Assembly: GCA_951406725.2 (NCBI GenBank)
Contig: OX597836.1
Location: 30,132,001 to 30,196,000, forward strand
DNA from: Octopus vulgaris
Taxonomy: Eukaryota
Direction: 5' to 3'
Length of the DNA: 64,000 nucleotides
Position numbers and translations under genes: made by a program. Shown one piece after another: positions 1-64,000 of the stretch; within the stretch, counting starts at the first letter, position 1; each line of letters opens with the position of its first letter. The notes beneath the pieces were generated by a model, which made no database searches, was not told the origin of the DNA, and saw nothing but the letters and a program-made list of their open reading frames with translations.

Positions 1-210
1 GCCGTCACAAGTGAGCTGCAAGATGCAGGAGGAAAGAGTGAGAGAAAGTTGTGGCGAAAGAGTCAGCAGAAGTTCGCCATTACCTTCTGCCGGAGCTGCG
101 TGGAGCTTAGGTGTTTCGCTCACAAACACACACATCACCCGGTCTGAGATTCAAACCTGCGATCCCTCGACCGCGAGTCTGCTGCTCTAACCACTAGGCC
201 ATGTGCCTCT
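1..210 (-). mobile_element. tRNA-derived SINE, family B (tRNA-Arg-like head), 5' part; runs off the window edge
   Basis: Minus strand reads GAGGCACATGGCCTAGTGGTTAGAGCAGCAGACTCGCGGTCGAGGGATCGCAGGTTTGAATCTC (A and B boxes, TCG anticodon); homologous to 6537-6842 and 37989-38288. Confidence 0.8.
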
Positions 211-451
211 ACAGTGTGTGCAAGTGTGCATGTGCGAACGAATACTCTTTAATTGATTTCAGTTATTAAATTATGGACATGTTGAGTCACTCTCTTCAAA
301 GATTATAACTGAAAACGGTGAGCCTAATGCTTATTCTATTCAACACTATTTACTGGATGGCTAAGTTTTACCTTTCTGTTTGTCTATTATTAATTGTTTT
401 TGGTAGGGTAAGTGGGAGTAGAAGGAGTATAACCTAGCACTCCCATTTGTA

Positions 452-1085
452 AGAGAGTGCTGAAAGGTTCCTGGCTTTAGATAATAGAAAATACAGGAGA
501 ATTAGTTACCTATGGTGCAGGAGTGGCTGTGTGGTAAGTAGCTTGTTTACCAACCATATGGTTCCGGGTTCAGTCCCACTGCGTGGCACCTTGGGCAAGT
601 GTCTTCTACTATAGCCTCGGGCCGACCAAAGCCTTGTGAGTGGATTTGGTAGACGGAAACTGAAAGAAGCCCGTCGTATATATGTATATATATATATATA
701 TGTGTGTGTGTCTGTGTTTGTCCCCCTAGCATTGCTTAACAACCGATGCTGGTGTGTTTATGTCCCCGTTACTTAGCGGTTTGGCAAAAGACACCGATAG
801 AATAAGTACTGGGTTTACAAAAGAATAAGTCCCAGGGTCGAGTTGCTCGATTAAAGGCGGTGCTCCAGCATGGCCGCAGTCAAATGACTGAAACAAGTAA
901 AAGAGTAAAAGAGAGAGAGAGAGAGAGTATGATTTTATTCAACATATTCCTCTCTCAGATTCACACACTTATTGCAATGGCCCTTCAGTTTTTCTAAACC
1001 CTGTAAAAAAAACTCAGATGGTTAGGCCTCCAACCAAGCCTTTCGTGATACTCTTTTAAGCCAGGAACTTTTCAGCACCTCCTTG
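452..1085 (-). mobile_element. Mariner-derived MITE interrupted by a SINE
   Basis: TIRs GTGCTGAAAGGTTCCTGGCTTTA ... TAAGCCAGGAACTTTTCAGCAC, TA flanks; uninterrupted relatives at 36172-36390 and 57031-57228. Confidence 0.8.
514..927 (+). mobile_element. tRNA-derived CORE-type SINE, family A, full length and young
   Basis: Head TGGCTGTGTGG...GGTTCAGTCCC; CORE-like GGCACCTTGGGCAAGT; internal (TA)n(TG)n; tail CCAGCATGGCCGCAGTCAAATGACTGAAACAAGTAAAAGAG; more than 20 copies or fragments in the window. Confidence 0.9.
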
Positions 1086-3043
1086 TACATACACACATAC
1101 ATGCATCTGTATGTGTGTATGTATTTGTGTACAACTGTGCTTTAGCGCAGTTTCTATCTAAGCATATTCCTCTTACAAGGATTAGACTAATGAATTTGAC
1201 AAAAGACATTTTGCTCAAAGTGTTGCTGTGCATTGGGATTATATCTGGAACCATATGATTGCTAAGAAAACCTCTTGACAATAAAGCCATGTTGTTAAGA
1301 TATTTAAATACTTGTTTGTTACAAAATTATTCCAGCTGATTTACATATTTTTATATAATGAATAGGAATTCTAGTCTATTGAGAAAAGAGAGAATTTTTA
1401 TGAATGGATTTTCATTTTCCACTATTTTACAAACCACTTCTTTCTTCAAACTTGAATGTGTGGGAATTTTTTAATCACTCAGTTATTATCATTTAAATTG
1501 TGTTTTTGGGTGTGGATGGAAATTCACATGGAACACAGCTGGAGCTAATTAGTTTCACAGCTTAAAGTTTTTCCTATATCTCGCCACTCTAAATGAGGCT
1601 TCTAGAGTCACTCGATCAATTGGTCATAAGCATGAAGATGTAACTGAAATGTTTGCTTTGTAATACTATGGTTTCAGGTTCAATCCTTTTGCAAGGCACT
1701 TTGAACATGAATCTTATACTATGGCTTTGGGTTGATCAAGGCCTTGCACATAAAACTGCATAGATAGAAGTTCATTAAACTGAAACTGTTTTTGTACAGG
1801 AGACCTATTCTAGCTTTTGACCCTTCATTGCCTTTATCAGAGTCCTTTTTGTTGCAAGCATCTGGACCAAGCCTCCAGTAGAAGGTAACTCATGAAGCTG
1901 ATGTGCTGCTTCCTTCTGCAGCCACCCAAGAATTCTTCTTTCTACTCTTTCACTTTGCCTTCTCTACCATCTCCAGATTCTGAGACCCTGCTAAGGTCAT
2001 AGGCAAAATAAAAAAGCATAAAATAAAGATGAAAAGTATAAAGAAAAATATACTACCATCTTAAAGTAATAAAAGACATTGAAATATATAGTTGTGCATA
2101 TACAAAAAGACAAATGACTAAGTAGTTCTGGCTAGAGCATCTTCGACCATAAGTCTACTTGATGAAGGACTATCTGGGGTAAAATACCAACAATAATGGA
2201 AAGTAAACAGGTTTTATAATAAATGATACACATTCATCCAGCTTCTATTCCCACTAATTTTGGGAGGGTCATTGGGATAGACTCCTCAGGTACCTTCTCT
2301 TGGCCAAGGTGCCATGCAGTAGGACTGAACTTGGAAACATGTGGTTGGGAAGAGAACTTCTTAAGACACAACCTCATCTACATTTTCTTCAATCATAGCA
2401 AATCTAGAACTACACTATCATCTGATGTGTCTTTGCATTTCTTATCAAGATTGTAAAGCATGAAATTTTGCAGCTATTTCTAGCAGGTTGAGTTATTCCT
2501 ATGGACATTTTAGTGTCAGCCCATGATTGTTTTCTTTCTTTCTTTTTTTGTTTGTTTGTTGTTAATGAAATAGATACTGCTGAAATTTGGGATATTTGAC
2601 TGATATTTCTTGCAGGTTATATAACCAATAATAATTTCAACGTTGGAACTTGATTTTTTTTCCTTATTAGATTAAATAAATGCATATCATTGGAAGGAAA
2701 TATTAAACATCGTTTTACATTTTGATAATTTTAGTTGCGATAATTAAGGAATTAATTGGCAGTTTCAGATTACATACCAGCCTAGGCTGTGGCTTAGTTT
2801 CCTATTCCCAGTGGTAGCTATTTCAATTCATATATATTACTAAAGTCTTTCGATAAAATATTAATGAAATAAATCTCTTTATTTAAGTTCAGGCACAGCT
2901 ATATAAGAAGTTTGCTTCTCAACTACATAATCCTGGGTTCAGTTCCACAGCACAGCACCTTGGACAGGTGTTTTCTACTATAGCCCTGGGTCAACAAAAG
3001 CCTTTGGATTTGACAGATGGAAACTGAAAGAAGGCTGTCGTAT

Positions 3044-3087
<44 letters not shown>

Positions 3088-3135
3088 CTAAGAAAAAGGA
3101 GGTGGCAAAGGAATGATTATCTTATGAACTTCATT

Positions 3136-3216
3136 AGTTTACTGCTGTTTCCACTATAAGAAGCAATGGGCTTATAGTTGAATGCCTGAGTCATGCCTTA
3201 TAGCTTCATCAGAGCC
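3136..3216 (-). ncRNA. Minimal type I hammerhead-like motif (Penelope-type) with long stem II
   Basis: Minus strand GGCT-CTGATGA-AGCTATAAG...CTTATAGTG-GAAAC-AGCA-GTA-AACT; related decayed copy at 35021-35093. Confidence 0.5.
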
Positions 3217-3691
3217 TCAAACATGAAGTGCAGTTTATTTGGGAAAACAATTATGTATGCTTACGTTCCTGTCACTTAGGAGTTTGGCAAAAGAGCCCAA
3301 TAGAATAAGTATAGGCATAAAAAAAAATGCTGTTAAAATTCATGAGCAATAAAATTAGTTATATTTCTATAATGCACAAAATATTTCAACAATTTTTTAA
3401 ATACAATTCCTAATAATATTCAGTTATAAAAATATAACAGGATTTTATTTAAACATCAAAAGGCTATGAGGGTCCAGAAGAATAAAATAGCAATCAGTTG
3501 AGGCCTTAGGCAAAAATGGTTAAGAGCCACTGATTAAATCCTTCGAGGCAGTGCTCCAGCATGGCTGCAGTTCAATGACTGAAACAAGAAAGAGAACAGA
3601 TGAAAGATTTCAAAAACTGTAGCCACATGAATCTAGGTTCAATCTCATTGCACAGCATCCAGAGCAAATGTCTTTTATCAAAGGTATGAGT

Positions 3692-3922
3692 AGGCGGTGG
3701 GCTGGCGGAAACGTTAGCACGCCGGGCGAAATGCGTAGCCGTATTTCGTCTATCGCTACGTTCTGAGTTCAAATTCCGCCGAGGTCGACTTTGCCTTTCA
3801 TCCTTTTGGAGTCGATTAAATAAGTACCAGTTACGCACTGGGGTCGATATAATCGACTTAATCCGTTTGTCTGTCCTTGTTTGTCCTCTCTGTGTTTAGC
3901 CCCTTGTGGGTAGTAAAGAAAT
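3692..3922 (+). mobile_element. Meta-domain tRNA-derived SINE with target-site duplication
   Basis: GACTTTGCCTTTCATCCTTTTGGAGTCGATTAAATAAGTACCAG resembles the MetaSINE central domain; AGGTATGAGTAGGC is duplicated at 3682-3695 and 3923-3936; inserted into an older family A SINE. Confidence 0.85.
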
Positions 3923-5918
3923 AGGTATGAGTAGGCCAGCGCTTTGTGAATGAAAGCTGGCAGATAGAAACTGCAGAATCCCATTACATGCACTGGCTGC
4001 TGAAGTGTAAGCGATTCTCATGTGACAGGTAAAGAGACAATGTTGTTAGCTTATCCAGTGAAAGATAGTTATAAGTGTTTTCCCAACAGCTAAGACTGTT
4101 CAGTTGGTGTAATAAGAAACGCAACTGCTTGGCAATTGACAAATGTTTAGCTTGAGTACTGAAGTGGGATCTGATCTTTATTTTAGGCTCTGTGTGTATG
4201 TGTGTGCATGCACGTGCATGGGGTTTCCATGTGTGTTTTTTTATCAATATATATCGGTGAAGGATGTAATAAATATCTGCAAAACAAAGGGATGGTTGAA
4301 ACGTTTTTCAAAATGAGGTTCCTTGTAATATTTGTTCTGCACTGAGGTACAGATCTCCCCCCCCCCTCTCTCTCTCTCTCTGTGAAATCTGAACAACTGG
4401 TGACTGGCTGGTTGGAAACTTATAGCCAAATGATACTGTTGTTCAACAATTGTAATATGAAATCAAATAAGACAAAAAACAAACAAAAACAAATAAAATA
4501 AATAATATATATATATATAAGTAAGTAAATAAATAAATAAATAAATAAGTAAAAAAAATAAACTCTTTAGCATTATGCTTGCAGCAGTATAGACACTCCA
4601 ATGTTTCCTTCCACATAGAGAGAGACACTGTTGGAGACAGGTATACTGAAGAAATATAAAAAGATAAATGGAAACAAACCAAGTGTCTCATAAAATTTAG
4701 TTATTGTTGGCACAAAGCAGACATTGGAGTAGATTGTTAAGACATGCAATACAATGTAAAGACACAGTAATGGTTGAAGTTCCATCCAACCAGTGGGTTG
4801 GTTACACATCAAGTGTGAGTGACACAATCAATGCAGCATATATAATAACAGAGGTGAACAGTTCCAACACACACACACATCTATATTATATAAGGAAAGA
4901 GAAGATTGGTACTGACTCGATACTCTTCTATATCAACTGTTACATATGTTTCGGTATCTGGCAACGCATGACATCACATCATTGATGCAACTGGTAGATG
5001 CACCCTGCAAGGCCAGCATGGAGAGCAAACAAATTGCAAGGCTGTCATATAGGAACTGTATTATGTTATAGTATACCCTCCAATATGGATGACCTGCGTG
5101 TCCTAGTGATGGTGGGTATTTAATGCAATTAACATTGGAGCTGAAACTTGTGTGTCAAGCACATCTGATCACGTGCACGTGTGTGCGTGTGTGTGTGTGT
5201 GTGTGATGGACTCTCCTCTTGAAGATGATGTGTGAACATCCAGCTTTTGCTGAATGACCTGTACAAATGATTTGTTAATAATGATCAAATGTTCATACTG
5301 CACTTTAGCTCACTCCTTCCATCAAATCAATGTTGTCTGAACAGGTGCACAGTATACATGCGTCAGGTGTTGAAATGATCACAGAGCAACATGAGATGAA
5401 GTGGTTTGCTCAAGAACACAACACACCACCCAGTCTAGGAATTGAAATCACCATTGCTAACCACTAGGCCATGCACCTGCACATGTAGGTACATACATAC
5501 ATATAGTGTGTGTACAGGTGTGGTGTGTAGGTGAGAAGTTTGATACCCAACCACATAGTCATACATTCAGGCCCCCCTATGTGGCACATTGAGCAAATAT
5601 CTTCTACTGTAGCCTTGGACTGACCAAAGCCTTGTGAATGGGTTTTGTAGATGGAAACTAAAAGAAGCCCATTGGGTGTGAGTGTTTGTCTCTCTTTGTC
5701 TTGATTTTGCATGGAAGTTGTAATTGATTGTCATACACGTAGTAGGATTACACAGAATAAGTCCTGGAATCAATTTGCTTGACTAAGGGCGGTGCTCCAG
5801 CATGGCTGCAGTCAAATGACTGAAACAAGTGAAAGAATAAACGAATATACACACACATGTATGTATGTATGTATGTATGTATGTATGTATGTATGTATGT
5901 ATGTATGTATGTATAATA

Positions 5919-5969
<51 letters not shown>

Positions 5970-5973
<4 letters not shown>

Positions 5974-6384
5974 AGAATTATATAACAAAAAGAAGGAAAT
6001 AGTAGGCTTTAATAGCAAATTACAACATTTGTTTCTGCACCGGACAGCTGCTTCGTGTTGCTGATTTTACATCCATATATGATTATATAAAATTATTCTT
6101 TAGAATAACTATGAAAATAGATACATATGAACCAGCAAGAACTGTAGAAAAAATGATATAGTATATACAAGTGGCTCAAGCAAAATCCAACAGTGCTAAT
6201 TGCATTCTACCAGAGGATGCATAAACACACACTTGTTGCTGGATTTATTGATATAGCTATTATAAAAAAACATAATCTTACATAATGATATATGAATATT
6301 AAGTGAGCAACATAAAGCTGGTGTCCGGTGCAGAAACAAATGCAATTTGCTATTAAAACATCTTCATATTGTATAATTCTTATA
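5970..6384. mobile_element. Foldback / long-TIR element
   Basis: TATAAGAATTAT...TTTAATAGCAAATT...CATTTGTTTCTGCACCGGACA mirrored by TGTCCGGTGCAGAAACAAATG...AATTTGCTATTAAAA...ATAATTCTTATA. Confidence 0.75.
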
Positions 6385-6536
6385 TTAATCCTATATAATG
6401 GTGGAATTCCTCATGTTTATCCAGCCTTGGAAAATATCCTGCTACAGAAAGGCATATGGTAGCCAATGTTTGTATAGGAGCTTTCGAATACATGTCATGA
6501 GGTTATTACCCAGACTATATATATATATATATATAT

Positions 6537-6841
6537 CACATGATCACATGACCGACCAGACCATCAGATGTTGTTACACATCGCTGGTCACAATGCATTC
6601 GCATTGTTTTCGCCTTCGAATGACACCACCCTGCTGGGTAAGCGAGCAGGCCAACAGAAGGAAGAGTGGTGAAAGAGTACAGCAGGGATCACCACCCCCT
6701 TGTCGGAGCCTCATGGAGCTTTTAGGTGTTTTTGCTCAATAAACACTCACAACGCCCAGTCTGGGAATCGAAACCGCGATCCTATGACCGCGATCCTATG
6801 ACCGCGAGTCCGCTGCCCTAACCACTGGGCCATTGCGCCTC

Positions 6842-6842
<1 letters not shown>
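6537..6842 (-). mobile_element. tRNA-derived SINE, family B, full length
   Basis: Head GGAGGCGCAATGGCCCAGTGGTTAGGGCAGCGGACTCGCGG; tail GCATTGTGACCAGCGATGTGTAACAACATCTGATGGTCTGGTCGGTCA; 14-bp internal duplication ACCGCGATCCTATG. Confidence 0.85.
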
Positions 6843-6883
<41 letters not shown>

Positions 6884-7092
6884 AACACACATGTACATAC
6901 ATACACACATGATGGCCTTCTTTCAGTGTCCATCTAGCAAATCCACTCACAAGGCTCTGGTTGGCCAAAGATGCCACGTAGTGGGACTGAACTAGAGACC
7001 ACATGGCTAGGAAGCAAGCTTGTTAATCACACAGCCACACCTGCATATATATAATACACACACAAACACACTGGTATCAGAATGAGAGAAAA

Positions 7093-7127
<35 letters not shown>

Positions 7128-7399
7128 CATGTATTCGTACACATCGAAAATAGCTTTTCTTTTAGAAGTACTGTATTGAAACCATGTCTGTTCTAGTTTT
7201 TATCTTTTATATTAATATTTCTATCAGATATATTCTGAGTACCTGGCAGTGTGTAGGGAACACTAGAGTTCCCTCTTCTGGATGAAATAATACCGGTGTA
7301 TGTAACTGTATAGTAACTGATGTAGATGTTACTGTTGGAATTTTAATCTTGACCATTACATTTATACATCATTATTAGCCAGGTGTTTATTTTTGTTTG

Positions 7400-8070
7400 T
7401 GACTAGTGTATGTTTTCTATGTTTTATTATAGAACTCTGCTGTGAAATACGTATTGCTTTCATCATTAATCGTCTATTTTGGTGGGGAATTCTGTAGCGT
7501 ATACAAGTGTTGTCTACTCATGTGTTCCTAGCTTGTTTTGTGTTCAGTGGTATAGTGCATTGCAATTCCTGCTTGTTGTGCATGCATGGGGAATCAACAA
7601 GTGAAGGTTGTAATTGTACGACCAATATATCATTGCCGAAGCCATAAAGTATATAACTTTCATGTTTTCAATTGAATTTATTAATCACATTGGTCATTAT
7701 AGCTTGATCATGGGTTTACATAGATGCAGTTTGTAATTAATAAGAAAGTTTTTAATTTTTATGTATTTCGTAGTATATGAATGTGGTTTGATGTAATGTG
7801 TTTTGTGAGGTTTTTGATAATGTGTTTATCTGTTCTATAATTAGTATGTATTTGATTCGTATAATTCAATTTATGTGTGGTTTGTGTATTTTTAAGAGGT
7901 TTGATGTCTGATGCATTTATTGCATTGTATTTGTGTTTGTTATTGTTCTAAAGCTAAGTCTATTAGTTTGTTAGAATAACCATTGATGATTAGTACTTGC
8001 GTTTATTCTGTGGATTTCTTTATTCAGTTTGTGGAGTGTGTATTAAAACGGTCTTCTAAGTGGAGATTTT
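7400..8070 (-). pseudogene. Decayed Penelope-like element fragment (RT thumb/linker to GIY-YIG endonuclease)
   Basis: Minus-strand peptides with frameshifts: KEIHRI/QVLIINGYSNKLID, YIGRT, NRRLMMKAIRI, in the order expected for a Penelope ORF C-terminus. Confidence 0.65.
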
Positions 8071-8276
8071 ACAACTGAAATTATTTTGTATCTCTATGGC
8101 AAGCTGTCAGAGAAGGAAAATTTCATGTGGCAGATGTAGAAGAGCAATTAGCAGCAAGTGTACCCAAGGTGAAAAAGAATTATGTCAAATATTTGTAGAG
8201 TTCCCCAAAAGTAGCTGATATCTTCTACGAAAGTAAGCATGCCCCAAAAAACACAATCATCAGTGTACGGAAATGT

Positions 8277-8472
8277 TTAACCCTTTAACGTTTACACTGG
8301 TCATATCCAGCTCAGATATTCTACTTGTTAGATGTTAACACCGGTCAGATCAGGCCTCTCACACCTATTCATCGAAATCACAAAGCTCACAAGATAAAGT
8401 GTGATTAATTGAAAACAATGTGAATAAATAAGAATTATTTATGACAGAGTAATCTGAATGCTAATAGGTTAA
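8277..8472. mobile_element. piggyBac-like MITE
   Basis: TTAA-CCCTTTA ... GCTAATAGG-TTAA; same family in opposite orientation at 61306-61535 and about 24560-24731. Confidence 0.7.
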
Positions 8473-8489
8473 GGAACTATTTCTCAACA

Positions 8490-8650
8490 TGAAATAAAAA
8501 GATTCTCTCTCTCCTAGTGAAAGGAATATTGTATGATGCTTGTGTACGAAGTGCAATGCTGCATGCTAGTGAAACAGGAACAGTGAATGTTGATGATATG
8601 TGAAGGCTAGAAATAAATGAGGAAGCATACTCCACAAGATATGTATTATC
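8490..8650 (+). pseudogene. RTE-clade LINE fragment
   Basis: Translates as LSLLVKGILYDACVRSAMLHASET, a typical RTE post-RT motif. Confidence 0.65.
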
Positions 8651-8761
8651 ACTGTACAGAAGTTGGATCATGAACATAAGGTCCTGAGTTTGATTACTGG
8701 TGTTGTATTGTTTCTTTGAGCAAGACACTTTATTTCATGTTGCTCCAGTCCACTTAGCTAG

Positions 8762-9429
<668 letters not shown>

Positions 9430-9986
9430 GCATAGGAGATTTGGTTGTTATTTATAACACATTAAGCAACAACATAAAGCTCCCTCAGTCATTTATTACT
9501 GAGAATTTAAAGAGGAATTGAAAATAGCCATGTATATGTAACTGCCTGAGTGCATGTGCACTAGGAGAGTGGAGCATGTGAGTATGATAATAAACAATTA
9601 TTTATTGAAAAGAAGAATTAAGAAGAAAGGAGTGAGCTAAGTTTATAAAGTTCTGAGAGAGAAAGAGACTGGAGAAGTACGCAAAAATTACTGGAGAGTT
9701 ATATGAGCGAAAAGTTGCTTTGAGGATAAAAAGAACAGCCATTTTGATCACCAGACTAACACATACACACACACACACACACACTTAAATAGAAACGAAC
9801 ATGTTTTCACAAATGTCTTTCATTATTAACTTCCAGTGTGATTGATTGTTAAAATGATTTTGTGTGTGTGTGTGTGTGCATTTATTGGCAATAGGAAGGG
9901 CATCTAGTCACAGAAAGTCTGCCTCAACAAATTCCATCTGACTCATACAAACATGGAAAAGTGGATGCTAAATGTTGATGATGATA

Positions 9987-10060
<74 letters not shown>

Positions 10061-10074
10061 CAATATTTTATAAT

Positions 10075-10600
10075 TATGAGTATAATTATAATTAGGGTTC
10101 AGCAAAAATTTGCTTCACCACATACCGAACTTTAGAAATAGCAGCCAAAGAACCTTAGCTATTTCTTCTACTATAAGAAGAAACTCACAGACAACAAATA
10201 CTCAAAACAACCCATGTAGACAGAGAGGAAAAACAACGAAATTCACTTGGTCTCTTTCTTCCTTTTGTTATCTTACCGTTTTTATCAATATATATATGGA
10301 TTTTTCTCATAAGGTATTGGAATCTTAAATATGTACCATTCTGCCTAGATAATGTATCTACAAATTCAATATCCCTACATATCTCACATCTATTTTCTTT
10401 CCTCCACCTCACTCTCTATTTTGCATCCCATCTAAATTAATTATTACTTAACCATCCTCTCACACAGTCTCCGATGAAGGGATATAATTAAAAAATATCC
10501 TGGAAACAGCTGTAAGACCGTCTATCTATAAATGTAAGACCGTCTATCTAATATCTACACAGCCTTGGTTTTTTTTATCTCATTACGCAAAACATTCTTA
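10075..10600 (+). mobile_element. Penelope-like non-autonomous / pseudo-LTR remnant carrying a hammerhead motif
   Basis: Flanked by TA repeats; 5' part homologous to 34360-34445; hammerhead motif at 10467-10518. Confidence 0.5.
10467..10518 (+). ncRNA. Minimal type I hammerhead ribozyme motif, CCGAUGA variant
   Basis: GTCT-CCGATGA-AGGGATAT(AATTAAAAA)ATATCCT-G-GAAAC-AGCT-GTA-AGAC: stem I GTCT/AGAC, stem II, palindromic CAGCTG in place of helix III, GUA cleavage triplet. Confidence 0.6.
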
Positions 10601-10663
10601 TATATATATATATATATGGAAACAGAAAGAAGCTTGTTGGATATATATAAACATATACATATA

Positions 10664-10897
10664 CAGGGTTGGCCAAAAGTCAGTCGATAGTAAATCAAAA
10701 TTCCATAAATACTTAATATTCAATTCTATTTATTCATCTGGAAAAATGGTGTTGCTCAAGAAGGACTTCAGTTTGAACAATTTTCTTAAGGTTTCATATT
10801 TAGATGCTTTTATTGAATTCATTCAGTTGTTAAACATATATAAACCTTGGAATTAAATGGTTTTGATTTACTCTCGGGTGACTTTTGGCCAACCCTG
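10664..10897. mobile_element. Tc1/mariner-type MITE inserted in the TA repeat of a family A SINE
   Basis: 19-bp perfect TIR CAGGGTTGGCCAAAAGTCA / TGACTTTTGGCCAACCCTG with TA on both sides. Confidence 0.9.
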
Positions 10898-11657
10898 TAT
10901 GTGTGTGTGTGTGTGTGTGAGAGAGAGACCCCACCACTGCTTTATAACTGGTGTTGGTTTGTTTATGTCCCCTATAACTTAGTTGTTTGGCAAAAGAGAC
11001 TGACAGAAGCACCAGGTTTTATAAAGGAAAAGTACTGGGACTGATTCATTCAACTAAAAAGTCTTCAAAGCAGTGCTCCAGCATGGGAGCAGCCCAATGA
11101 CTGAAGCATGTAAGATAAAAATATACATCAAGGCAGTGCCCCAGCATGGCCATTGTCCAATGACTGAAACAAGTAAAAGATAAAAGATACATACATAAAA
11201 GATTATATATGATGGTATATCAAATAACATAAAAGATAAATTCTCTAATTATTGAAATAGTCTTTACTTCCAGAGAGAGTAGATCAGTTGCTTGGTGACA
11301 AGCAGTACCAAGTCCAAATGAAAAGAAGAGATAACCTCAAGAATCAAGAATTTTTCCAAAACTGACATGCAATTATTGAAAGAGCCGATTGTGTAGAAAT
11401 AAATGTAAATGTATTTAAGTCACAATATACAGATTCAAGTAATCCGGTTGTACTCTTAAAAATAGCTCCTTAATGTATCATTGTACAGACCATATAGAAA
11501 ATGTAGTAATATACAAGAGAAAAGGATAAGGAGTGTATAAAGTCTTAAATGGCAAAGAAATATTTTGTTGAACTTAGGAATTTTCTTATTGTTAAATAAA
11601 AGTTCATCAAAATATTTGTCATTTATGACTTTATATAAACACACATATATACATATA

Positions 11658-12177
11658 CCATAAATTCTCGAGTATAGTCCACTAGTCCACCCTTGAGTAT
11701 AATACGCAGGGGATTTTTAGGGGGCTGTACCTCTGAAAAACCTAAACCTTGAGTATAATATGCACCCCTTCTCTAACTTGAGTCAAGGAGGTCTATATAA
11801 CGTCCTTGGTTTGTAAAACTGTATACAGTAACGTCCTTTATTATTATTGTATATGTAACATAATGCAAACGTGTAGCTTTTTTGTGCATTTTGTTTGCAG
11901 AAAATAAAGAAATAACAGTAATAACGTTTAATAAATGTTGCTTACAGCAAGTTATGGATGATTCTTTTATGACTTCATTGTTTTCAGGTCTAGCTTAAGG
12001 TATTTTTGCACTCAACATCACAAAATGCATCTGAATAAACATTGCTGGACAATAAATAGAGACTTGAACATTGCTTAGAAAATAACTTTCATTTTTAACC
12101 TCATGTATAATACGCACTAGGGATTTTGACCTTTAAATTTTGGGGAAAAAATGCGGATTATACTTGAGGATTTACGG
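11658..12177. mobile_element. Tc2/pogo-like MITE
   Basis: TA-CCATAAATTCTCGAGTATA ... TATACTTGAGGATTTACGG-TA; subterminal repeats of GAGTATAATACGCA. Confidence 0.8.
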
Positions 12178-12617
12178 TACACACACACATATATACATAC
12201 ATAAATACATACACGTATATACACATACATGTGAGTATACACACACACATTCACATGTTTGTGTATGTGTGTGCATGTGTCTATCTAACTATGCTACTAT
12301 GTGTGTGTGTGTGCATGTGTGTGTGTGTGTGTCTCCACACGTGCACATAACTTCCTGATGGCCAGTAAAATGAAATTAAACCAATCACATTGTTAAAAAA
12401 AAAAAATTTTTTTTTTTATACATCTGTTTACTTTACAATTTAAGACTTTACATTTTTATTCACAAGATATCAAGTACATTAGGTTGACAATACCATAACA
12501 GATTACACCGTCTTAAACTGAAAATCAGTTTATTCCATTTTCTTTATCACGTAAGGCTGGTATTTTTGAAAAGATTTAGTACCAACAAAATTACCTGCTG
12601 TGTCATCTAGTAGCTGA

Positions 12618-12632
12618 AGGTCACGATGACCT
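12618..12632. promoter_or_regulatory. Perfect palindromic estrogen/nuclear-receptor response element (IR3)
   Basis: AGGTCA-CGA-TGACCT in non-repetitive sequence; function is not demonstrated. Confidence 0.4.
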
Positions 12633-12858
12633 CCCACTTGTGTTAAGTGTAGCCAATTATGAAAGAGACAAGTCTATATGCATTCCAGTTCTGCTGAATA
12701 AAATGCTTACTGTTAATAATTTTAATATCCAACCATCTTTCTCCACTTCAGGTTCTTTTATACAAAACTCCCCTCTTTCAAATGTTTACATTTAAATTTA
12801 AATCTTCCATCATATGCTTTTAATATAAGAATACAAGCTAAATGTAGAAATGAATGAA

Positions 12859-13075
12859 TGAGCTGATGGCTTAGTCTATGTGGAGCCTCTTGATCTGCTA
12901 CAAATAACAGTTAAATCTCACCCAAAACATACAGTCTAAAAATATAACTATGCTGTGAGGTCTTGAGGAAGTTAAGGCTATATTAAAAACAAAATGATCG
13001 AATGGTCATGACTGAGTCACATTTAATATGTCAGCTAAATCAGAGTTGAATTTTGTTTAAAGAGCAACAACAACG
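12859..13075 (+). mobile_element. About 210-nt SINE-like repeat without a tRNA head (HDV-like 5' end, (CAA)n tail), decayed copy
   Basis: GAGCTGAT...GATCTGCTACAAATAACAGTTAAATCTC...ATGGTCATGACTGAG...CAACAACAAC; other copies at about 14840-15050(-), 21680-21895(+), 53685-53888(+), 56615-56848(-). Confidence 0.65.
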
Positions 13076-13281
13076 GCTAATAAATGGAATGAGTTACTAT
13101 AAAACACTATGTATAATATACTAATATATACTAAACACATCTTAATTTTTGGACCTGGATTCTCGAAAAAGAAAACTCATAATATTATGTGTAATATGCA
13201 GTGTTGTATGTAGATAATCTACTGTAATCCCCTATATTAGCTTTTTATTTTTCATTTTATGTAAAATAAATTAATACATAT

Positions 13282-13433
13282 AGGCGTAGGAGTGCTTATG
13301 AACCACATGGTTCTGGGTTCATTCCCACTGCGTGGCACCTTGGGCAAGTGTCTTCTACTATAGCCTCGGTTCGACCAAAGCCTTGTGAGTGGATTTGGTA
13401 GATGAAAACTGAAAGAAGCCTGTCGTATATATC

Positions 13434-13482
<49 letters not shown>

Positions 13483-13679
13483 CTATGTTTGTCCCCCCAA
13501 CATCGCTTGACAACCGATGCTGGTGTGTATATGTCCCCGTAACTTAGCGGTTCGGCAAAAGAGACTGATAGAATAAGTACTAGGCTTACAAAGAATAAGT
13601 CCTGGCATCTATTTGCTCGACTAAAGGTGGTGCTCCAGCATGGCCACAGTCAAATGACTGACACAAGTAAAAGAGTAAA
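13282..13679 (+). mobile_element. CORE-type SINE, family A
   Basis: Near-identical to 514-927, with a small deletion in the head. Confidence 0.9.
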
Positions 13680-13930
13680 TATAATATCAATATGAAATGT
13701 TTTATATAGAATGAACTGATATATAATAAACACATAATCAAAAACAAAGCTTTATTACATATTGTATTTCATAATAAAAAGTGGTGGTGGTGGTGGTGGT
13801 GGTAATGAGGAAACCTCATTTTTTATCTTGATTTTAGTGAGATAAGTACATTCACATGCTTGAAGTTTTGTTTATTAAATCCCTACAAATTCTTCATTAT
13901 TTTCACAGTAAATTGAAGTTTAGAACTATA

Positions 13931-14135
13931 GACCATATTTTCCAGCACACAAGTCAACATAGCTATATAGTGTAAACATGTAATATAAACATCCAAACAC
14001 TGTCAATATCTTTCCAAATTCTGCTGCATTTCACATGGAACTTTTTGGTCCTACCCAAGTGTCTTAGTGTTATAAGTCAACCAATGCCTTCTGGTTGTAA
14101 AATTTAGTCTGGAAAATTTAACTTGTAAATTTCTT
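13931..14135. mobile_element. Old Tc2-like MITE
   Basis: CCATATTTTCCAG end; reverse-complement homologue at about 54886-55083 and a partial copy at 14380-14505. Confidence 0.55.
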
Positions 14136-14529
14136 CCAAATTGCACCCTTCTATCTTATATATGTACATACAGTATTTTCTGGCATATCCTCATCTCCAC
14201 CACCATCATCAAGACAGATGTTAAATGATGATGAGGAGGAGGGGGAGGTGGATGTGCAAGAAAATATGCTATGTACACATATAAGACAGAAGGGGGCAAA
14301 TTGAAAGAAATTTAGCTGCTATTTCTAACAGGTCTAGTGACCATGTAGATGTTTCCTTCATTAGCTCATGCATACATATCGTATTTTCTGACATGCCAGT
14401 CAATATAGTATATAGTCTTAACATTTGTGTTAGTGTATAAGTTGACCAACTATTTTTGGCTGAAAATTTTGGTCTGGAAAATTTGACTTGTTGGAAAATA
14501 CAGTATTTTGTTGGAAATTTACTCCCAAA

Positions 14530-14700
14530 AAGGTCAATCACTTCTAGTCTTTTAAGTTTCCACGGAGACAGCACGATGGACATGATCATAGAAGAGACGA
14601 GAGAAGCAAAAATATTACAAAATAGAAGCGACAACAGAAGAAAATATATTACCGAAGCAATACAAATTTAAAAAAAAAAAACTTCTTCAAGAAGCTGCAG
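14530..14700 (+). pseudogene. Penelope-like GIY-YIG C-terminal fragment
   Basis: Peptide ...HG...KILQNRSDNRRKYITEAIQI*KKK matches the usual PLE endonuclease tail pattern (KIL...RR..I.EAI.I). Confidence 0.5.
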
Positions 14701-15409
14701 TGTTAACTTAAGATATGAAAGCTATCAACAAATCCAAGACTACCTCTGTTAAAAATTTCATATTTGAAAATATTCAAATGTCAATGGATGCAGGCATGGC
14801 TGAATACAAAAGACAACATTAACTAATCTATCATTTGACTTGGTTCTTTTTTTAACCCCAGGTCAGCACTGATCAAGAAGTCACTATGGTCCAGTTATAA
14901 CCATTGACTGTTTTAAACGTTTTGAGATGTAGTATATATGTATGATTAGAACAAAGCAATCTATTGTTTCGTACATAAGATATTAGGTCGGTGTGATTTC
15001 AGGTAAACTGAGACAATATGTCTAGCGGGTCAAGTTGAATGGCCACATAGATTGAGATTGGTGAAGTTTACATGGGAATTTTAAAAATAAATTACATTCA
15101 AACTTCACATCACTTGGGACAAGGAGATTATTGGAGTGTCAGTTTAAATGATTTAGAAGATCAAACAAGTAACAACCGGATTGAGACTCAGCTCTTATTC
15201 GGGAATTGCTTTTAAAATCAACATCATCAGCATACACCAACAATAAAGCCATGTTGCATTCATGTGTGCGAGCGCATGCATGCGCGTGTGTGTGTCTGTG
15301 TGTGTAATCTATTTGAGCTGGGGTAAGTGGAATTATTGAATGAGAGAGAGAGAAACAATGAGGAGGGGTATATAGCTTTCAATTATTTTCCCAAAATATT
15401 ACTTGGTCA

Positions 15410-15577
15410 TGCATGGTGGGGCTGTGTGGTTCAGAAGCTTGATTCCCAACTATATGGACGAGGGTTCAGTCCCACAGCATGACACCTTGGGCAAGTGTTT
15501 TCTGCTATAGCCTCAAGCTGATCAAACCTCGTTAGTTAATTTGGTAGACAGAAACTGAAAGAAGCCCATGCTATACA

Positions 15578-15617
<40 letters not shown>

Positions 15618-15915
15618 TGTGTGTATCTATGAATATATTGGCTTATTTATAGACCCATAACTTAGTGGTTCAACAAAAGAAACCTAAAGAATAAGTGCCA
15701 GGTTTTACATACATGTGTGTGTGTGTGTCTATGAATATATTGGCTTTTTTACAGACCCATAACTTAGTGGTTCAACAAAAGAAACCTAAAGAATAAGTGC
15801 CAGGTTTTAAAGAAAATAGGTCCTGGGATTGATTTGTTCGACTAAAACCTTCAAGGTGGTGTTCCAGCATGGCTACAGTTAAATAACTAAAGCAAGTGAA
15901 AAAAAAAGACAAAAG
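15410..15915 (+). mobile_element. Diverged family A SINE with internal tandem duplication
   Basis: Segment (TG)n...TCTATGAATATATTGGC...AAGTGCCAGGTTTT occurs twice (about 15573-15706 and 15707-15808). Confidence 0.8.
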
Positions 15916-16190
15916 ATACACACACAACTCAACAGTCGTAATGCACGAAAAAAGAGAAAGTTCTCAGTGCCATAGAATAGTGTATTAATTTGCTTGGTTG
16001 AAATCAGCAGTGGGCAACTAGTAGTAATGGTCTACATGCATGAAAGTCACGTCATTTCTTTGAAGATGGTGATATGATGAAATGTCACAAGTTTCATGGA
16101 AGGAAATTAACAGTAGTTGCTAGTGTTCATTTCAGCTGATCAAATTAAATGTGTATGCATATATGAAAGTAAATGTGTATGCATGTTTGG

Positions 16191-16246
<56 letters not shown>

Positions 16247-16524
16247 AGGCATGAATAGCCACATAGTTCCAGGTTCAGTTCCACTGCATGGCACCTTGGG
16301 CAAGCGTCTTTTACTATAGCTCTAGACAGACCAAAGATTTGTCAGTGGGTTTAGTTGACAGAAACTGAAAGAAACCATTACACACACACATATATACACA
16401 CACACACACATATATATATATACACACACATACATACATATATATATATATATATACATATACATACATACATATATATAAATTGTTATATTTCAGAATG
16501 GTCATTTTGCCAGTTTAGCCAATA

Positions 16525-16573
<49 letters not shown>

Positions 16574-16864
16574 CACACACACATACACATACACAGGGTG
16601 CAATGAATAAACTTTTGTCTAAATTACACAAAAAATGAAAAGAACACTGACATCTCATTTTAACAGATATATTTACCAAAGTTACATAGAAATATCTTGA
16701 AATATTAAAGAGTGATCCTTATTGCCAAACTTAACTGTTTTTTAAGGAAGATATATTTTTTACTCCACTGGTTATCACACATAAAAACTGATTACACCTT
16801 TGAGCTACAGAATGTATTGTGTACATACATACACATATATGTTTACACACACACAAAATTGTGA

Positions 16865-17140
16865 TCATGTGATTGACTTGACAATTGAATGTTATCATAC
16901 ACAATGCACTTTACTTTGTTTTAGATTTTGAATGATGCCACCCAACTGGCTAGACAAGCAGGCCAACATTCCCCCTGATTTCAAGGCCAGTCTGTTGCAG
17001 GATTGCTCATTTGTAGCTGAGTGAACTGGAGCAACATGAATTGAAGAGTTTTGCTCAAGAACACAATGTGCAGCTGGTCTGGGAATTGAAAGTACACTCA
17101 CTTGATCATGAGTGCAGCATACTTGACCACTAGGCCACAC
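16865..17140 (-). mobile_element. tRNA-derived SINE related to family B
   Basis: Minus strand GTGTGGCCTAGTGGTCAAG...GTGTTCTTGAGCAAAACT...TAGCCAGTTGGGTGGCATCATTC; tail shared with family B. Confidence 0.65.
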
Positions 17141-17730
17141 ATCTTCCCCACATTTATACACATCATCATCCTCATCATTTTACATCTGTTCTCTTTGCTT
17201 GTATGGGTTGGATGGATAATAACAGTCTGAGTCAGAGATTACTAAGGGTCACTATTCTTACAGAGAGGTTCTAGTATATTTCTCTTTAGACTGGTTTCTA
17301 CAACTGGACACCCTTCCTATTGTCACGAATATGGACAAAAGTCTATTTGACCTCTATAGTGTTGATGCTACAACAAAATGTACACACTACACTTGTGAAA
17401 TTGGTTGGCAATAGGTAGGGCATTCAGCCATAGAAACCAAATGAAACAGCATGTATGAACATCAAACTTTCAGAACAGCAGCTCCCAATATGAAATGATT
17501 TGGACTGTGACAACCCATCCATGCCAGAATGAAAAACAGACATAAAATAAAGATGATGATGTACACATGATGTACAAACATTATACAGACATACATAGTT
17601 ATATACACACACACACACACAGAGGTATATACGCATATATACATACACAGGTATACATATACACACGCACATATATAAGTATATCTGTACATAAAAATAT
17701 ACCTACACACACACACACACATACGTATAT

Positions 17731-17775
<45 letters not shown>

Positions 17776-18361
17776 TATGTATGGACGAATGTGTGTGTCT
17801 GTGTGTCTGTGAGTGCATATACACATACACCCACATATATAAAGACCAAAATAGTGTTGCTTTAAAATCAATAGTGAATCCAATACTGTACGGTCTTTTG
17901 AAGATGTCAAATTGTATAGAGTAGGATTTAATCATTGGAAATCTGTGCCAGAACATGTCAAATACTTTGCTAATGGTGAGGACTATAATTCAAACCTGTA
18001 GAGGAAAGGATATCTAGCTATTGAGACAGAACGGGAGAGGAAGGGGAGAAATAAAGGGAGAAAGAAAGGCAGAGTGGTTGGGGGGAATGCAAGATAGATA
18101 AACGAAGAGAGAATGAGAGAGTGCGAGAAAGAGAAAACAAGAGAGAGAGAGAGAGAGAAAGAGGGAGTGCGACTTGAAGGAGATTGAAGATGAGAACATA
18201 AGAGAGAATGGTATATATTTATGTGGAAGAGAGATAGGACGGGGGAAAGAGAGACGGAAGAACAGAGATGGCTATGGGTGAGCAGGATGAAAACTAGATA
18301 GGAGAAGAGGAGGAGGAGGGGGTGGATAGGATAGAGATGGCTGAGGGTGAAGCTGGAGAGG

Positions 18362-18403
<42 letters not shown>

Positions 18404-18831
18404 GTGGTGAGGCAGGATGAAAGCTAGATGGGAGAGCAAGGGTGGTGGTGGTGGTGGTGGTGGAGGGAGAGATAATAAGAAAATGGGATGGAATGGGACA
18501 GAAAGAGAAAAGAGAAACAAGAGAGAGAGAGAGAGAGAAATATGCTGCAATGGAAAGAGACAGAGAAAAGGAACCCCCTCCCCCCCACAACTGTTTCTGT
18601 TACTATGAAACAAACAGAAAACAACATCAATGTGTTGGGGAAAGAGGGGGGGAGGAGAGAGGGGGAGGAGAGGAGGAGGAGGGGTAGAGTAGAGAGGGAC
18701 ATAAAAACATAATTGCATGTTTCCATGTTGATAAACATATAACATGGAAACATGAAAGCTAAACAATGTGGCATGTTATTAGGCATTATTTATTATTTTC
18801 ATTGATGTTGTTGTTTTCAGCTGTGAAATCA

Positions 18832-18862
<31 letters not shown>

Positions 18863-19665
18863 TATTATTATTATTATTATTATTATTGCTATTATCACAT
18901 TTTTCAACAGTTTTCATCCAAGGCTTCTGCTGTACCACTAGCAGGTGCACCTCTATGCGTTCCTGCGCTATGTTGCAGGATGGGATTGTCTTCTTCTGAG
19001 GGGTGCAAAAACTGGCGCTCATATATTTTGCATGCATGTGTGAAGCCTCTGTGGCCAATAAAGAAATTACTACTACTACTACCACCACTACTACTACTAC
19101 AATCACCATTACAGTGTTTTCAACAGTTTCAATGTGCAGCTTCTGTTGCACCACCAGGTGCACTTCCTGCAGTATGTTTCAGCACATTGACTTTTGGGAA
19201 TGCAAAGAATTATCGCTTTTTTTATGTCGTATTTGTTTTGTTTTTGGGGATATTTTATTGTTTCCTTTGCTGTTTATTGTTATTTCTGTTGTGACTGTTA
19301 TTATTATTATTATTATTGTTGTTGTTGTTGTTGTTATTATTTCGGCTATTTTACTCCACATAAATCGTCATGATGTTTTTGTATTTCATTCTTCTACGGT
19401 CTCCAACATCTTGGGCCATTGTGGCCAATAAAAGAAATAATTATAATGACTAGATTGGTAGGATTGTTAGTTAAAAAAAAAAAACTGAAGTGCATTGCTG
19501 TAATTCTTCTGCTTCTTTATGTTCTTAGTTCAAATCCTGCCAAGGTCTCCTTTGCTTTCTATCATTCTAGGGTTGGAAAAATACAATACTAGTCAAGTGT
19601 AGAGCTGATTTAATCAAACTTTTCTCCCACAATTTTCTGACTCTGTGTCTATGATGGGTGGTTAT

Positions 19666-19716
<51 letters not shown>

Positions 19717-19719
19717 TTC

Positions 19720-19990
19720 TGTCCCAAAATGGCAGAAATTCAAAAGATAGTGCTCATGGGAACTGCTCATATCCTACGCAAAATACTTTCTATGTAATCT
19801 CAAGTCTTAAAACAAACATAATTTTTGTATGGTTTTTTTTAGGCATTCACTAGTACAACACTAAGTACAAAACCAAATATATGGCACCCTAGGCATAATA
19901 CCAACATGAACTTCCGACTTGTTGTCTCTTGAGGTCTCTGGGTGAGACTTAGAGCCAGCTTGTGCAAATATAAAGCAAAAGTCAAACATA
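19720..19990 (+). mobile_element. 3' end of an R4/Dong-clade LINE between (TAA)n tracts
   Basis: Translates PKMAEIQKIVLMGTAHILRKILSM*, followed by a 3' UTR; (TAA)n on both sides. Confidence 0.75.
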
Positions 19991-20009
19991 TAATAATAAT
20001 AATAATAAT

Positions 20010-20930
20010 AGGAATTTTGGATAAAAAAGTTCAGTAGTTGCCATAAATTGATCACAAAGCAATTTAATGCATTGATCAATGGAGAAGAAATCCCGGGCTG
20101 GTTGACAAAAAGAATGGTGTTGTGCCTGAAGGATGCATCAAAGGGAAATGCTGCTGACAATTACAGACCAATTTCGTGCTTCCCATTAATGTGGAAGTCA
20201 CTGTTAGGAGGAATTGCAGAAGAATTGTATGAACTTCTTGATGAGAACGATATATTACCACCCAAACAAAAAGGCTGCAGAAGGAGATGCAGAGGTACCA
20301 AAGATCACCTATTGATAGACAAAATGGTAACGTAAGACTGTAAATGAAGGAGAACAAATCTGGGAATGGCCTGGATTGACAATCACAAAGCTTATGATAT
20401 GATTCTGCATTCATGGACCATCAAGTGCTTACATCTGTGTCGAATTGTGAGGAATGTAATGTGTTTCCTGAAGAGAAGTATGGTGGGATGGAAAACTGAA
20501 CTGACATCTTACGGAAAAAGCTTGAGCACTCTGGGTGTCAGATGAAGGATTTTCCAGGGTGATAGCCTATCTCCGTTGCTTTTTGTTCTTTGCATGATAC
20601 TCCTGAGCTTGGCACTCAAGAAAACGAACCTGGGGCACCAACTAAAGGAAACATCCCAATCAATCAACCACCTCCTCTTCATGGATGATTTGAAACTGTA
20701 TGGCAAACATGAGACACAAGTGATTTCCTTGGTGAGCATGGTCTACTGTTTTAGTACTGATATTAGAATGGAATTTGGACTAAAGAAGTGCAGAATAATC
20801 TACCTAAAAAGAGGCAACGTACAGTCCCTAGAACTACCAAACAGAGACTTAATTAAGCAAATTGAAACAGAAGGATACAAATATCTTGGTGTACTAGAGT
20901 TCAATGAGATAATGAAAGAGGAAATGGAAA
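20010..20930 (+). pseudogene. R4/Dong-clade non-LTR retrotransposon reverse transcriptase fragment with in-frame stops
   Basis: [69 protein letters not shown] in one frame. Confidence 0.9.
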
Positions 20931-21072
20931 AATTTGGTGGGAGAGTGATAGTCAATTACATCGACCTCCAGTGCTCAACTGGTACTTATTTCATTGACCC
21001 CCAAAAGGATGAAAGGCAAAGTTGACCTCGGTGGAATTTTAACTCGGAACATAAAAACTGACGAATAGTGTG
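20930..21072 (-). mobile_element. Meta-domain SINE body lacking the 5' half of its tRNA head
   Basis: Minus strand GAGTTAAAATTCCACCGAGGTCAACTTTGCCTTTCATCCTTTTGGGGGTCAATGAAATAAGTACCAG. Confidence 0.8.
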
Positions 21073-21078
21073 TGGGAG

Positions 21079-21190
21079 ATGCTTACAGTACCAAGGTTTC
21101 CCAAGTGGTCACCCATCTAAGTACTCACTAGGCCCGACATTGCTTAACTTTGGTGACCAGACGAGAACCGGTGCATTCAATATATGACCT
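21079..21190 (-). pseudogene. 5S rRNA-derived sequence (pseudogene or SINE3 head)
   Basis: Minus strand TTGAATGCACCGGTTCTCGTCTGGTCACCAAAGTTAAGCAATGTCGGGCCTAGTGAGTACTTAGATGGGTGACCACTTGGGAAACCTTGGTACTGTAAGCAT matches metazoan 5S rRNA, including A and C boxes; 5' end degraded, no T-run directly after. Confidence 0.9.
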
Positions 21191-24100
21191 ATTATTATTA
21201 TTATTATTACTGTTGTCATTATTTAGTTTTGTGATTTATTTATAATTAGATTTAGTCGCTTAAATCATTGATAAGATTTGGTTAATTTGTAATCAGGTCT
21301 CCTTTAAATGTAGCTGGGGCATATACAGCAACAGAAGAAAAAAATCATTTTGTTCTTTTCTGTTTTAACTTGAGAATGTTGCAAGTGAGAGGTGCCAACC
21401 AATCCAATCGAATCAAACAGATTAATTATGAGTGAACAAAGAAGCTCCCACAACAGCAGGTGAGAAACTCCTTGCCAGCAGGTAAAGCACAGCCTCCCAT
21501 TTGAGTTTGAAATCACTCACTGGTTAATAAATAATGCATGATATCATTTTAATTAATGATGCTTCATGCAATTTCAATCATATGTATGAATTTACAAAAT
21601 TAACAATTCATTATTTCATCATCACCCCTGCACAGATGTGACCCTTGGAATTTCAATCTTGGTTATTATAAAAGGTTTCTCCATATCTGTTCTAAATGGT
21701 TGTTCAGTTTGCTTGAAATAGTAAAAAAAATCTCCTTCAAACCATACACTGATGTCTTAAAAAAGGAAGGACACATTGGATAATATACTCTTCAATACAC
21801 TATGCCCTGCCAAAGGTAAGATTTAATGGTAATGGTAGAAATTCTTTGGTCATAGATTTGCTTGAGCTTGATCAGAGATGATCTGGAATTAACAATGAAT
21901 TAATCACTAAAATATACAATGAAATCCATAGAGAGAGGAGGCTGGAAGGAAGAAAGGCATTCAGCGAAGAAAGAAAATGTGATTTTTGGGATATTTTTAA
22001 TGCATGTAAACTTAAAGGAGTAGCCTTTTAGATACACAACACAAGTTTCACTGTCAGGACATCTTCATTCTTGATCTCTTCCTAGCTCTCTCTTTCTCTC
22101 TTTACCACTCTCCATAATTAATTTGTTTATCTTTTATGTCCATGATTCCCTACTAGCATGGGTTGGATACATATGGGTACATATTTCTGAGGCATTATTT
22201 TATCACAGAATGTCCTCCTGTTTTTAACTGTTGTTAACCCTCATGTGTTTTTCAAGTAAGGCATTCTTCAATTCACCCATCTATGAAAGCACAGAGTTAC
22301 AAGGTGATTTCTTAATGATGAATGTCAACATAAAATAGCAATTTTACACAAATGGTTTCATGCAAAAACAAAGACTGTTAGCATTCACGCATAAAAAACA
22401 GTATTCTATACAGTTTTCATCAACCAGTTACACTCACAAGGAACTGGTTGATCCAAGACAATAGTAGAAGACATTTTCCCAAGGTGCCAAGCAGTGAGAT
22501 TAAACTCAAAACCACTTCGAAGTGAACTCTATATCCACACAGCCATGCCTGCAGCTACAAGTTGTAATAAAACTCACAGGAAGATTTCAAGGGCCAAGTG
22601 GTGGTGTTAAACAGGGGACAAGATTAATTCTCCCATCCAAAAAAAATTATCACTTTTGATACAGTTTCTATCTATCAAATTACTAAATTTCACTCACAAG
22701 AAACTGCAGTACACCTATTGTGTGTGTGTTGTGAGGCTGTCCATATGGTCTATATAAGATTTTGTGGTTAAATTTCATGTGCAATAAATTCTTTATACTT
22801 CTAGAATACACAAAAGATTTTAACAATATTTTTAATACTAATGATATTTAATTAAAAAATACAAAAGAATTTTTTTCAAACATTGTATGGCTATGAATGT
22901 TCAGCCATGCAAAATCAAAATCAAAAGAATCCATAGGTAAAAAATTGTGGAGATTGCATGAGATATGATTCATCATCAGGCAAGCCACACATTCAGTAAA
23001 TCCCGCAGGCCACACTTTGCCCATGACTGGTGTAGATTCTACCTCAATGGCTTACTGGCAGACTAATTAGTAAAACTACTCTGATACCATAGAATCTTTT
23101 CAAGAACCAAGTTTCAAATCTCCATATCCTTTCATCTCTACTTAAAGAGACACAGAAGAGTCAATGAAAAAAAAAAAAAAAAAAAAAAAAGAAGTCCTTT
23201 TAAATTAAAAAAATTTCAAGCATCATTGAGAATTAAATAAACATCAGAAATGACAATGGCATCCTGGGGCCCTACAAGGGGTCATAGAAAAGTAATAATT
23301 TATTGTATTTGTGTTTTGAGTTTTAAAAAGAGCAGCATTACAGAATGTTTAATTTGATTTTATCTTTACACAATGACTGCCTCATCATATCATGCATACA
23401 TGTACACACACAAACACACATACACATGCACAAGTTGCTGCTAATGTGGTGGGGTCTAATAGTTTCCATGTGCTTAGTTCCATGGTGTGTGTGTCCTTCA
23501 TACAAAAACAAAGAAAAGGAACGAGTAAATATCTGAGAAATTTGCTCCGGGCCTAAGCAAAGAATTATATGAAATTTGCAGTAAAGAAAACTTAATAAAT
23601 ACCTAAAAAAACAAAACAAAAAAAAACAACAAAAAAAAACAAAAGAAAAATGTAATAGGGATAAATTAGAAAGGAGTGGAGAGAGAGCAAGAGAGAGAAC
23701 GGGGAAGAGAGAGAGATTCACACTGTTGTAGTGGAGGGCTGGCTATACATTTTAATATCTTTTTTACATAAAATTACAAACAAAATGCTAATATTTTCCA
23801 ACATTTTTATCCTGTAGACGTAAAACTTTATAAATTTGAATTCTCGAGCGAACGCATTTAATCTTAAGTACAAGGCAAAATAAATAAATAAATAAATAAG
23901 AACACTTCCCAATTTCTTTTTTGGGGTGGGTAAACAATAAATAAATGAAAATACAATTAGAATAAATATTAAAAAAATATATTTTTAAAAATGAAAAATA
24001 TTTTTAGAAAAAAAATGATCTCATCAAAATATTAATTTGAAAATCATGAATATCATTTTGTACTTTAACTTGAAGCTTAAAAAATTCATAAGAATGAGAA

Positions 24101-24249
24101 GTAGTAATGTTGAGTCTTTTCCCCATTAGTAGAGGACTTGAAATACATTGATTTCCGTCACATGAATCCATTGATACCTTTCACGTTTATTATTATTATT
24201 ATTATTATTATTATTCTGTCTATTGTAATGCTTCTTTATTCACTTGAGT

Positions 24250-24558
24250 ATTGGGCCTTACGGAGGCAATGACGAATGACTGGGACCTTCAGTATTATGC
24301 TGTGCTTGAGAAGAAGACCTATCAAGCCAACTAAAATCACAGTTGTGGCAGATACTGGTGTCATGCAAATGGCACCTGTGCCAGTGGCATGTAAAAGCAC
24401 CCATTACACTCTCAGAGTGGTTGGCATTAAGAGGGGCATCCAGCAGCAGAAACCATGCCAGATCAGACTAGAGTCTGGTGTAGCCTTCCAGCTTGCCAGC
24501 CCTGGTCAAACTCTCCAACCCATACCATCATGGACAACGGACGTTAAATGATGACGAT
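24250..24558 (+). mobile_element. RTE-related non-autonomous repeat with (GAT)n tail
   Basis: GGTTGGCATTAAGAGGGGCATCCAGC...CATGGACAACGGACGTTAAATGATGA; related pieces near 9880, 17400, 25775(-), 42860, 47985, 57815(-), 58555(-). Confidence 0.65.
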
Positions 24559-24823
24559 TGTTTTGAATTACATATACATTATCTTTTTGTGTTGAGATTT
24601 TGATGATGTGTTTGTTTATTTTTAGAATGACATTGTATGGTAAGTGTGAGAGACCGAACATGGTCAGTCTGTACATAAAACAGGTAGACTATTTGGGCTG
24701 GATATGGCTGGTTTAAAAGCTAAAGTGTTAAGGCTTTTAATGGTATTATTGAGCAGGCAACTGTTTTTGCACCCTAACCCTACCCCAATCTCCAGGAACC
24801 AAAATCCCTCAAATTACAGTCTA

Positions 24824-24964
24824 CAGCAGCCGTGAGCAACAAATGACTTTCTGGAGGGCATGCCTAAGGTAAAAATTTTGTGAAAATATTTTAGCAGATA
24901 TTTTTGCCTGATGGTGAGCCATGTCTCATGCAGCCTGCTTCTTGAAAAAGGCTGCCCAAACCTG
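24824..24964. mobile_element. hAT-like MITE, old
   Basis: CAG...GAAAAAGGCTGCCCAAACCTG ends; homologous to about 56845-57002. Confidence 0.45.
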
Positions 24965-27289
24965 CTTTACTGTCTTAAAAAAGACAGAAGGGCACATTAA
25001 ACAATATATTCCTAGATATACAAAGTTTGGATGGAATGCCTTTGTATTAGAAGCACAGAGAACTACATTATCCAATATCTTCTTCCTTTATTTAAGATCA
25101 CAAGGTGAAGTATGTGAATTTTGGAAGATCTGGCCTTCAGTTTTAGCAGATTAAGCTACCACAAAGGATCTCTTGTTGGTGAATACATAATGACTAGTTG
25201 TTATTTATTCCCAAGTTACCTCTAGCCAAGCACACCTATGATCAAAAGTGGTTCCTTCCATGATCATCCATGTCTTTTAATCAGTATGTACAGCAATGTT
25301 GTTCAATGTGTCCTTCCCCAAGACAGTAAAGTGTGATTTGGGAATTATTTCTAATATTTCTTTGATGGCTCATGAATGATAAGCAGAACAGACTAGTGAT
25401 CAAAGATGTTTCAGCCATGACTGCCCAATCTTTTTAGAGTTAAATAAAATATTATCTCGTGAGTTCAATGCCATTGCTTGGCATCTTGAGTAAATCTCTT
25501 TACTACAACTTCATTCATCCTAAAGGTTATTCAACTTAATAAATTTGAATTCTTGTGTTAGTATGACAATTTTTGTGTTAATTTTGACACAAGGTTAGCA
25601 ATTTCAGGAGAGGGGCTAAATCAATTACATCAACCCCAGTATTCAACTGGTATTTAGGATGAAAGGCAAAGTTGACTTAGGGGAATCTGAACTCAGAATG
25701 CTAAGCATTTTGCCCAGCATGCAAATAATCATCCTTGTATTTAATTTTAAGAACAGGGCAAAATAAATAAATAAATCATCATCGTTTAGCGTCCGCTTTC
25801 CACGCTAGCATGGGTTGGATGGTTCAGCTGGGGTCTGGGAAGCCAGAAGGCTGCACCAGGCCCAGTCTGACCTGGCAATGTTTCTACGGCTGGATGCCCT
25901 TCCTAATGCCAAATAAAATATTAAAAAACCCTCTTCCCAATTTCTTTTTTTTTCCCCCTTTTGCAACAAATAAATAAATAAAATGCAATTAGAATAAATA
26001 AAATAAACATTTTTAAAAATGAAGAATATGAATAAGAAATGATCTCATCAGTTTGGCTCAAGCTTTGTGAGTGAAGTTGGGTAAATGGAAATTGAACACA
26101 ACACATCAGATGGATTTTTACTTGTAATTTATAATCCAGTCTTGCCACATATTCTATTATACTGACTACCTGAGAGTTACATTAAGGGTACAAAGGGCTG
26201 TGGTATATTCAGCCGTGTCCACACTATATCAATGAGTAGGTAGTTCAGTTGATTAAGCAACTGAATGATCATCATTGAAGCTAATGGAGGTCCATACTGA
26301 ACTAATGTAAATTTTCCTAAATCACATACCTAAGGCAGAGGTATGTGATTTAATGAAAACTTAGCTGCAATTTCTAGCAGCCTGGATAGCAAAATAGAAG
26401 CTATCGCACATTGGCTCAATGTTATTTTTGGTATGTGGGTGTGTGTGTGTGTGTGTGTGTATGTATGCGTGTGCGCACGTATGTGTGAGTGTGTGTATGT
26501 ATGGAGCTGTGTTTGCAGACTCTGCAAGTCTTGTGAACTTAATGATCAACAGATTCAATCAAGCCAGTGTTCCAAACCTATGAAGCTGCCAAACAATCAG
26601 GTTATTTTATAGTCTAATTTATATCAAAGACATTTTATATATGTATATATATATATGTATATATATATAAATAAACACACACACACACACACATATTCTC
26701 ACTCTTTTCCACTCTGTGTGTATAAGTGGGTGTGTGTGTGCATGCACACATCTATAGATTTTTACTTTTATTCAACATCCCATTAAAGCCTACATGTAAA
26801 CAAAATGTGATGGAAGAAATAAGACAAAATAATTGTTTATTTGTTTATTTCTTCCTTCCTTCCTCCTTTTACTGAAAAGGTTCTCTAAAGAAAACACAAT
26901 TTTATATCGTAATGGCCTTTAAAATAAAATTAAAACCAACACTAACAAAGCAAACAAAACAAAAAAAAAATTTATCTGGCTTAAAATGAATTCTTTACTT
27001 CAGCAGGCAATGGCTATGTGGTTAAGAAGTTTGCCTCACAAACTACATGATTTCTGGTTTGATACACTGTGGTGTAGTAAGTTGAGCAAGTGTCTTCTAC
27101 CCTGAAAGATCTCAGATCAACCAAAACCTTGTCTATACAATTTGGTGGATAATGCAACCGATAATAAACCGGCAGCTTGTTCTGGGAGGTGTTGGGTAGG
27201 AGCACAAAGGATGCAAGTCACAGGGTTCCCGTAGCATGTCCAGGAGTGAACAACCACTAATGATTGTTAGTTGCATAGTATCTTATAGG

Positions 27290-27640
27290 TGCAGGCATAT
27301 GGTTAGGAAGCAAGTTTCCTAACCACATAGTTCTAGGTTCAGTCCCACTTTGTGGCACCTTGAGCAGGTGTCTTCAACAATAGTCTTGGGCTAACTAAAG
27401 CCTTGTGAGTGGATTTGGGGAACTGGAAGAAGCCAGTCATGTGTGTGTGTGTGTGTGTGTATTTGTGTTTGTCCCCCACTACTGCTCGACAACTGGTATT
27501 GGTGTGTTTTCCTCCCTATAACTTAGTGGTTCAGTAAAAGAGACTGATAGAATAAATACCAGGGGTTGATTCATTCAATTAGAAATTCTTCAAGGCAATG
27601 CCCCAGCATGGCCACAGTCTAATAAGTGAAAGATTGAAAA
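27290..27640 (+). mobile_element. CORE-type SINE, family A, diverged
   Basis: Head, CORE, (TG)n and tail colinear with 514-927. Confidence 0.85.
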
Positions 27641-28499
27641 TAGTCTCAGGTAGTGATGCTTGGTAATTCAGCCTTGACAGTCTAATCACTGGAGTAAACC
27701 ACTTCAAAGCTTGGAGACCAGGGAGTCTCTCCATGTCAAGTTGCTACTTCTCCACATCCACATTGATAATGTGGAGAAGTACTTTGATACTACAGAGATG
27801 TGATTAGAATGCCAAAGGAAAGAATCGCCAGACAGATTCTTCAAGGTGAGTCAACTTGATGGAGACCTAAGTGTAGACTATCCTTTCAGACTTGGGCCCC
27901 TGTGTTTAACTTTACCCTCCAATAGGGCTCCTGAGTGAAAAAATAGATAGTTGCATATACAGCTCAAGAGTAATGATTGTAGGCAAAGTAAAAGATAGAA
28001 ACACAAAAAAAAAAAGGGGGGGGAATAACAATAATAAGCCTTTCTCTAAACTACCATACTTGTTAGGTAAACTAATGGACAGAAACACACACACACAAAA
28101 AAAAACAAAATTCATGGGAATAACAAAATCTGTCAACAACCATATTTGTTCACCCGAATCGGTAATTTCCTCATCACTTTCACCAGTTTGATTGAACCAT
28201 TCTTATTGCCTGTGTAAGGGTAAACTCTTCATCCGAAGAATAGATAACATCAATAATTTCCTCAACTGCAAAGAGTCCAGGCCTTGCTTGTTTACAAGAC
28301 AAAGTGCTGGGTTTATCACAAGCTCATTTCATTGCAAAATCGTTTTTGTTTTCTTTCCCCCCCGATTAAAAACAAAAGTAAACAACAGCAATTTGGGGGG
28401 GGGGGGACACACACATCATAAGCAATGAGTCATAAACACACTTGACTACAAAGCTGCAACATGATCAATTGTCTATTTTTAATATTTTATCTTCTTTTT

Positions 28500-28765
28500 C
28501 TGCATGTGTTGTTCATTACCATTTTACAGGGAATCTGGAAGAAATTATGTTTATGCTATTCCTACAAATTCTGGGAACAGGGCACGATAAGGTTAAGAAT
28601 GAGATGGCTGGATAATAATCGGTAGTCTCAGTTAGTCATGCTTGGGAATGCAGCTGGAAAGTGTAATGGCAGTTGCTTTTGATAGGACCCTACGGAGGAA
28701 GTCCTTGAGGACTCTACACCCGCAACCATCCGAAGAATAGTGGGCAGAGAAGATTAGTAGATGGA
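28500..28765 (+). pseudogene. RTE (Rex3/Expander-like) LINE 3' fragment
   Basis: RWLDN...LS*SCLG-type peptide and a 3' UTR homologous to 52500-52637 plus 53072-53140. Confidence 0.55.
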
Positions 28766-29600
28766 AAACTGTGTGGAAGTTTGTTGGAGAGACCATTAAC
28801 TGGTTTTGGGGGTAAGAGACTTAATTTGTCCCCCACAGTTAAACACCACCTCTTAGCTCTTGAGTTTCATTGTAGTTTACACTGTTGCAAGCATTTAGAG
28901 CAAAGCCCGGGTCCCCAAGGTTTGAGAATAACAACCTTCCACCAGCCCTGAAGAGAATCATGGGTGTGGTTCCTCAACCCAGTAGTTTTAGAGGTTATGA
29001 AAGCAATCATATATAACAGCCCTTTCACTTCTCACTAAACCATGAACAAAAAAAATTTCCTTTTATGAAAAAAAAAAAAAATTTTTTTAAACCCAAACAA
29101 ACATAAAAATATAAATAGTTACCGACCTGATACTGTCTTACAGTGCGAGGGGGTCCATGAGCTGGAGGCTTTTTCTTTTTGCTATGTGTAGTCATGTTGG
29201 TATCAAATTGAGTAAGTGAGAGAGAGAGAGAGAGAGAGAGAGAGCCGGAGAAAAAGAGAGGGTGGAATGGAGAGAGGCAGAAAGAAAGAGAAAGAAAGAA
29301 AAAGTGTTGATGGAAGTGAGGAAGTGACTAGAATAATATTACTACATCTGCATAGAAAATTTTCTATCTTTATAGATCAATTATTTAGTATTCTTCTTAT
29401 CATTATTATTAAAGCTATATACTGTATATTGTAACAGGGGATAAACAAGAGAGGCATTAGCTAGTTAATATATAGTATTTATGAGTATGACTATGCCTGT
29501 AAGAGTATGACAGCAAGAGAACAAGGGTGAATGAACATGTGTCTCTATGTTATACTAAACGAAAGCCAAACGTGAAAACATTCACACCACTAAAATCACT

Positions 29601-29635
<35 letters not shown>

Positions 29636-30430
29636 TAATCCAAACGGGAAACAAAAAAACAACAACAAGGGAACAATTACAGTATTATTATTAATAGGCG
29701 CTCAGGAAATGGAAGCAGGAAGGTATATATACATATATATATAAACTATAAACACAAACCAAGGGAAAACAGAACAAGTCTTGTGACTACAATCCACATT
29801 TAAAGAAATCAAATTTTATCTAAAAATGCAAAAAAAAAAAAAAAAAAGAAAGAAAAGGTTAGTGGGGAATCTAATGTTAGACAACTGATTGAATCTAATT
29901 GAATTTCTATGTATTGCTAAACCAAACCAAATGAAATATTAAAAGTAGCTATGTTTCCTTTCATTAATGTTTGAAAACAAAAACTTCTGGCAAGATTTTA
30001 TTCCTAAAAGAATCCTGCCAGCAAAAAAAAAAAAAAAGAAAGAAAAAAAAGAAGTAATATGATAAACAACTCAGAATAAAAATGTTTGCTTCCAATACAA
30101 ATGGTGTATTATCTGTAGATAGACCTGCATCAATATTAGAATCAAATTAGGAGATTTGGAAAATATTTTGATAATGAATTAATTAGCTCTTGGAATTAAT
30201 TTCAAAAATATTAAGAAATACATAACCATAGAAGATGATGATCAGAGAAAGGACCAAAAAAGAAAAAAAATGAGAGCTTCAAATAGTTATGTTTAATAAA
30301 TTTGGTTAAACCCTGTAGATGTAAATAGAAATAAAGATAGGAAAGATGTCTAATTCCTCAGGAAAATACAATTCTAAAAACAAGATAAATTAGACAAAAA
30401 TAAATCTTAAAACTCTTGGGAACTTTAGAT

Positions 30431-30715
30431 AATGCTGAAAGAGATTTCAACAAAATACATAACTAGGTAGAAAAATGGTTGAGACTACAGAGAAATTCCA
30501 AGAATTAGATGTATAAATTTGGAAAATGCTCAAAGTGATTTCATTTAAAAACATACATGTCAGAAAATGGCTGACAACCTTAGAGAAACTCTAAGAATAA
30601 GATATAGTGAAAATTCGGAAAAACGCTCAAAGTGATTTCAACTAAATACATACGAGGCAGGAAGGTGTTGGAACAAACCGAAGAGGAACTCTAGGAAACT
30701 GTTGTAGTGAAATCA
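30431..30715 (+). repeat. Degenerate tandem repeat, three units of about 95 bp
   Basis: AAYGCTSAAAGWGATTTCA...ACATA recurs at 30431, 30525 and 30622. Confidence 0.7.
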
Positions 30716-31966
30716 AGTTTTTTTTTTCTTTCTTCCCTCTCCATTTAGTAATGTGTAACGAGTAGAAATTAAATAGAATAAGCTTAAGGATAAATAACTT
30801 ACGAATTCTATTAAAGCAAGAAGTAGAAGGAAGTTTTCTGAGGATAGAAGAAGAAATAATATAATCATGGAAAGAATTGATATGAATCTGAAAACATATA
30901 AGAGAGGCGAGAACTATCAGGCTAAGACAGGCCAGGCCAGTCTAGCTGGTAAAGGTTTGCAGCTGGGATAGAATAGGAAAAAAAAAAAAAAAAATTAACA
31001 TTAATTATAAAGTAACTATAGCATGTTCTAATCATAATGATGTAAACTATCTTATCAGTGAATATTTAATTGCAGTTCAGAACTCCACTTTGAACGTTAC
31101 CCCCCTCAACATCAGCTCTTAGCATATAACACCCCACTCATCAAAATTCTTCTCCATCCCACACTATCGCAAAACTAATTTTCCAGTTTACACACATTAT
31201 GAGATATGTCAAAAAAAAAAAATATATATAAATAAAAAGCTAGCAAACAAACAACACTACATATCATGAAAAATTATAAACACAAGAAATTACATTGAAC
31301 ATGATTGTTTTATTTCATTTAATTCATCACTTATCTTGCTAATGTTGTTTAATCCCGAGTAGGCCTTGATTGAGCAAAATTAAGATAAAAGTCACACTAG
31401 CAGTGACCATCTCATTCTTTTTTTTTTTCTCTAAACATAGTACACATCTCAATCCCAGTCTCTTTATTAAGTCTACAGAAGTTGATTGTTCTCATTGCAC
31501 TGTCCATGCAGGGATATTCTCTTAGCAGTTATTTTCCTAATTGTGTTGTTGCTTGCTTATTCTGCTTGAACTAGAATATGTATTGTTTGTCTCATCCATG
31601 ACTAGACTCAGCCCCATAGCTTAACTACATTTAGCATATGACACTTCATCAATGCTTATACTTGCTATTCCATTGTCCTAGTTTGAAATTCCAGGAATGT
31701 TACCAAAAATGACAAGCACCTGACGAAGGCCAGAGGGAAACAACAGCTGAAACATTATGATTATAACAACCAAGATGAGGACACTAGTCCAAATATATAA
31801 GTGTATAATAATGGTGATCATTCATTTCAGAATTTCAGACAAAATTATTAAGATCCAGGAAATAATTTACAGTATGCATATATGGTATTAAGATATGGGA
31901 AATAATTGAGAGCATTCATATATGGTATTAAAACCGGTAAGATTTAAATTTGATACCATGAACATA

Positions 31967-32501
31967 TTGGGTTGTCTGCAAAATTCGTGCTGATTTATAG
32001 TAGCTCACCTTTCGACTTATTTTAGAACATGGTTGATTCCATAAAATAGGATTTGACTATACCTCTATTTAGAGCACAGTTAAAGCTATCTTTTTGTGGA
32101 AGAAGGTTTATGTTCCTATAACCTGTGTTAATTCTGTAACCCTTTAAAATGGAAGATAAGAAAGTTCATTTTCGGCACTTAATGCTTTGGGAACCAGACA
32201 AAAATTGCTGCAGCTCAACTGGGATGTGTTACTCCCACCCTCCAATATTCACCAGATTATTGCTCCTTCAGATTTCCACTTATTCAGGTCTCTGCAGAGT
32301 AGTCTTAAGGAAACCTTGATGAATTCTTTGCCATGAAACCACCTCAATTCTGGGAAGAGAGTATTTTCAAGTTAAAGGAAAGATGGAGACACACTGTGCA
32401 ACAAAATGGTTCATATTTGGTTGATTAAAAATGTAATGGCAAGTATTTATTGGCCTTTTTCTTGCCTTTAAAAATCGGCATGAACTTTCCGGACAACCCA
32501 A
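31967..32501 (+). mobile_element. Internally deleted mariner element
   Basis: TIRs TA-TTGGGTTGTCTGCAAAATTCGTGCTGATTT / AAATCGGCATGAACTTTCCGGACAACCCAA-TA; transposase N-terminus MEDKKVHFRHLMLW joined to decayed C-terminal motifs (WDVL, YSPD, APSDFHLFRSL, ERWR...QNGSYLVD*). Confidence 0.9.
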
Positions 32502-32509
32502 TATAGACT

Positions 32510-33110
32510 TGTAAATTGACATCAAAATCCACAGTCAGTTATGGTTTGGGCAGTTGTGACAGCCACTGGAAGGTCTCCCCTCATTTTTGTGCCCTTGGTG
32601 GTTAAAATTAAAATCCAGCAATACATTAGTGACATTCTGGAAGCTGAACTGCTTCCATGGACAAATGAGCACTTTCAAGACACATCTTGGAGCTTCCAAC
32701 AAGACTCATTACCATCTCACAGCTCCAAACAGACATGAAACTAGATTTAGAAAAACATTCCCTCGTTCATAGGTAAGGATGTATGGCCCTCAAGAAGCCC
32801 TGATCACAACCTGTTGGATTTTTCTGTTTGATCGATTTTGGAGATGTGGTTCTCGAGCACACCTCATGCTTTGCTCAAAGCTCTGAAGGTAAAATTGTGT
32901 CACAAATGGACTTTGATTCTACAAGAACAGCTGCATGTTGTGTGTGAAGCATTCTCACCTGGACTTAAAGCTGTGATTCAAAACAGAGGAGGTCATATCG
33001 AATAAATGTGATTGTGTTGTAATTGTGCAATGCTTGGACCCGAAGTATAAAAACATCTTGCTTTGGCAAAATTGAGAGAACTTGGTTGCCTTCATTTTGA
33101 GACACCCTAT
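32510..33110 (+). pseudogene. DD37D (maT-family) transposase 3' fragment with right TIR
   Basis: MVWA...FQQD, then 37 codons (three stops) ending WPSRSPDHNLL, then D; GGHIE*; end TTTTGAGACACCCTATA. Confidence 0.85.
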
Positions 33111-33134
33111 ATGTATACACACTTTCTTGTATCT

Positions 33135-33380
33135 TGAGGGTTAAGATGTATAATATAGTTATGACCATATTAAGTATTAAAATGTGTGACATAATTATGA
33201 CCATATAAAGCATTAAAATGTATGGCATAATTATGACCATACAATTATGATTGTATAAGGTATTAAGATGTATGATGTAATTACAAACATATAAAGTATT
33301 AAGATATGAGATATAATTATGACCATATAAGGTATCAAGATGTGTGCTATAATTATGACCATATAAGGTGTCAACATTCA
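33135..33380. repeat. Minisatellite, unit about 30-35 bp
   Basis: ATAATTATGACCATATAAGGTATYAAGATG recurs about 7 times. Confidence 0.85.
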
Positions 33381-33734
33381 TAAAATATGTGAGAACCGTA
33401 TTTTAGATAAAGTAAACTTCTTGGGGGTCTGAGATTTTTTTATGGTAAATTTTATGTTGTATAGGAATTTTTTTTAGTGAAAATGCATTTATTGCATAAA
33501 TGAAGTGGATGTAGTAAATAAGAAAATAATAGAGATACATTGAAATGAATAGCATTTTATTAGCTGCTAAATGTGTAGTAAACAAGCATTTTTTTTAAGA
33601 GGTGGGTAGCACATTTCTAAAATGATAAAAAAAAAAAAGGTATTTTGAAATTGTAAAATATGCACACACACACACTTATAATCACTCACTCTCTCTCTCT
33701 CTCACACACATATACATACATACATATATCTTAC

Positions 33735-34020
33735 TTTGCTATTGCTAGATAATGAATACATGCTTATTACAATTTCCAAAATTGCCGTTAGCTCAGTTTT
33801 CCTCATTATTCTGGATGCTGTTATTTTGGTAAATTTCCTGTATTTCAAGAATTGTGAACCAAAGAGCTGCTTGTTTTTATTTGATCTAGCAATGAGTAGT
33901 GCGGGGATTAGTGGAGAGATATATTTAGGCTTATTGGGTATCTGACTTCCTCTTCTCTATCCTTGGTTTACGAAGTTACTATGAAGATATTCAGGAGAAT
34001 ATGTCTATGGAATCATGCAT
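33735..34020 (-). other. Candidate exon (5' UTR plus a possible 24-codon start, MRKTELTAILEIVISMYSLSSNSK)
   Basis: Long pyrimidine tract TTTTCTTTCTTTTTTTTTATTTCTGTGGTCTACAG| as acceptor, AAA|GTAAGA as donor; ATG at 33806 in phase 0 with the donor; unique sequence; no homology recognised. Confidence 0.25.
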
Positions 34021-34469
34021 CTGTAGACCACAGAAATAAAAAAAAAGAAAGAAAACAGAATGAGTGCCCTGTTCGGTAGATTGACAATATGCAACCTTTG
34101 GGTCCATTGTCAAGTTTTATCTTTCTCCATGTGTCTTCTATTGCTGTTGCTACAAGAGTCTTTGTTATTTTGATCTCGTTGTTGCCACCTCTACATTAAC
34201 ATCACTAATACTTAATTCTCCGGTTAACAAGTGAGTATATATATATATATATATAATAATATAGGGTGAAATTAATTAATCTGGAATAATCATTAATTTC
34301 ACCAAGTAGATTTCGGCATGTAAAAGCCCCATTCGAGGAAGGTTTAAGTAATACTAAGTAATTAAGGGTTTAGCAACGATTTGCCTCACCACACACCAAA
34401 TTTAGAAATAGCAGTCAAAGAGTTATGGCTATTCTTTCTACTTAAGTAGAATTACTTAGTATTACTTAT

Positions 34470-34500
<31 letters not shown>

Positions 34501-34687
34501 GGTTGCTAGGCTGCTTGATCAGCTAGTAATAGATGAAAAATCTCACTTAAACCACACAGCCCTGCTACCTAAGAACAAAAATACACACACACACACATAC
34601 ATAAATACATACACATATGATTTCACTTAGGCAGAGCGATACTGGTAACAGTTGTTAGAACTCAGTATATATATATATATATATATA

Positions 34688-34895
34688 GTTAATCCAAACA
34701 AGAAAACACAAAAAAACAAACAAACACAACAACGCGAGGACGTGGAACAAATATAGTATTATTGGACGCTCAGGAAAGAAGGGAAGAAGGAGGGTTTAAC
34801 GTTTTGAGCGGAGCCCTTCGTCGGAAACATAGGAGAAGGAAAGATCCCAAGAAGGGAAGACAGAGGAAAAATATCGCCAATGGTACTCACGAGGT

Positions 34896-34900
<5 letters not shown>
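34688..34900 (-). mobile_element. Penelope-like remnant in a TA tract with a hammerhead-like motif at 34794-34828
   Basis: Minus strand GTTT-CCGACGA-AGGGCTCCGCTC-AAAA-CGTT-AAAC; shorter homologue at about 29635-29725. Confidence 0.55.
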
Positions 34901-34934
<34 letters not shown>

Positions 34935-35166
34935 GGTTTAGAATAAAGCATTAAGTGTCTACAGAGTAAAATATAGATTATTGAATGACAAGGGAACAGG
35001 AATTACACAATCAACTTCATTAGCTTACAACTGTTTCTGCTATAAGAAGCAGCGCATTCAGAACTGACTGCTTGTGCAACATCTTATAACTTCTATAAAA
35101 AATAAAACAGCCGTAAGTTAAAGACACTGATTATGTTATTGCTGTGCTCCTTGTCATTTAATGACA

Positions 35167-35546
35167 TCTGTATATATAAAGCTGAAGTTGTCTGTGTGTG
35201 GCAGGTTTGGTAACCTTCAACTAACATTATCTCCTCTGAGACCCTGCGGTGCAAGTTGATCAAAATTGAGAGTATGATAGAAGAAGGCTTGCTCTTATTT
35301 CCGTAGAAGATAAAATTCAAATCAGACCATGTTAAGACAAAAAATTATTTACATCAAAAAGGCGCTTTTTTCTATGAAAATCCCAATTTTTTACGATTTT
35401 TTTACTGCTGTGACGCCATTTTCCGGTGTATTTCAACCAGGAAAATGTTCATTTAAAGAGAATAACAAGCTACATAATGCAAAATTTTTACTTTTCAAAA
35501 ATTCCAATTCTAAAGGGTTGAAACAAACCTGGGCAACGTCGGGTAG
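35167..35546 (+). mobile_element. Non-autonomous Helitron-like element
   Basis: A|TCTGTATATATAAAGCTGAAG 5' end followed by GTCTGTGTGT; 3' hairpin CCTGGGCAACGTCGGG then TAG|T. Confidence 0.65.
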
Positions 35547-35562
35547 TATATATATATATATT

Positions 35563-35696
35563 TTAATGAAGCTGATAACAAAAAAACTTCATAAACTGTT
35601 ACTCAGATTTTCATGTAATCATTCATCAGACTGTCAGATGAACAGATACATGAAACTCTGAATAACATTGTGTGAAGCTTTTGTCAACTTCAATAA
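35563..35696. repeat. Imperfect inverted repeat (arms about 65 bp), each arm carrying a hammerhead-like core
   Basis: TGTTACTCAGATTTTCATGTAATCATTCATCAGAC mirrored by GTCAGATGAACAGATACATGAAACTCTGAATAACA. Confidence 0.7.
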
Positions 35697-36171
35697 AATA
35701 GTATTTTACTCTACCTTTGATATTTGAATATTATTTTCTTCACCTTGTTTTGCAACAAGGTCATCGTGTGTATGTGTATGTGCGCATGGGCACACGCATC
35801 TGTATAAGGATATAAAGACTAGCTGAAGGGTAACCTCTCAGCAGTCAATTATATCTCACAACACCTTAGAGCAAATAGCCTTGGAGCAAAGAAAATGGAG
35901 GCTGTTGTGTCAAAACGGTGTAAGAGACTTTGTTTCAACCAACATTAACAGGCTAAGGGGTGCAAGGCAAAGGAGAAAAGCAATCGCAAATATACTGCCT
36001 GCACTGACCTGTAATCTTCCTTTGTGCAACATCTGCAGGCTTCTTTGCAAATCATTGCCAGGACTCAAATGTCGCATTTGACATTTGATAAGCATTACAA
36101 CCGACAAAGAAAGTGTAGGTTGTCGCATGCTTATATGTTGAAACTAATGGGAAAGTTCATCACACACACAC

Positions 36172-36390
36172 ATGAGAGGATGCTGAATAGTTCCTTGCTT
36201 TAAGGATATCTCAAAAGGCTTGGCTGGAAGCCCAACGTTCCCAATTTTTTTACAGGACTTAGAAAAACTGAAGGTCTGCTGCTAGAAGTGTGTGAATCTG
36301 AGAGGAGAATATGTTGAATAGAATCATAATTATATGATCCTCCTGTATTTTCTTTTACCTGAAGCCAGGAACTTTTAAGCACCCCACTCA
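36172..36390 (+). mobile_element. Mariner-derived MITE
   Basis: TIRs as in 452-1085; retains transposase C-terminus LEKLKVCC*KCVNLRGEYVE*. Confidence 0.8.
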
Positions 36391-37037
36391 TGTGTGTGTG
36401 TGTGTGTGTGTGTGAGTGTGTGTGTGTGTATATATATAAAGATATGTCTGATAGATGGGCTTCTTGCAGTTTCCATCACCAAATTCTTTTGACTGGGATT
36501 GGTCATCCTGAGGTTGTAGAGGAAGACACCCAAGGCAACACGTAATGGGACTGAACTTGGAACATTGTGGTTGCAAGATAACCTTCTTAACCATATAACC
36601 ATATCTAGATATCTCATGTGTATGTGAGTGTGCATGTACACACACACACACACAATATGCTGGCAGTAGTATGATTTATGGGAGTTTGGCTGCTATTTCT
36701 GGCATGTCTGGCAACTGTGAAGAGACTCCTTTCAGGAAAGTTATGTTTACTGTAATAAATCCATCCAGTTTTCATTGTTTCTAAGTTTATATAGAGCAAA
36801 GTAAACAAACGTAGAAGTAAGTTCCTTCTATAAGTATTTTCATTGTGATGGATCACTGTGTTTAGATGCAGCAATATTAGGTGCAGCGATATATTTATGA
36901 AATATCAATTTTGGAAGGTCTCTGACACACACAAACAAATGTATATACACAGACACATACATACTGACACACAAAAATGTGTGTGTGTGTGTGTGTGTGT
37001 GTGTATAAAGAAATATATATAGAAATATAAATATATC

Positions 37038-37080
<43 letters not shown>

Positions 37081-37215
37081 GTCATTTTTCATAGTGTTTT
37101 TCCAATGGTCGGATAACTGAAGAGATGGTGGCATGGATTTCCACCTCGGCATCCGAAACTCAGAGTTTTATCTTGGCTACCAAATGATTGCCACATATTA
37201 CATTTACAGATAGAA

Positions 37216-37263
<48 letters not shown>

Positions 37264-37269
37264 GTATAC

Positions 37270-37301
<32 letters not shown>

Positions 37302-37988
37302 ATATATATACAGGTATACATACATATGCACATACATATACATGTAGATACAGACATATACACATTTATGTAGAGATATATAAACGCATACACACACAAA
37401 CATTTTCTTAATTGATTTGTATTTTCATATTTAAAGAACATTCACATAACTCCATGCAATATTTATTGATATATATATTCTAGTGGTTTGTATGCTGTGA
37501 CAAATATAGAAAAAACAAACGGGACTGGTGAAAATATCTATAACTGTTGTTTATAGTCATCTTTTGAAATTATGGCTAAAGGCATATGCGTGGCTGCATG
37601 GTTAAGAAGTTCATTTTGCAACCATGTGGTCTCAGGTTCAGTCCCACTGTATGGCACTTTGGGCTAGTGTTTTCCAGTTTCGCCCTGGGTGACCAATGGT
37701 TTGTGAGTGAATTTGGTAGACAGAAACTGAGTAGGGGCCTGTCATGTATATAAACATATACATCTCTCTTTCTATACACACACACACACACCTACACACA
37801 CAATAACAACATAAGGGTAGTAATTCATAGGAATTATGATTGTTATTTATCCTAAAGAGAAAGGAGTTCCCCATAAATACCCATACCACTGGATTACCCC
37901 AGGAGATGGAATTAATAGGGGATAGCCAACAAGAAGCATAGGAGCTTTTAGAAGCGCATTATGAAGCTAAACTAAACTAAACAAATAT

Positions 37989-38282
37989 GGGGAGGGCGCC
38001 CAGTGGTTAGGGCAGCGGACTCATAGTCACAGGATCACGGTTTCGATTCTCAGACTGGGCATTGTGAGTGTTTATTGAGTGAAAACACCTAAAGCTCCAC
38101 GAGGCTCTGACAGGGGGTGGTGGCGATCCCTGCTGTACTCTTTTGCCACAATGTTCTCTCACTCTTTCTTCTGCTGGCCTGCTCACTTAGCCAGTGGGGT
38201 GGCATCATTTGAAGGCTAAAACAATGTGAAGCGCATTGTGACCAGCGATGTGTAGCAACATTTGATAGCCTGGTCGGTCACA

Positions 38283-38288
<6 letters not shown>
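37989..38288 (+). mobile_element. tRNA-derived SINE, family B
   Basis: Reverse-complement homologue of 6537-6842, followed by (TA)n. Confidence 0.85.
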
Positions 38289-38332
<44 letters not shown>

Positions 38333-38697
38333 CAAAAAAATATGTTAAATATTCTGAATTTCTCGAAATTCTGCAAAAGGATATTTGGATTTACCTGTCA
38401 TGCACGAGGATTTATCTGGGATACGTGATCTTATTAAATTTACTGGCACCTGACTGTTGAACATTTATAACCAATTTCTTTCAATACCGAGTGCTTTATT
38501 GATATCTGCCAGGATTTTTTAAATCCCATTTCTTCTTCTATACATACACACAAGTGTAAGTGTGTGTGTATCTTTGTGTTTCTCCCTCACCTACTGCTTG
38601 ACAACTTGTGTTGGGCTGTTTACATCCCTTATAACTTAGCAGTTTAGCACAAGTGACCGATAGAATAAGTACCAGACATAAGGAAAAAATACATACC

Positions 38698-38980
38698 AAG
38701 GTATACTCTTTTATTCTTTTACTTGTTTCAGTCATGTGACTGTGGCCATGCTGGGGCACCGCCTTTAGTTGAGCCAGTTGACCCCAGGACTTATTCTTTG
38801 TAAGCCTAGTACTTATTCTATCAGATTCTTTTGCCGAACTGCTAAGTTACGGGGGACGTAAACACACCAGCATCGGTTGTCAAGTTATGTTGGGGGGACA
38901 AACACAGACATACAAACATATACAAACACATACATATATACGGCGGGCTTCTTTCAGTTTCGGTCTATTAAATCCACTAT
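38698..38980 (-). mobile_element. Family A SINE 3' part, inserted opposite to an older plus-strand copy
   Basis: CTCTTTTATTCTTTTACTTGTTTCAGTC...GGGCTTCTTTCAGTTTC. Confidence 0.85.
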
Positions 38981-40314
38981 ATTTATTTGACTAAAACTCA
39001 TCAGGACAGTGCCATAGCATGGCCACAGTTCAATGACTGCAACTAGAGAGAGATGAAAGAAAAATTCTGTGCAGTGGGAGAGCAAACTTGGAATCATGGT
39101 TGGAAAGAAAAGTCAACCACACAACCATACTTGCATCCAGTTTGCACAAATTACGCTTTATAGTGTGTGCATGTCAAATCCACTTGGGGGGCTTTTTGCT
39201 GTTGTTTTTTTGGTTTTTTTTCTCCTTCTTAAAATATATTTGCAAGATTGTACATAAAGATATACTGTTATACTATCCAATTTATCAAGAATTCTAATAA
39301 TTTAACAGACTTTTAGAGTTTTGAAGCTTCTTTTAAAAGAAGTGGAGTTGTCAACCATGTTGATGGATGAGGTCAAATCTGTGCCAAAGAAATTTTTCAA
39401 CATATCCAACTATGTTTTTGCGTTTCTGTTTTTTTATTTTTTTTTTTATTCAACGGTGAATATCAATGATAATAAATGAGGAATATAAAAAGAAAACATA
39501 CAAAAAGAACAAAAACAAAACAAAAATGATTTGCCTGACTATTAGAAGCGAAAAAGAAAAAGAAAAACTAAGGCAGTCTCGAGATATCTTATTTGCAATG
39601 AGAAGCTTATATATCAAAGGACAAAAATAAAAGGATGAAAAATGAAAAACAGAAGTTAAATTCATTTGAAATATTGTGGTTGTGGGTTCAATTCTATTGC
39701 ATGGCATTTTGATCTTGGACAAATGCCTCAACTTGAACAGTGTCTTTGTGGAAGTCCATCACATAAGTGTGCTTGTACAGGCATGTGTGTGGGTAATATG
39801 TATATGTGTTTATATATATGTATGGTATATATATGTACGTGTGTGTGTGAGTGTGTATAGGTGCAAGCATGGCCGTGTGGTTAAGATGTTTGCTTTGCAA
39901 CCAGGTGGTTTCAAGTTCAGTCCCACATTGCAGATGCTTGGGAATGTATTTTCTATAGCCCTGGGCTGAATAATACCTTGTGGATTAATTTGGTAGAAGA
40001 AACTGTGTGGAAGCCTATTATGTGTGTGTGTGTGTGTTGATGTATGTGTTAATCATGCCCACCCCCACTGCTTGACAACTAGTGTTGGTTTGTTTATGTC
40101 CCTGCAACTTAGTGGTTTGGCAAAAACATAAGTACTGGGGTTGATTTGTTCAACTAAAACCCTAAAACCCTTCAAAGTGGTGCCCCAACATGACGTGAAA
40201 CAAGAAAAAGATAACAGAAGGTATGTGTATGTCTGTATATACATGTGTGTTGGTTTATATGACCACACTCTGACACATAAATATATATATACATATAAAT
40301 GTTTGGTTATGTAA

Positions 40315-40733
40315 ATGTATTTCTTTACTGCCCACAAGGGGCTAAACATAGAGGGGACAAACAAGAACAGACAAAGGGATTAAGTTGATTACATCGACCC
40401 CAGTGGGAAACTGGTACTTTATTTATCGACCTCGAAAGGATGAAAGGCAAAGTCGACCTCGGCGGAATTTGAACTCAGAACGTAACGGCAGATGAAATAC
40501 GTATTTCTTTATTACCCACAAGGGGCTAAAGACAGAGGGGACAAACAAGGACAGACATAGGTATTAAGTCGATTACATCGACCCCAGTGCGTAACTGGTA
40601 CTTAATTTATCGACCCCGAAAGGATGAAAGACAAAGTCGACCTCGGCGGAATTTGAACTCAGAACGTAACGACAGATGAAATACGGCTACGCATATCGCC
40701 CGGCGTGCTGACGTTTCTGCCAGCTCACTGCCT
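40315..40733 (-). mobile_element. Head-to-tail dimer of the Meta-domain SINE inside one 21-bp TSD
   Basis: Two Meta domains; AAATGTTTGGYTATGTAAATG at 40297-40317 and 40736-40756. Confidence 0.9.
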
Positions 40734-41204
40734 TAAAATGTTTGGCTATGTAAATGGAAGAAATGGATGTATTAGAGTTTATTCATCCCTTTAAAGACGA
40801 TGATTCACCGCATGAGTAATTCCTCATTTCACGTGTATCCTTTTAAGTGACAAATACATGATTGTGTATGCATGTGTGTGCGTGCACGCATTTGTATTTG
40901 TGTGCATGTTTGTGTGTGTGTGTGTGCATTTATGCGTGCGTGTGTTATGTGTACTTTGGTGATGGCTTTCCGATAAATCAGTGCAACATTTTACACTGAG
41001 ATCGACTTAGTAATTTGGTAAATAGAAACAGAATTCATATCAGGCAAAGCAGTTTAGGCCAACAGGTACAAAATACAAGAAAAAAATTTCCGGCTTGGTA
41101 GTGGTGCCCCAGCATGGCCACAGCTTAAAATAACTTAAAATCAGTATAAGAGTCAAAAAATATATTCAACTAGAGATGAAACTAATAACATAATCTTTTA
41201 TATT

Positions 41205-41555
41205 TTACTTGGTTTCTTCATTAGACTGTGGCCATGCTGGGGCACCATCTTGAAGGGTTTAGTTGAACAAATCAACCCCAGCTCTAGTACTTATTCTATC
41301 AGTGTCTTTTTGTCAAACTGCTAAGTTACAAAGATGTAAACAAACCAACACTGGTTGTGAATTGATGATGGAAAAACACATACCCAAACACACACAGATG
41401 AAATTTTTTCTGTTTGCATCTATCAAATCCACTTCCAAGGCTTTGATCGGCCTGGGACTATATAGTAGAAGGCACTTGCCCAAGATACCACACAGTGGGA
41501 CTGAACCCCCCAAGACCACATAGATGGGAAGCAAGCTTCTCGATCATACAACCAC
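41205..41555 (-). mobile_element. CORE-type SINE, family A, diverged
   Basis: Colinear reverse complement of 514-927. Confidence 0.8.
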
Positions 41556-42117
41556 AAAGTATGTTTCAGAATTAGATTACTTAATACTGAGAGTAAATGA
41601 AGTCAACTCCAGATTCAAAGAAAGATGATATAGTTCTGTAATTTCAATGTATCTGGAGGATTAAAGGAAAAGTTTATAGAAACTAACAACGTAAACTAGC
41701 AGAAGCATTTAGTTCAAGATGGAAAGTGCTATAGAGAAATAATGAGTGTTTGAAAAAAAAGTGTAATTTTATACCATTAAATTGTCTAAATAATTCAGTG
41801 ATGACAGAAAAGTTATAAATGACCCAATCTTTAAGAAATCACACACATATACACACAGATATAAATACATATATACTTATACAAATATGTGTGTGTGTGT
41901 ATATTTATATATGTGTGTGCATGAGCATATGAATGTGTACATATATATACAAGCAAACATATACACATACACTCATACATACATACACAGATATACACGT
42001 ATACATATATACACACACACACAAATATATTTCTAATCTTTTTTTAGAGTGAAAACCATGCAAGTTATAAGAAATCATACAAGTTGATGATCTGTACTTG
42101 TATATCAATATTTATAC

Positions 42118-42171
<54 letters not shown>

Positions 42172-42664
42172 TTACACACATATAAAATTCAACGCAAAAG
42201 ATCTAATGTATAAGTCAATGAAACTATTCATTTTTTAAAATCTATCAGCCAGTTTTCTTTGTTGTGAATTTTTAATTATGTTATGTATTAGCAATTTTCT
42301 ACAAGAGAAAATGGTAAGGTAAAAATGTGTCTAAAGTCAATGCAATGAATTCTATGTAATGTATAATATATATCATATATACAAGGATGTCTGTGTGGTA
42401 AAAGGTTTGCTTCCAAACCTCACGGTTCTGGGTTCAGTCCACTGCATAGTACCAAGGGCAAGTGTCTTCTGCAATAGTACTGGGTTTACCAAAGCCTTGT
42501 GAATGGATCTGGTTGATTGAAACTGAAAAAAGCCAGTCACACACACACACACATGTATATATTTATGTATGTGTGTTTTCTCATCTTGACATTGCATAGC
42601 AGTGACGAAATGAGTCTCACTGTCATATAAGCAAAGCAGTTCTTTTCCAATATTCCAATATGCT

Positions 42665-42836
42665 TAGTGGTATTTCATCTGTCTTCACGTTCTGAATTCA
42701 AATTCTGCCAAGGTCGACTTTGCCTTTCATCCTTTCGGGGTTGATAAATTAAGTACCAGTGAAACACTGGGGTCAATCTAATTGACTGGCCCCTCCCCAA
42801 AAATTTTGGGTCTTATGCCTAGAGTAGAAAAGAATA
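42665..42836 (+). mobile_element. Meta-domain SINE, alternative-tail subfamily
   Basis: Meta domain followed by CCCTCCCCAAAAATTTTGGGTCTTATGCCTAGAGTAGAAAAG; relatives near 25580(-), 46300(-), 19455(+). Confidence 0.8.
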
Positions 42837-43740
42837 TCCCTTGAAACCATGTCTGGCCATGAAATATTACCTTACTTGGAAACAGGTGAGGATTGGTGAC
42901 AAGAAGGGCATTTGGCCATAGAAAATCTGCTTCAATAAGCTCTGCCTGACCCATGTAGGCATGGAAAATTGTATATTGAAATGGCAATACTATTTTCATA
43001 TATATTTTAAAAAGGAAACATTTCTCTGATAAGATATTACCCTCATTTTTCTTAGTCTTAATCACCATTCACCACATTCAGCCAACACCCTCCATCTCTT
43101 TGTAACCTCCTCAATCTTCAACTCTCAATCCTCATTCTATTCATCTGAGGGAACATTTTGATATTTTGTCACCACCATCTTTATTACTTTAACTCCCGCC
43201 CCAATTACTCCTAGCCACTGCAATATGATGTGTGGTAGCCATGTATCTCCTCTAAAACAGGAATCCTGTTCCTGTTCCTTCTTTTAAGTATGGTGTTAAG
43301 TGCTTTCACTGTTTATAACTTTTCAAACACACCTGTTATGGGGGAGTCCAGGTAAGTGTGTGTGTGTGTGGACAAGAGAGAGAACAAATACTACAATGCC
43401 CTCATTTTGGTATGTTGGCACAAATGACAATGTGTGTATAGACAACTCTACATAAATGTAACTGCCACATATTTTGAATAACTATTTTTTTGTTCAGTAG
43501 CAACTGATGAGGTGAAAAGTCACCAAAACAAGTGGGTATTTTGTAAGGTAGCTTGTAAATATCATATACTTAGGTCATGTATTTATGTTCAATTCTCCCT
43601 GTTAGTTTAACTCACTTAAAATCAGAGCATCAACCAACTACCTGTTGAATCATTGTGTCATGTCATTTATTAAATATTTCACTAAGAGGAAGAAAACTTT
43701 TCCTGCCAAGGTTCATGTCTATTTATCTACTACACACACA

Positions 43741-43799
<59 letters not shown>

Positions 43800-44240
43800 T
43801 CACTCTCATATATACACACAGGTACAGACAGTATGATCATCACTGTTGTTTTAACATTAATTTTTCTATTTCTATATTTGCCAATAGGAAACAATAGAGA
43901 GACGTATTTAATGTAGGAATTGATAACTTAAAGTTCAAGTACTATTTGGCTATATGCCACCATGTTGTTTTAACTCCAAGATGCAATACACAATAAATGA
44001 GTAAAAACTGAATAACAACAACAATAATAATAATAATAATAATGATGATAATAATAATAATAATGGTAGTGGTGGTGGTGCAAAAACTTAATGTATAGAC
44101 ATTATGAAAACTTCTAACCTCAAGTAAACTTTGTCTGAAATGATTACAATAAGAGATATGTTCATCTTCAGATGCTTTATAATGATGCAATAAGAAAATT
44201 TAAGATCTCTTTTTGAAACACTTTCATGAACTTTATATAT

Positions 44241-44273
<33 letters not shown>

Positions 44274-44314
44274 CATACATACATACATATATATACATAC
44301 ATACATACACACAT

Positions 44315-44367
<53 letters not shown>

Positions 44368-47354
44368 TACATACATACACACATCCATATATATATATAA
44401 TACACAAATATACATATACTAATTACATTACTACAGTGGTAAATGACCAGCTATGTGTCCATAAGATAACAGAGTTCAGCTGATTAGTACTTGCTAGTGT
44501 ACTGAATTTCCAGAAAGAGAGAAAGAGAAAGACTATATTTGTTTTTGCTTTATTTCTTGCACTCTCTCTCTCTCTCTCTCTCTCTCATCCGGTTTTATTT
44601 AACTTCATCACTGAAAGTTTGGCAAAGAATCAGGCGTGAACAAAACTGTATTAGTTCTCATCATTTATACACATTCTGATCAAGGGAAAGGAAAAAACAA
44701 AAACAAAAAGAAAATACCAAAAAAGAACCAACAACAATCGGGTATCTGAGTTGCTGGTCATTTGCATACAAGATTAACACACTAAATACATGTAGTTGAG
44801 AAGAAGAGCCTTTTTATTTGGTAACAGAACACAAGATATGTGTGTGTGAGCGTGTGTATATACACGCACCTTTGCATACCAATATTAAATTAGTATCATA
44901 ACAAAATAATTCCAAGACCGTAATTATTCTCACTTAGAGGTTTTAATAGCAACTGTTTACATGTTTAAGCACGATAAGAAAAATAAACCGTCAGATTTAT
45001 CAGCTGAAGATGTACGCTTGAACTATCAGGCAGATAATACATATACACCAATCTATGGACACTGTATAGTCAAATATTGATTTCTTTTTAAACAAATCTT
45101 GTAGGAAGCTTTATCAAATGGATGTAAACCTATTATATGGAAACAACTGGAACATAGTTTAATAACTAGTAGCTTACTGCAAACACAAAGAGGAAAATAT
45201 TTCAAACTCATTTATCTCGTATAAATGAAATCCATAAATTTTCATGAAGCATAGAAATACATGCAAAAGTCAACGGTAGGAAGAACAACGTAAAAAGGAT
45301 TATTTAATTGAATAAATAAAGCAACATACCAGCCTTGTCACATTTTAAAATCCAAATGCAAGATCCATTATTAAATGCTACGGTATCAGGCTGTAACCAC
45401 AACCAAAGTGCCTCATCAACAACAGAATGAATTTGTTAAGATTTATTCAACTAGAAATATGCATTAACATTAGCTGATTATAAATCAAGCAAGAGAATTA
45501 CTGATAAATGCACTTTCGGAAATAGGTCAGTGAAGGGCATCATGCAAATTCAATGTATTTTCCTGAATTCAACATATTTCATAAGAAGATATGGCCATCT
45601 TTTATCTTTTACTTCTTTCAATCATTGGACTGCAACCATGCGGTAATTGGACAGCACTGCTTTGATGGGTTTACTAGAAAAACTCAACACCCAGTTTTTA
45701 TTCCATTTTTTTTCTTTCTGAAGTCTCTTAGTTATTCTATTGGTCTCTCTTGCTGAACTGCTAAATTTTCACCCACAAAGCAATGTAGGTAAAAGTTTTT
45801 ACTCACAATGCAATGAACAACTTGAGGCTACTTCAGTAGAAAACATTGTCCAAAGCTGCATAGTGGGATTCAGATTGGAACTAGGTTTATTGCGAGACAA
45901 ATTTTGTGAAAGGACATTTTGGATAATGTAGTCCTAGAGAGATTGGGACTGTAATACTTCTGAATATGCGTCTGCTCAACTGAAGCTGACCTGGAGCTAA
46001 ACAATAGCAACAAAAGGATGACAATGGTTTAGAAGTTCCAGCCATCCGACTTCTCTACCTACTATTTCTGGGAGGGTCATAGGGGTAGAGTTCTCAGGCA
46101 CCTTCTCCATAGGGTCCTATCAGATACAACTGTCCATTAGAGTTTCCAGCTACACTTCCAAGTGTGACCAAGTGAGACTATAGATATTACCCAACCATCT
46201 CACTCTTGCTCTATTCTTAGGTCTCCTGCCAATTAGCAAAAAAAAAATTCCTTTTGATTATAGTTCTGCTCATTTAGGACTAACATTAGGATAAATAATG
46301 GTTTCAAATTTTGGTGCAAAACCAGCAATTTGGGGAGGGGAAAAGTTGAATACATTAACCCCAGTACTTATTTTAACCCTGAAAGGATAAAAGTCAAAGT
46401 CGACTTTGGTAGAATTTGAACTCAGAATGTAAAGACGATAAAATGTTTTTAAGCATTTTGACCTGAGTGCTAATGATTCAGTCAGCTTAGGATAAATAAC
46501 AAGAATAAATAATTTGTTGTACAGACCAAATAAATTGAAAATGCCATCAATGGGGAAAAGAGAGAGAGAGAGGAAAAGAAAAAAAGGGAAAAAAATTACT
46601 ATTTATTATTATTATAGATAAAGACAATTTTGATGAGTGAAACATCTTATTGTTTGGATGAAAACAGCATATTTCCATCCATCCCCCGTTGCCACTCTGT
46701 CATCTGTTATTTCATTTACAAGTGTGAGGTTTGATAGATATGAATGAAGTGTATTGTCTTACTCATTGTCTTAGCTTTATGTTCAAGGACACACAAGTTA
46801 AGAAGTTGGAACACATAAAAGCTGACTGTTACATAAATGTAAACAACGCTAATGAGTAAGACAATTAAACAAGAGTGAGAACTGCTAGCAAAAACAAAAC
46901 AAAACAAAATCAGAGAAAGAAAGAAAGAAAGGAAAAAGCAAAAGAAGGCAATAAAATAAAGAACAGCATACTGAAAATTACAGAGTAGACGGAATCCATA
47001 ATTAACAGGTAAAAAAAAAGTATGGTGGGTGCCACAGGAAAGATGTGTGTCTGTGTATTTGTGGACTTGTGCTTGCATGTGTATGTGTGTGTAAATGAAC
47101 ATTAGGGATTATTTTTGCTCCCTTATTTTATTTTGTCTTTGAAACTGAAGAGCTACAGGACTACATGTGAAGAGAATGTCATCGTAACTCAAACGGATTC
47201 ATGGAAAGATGTGAAATGTAAACAGGTGTGGCTTTGTGGTGATGAAGCTTGCTTCCCAACCACGTAGTTTGGGGTTCAGTCCCACTACATGGCACCTTTG
47301 GCAAGTGTCTTTTACTATAATTGATCAAAGTTTTGGTACATGGAAATTGATATA

Positions 47355-47398
<44 letters not shown>

Positions 47399-47756
47399 TA
47401 TATATATACACATATATACAATGAGCTTCTTTCAGTTTCTGTCTACCAAATCAACTCACAAGGCTTTGGTCGGCCCGAGGCTATAGTAGAAGACACTTGT
47501 CCAAGGTGCTACGCAGTGGGACTGAACCCAGAACCATGTGGTTGGTAAGTTCTATTTTCCTGTTTGCATCAGCATCTGCTAAATTTCTAAAATCAAAAGT
47601 ACAATATTCATGAAACTGTTACAGAAACAGAGGGAAAGAAATATCTAACTGTATCATGAAAACTATTCCATTAGGAAAAAAGGCAAAAAAATGGGGTCAC
47701 TCTACCTGTTGTAGAAATAGCAGTCAAATCACCCTGCTATAATGCCTACCATCTAT

Positions 47757-47985
47757 TAATCCTTTTGTTTCTGTATTTATGTTGAAATATGACTGTTTTT
47801 GTTTCAATTAAATTTCAAAATGATGAAGGATTTTGAAAAATAGTTTTGTCAGTATTACGTTAGGGTCTGGAACATTAAATAACAAAAAAATTTGGTGGAA
47901 GGTTTTAAATGAAATCATTTTAAAACAGAAAGTTTGTATCATAGAAGTAGATGCAGTTTTAGGCAGGCTGGTATCAAAAGGGTAG
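47757..47985. mobile_element. Second piggyBac-like MITE family
   Basis: TTAA-TCCTTTTGTTTC ... GTATCAAAAGGG ends. Confidence 0.45.
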
Positions 47986-48079
47986 CAAGCCAAATCAGAC
48001 TGGAACCTGGTGCAGTTCTCCAGATTGCTAGCTCTGGTCAAACTGTCCAACCCATGCCAGTACGGAAAACAGATGTTAA

Positions 48080-48112
<33 letters not shown>

Positions 48113-49226
48113 AGATAATGTGGTTTTTATACATGTTGAAACAATGACCTGAGATGGTCATGGTTAGAATGCTTTCTTTCGATCACTGATCTGTCTGTTT
48201 GATCCACCGTTCTTGTTCACCTGAGCGGGTGGGGTGGGGCAAACCACAACAGGCACAGTAACAACAACATTACCTAATCCTCAATTTTCAATTGAATGCA
48301 TAGAGACAAAAATAAAATTTTCATAAAACATAATTTGGCAGGGGTGCGGGAGGGTGTGTGCATATTTTATATTGAGATCAATGAGAGCAATGGATGAGGA
48401 GATATTAATAAACTGTTTCGTTTGTGAATGATGAATCAGAAAACAATGATTATGATGATGAGGAGGGACAGGAGGAGACAAAGGGGGAAAACAAAAAAAC
48501 TGTATCAAAGAGGTGTCTTGAAATCTAGCCAATAGAACCACTAAGTAGCGTGTATGCAAAAGTGCGTGTGTATGTGTGAGTGAGCATGTCCTACAAATAT
48601 GTAAGTACAAACACATACACACATATATTTATGCATGCGAATATATGTTTACGCGTGTGAAACACAAAATGAAAATAAAGGTCAAGAGAGAAAAATAAAA
48701 GTCTAGAAAAAAAAACCAACAAAAAAAAAAACTATAATTAGAAATATGATCTATCTGTCCCTTGAGAGTGGTCAGATTTTGATGTGAGCCACCAGTAATC
48801 AGGACAATGTGAGCAAATGAAGCAATTTACTTCAGAACTTGCAAGTCTTAATAACTAGTGTAAGCTGTTAGATTTTGTTTAGTATATATATATTTATCTA
48901 CACACAATATACATAGACCTAAATATATCTGGAACATAAACTCATAGCAAACGAACTGATAAGGAAACAAGCTAATTACGTTATTAGTAAATATAATCTC
49001 CTACTTTGTTTCCTTTTTCTGGTTTTAGTCATGGGACTGCAACCATGCTGGAGCATTTGCCTTCAAGGGTTTCTAGGTAGTCATATCAGCTTCAGTACTT
49101 TGTTTCAATATGATAATTGTTTCAATAATTTCTGTTTGTTGAATGGCTAAGTTACTTTTTGGCACAAATGGACACAACACAGTGAACTGTTTTTACACTG
49201 ATAGTCAAATGCGCTCCCTCTCCCCA

Positions 49227-49276
<50 letters not shown>

Positions 49277-50104
49277 ACGCACGCACACATACATGACCAT
49301 GTGTCTCCTCGTTTTAGAGAAGGTAAACCATATCGCTGCAACTCATAAGTGGCGATTAAAAGGGTGGCTGTCAGGAAAGGCGTTTGGCAGTGGAACACTA
49401 CCTCAAAAGGTTTCTTCCGACCCATACCAACACAAAACACCAGGTATGATGGTTATTGTCACCATTTTCATGATCTATACATGGAGTTTCGTAACAAATT
49501 TCACTCACAATTTTGTTTTCTTTTTCATAGTTCAGAGTTCAGATAAATCCTGCACAGCACTCCTTTGTCTTTCATGCGTCTATAGTTAGTCCATGTTACT
49601 CCGTAAGGAGCAAAAGGTCGGTCTCCCAGTTTCTCTGGTGTATATATTCCTCTCTGGACAGGTCCATCAAATGATTACTCATTTTTACCAGCTGAGTGCA
49701 TTGGAGCAGTGTGAAATGAAGTGTTTTGCTCAAGAACACAATGCATCTACTGGTTCAGGTAGTGGAACCATACAATTCTACAATCATGAATCCAACACCC
49801 TAACCACTAAGTCATGTACCTCTACATTTCATGCTTCCATAGGTGTTAAAAATAAGGTAATGAAACTCATGTAATCAACTCTAGCCTACAGGTAATACCC
49901 CAGCTTGACCACTGTTTCAATAGCTAAAACAAGTGAGAGGTTTTGGTCAGCATAAGTCTAGAGTAGAAGACACTTGCCCAAGGTGCCTTTTGGTGGGACT
50001 GAACACGAGACCATTTGGTTGGGAAGTCAGCTTCTCAACCACACCTACAACTATATTCTTAATAATTTGCAGTATCAATATTTTCATCTAATTCTATACC
50101 TGCA

Positions 50105-50405
50105 TAAATAGAATATTTTAATACTGAATATTAGAAAAGAATATTAGAAGAGAATTGGAATATTGAACATTAATATAGAGCAGAAGAATAGAAAAGAATA
50201 TTAGTGAAGAATAGAATATTTGAACAGAATAGAATATTAGAATATTGCAGATTAGAATAGAGTAGAAGAATAAAATAGAATATCAGGATGTATAAGAATA
50301 TTAGAATATTGTGAATTGGAATAGAGTAGAAGTATAGAAGATTAGAAAATTGTATACTGGAATAGAGTAGAAGTTCAGAAAAGAATAATAGACAGAATAT
50401 TAGAA
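50105..50405. repeat. Degenerate (AGAAT/AGAATATT)n simple repeat
   Basis: Directly visible. Confidence 0.8.
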
Positions 50406-52399
50406 TATGTTGTTGTTGTTTTTTAAAGTATTATTATTAAATATCTAAAATATTTTAAATGAGTTGTTTTTAATAAGATTATAATTTTTTTTAGAATATT
50501 AACGTAATTTTTTTAGAAATTAGAAAGAAAATTGAATGATGCAAATATTAAAAGTACACTAATGTTTGGAAAAGAAAAAAAAAGTACATGGGATAAAAAT
50601 CTGAAAACATATATATGGCTTTGGGTTCAGTCCCACTGTATGGCACTTGTGTCCTCTCCTATCATTCTGGGGTGAGCAAAGCCTTGTGAGAAGATATGAT
50701 AGATGAGAACTGAAAGAAGACCATCATGTGTGTGCATGTGCGCGTGTCACCTTGTCTTCTTGACATAGCATAATTGTCGTAAATGAGTGTGACTGTCATA
50801 CAAGCAGGGTTGTTCGTTTCTAAAATTTCTTGAAAACATATCAGGTGATGGGGAAATACTAACTTGCTTGGAAACAGGTAAGCATTGGTGATAGGAACTG
50901 TGGGGCGTGGAATCTCATTGTCCTTCCAGATACATCCTCCTTTGAAGACCACTGCAGGAATATCCTTGCAGACAAGAGAAAAAGGAAGTAAAACATGAAC
51001 ACTACAACCAACCATGACCAATCTACCTTCTCATGCAACCTTCTCATTTATACATGTTTGTGCTGAATTGGATTCATCAGACATTATACCAAGCCAGCAA
51101 CAGGTGTGGACGTCCACCCATTCTAAATCTTTGCATGGAAAGCCAAGAAAAATATTTGTAAAGAAATGAGGAAATGAAAAGAGACATGCCATTAAAAAAA
51201 TTTTTTTATATATAAAAGGAGCAAACACATAAACTGGATTTAATCATAAATTAGTTTTATACAACATACTCAGTTGACTAACATTACTGAAAGAATAAAT
51301 ATAATGTGTGTGTATGTGTGTGTTTCTATGTGTATGCAGGCAGGTATGTGTATATGTGCACGTATGTGAGTGTATGTTTATGTCTGTGCATCTTTATATA
51401 AGTGTGTGTAAACATATATGCATGAGGGCATGTGTATGTGTGTATGTGTGCATGCCTGTATGTGAATGTGCACATGTATGTGCTAGTATGCCTGTACATA
51501 TATGTGCATGTGTGTGCAAAACAGATAAACAGAAAGTGGAGGGAGAAAACATGAAAGAAAGGGAAAATGTATGCAAGCAATTCAAAAAAAAGAGATATGT
51601 GAAAAATGTTCTCGTTGTTAATAATATATGCAGCTGTAAAATAGCAAGAAATGACTAAGAAATCCTACAGCTTAGTGAAGTTTTGAGGTATTAAAAATTG
51701 CTCTCAGCACACACATATCCACACTTACATATATGCATATCTAAGAAATATATAAACATCATCCCTGAAATTAAGACACCGGATTTTTTTTTTTTTTTTT
51801 TTTTTTACTTGTATAGGTTCTGATGTTTAGGCATTTGTGTTCATTCATAGTAACTTTAATATAATGTAATTTAGAATATTTCATGCAGAAATAAGAACAA
51901 CAACAACAGCAGCAGTAGCAGATGTAACCAATCAAAAATCACTCTGAGTATTGTCTCACTCCCTATAGAAAAAACATCTGCAGAAAAATTTATTAAAATT
52001 TCATTTTAAAAAAATATGAAACAAATATAAAGCCATTATCTTCTAAAAAAAAAAAAAATTTGTGTATCGATAAAATAAAAACCTTTACTGAACTTAGTGA
52101 GTAAAATATGGATAATTTTAGCAAGTGCAATGAAGTCTATACATTACTGAGGAGGTCAAGATTAGCCTGAAATATATCTGGAGTTGTCCTTATAATTGTT
52201 GAAAGAATCAAAGTCAATGACTAATTGATGCCTTGGTGATCTCATTCTCGCTCACAACATCATAAGCAGAAAGTGTAACCTCTCGAAAGAGCTGTTCTTC
52301 ACTCCTGCTGCAGAGCGTGGGCTGTGAAAAGAAGAGGCTGAAATGGGAATCCTCTAAAGGGGCTTTGCAGTAACATTATTCAAAAGGGTACATAGCTCA

Positions 52400-53142
52400 G
52401 AAGTCAAGGAGTCTCTCCAGATTGAGCTGCCACTTCTCTGCATTGAGTGTTCACAACTCTGGTACTACAGACATGTGATTAGAATGATACAGGAAAGAAT
52501 CAAGCCACGTTAACTGGTAGGATGCCTCAGGGTAGACCAGGGGCAAGATGGTTAGATAACATCCCTAGTCTTAGTTGATCATGCTTGGGAATCCAACTGA
52601 AAAGTCTAATGACAATTGCTTCTGATAGCACCCTATGTCAGGTCAGGTCAGGTCCGATGTATGCAGCATCGGATCCTGCTACTGGTAAACTGCAAACCAG
52701 TACAACCTGTGTCAGTGGGGTAGAAAGGGCTCCTTAGCCGTAGTGAAGACAATGTCTAGGGAAATTACCTTACAACAAATCACTCGGTCCGTAGCTTAGA
52801 AATACTGGGTTGACGTCCAGCGGGAACAGCTTTGTTTCATGGAGGAAAGATCTTCTTTAGTGCTTGGTTGTGCAATGCTTTCCAATGTGTGTAGTAGTGG
52901 CGCGCACACACATTATTAGCCATTTGAAAAGACTATGGAATTTGCAATTAACTGCACCAGTGTTCCTCTTCCCCAGGGAACCAGACTTAATGGTATACCA
53001 GTGGATGTAGGTCCAGTAACATAGTAAATTCCATTGTCTCGACCACGGTCGAACAATGATGATGATGCTGATGGAGGAGGTGTCTGAGGACTTTACTCCA
53101 TGACCCTCCCTAGAATAGTGGGCAAAGAAAATAGATGGATAT
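52400..53142 (+). mobile_element. Rex3/Expander-like RTE 3' fragment split by a younger insertion (52638-53071)
   Basis: GRPGARWLDNIPSLS*SCLGI before the insert; the sequence after it (GGAGGAGGTGTCTGAGGACTTTACTCC) continues the homology to 28690-28765. Confidence 0.7.
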
Positions 53143-54133
53143 GTGAGGATGTTAATATAAAGGAAATGAAACCTGGATGCTATTTCTAGCAGGCACACTG
53201 ACCAAAGGGAAACTCACTCATTAGCTTGTATCCTCTTTGTTTTTATGTTGTAGGATATAATATAAGGTAAATATGAGCAGCTATTTCTAGCAGGCAAACC
53301 AACCATGTACGAGTTCCCTCGTTAGTTCCAGAAAATTGATATATGGTTAGATGGTAAGATTAAATTGAAAATTAATTTCAAACCATATATTCTCATGCTA
53401 CATTTAGAAATACTAAAGGAAACTTTGCTATTTCGTTAAAAAATTAAAAATGAACTAAAAATTGATTAATACAAATGTATTAAGAAGGAAATATTAAAAT
53501 AAAGAAGACCACTTAATTACAAAAAGAGAAACCCAAAAAAAACAAAGCAAATCTACTGAATATTCAAAAGTAATGAGTGAAAAATATGTTAACTTAATCT
53601 TGTTATTGATTTTGGTCTTAGATTAATTAATTAAAGAATAAGTTTAAATAACGAGTAGAGTAAGTAATTAGAAATACTGAGATAACGAATCAAGGGAACT
53701 ATTATGAAATCACATGACATGCTAGAAGCAACAGCCAAATTTCTCTAAAATTATACTCAATTACCTAAAATGGAATGCAAATGGATTGGATAAGTATAAA
53801 CCTTGATACATAGAAAGAGGGGATGGCCATGGCTGGAATGCTTTTGATTAGGTATCTTCAATCATGGCAGATGAACTAGGGCTAAACCTCTTACACAGTA
53901 TATGAGCCTACAAGGAAACTACTATGAGCTCTAAGATCTTGCTGCTATTTCTGGTTGGCATGCCAGAAAGGTGCCAAGGACTCAATGTTCGGGAGTCTTA
54001 GACTAGTTGCAAAGGAAAGAAAAATTGTTGCTAGAAAATCATCCAGAAACTGCTGAGAAAGCTATCCATTACATTTAGCTCAAAAGTGCATTTGGGATGG
54101 TAGAAACATCTGGTCCAGATGTTTCTACCATCT

Positions 54134-54362
54134 AAGGTGGGGAGTTGGCAGAAACGTTAAGACGATGGGCAAAATGCTTAGCGGTATTTCGTCTGCCATT
54201 ACGTTCTGAGTTCAAATTCTGCCGAGGTCGACTTTGCTTTTCATCCTTTCGGAGTCGATAAATTAAGTACCAGTTACGCACTGGGGTCGATGTAATTGAC
54301 TTAGTCCCTTATTCTGTCCTTGTTTGTCCCTTCTATGTTTAGCCCCTAGTGGGCAGTAAGAA
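54134..54362 (+). mobile_element. Meta-domain SINE, full length
   Basis: Colinear with 3692-3922. Confidence 0.9.
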
Positions 54363-55283
54363 ACATCCAGTCCAGAGTTGCAACATCTGACTCAACAAAG
54401 CTCATACTGTTGTAAGAGATTTGTCACCAATATTGGTGGGTTGCCCTAGGCAGGTTTGGTGTCATGGTGGAATTGACTGAAACACCTACAGAAAACAGAC
54501 ATTAAATGAGGATGAAGATGGTAATGATGATGATGAATGATGGTTTTGTGGTACAGTACATCTGAGATTTGATAAATTTGTATGCAATTAGACATGTAAC
54601 TAACGGCATGCAATATGATATTTAATAGCTAACCAAACATAGTGTGCCATGGAAAAATTTTATGTGTGGCAATGAAAACTTGCTTTGTAACCAAATGGTT
54701 TTAGGTTCTATCTCACAGTGTAGCACCTTGGGCAAGAGTCTTCTATAATTATAGGTTGACCAATGTCTTGTGAGTCAAGCTGTATACATGCCCATTTTGG
54801 TGCATGTGTGGTCATGTATTCCTGCATGTATGAATGTATATTTCTGCTTGCCCTCACTTTGTGTCTTTTTATGCAATGATGGTAATCCTATATTTTTCCA
54901 GTATTCGAGTTGAATTTTTCAGATAAAAATTTCCAGGCCAAAATAGATAGGCTTACTTATACACCAAAACGACTTTAGCAGACCAAAAATTCCATGTGAA
55001 ATACAACAGGATTTGGAAAGATAGTGATGATATTTGAATGTTTACACAATATACTAAGTTGGCTTATATTCTGGAAAATATGGCGTGTTTGCATCACCTG
55101 TAAATAATACATCTTGTAGCTTATCAGTTTTCATGTGTGAAAACCAGGGGAATAAAAAATGCCTTTCTTGGGAAATAGGTAATGGTTAGCAGACATCCAG
55201 ACAAAATATATTGCCTCAGTAAGTCCCAACTAACACATGAATGACAGCATGGAAGCAGCAAACATAAAAACAACGACTGTGGC

Positions 55284-55323
<40 letters not shown>

Positions 55324-57030
55324 GTGGTGGTGATGATGATCATAATGATGATGATGATATGTTACTAATGTGAAAAGTTTGGAATGCTCAAGTCTATCAA
55401 ATCCTTCTTTACCTTTATTTCAAGAGAGTAGGGCGTGATTCAAGGGAGATTTCAGATGCTATTCCTAGCACATTTAAGCAATTGTGTGGAGGCTCCCACA
55501 TGCTAATATTTTTTGAAACAGGAATGAAATGATCTCTGCAGGTGTGGAGCACACCGTCTGCAGAAATTATTGCACTTTTTAGTATTTTAAGTGCACATTT
55601 AGTTTCTTAGGACAGCTCTCATTGACAACTGTGAAATTCTTCAAAAATTTAGCGAGTGGAATAATCTTGTTATATAATGACTAATGGGTCGGGAAATATT
55701 CATATTTTAACATACAAAAGCTGAGTGGTTTTCTAAATTTAAAAGCAAAGCCAGTATCTGCTGGAGACCATAAAAGGGTATTGAACAAAATAACATAAAC
55801 AATAGCTACTATCGCTATGACAATCACTCCTTGGGTTATTCTTGATATTTTAGAAGTACTTTAAGTGTATGATGTACAATGTGTGTGTGTGTATGTGTGT
55901 GTGTGTGTGTGAGAGAGAGAGGGTATAACACCATATATATACATGTATTGGAAGTTATGTTCTCACACATATTTACTGAATATGATATTAAAGTGTATAA
56001 AATAATATACATTAATGTTAAAATATATATGGTATGATGCACACATACACACTTAAAAGTGATGTTAACATGTATAATGCAATAATGCACATAATAAAAT
56101 GTCTTATATGCTAACCAAGCATTTTAGAGAGTAAGATCTATAATGCATTATACAGATGTGTGTATATACACACACACACACACAATATAAAGTGATGTTA
56201 ACATGTATAATGCATAAAATATTTAAGATATTTCACTGAATAAGAATAGAAGTTATTCTAGAAATTACCAATAATTCTACTTTCTGTTTTATTATATTTA
56301 AAACAAAAATTAATGAAATTAAATGGAGGAAAAAATATATAAATAAATGTAAGTGGTTCATTAACAAATTAAATTTTCAAAGAATTAAATTTTAATAATA
56401 AAAATAGTGAGAAATTGCTGCAAGAGATGGAAATTACTTGTTGTGTTGTTAACAAGATTCCTTAGATTTTATAGAAAGAAGCAAACTACAAAAGTTTATG
56501 ATATATTTTTCTGCAAGTGCGTGTGTGTGTGTGTAAGCATGCGCTCTCCAGCGCTTCAATGGATGTTCTTTTTTGATCAAAATAGATGTTCTTCTTCAAG
56601 AAACAGCATGGTGTAAGGGGCTGATGTTTATCTCAGGCTTTCCAGCATATTAAGTGAATGAAACTTGATTAAAAGACATTCAAACTCTGACTATCCTCTT
56701 TGTTTTTTTGCCACCTAAGGATAGAAATAACATGACCCAATCAATGTGTCCTTCCTTTATTTAAGACAACTGAAAGTAAGGTTTTATTATTTTTGTTTTT
56801 TAGAGAGATTTAGTGTTATTTCTAGCAGATCAAGCAGCTGCATAGATCAATCATATTCAAACTGTGGCCTGCAGGGCTTTCTGAAAGGCACACCTAATGA
56901 AACATTGCTTTGAATTTTTTTTTCCTTTTAATAGTGTGACTTGCCTGATGAAGAGCCATGTCACATGCAGTCTGCTTCTTGAAAAAGGTTGCACATGTCG
57001 GGTATAGAATATTGGCTTCCAACCGGGGTT

Positions 57031-57228
57031 GTAGGAGGGGATCCTGAAAAGTTCCTGATTTTGGGCAAAAGAAAATACAGGAGGACCAGTTCCCCTCTGA
57101 GATTCACACCTTAAAGCAGCAGTCCTTCAGTTTTACTAAACCATGTAAAAGAATTCAGAAACCTGGGGACTCCAACCAGGCCTTTCACGATACTCTTAAA
57201 GCCAGGAACTTTTCAGCAGCCCCTCATA
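57031..57228 (-). mobile_element. Mariner-derived MITE
   Basis: CTGAAAAGTTCCTG ... AGCCAGGAACTTTTCAGC TIRs. Confidence 0.75.
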
Positions 57229-59299
57229 GTGCCACCTTAGAGTATTACAGACACACACACACATATATACAATGGGTTTTACAGTTTCCATCTACCAAGT
57301 TCACTTATAAGGCTTTGGTTAGCCTGGGGCTATAGAAGAAAACACGTGCCCAAAGTACCACGCAGTCACACTGAATCCAAAAAAGCAGGTGGTTGCAAAG
57401 CAAACTTCTTAACCACACAGCCATGTCTGACTCTATATCTTGACATTATCAAAAACATGAATATTTTAAACAAGAGGTTTTATATTGTTGGATCAGATGT
57501 GATGGTCTCAGGTGTGTTGGTATTAATTAAAAGGATTAACCGTTTCAAGAAGGACATTGGCTTATGTGCTTTATTTTATTGTGAGAATAATCAACAATTT
57601 GAAGATGATTTAGTAAAAATAGACGATTTTGTGCCTGAGGCATGTTAATAAAAAAAAACATGGTTTGAATTGAAATTTGTGGAATCTTTGTGTGAAAAAC
57701 AAATTGACAAAAATGACAAGGCTATCATAATTTCTATGTCTGCTTTTTCATGCTAGCATAAGTTGAACAAGACTTCTTGCAATACTGTTCAACATCCAGA
57801 TGCTCTTCCTGATACATCATCATCATTATGATTTAACGTCTGTTTCCCATGCTGGCATGGGTTGGATGGCTTGACAGAAGCTGGCAAGGCCAGGCACCAC
57901 ACCAGGTTCCATTGTCTGTTTTGGCATGGTTTCTATAGCTGGTGCCCTTCCTCATGCCAACCACTTTATAGAATGTACTGGGTACTTTTTAGATGGCACC
58001 ATCACCACCGCTTTTTAGGTGGCACCAGCACCAATACTTTTTATGTGACACCTTGGTTTTAGGACATCAAGATCAAATTATTCTTTTTCAGAATGGTGAA
58101 TATTGAAGCAGATAAAGCTATAAATAACAGCACATAAATGCTGGGTAGAAGGCTGCCTGTAGGATTCAAAGCTGTGTCTTCTGTAATCATGACAACTGAT
58201 CTATCGTTGGACCAAAGTTTTCAACTTTTTTCTATCTAAAGAGTTTTTCTAACCCAATATTTACGTGCTATTATTTGTAGCTTTATCTGCTTCAAGAGTC
58301 ACTGTTCCAAAAAAGAATTACTTCACATTCTTGAGGTTTCTAAATTCTTATTACAGCATGAACCTTATTATCGACATCTTTATTACTCAAGCAAGATACG
58401 CCAGCTATCTTCACTTATCAAACACCAACCTGCAGGATATACATAAATAAGCATCATCACTTTTCAAGTGCTGTCAATATGAAGACGCAAAGATGCACAC
58501 ATGCATGCACATTCAAAAGACTTCCATAGACTTGCAAAACATTAATTGGTCAACGATCATCATCATCATCATTATTTAACATTCACTTTTCCAAGGAATT
58601 TGTTGAGACAACTTTTCTATGGTAGGATGCCCTTCCTGACACCAACCCTCATAAGGCGATATTTTCCCATAACTAGACATTTTTTCATAAAAGACTGGAA
58701 ATGAACAGCCTCACTTGTATGATGATGATGATTCTCATTTTCTGACCATCACCTGATATCAAGACAAAGGTACACCCAAACATCTATATACATGATGGGC
58801 TTCTTTTAGTTTCCATCTATTAAATCCACTCACAAGTCTTTGGTTAGCCTAGGGTGACAGTAGAAAACACCAACGGTTCCACACAATTGGACTGAACCCA
58901 GGACCATATGGTTGGGAAGCAAGCTTTTTAGCCACATAGCCATGCCTGAAGATATAGCAGAAAATACTTACCCAAGGTAGAATGCAGTGTGATGGAAGCT
59001 GTAACCACATGGTTGTGAAGCAAACTTCTTAACTACACAGCCATGCTTGTGCCTATCACTGAGCCAATTTCGCTCTATTTCTGTATTTTTCTGCTGCGCA
59101 GGGTCACTGACAGTTGTCTTCTTCAACACTTTGTCATAAGAAAATGCCTCAATTGCTACCAGAATAACAATGTCATTGTGTGGCAGTTGTTTGAAGAAAA
59201 TTCTAAATATAATTATTTCTTAAGAAAACAAGAATCAATAACCTTTCTTAAAGACTGAAGTATCTATCATTGCTGTAACTAGTATGCCATTCCTGTTCT

Positions 59300-59830
59300 A
59301 CCATTCTTACTTCTTCAGAACCAGCATTGAGAGTCAAGTCATATTTTCAGAATACATCTCTTTCTTTCCAAAGTCAGCCTCATTTTATTATTCAACATTC
59401 AACAACATAACACTATTATAAACATTATTTCCAATAATGTTGTGAAGAATTTGATGTATTCTGTGATAACCAATGATAACAAAACACATCACATTCATCC
59501 TGATTAAATATACTGTCAGTTCCAGTTCAATCTCTTGGGGAACATTTCTATTTCTATTTTTATTCCTATTATCCTAAAATCTATTGTAGTTATTAATTGC
59601 CGATTGTTACAACATTTCTAATTAATCTATAAATACCTCCTCCACCATTCCCTTCCCTTTCCACATCATTTCTGCTTCTATTGCCGCTTCTTTATTGTAT
59701 ATTGTTCCAGAAAATTAATCAGTCTCTCAATTATTAAGTAAATTTAGATTAGTGTCTAACTTCAATTGTTGAAGAAATCTTTCACAGATTTTAATTTTAA
59801 TACTTATACCTGCGTCTGAATTAACAGAGA
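59300..59830 (-). pseudogene. Possible very decayed LINE apurinic endonuclease fragment
   Basis: Minus-strand peptides resembling the APE motif (YTI..RND..G.GGG); heavily frameshifted. Confidence 0.25.
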
Positions 59831-60199
59831 AGACAAAGATTCAACTGACCTCTGATAAGTGGGAAGGCTCAATATGCAATAAAGAAGTAGATATGAATTC
59901 CCTATGGTGTGCCCTTACGTAAACTATGAATGCACAAGAAGAATAGTGGGATCATAGTACACCTGTACAGGAATAATTAGTATTAAGAGTACACATGGAA
60001 TAAATTCTTTTAAATGCTAGGAAGGTTTTTTTTTTGGAAGAAGTTGAAAGCTTCTGTTGCGTAACTGATTTAATTAGAAGTGAAGATAGACACTAAAAAG
60101 CATCATAGTAGAACAAAGTGGGAAAAGTTCAGGAAATTATTATTTCGATTGTCAACAAAAGAATTCCAGCCCACCTCTCTTGAGTGCAGATTGCATGAT

Positions 60200-60635
60200 C
60201 CTTGGGTATGTAGTGCAGTGTTGCATGATAGCAACCATGGGCTTTGAAAGAAATGCAGGGAGCAGGGTTTGTTGGGTCTGTAATATTAGTGTGCATGAAG
60301 AGCAGAGCAAAAATAAGCTAAGAGAAAGAATGGGTATAAGGGAAATCGGATGTAGTGTTTCAGAGATAAGACTGCACTGGTATGGATACGTGATGCATAT
60401 GGAGGCTGACAGAGTGGTTAGAGAAGTGTCAAGTAATCCAAATGGGAAGAACCTGCAGAATGGAAGATCAAAAAAGATTTGGGAAGAAGTGATGAAAGCT
60501 GGTCTCAGGAGACTAAACTTCATGAAGGAGATGACAAAGGACAACCACAACTGGTGAGAAGATGTGCTGAAGAAGACCCATGTAGCCTGTGCAGGCATGG
60601 AAAAAAACGACAGATGTATAACGATGATGGATGAT
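60200..60635 (+). pseudogene. RTE-clade LINE 3' end with (GAT)n tail
   Basis: LRERMGI...RLHWYGYVMHME...GRSKKIWEEV, then tail GCATGGAAAAAACGAC...GATGATG. Confidence 0.8.
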
Positions 60636-61305
60636 ATATAAATAAATTTTTGCTTGTACCAAATCATTTTCTTTTATCTGGTTTAACATTTTTCACAATT
60701 TCTGTTTACTTCTTCCCAAACTTATCAACATTCCATTGAAAGCTGGTTAACAGTGATAAAATCTGCTGCATACGGGATATCACTTTAACTTCTCCAAAAA
60801 TAATATAAGCAGCTGCCAAAAGAAAGCATAATACTACTTGATGATGTTGTCAGAACTATACAAGAAGACCTAAGCTGTACTAAAGCAATGATTCCAGCTC
60901 CAATTTATTGAACCCGTTCATCACCAAATTTCTAATGAATACACTGTTTATAAGTTTTGATAAATTTTGAATAATCAGAAAAGCAATTCAGTAAAATAAT
61001 TAATATTTTCATTTGAAGAGTTATCAAATTGGTTTGCCATGAAGAACAAAGGAACTGAAAGTTTTGGGCACTGGCTTTTCATTTTTGGTTTTTGCGGGCA
61101 TGGCTGTGTGGTTAGGGAGCTTGCTTCCTAGCTACATGGTTTCAGGTTCAGTCCCATTGCGTGGCACTTTGGGCAGGTGTCTTCTACTATAGTCCCGAGC
61201 TGATCGAAGCTTTGTGATTGAATTTGGTAGGCGGAAGTTACTGCCGTGTGTGTATATGTGCGTATAGCTGCTTTGTGCCTCCCTGAAAGAGAGCTCTAAG
61301 TTAGT

Positions 61306-61535
61306 TTAACCCTTTAGTGTTCGCATTATTCTGCCAAAATTAATCCTTTTTTATCCACATTGTTTTGAACAAATCATTCATTAATCTTGTAGCTATGAGA
61401 TTTTGATGAGGTAGCTGTTAATTTTTAAGATGAGATTGTAGGGTTGGTGTGAGAGACCAGATATGGCCAGTTTGAACATAAAACAAGCAGAATACTTTTG
61501 GCCGGATATGGCCGGTTTAAATGCTAAAGGGTTAA
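61306..61535. mobile_element. piggyBac-like MITE
   Basis: TTAA-CCCTTTAG ... CTAAAGGG-TTAA. Confidence 0.8.
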
Positions 61536-61789
61536 ATCTAACTTAACCTACAATTGAAGGTAATCAAACAATCCCCTATTTCTTGATAAGTTGCAAGCAG
61601 GTTGTCATATGCAGTTCTCCTGTCATACAATTACAGCAGCTAAGCAAATAGTGCCATAGTTTCAAGGATGAAGGTGGGATGAAGTGTTACGAAAGTAAGT
61701 TGTGAGGAAAGACTGACAAGGACAGATTAGGCACAGGGTTATAGACATTAACAATGTGCTTTTAGGACCTTGGTTTTTTTTTTTACTGA

Positions 61790-62410
61790 GATGGATGGGC
61801 CTTTCCAAATGTAGCAAATCACCAATTATCTCGATCCTTTGTGGTCTCTTCTGTGAGGTTCAACATTTTCAGATTGGTCTTCATTACTTCATTCCACACC
61901 TTCCTGGGTCTCTGTCTTCCACAAGTTCCATCCACATTTAGCAACTGGTACATTTCATGCACATCTTCCTGGGTCTCTGTCTTCCACAAGTTCCATCTAC
62001 ATTTAGCAACTGGTACATTTTATGCAGCAGCCCTCATCCATCTGCATTACATGATAAAACCAACTGTCTTCTCTCTTGCACACTACATCTGACACATCTT
62101 ATGATCAATTTTTCTCTCAATACATTTTCCCTTTGTCCTACATGCACACTAACATTGCATTTTCAGCAGAGCATGCTAGTTTCCTTTCTTTCTAGTTTAT
62201 ACATTTATGGTCCATGTTTCACTATCATGTTCCATTACTGTTTGTACACTATCAACATACAATCTGCCTTTCACTCTGAGAGAAAGGTCTTTTGTTATCA
62301 ACAGAAACAATAACTTCCTCAACTTTCACCAACCATTTGATATGCTAGCAATTATGCTTTCAGAACATCCTCCTCCACTGCAAATTAGGTCACCTTGCTA
62401 AAATAATGAG
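61790..62410 (-). pseudogene. RTE-clade LINE 3' fragment with a 65-bp tandem duplication (61895-62024)
   Basis: Minus-strand peptides GDLICSGGGCSESII and GRQRPRKVWNEVMKT; homologous to 60200-60635. Confidence 0.75.
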
Positions 62411-62702
62411 CTGTCAAAAGTGCAAATATGCAAATTAGGGTATCCACAATGGTGCGACAAGTGTAGCAGCTGAATGCAATATGCTATTGATTGGTGAAGA
62501 AAACTGGGTATGTCTTCCCTGATGAGTGGTTGATAAACTGTTAAATAGTTCATCAGGAGATCCTCCTCTCTTATCTTTCTGCACATCAAAAGTAGTGAAT
62601 TCACCTGCTCTGCAATATCTAAGAGAGACGGGGAGAAAGGGAGAGAGCATAGACAAGAGATGTTAAATGATGAGGATGATGATATATGTATATATATATA
62701 TA

Positions 62703-63090
62703 TTCTTTTATTCTTCTACTTGTTTCAGTCATTTGATTGTGGCCATGCTGGAACACTATCTTGAAGGGTCTTAGTTGAATGAATTAACCCCAGGACTTTT
62801 TTTTAAAGCCTAATACTTATTCCATTGGTTTCTTTTGCCAAACTGCTAAGTTACAGGAACATAAACACACCAACACCGGTTGTCAAATGCTGATTGAAGG
62901 ACAAACACAGACACAACAATACACATGATAGGCTTCTTTCAGTTTCTGTCTACCAAATCCACACACAATAGTTTGGTTGGCACAAGGCTATAGTAGAGGA
63001 CACTTTCCCAAGGTGCTACGCAGTGGGACTGAACCCAGAACCATGTGGTTGGAAAGCAAGCTTCTTACTACACAGCCATGCCCATACCTA
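62703..63090 (-). mobile_element. CORE-type SINE, family A
   Basis: Colinear reverse complement of 514-927. Confidence 0.85.
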
Positions 63091-63807
63091 TATATATATA
63101 TATATATACTCTTGACAGCAAGAATTTAGAAGCTTGAAAAGTGTGAATTCTTTTTAGGAATGATGGATCTCAAAGCATGTAAGTATTGGATTCAAAACCT
63201 TCCCTATAGAAAATGTTGAAGGCTGCCCTAAAAAGAACACATACACACTTAAATCCTAGCAGTTTGTATTAAATAATTTGGCAGCTGAACTGAAGGGAAG
63301 GCATGAGTAATATGAATAATGCTGAATTAGCTTTTGCACAACAAAACTGTTTACAATATGGGGCAGTGGACAGGATGCATAGAAGTAAACAGATTTAGAA
63401 TTTCCTCAAATGTAGACAATTCCCACCTACACATTTGTTGAAACTAAACCCTGGCATTCTTCAATGGCGAGACAGTAAGCTAAGATGGAGACTAGATGGA
63501 GATTTGGCTGCTCACTTTTGGCAAGAGAAGCAACTAAGTGGAAATACCTTTGAAAGAAATGTAGTTATATTAAAGAAGTGATGATTGCAAAAAAAAAACA
63601 AAAAAAAACTTCAGTTTAGCCAAGGGCTGATTTTGGGGTAAAAAAAAATTCCTGATTAGATGGTAGATATGCCTTATGTTTCACACATGCACATCACACA
63701 CATATACACTGATACACATTGATAAGAATATATTTAGGGTAATAATTGTGAAATTAAATAGCTAAATAACAAGGATATTAAGACTGAAGAGAAAGGATAT
63801 TTGCTGT

Positions 63808-64000
63808 AGGAGTAGCTGTGTGATAAGTAGCTTGCTTACCAACCACATGGTTCTGGGTTCAGTCCCACTGTGTGGTGCCTTGGGCAAGGGTGTTCAGGCC
63901 GACCAAATCCTTGTGAGTGGATTTGGTAGACAGAAACTGAAAGACGCCCGTCATATATATGTATATATATATATATGTGTGTATGTTTGTCCCCCCAGCA
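63808..64000 (+). mobile_element. CORE-type SINE, family A, cut by the window end
   Basis: Head and CORE as in 514-927. Confidence 0.85.

Follow-up and report, generated by a model that had tools for sequence, protein, structure and literature searches.

A fossil octopus retroposon with a predicted HDV-type ribozyme head, likely derived from an Ingi-type LINE

A 64,000-nucleotide stretch of the Octopus vulgaris genome (contig OX597836.1, referred to here as the window) contains, at 14303..14367, a short sequence that an initial annotation described as one of about 15-18 decayed copies of a SINE-like repeat, with a 5' end folding like a self-cleaving ribozyme of the HDV type. The question raised by this locus is whether such a family exists, where exactly it begins, whether its head is a ribozyme relative, and which retrotransposon would have copied it. 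The reading that we favour, with a probability of roughly 0.62, is that of a fossil retroposon of ~225 nt whose HDV-type head likely came from an Ingi-type LINE, which would have cut itself from its transcript just before its first base (C1) and been copied back into the genome by LINE enzymes.

We observe that the repeat family itself is real. Aligned to the family head, each of the 15 positions named by the initial annotation scores higher than any of 2,000 shuffled controls (49.5 at the lowest, against a null maximum of 41.5), and 14 of them are also profile matches at E<=0.01, the exception being 9433. The window holds 25 family profile matches versus 0 in each of five shuffled windows, and one 22-mer of the head occurs exactly 912 times in the 2.8-Gb genome and 0 times when read backwards. 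Thirty 10-kb stretches taken at round coordinates contain 27 family matches, with 18 of the 30 stretches having none; scaling of this sample gives 2.5 x 10^5, and we very roughly put the number of family fragments genome-wide at ~10^5. The window and its 100-kb flanks (G000:C23:30.08-30.25 Mb), with 25 and 46 matches, are ~4-5x denser than the 30 sampled stretches. Besides the copy at 14303, the following copies are found in the window (by profile search, unless stated otherwise):

21691..21892 (+), near full-length copy, body and tail region (profile E 2.8e-31)
53690..53887 (+), near full-length copy with tail (profile E 8.2e-32)
12870..13068 (+), near full-length copy with tail (profile E 1.6e-18)
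14849..15051 (-), near full-length copy with tail, absent from the initial list (profile E 2.4e-15)
56670..56846 (-), copy, family positions 19-170
25052..25179 (-), copy, positions 5-126, part of a four-fragment cluster (24963-25465)
26280..26417 (-), copy, positions 2-127
53165..53328 (-), two tandem head-bearing copies, positions 2-101 and 1-64
55396..55500 (-), copy, positions 9-108
36665..36732 (-), head-only fragment
47691..47754 (+), head-only fragment
63490..63552 (-), head-only fragment
2383..2495 (-), copy, positions 28-139
2049..2191 (+), partial copy, its 3' two-thirds
9418..9472 (-), strongly decayed head fragment with approximate bounds, pairwise score only and no profile match

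The family consensus (~223-228 nt) opens with a 65-nt head; a body containing two A-runs follows, then a 3' hairpin and, after the hairpin, the (CAA)n tail that had been noted previously. The consensus drawn by eye was essentially right, apart from its start position. Stop codons in all three frames leave it without coding capacity. As had been claimed, no tRNA, 5S or 7SL head was found for the family, with tRNA absent in 16 of 16 loci; a Pol III A box (allowing two mismatches), an exact B box and a terminal inverted repeat (best 6/10) are all absent from the family. A fixed 3' end, a simple-repeat tail, the lack of coding capacity and a target site duplication (TSD) signal, weak per copy, are the hallmarks of a non-autonomous non-LTR retroposon, and we are nearly certain that the element is a retroposon. 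The 5'-truncated copies cluster near family positions 100 and 142, just after the A-runs. At one further locus (L242; G000:C30, about 2,353,900-2,356,500), the 3' half of the element (positions ~100 to tail) forms a tandem array of ~17 units, a satellite born from the octopus retroposon.

With respect to age, 123 near-full copies show a divergence from the consensus of 28.7% at non-CpG sites (range 14-42%). Extrapolating from the published octopus repeat calibration, in which a distance of 0.2 corresponds to 56 My (PMC13282606), the family is roughly 100 My old and would, on the same rough scale, predate the octopus bursts described in that paper. All 15 core pairs survive in only 2 of 237 head-bearing copies, and just one of these keeps the candidate catalytic C, while the best of the 14 window copies retains 13 of 15; the earlier remark that every copy is decayed is borne out, as the family is dead and the copies that are left are relics. 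A search with a long exact pattern of the head gave 0 matches, so that there are no young intact copies of that form, and 0 occurrences of the exact ancestral core were found in metagenome contigs. The most intact head-bearing copy seen (L121:1290-1523) is oriented antisense within what seems to be the 3' UTR of an atlastin-like gene and is upstream of a poly(A) end that one contig shows; a search for its expression listed no RNA record. The contigs that span it come from runs only presumed to be RNA and, given the antisense placement, are uninformative on cleavage.

The 5' boundary of the family is sharp. Of 48 copies selected by a pattern that begins at position 4, 41 start with C or T, and the first two positions are CG, TG or CA in 31; among 80 copies chosen on positions 3-8 only, drawn from 193 near-full copies, the corresponding counts are 69 and 54, and sequence conservation stops at position 1. 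In the latter set the base preceding position 1 is A in 45 copies and the next one out is C in 28, a mild bias that lies below the conservation of the element bases and that we read as target preference. The TSD signal over 54 copies peaks (z 4.9) with the upstream arm ending at the boundary base, compared to 0.3-3.8 at nine other offsets, although per copy it is weak (8/54 above the 95th percentile; 3/19 in an earlier run). The boundary counts and the TSD peak thus indicate that the element starts at a CpG-decayed C, one base upstream of the G of GAGC at which the initial annotation had seen the 5' ends. Its expectation of a pile-up of 5' ends was correct as to the sharpness of the ends and wrong as to the base, which is C1. 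The shift lengthens P1 to 5 bp and moves the predicted cut from before a G to before a C, and this predicted site, 5' of C1, coincides with the family 5' boundary at the base of P1.

In this register, the consensus shows the order of helices P1/P2/P3/P4 that had been proposed. P1 (CGAGC) joins positions 1-5 with 30-34 by five Watson-Crick pairs, instead of the ~4 bp assumed before, and is topped by a C6-C29 mismatch; P2 joins positions 10-15 with 60-65; P3, previously given as 2-3 bp, can be counted as 3 bp if its one G-U pair is included with two C-G pairs (positions 16-18 with 26-28, around the 7-nt loop UCUACGU), and an alternative parse combines a 2-bp P3 with a 7-position P1. P4 spans positions 37-52, with CCAA directly after it, and the C1 register adds a P1.1 pair (U21-A35) that had been left unassigned. 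The candidate catalytic C of J4/2 is C in 60% and T in 28% of 156 copies, with CCAA offering two candidate Cs. J4/2 is indeed long in the consensus, as had been cautioned, with CCAA plus extra bases before P2, and the distance from P3 to the foot of the P1 strand is 9 nt versus 10 in every comparison head. With five pairs plus C-C at position 6, P1 is within the range of R2 ribozymes, a quarter of which have mismatches at the top of a 6-7-bp P1 stem and in which a C-C mismatch at the top is linked to poor cleavage (PMC3774820), and it falls short of most family members (PMC4908430).

The full fold descriptor including P1.1, which was written with the fold already in view, is matched by the consensus but by none of 40,000 dinucleotide shuffles; stripped of its sequence constraints, it is matched by 0 of 20,000 shuffles, and the reverse complement of the consensus fails it. 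Pairing falls from 79% to 23-54% when the helix partners are slid. The checks suggested with the initial annotation were less favourable. We observe no covariation among 27 copies (378 of 500 shuffles reach the same level); since copies that decay neutrally from one master are not expected to covary, the covariation test gives no support. Rfam finds no ribozyme family at threshold in the window, the CPEB3 model (RF00622) aligning in register to the best copy with 10.8 bits against a threshold of 35; the head of an octopus LINE family described below, Ingi family C, has no ribozyme match in Rfam either, which indicates that the library covers retrotransposon heads poorly. In a descriptor scan of 1.65 Mb, the catalytic position showed no preference for C (6 C, 2 A, 6 G, 7 T). 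On the whole, the head is very probably homologous to HDV-like ribozymes, and we lean, by analogy, towards its having been catalytically active while the family spread.

The copy at 14303 follows this pattern: it is a decayed family head as described, starting one base further 5', at 14368, where position 1 is a CpG-decayed C that now reads T. It is 3'-truncated, covering only about the first 90 family positions, and has no tail. Its parts, all on the minus strand, are as follows:

14303..14368 (-), decayed HDV-like head, family positions 1-65 plus one extra base, 78% identity to the family head
14364..14368 (-), 5' strand of P1, with predicted cleavage just 5' of 14368, the family insertion boundary
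14343..14349 (-), L3 loop, 7 nt, CpG-decayed, its third base predicted to pair with A at 14333 (P1.1)
14334..14339 (-), 3' strand of P1, 6 nt versus 7 in Ingi and trypanosome heads, two pairs broken
14316..14331 (-), P4 hairpin, 6 bp with a GAAA loop
14309..14315 (-), J4/2, with the candidate catalytic C at 14315, assigned by position
14303..14308 (-), 3' strand of P2, its partner being the purine run near 14353-14359
14278..14302 (-), start of the element body, where the copy breaks off with the tail absent

The surroundings of this copy (14060-14491) are locally rearranged, with an imperfect inverted duplication (14126-14314) that includes its broken end and a direct repeat of 67 bp, the two units of which are at 14060-14126 and 14426-14491. 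A portion of these surroundings has a further match at 54908-55083.

The octopus head resembles the Pr77 heads of trypanosome retroposons. In the supplement of PMC4035085, 11 of the 13 bases of the P3/L3 core are common to T. brucei SIDER2 and the octopus head, and the Pr77 heads, parsed by eye, carry C-N-A-A plus three extra bases before P2, as the octopus head does. In contrast, P1.1 of the Pr77 heads pairs a loop A with a partner U, whereas the octopus family has a loop U and a partner A; a manual alignment across families gives A-U (trypanosome), U-A (octopus retroposon) and C-G (two octopus Ingi families). Pr77 heads are reported to cleave before C1, with L. major SIDER2A and T. congolense L1Tco/NARTco active in vitro and some trypanosome SIDER heads inactive (PMC4035085), so that the long J4/2, held against the fold initially, and the missing G-G P1.1 are common to active trypanosome ribozymes. 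As described for NARTc, RIME and SIDER (PMC4035085, PMC3185411), the octopus family is a short non-coding retroposon with an HDV-like head starting with C, a near-identical P3/L3, a single-pair P1.1 and a CGTG motif in L3/P3. It differs from them in its animal host, its ~10^5 fragments, its (CAA)n instead of poly(A) tail and its predicted P1, which has 6 positions and a C-C top where theirs has 7 bp. Core and geometry appear common to the octopus head and the Ingi-clade 5' hallmark by manual comparison, the head being too short for an alignment statistic.

Under the favoured reading, a master RNA would have been made by Pol II, through read-through or internal transcription, and its 5' end would have been fixed by self-cleavage 5' of C1, for which the J4/2 cytosine C53 is the candidate catalyst. 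An Ingi-type protein with APE, RT and RNase H would then have recognised the 3' hairpin and (CAA)n tail, and insertion would have proceeded by target-primed reverse transcription, leaving a short TSD. Self-excision from host transcripts is inferred by analogy. The view of the repeat as a ribozyme-headed, Pol III-independent retroposon thus keeps its footing in the absence of a Pol III head and in the sharp 5' end at an HDV-type fold, with its G register replaced by C1.

A Pol II promoter such as that in the homologous trypanosome head could alone set the same 5' end: Pr77, the L1TcRz head of L1Tc, is also an internal Pol II promoter in which CGTG at +25 to +28 is essential (PMC4748587), and the octopus head has a CGTG core at +23 to +26, in L3/P3. 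It is possible, though rather unlikely, that the head descends from an Ingi-type ribozyme that had lost, or nearly lost, catalysis, with the start of transcription defining the family boundary. The short P1 with its C-C mismatch, the long J4/2 and the inactivity in vitro of some trypanosome SIDER heads agree with such a loss. However, all five helices are intact in the ancestral consensus, including a P1.1 with both partners changed, and a promoter alone needs none of them; both functions can also coexist, as in L1Tc.

Whether an Ingi-type LINE supplied the machinery depends on what the octopus genome contains. An RNase H search of the genome returned eight loci, seven of which are non-LTR elements of three families, with (CAA)n tails in 6 of the 7; L263, from the same search, is an LTR-type pol fragment. 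Twenty further low-identity matches all belong to family A, whose 5' end was looked for and not found. L334, a full-length element, has a TSD and encodes a 2A motif, three PHD fingers and the APE, RT and RNase H domains. This is in line with the architecture described for the Ingi clade, in which one ORF comprises 2A at the N terminus together with APE, RT and RNase H (PMC3708506), and with that of L1Tc (PMC3185411), and we place L334 within the clade by its domain architecture; its database relatives have the same domains and no clade names. Families B and C begin with HDV-like folds, and family C, to which L334 belongs, ends in 13 bases identical to the last 13 of the octopus retroposon. In both families (L334, L336, L142, L338), P3 (RCC/GGU), the 7-nt L3 and the (CAA)n tail resemble those of the retroposon, and family B has the first six bases of the P2 purine strand in common with it. 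They differ in a G start, a C-G P1.1, a 7-nt 3' strand of P1 and a much younger age (about 85-95% identity between copies), and their bodies are not alignable with that of the retroposon, which makes them cousins and not the parent.

The heads of families B and C are young. That of family B (L142:1900-2010 (+), L338, L340, L046, L289) has an HDV-like fold without P4 and an insertion of ~36 nt with two predicted hairpins in the 5' strand of P1, where family C has a single bulged U. In copies of these two families (L333, L336, L338, L340), the first 70-110 bases often lie inverted next to a 5'-truncated body, and the inverted starts stop where a CAA-rich stretch directly follows the ribozyme, which resembles a footprint of twin priming.

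The proposed comparison of the tail with LINE 3' ends, in genome searches that scored a fraction of their candidates, yielded no parent LINE, the 13-base terminal match to family C being the only one; an extinct parent may have been missed. None of 62 5'-truncated copies followed upstream runs into common LINE sequence, and the body does not match the three Ingi families significantly (lowest p 0.024 in one set of nine tests and 0.04 in another set of six). Two further candidate likenesses, between the head and the 3' end of Ingi family B and between a short in-frame peptide and the family B ORF, were rejected, since neither was significant once the number of tests was allowed for. The RTE and CR1 families that an RT search brought up were also rejected as partners, as their tails do not match.

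Metagenomic Ingi-type relatives comprise 79 loci, and 16 of the 31 ends examined, judged by eye, are (CAA)n or (CCA)n. In the 5' regions of 35 of these relatives, a relaxed P1/P3/P1.1 core turns up 15 times, versus 3-7 times in controls, several of the heads starting with C and having A-U or G-C P1.1 pairs. The descriptors were written after the fold had been seen, and this one was loosened after two stricter ones had given results at control level (1/35, and 5 versus 5 in controls). Five metagenome contigs (L418, L433, L436, L440, L441) carry Ingi-type elements with HDV-like cores that start with C, have atypical L3 loops and mostly lie right after CAA- or C-rich flanks; standard descriptors would miss them. 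Considering the tails, the terminal match and the heads, an Ingi-type partner probably mobilised the octopus family.

It is doubtful that the element was a chimeric SINE with a body from elsewhere, headed by an active, structurally shifted HDV-like ribozyme (C1, U-A P1.1, 6-position P1) that replaced a Pol III promoter and left ~10^5 self-cleaving inserts; if it was, host transcripts would have been cut wherever an insert lay in sense, and genes would show a strand bias as the trace. We also consider unlikely a ribozyme-headed retroposon that came from, or was mobilised by, another LINE clade (RTE, Vingi or R4/Dong), or that joined an Ingi head to an unrelated body. RTE, Ingi and Vingi, as well as R2, have all been described as yielding bipartite non-autonomous LINEs, and 5' ribozymes are known in several LINE clades, RTE and R4 among them (PMC5786205); (CAA)n tails also occur in RTE elements, as in the supplement of that paper, the body matches none of the Ingi families seen, and our genome searches for a parent scored 131 of 775 and 150 of 20,801 candidates. 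Against this, none of the three RTE families seen in the octopus genome ends in (CAA)n or resembles the octopus tail, and the element has no similarity to their ends. No Vingi-like family was found among the RT loci that clustered, part of the loci being unassigned, and the Vingi-2_Gav head is described as G-starting and CPEB3-like (PMC5786205), unlike the Ingi-like octopus head. An accidental fold on an ordinary SINE, MITE or Helitron-derived repeat with an unrecognised head is very improbable: the subthreshold Rfam score and the lack of covariation would suit it, but no shuffle fits, the 5' boundary coincides with the P1 base, and there is no tRNA, A or B box, or terminal inverted repeat.

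The design of a self-cutting retroposon with an Ingi-type head is not new, since it fits the ribozyme-headed, bipartite non-autonomous LINE derivatives (NARTc, RIME, SIDER, R2 SIDEs). As with R2 SIDEs and R2 5' ribozymes (PMC3414825, PMC3774820), the octopus element would be an internally deleted LINE derivative whose HDV-like head would release it from a co-transcript, and its 6-position P1 with a top mismatch falls within the R2 range; in contrast to R2 SIDEs, it is dispersed genome-wide and not confined to rDNA, and its inferred partner is an APE-type LINE. With bipartite RTE and Vingi elements (Bov-A, RTESINE, Vingi-1_EE derivatives), as described in PMC5786205, it shares the lack of a small-RNA head, LINE-type ends and a microsatellite tail. 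If the favoured reading is true, the range of L1Tc/ingi-type mini-retroposons that are ribozyme-headed and promoter-independent, known from trypanosomes, widens to include an animal, in a family whose copy number rivals that of tRNA SINEs, and a likely class is named for part of the unclassified octopus SINE load. The swapped P1.1 and short P1 are a natural test of the tolerance of the HDV fold, and the young, intact HDV-like heads of octopus Ingi-type LINEs can be assayed directly. The importance of the finding is limited by the design having been described already and the family being long dead, with cleavage predicted and the parent LINE not found. We found no description of the octopus family or of an octopus Ingi ribozyme in the open literature; Repbase, Dfam and subscription papers may hold one. 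The main text of PMC13282606 mentions neither Ingi nor ribozymes, and its supplements or octopus library may contain the family, as may Repbase or Dfam under an automatic name.

Several other repeats share the window with this family. A 5S rRNA-like sequence above the Rfam threshold (21080-21196 (-), 69.5 bits) lies right after RT fragments at about 20012-21020 (+), which look R4/Dong-like by a motif. A second SINE family, tRNA-derived by eye, is much younger and more abundant (513-913, 8704-9160, 13293-13693, 62646-63109 and others), and at least one further repeat family is present (3692-3928, 40317-40735, 54096-54363). Elsewhere in the genome, at loci L372-L374 (G000:C1, about 204.889-204.899 Mb), a 57-bp unit is repeated in tandem over ~10 kb, and the minus strand holds an open frame of 2,372 codons.
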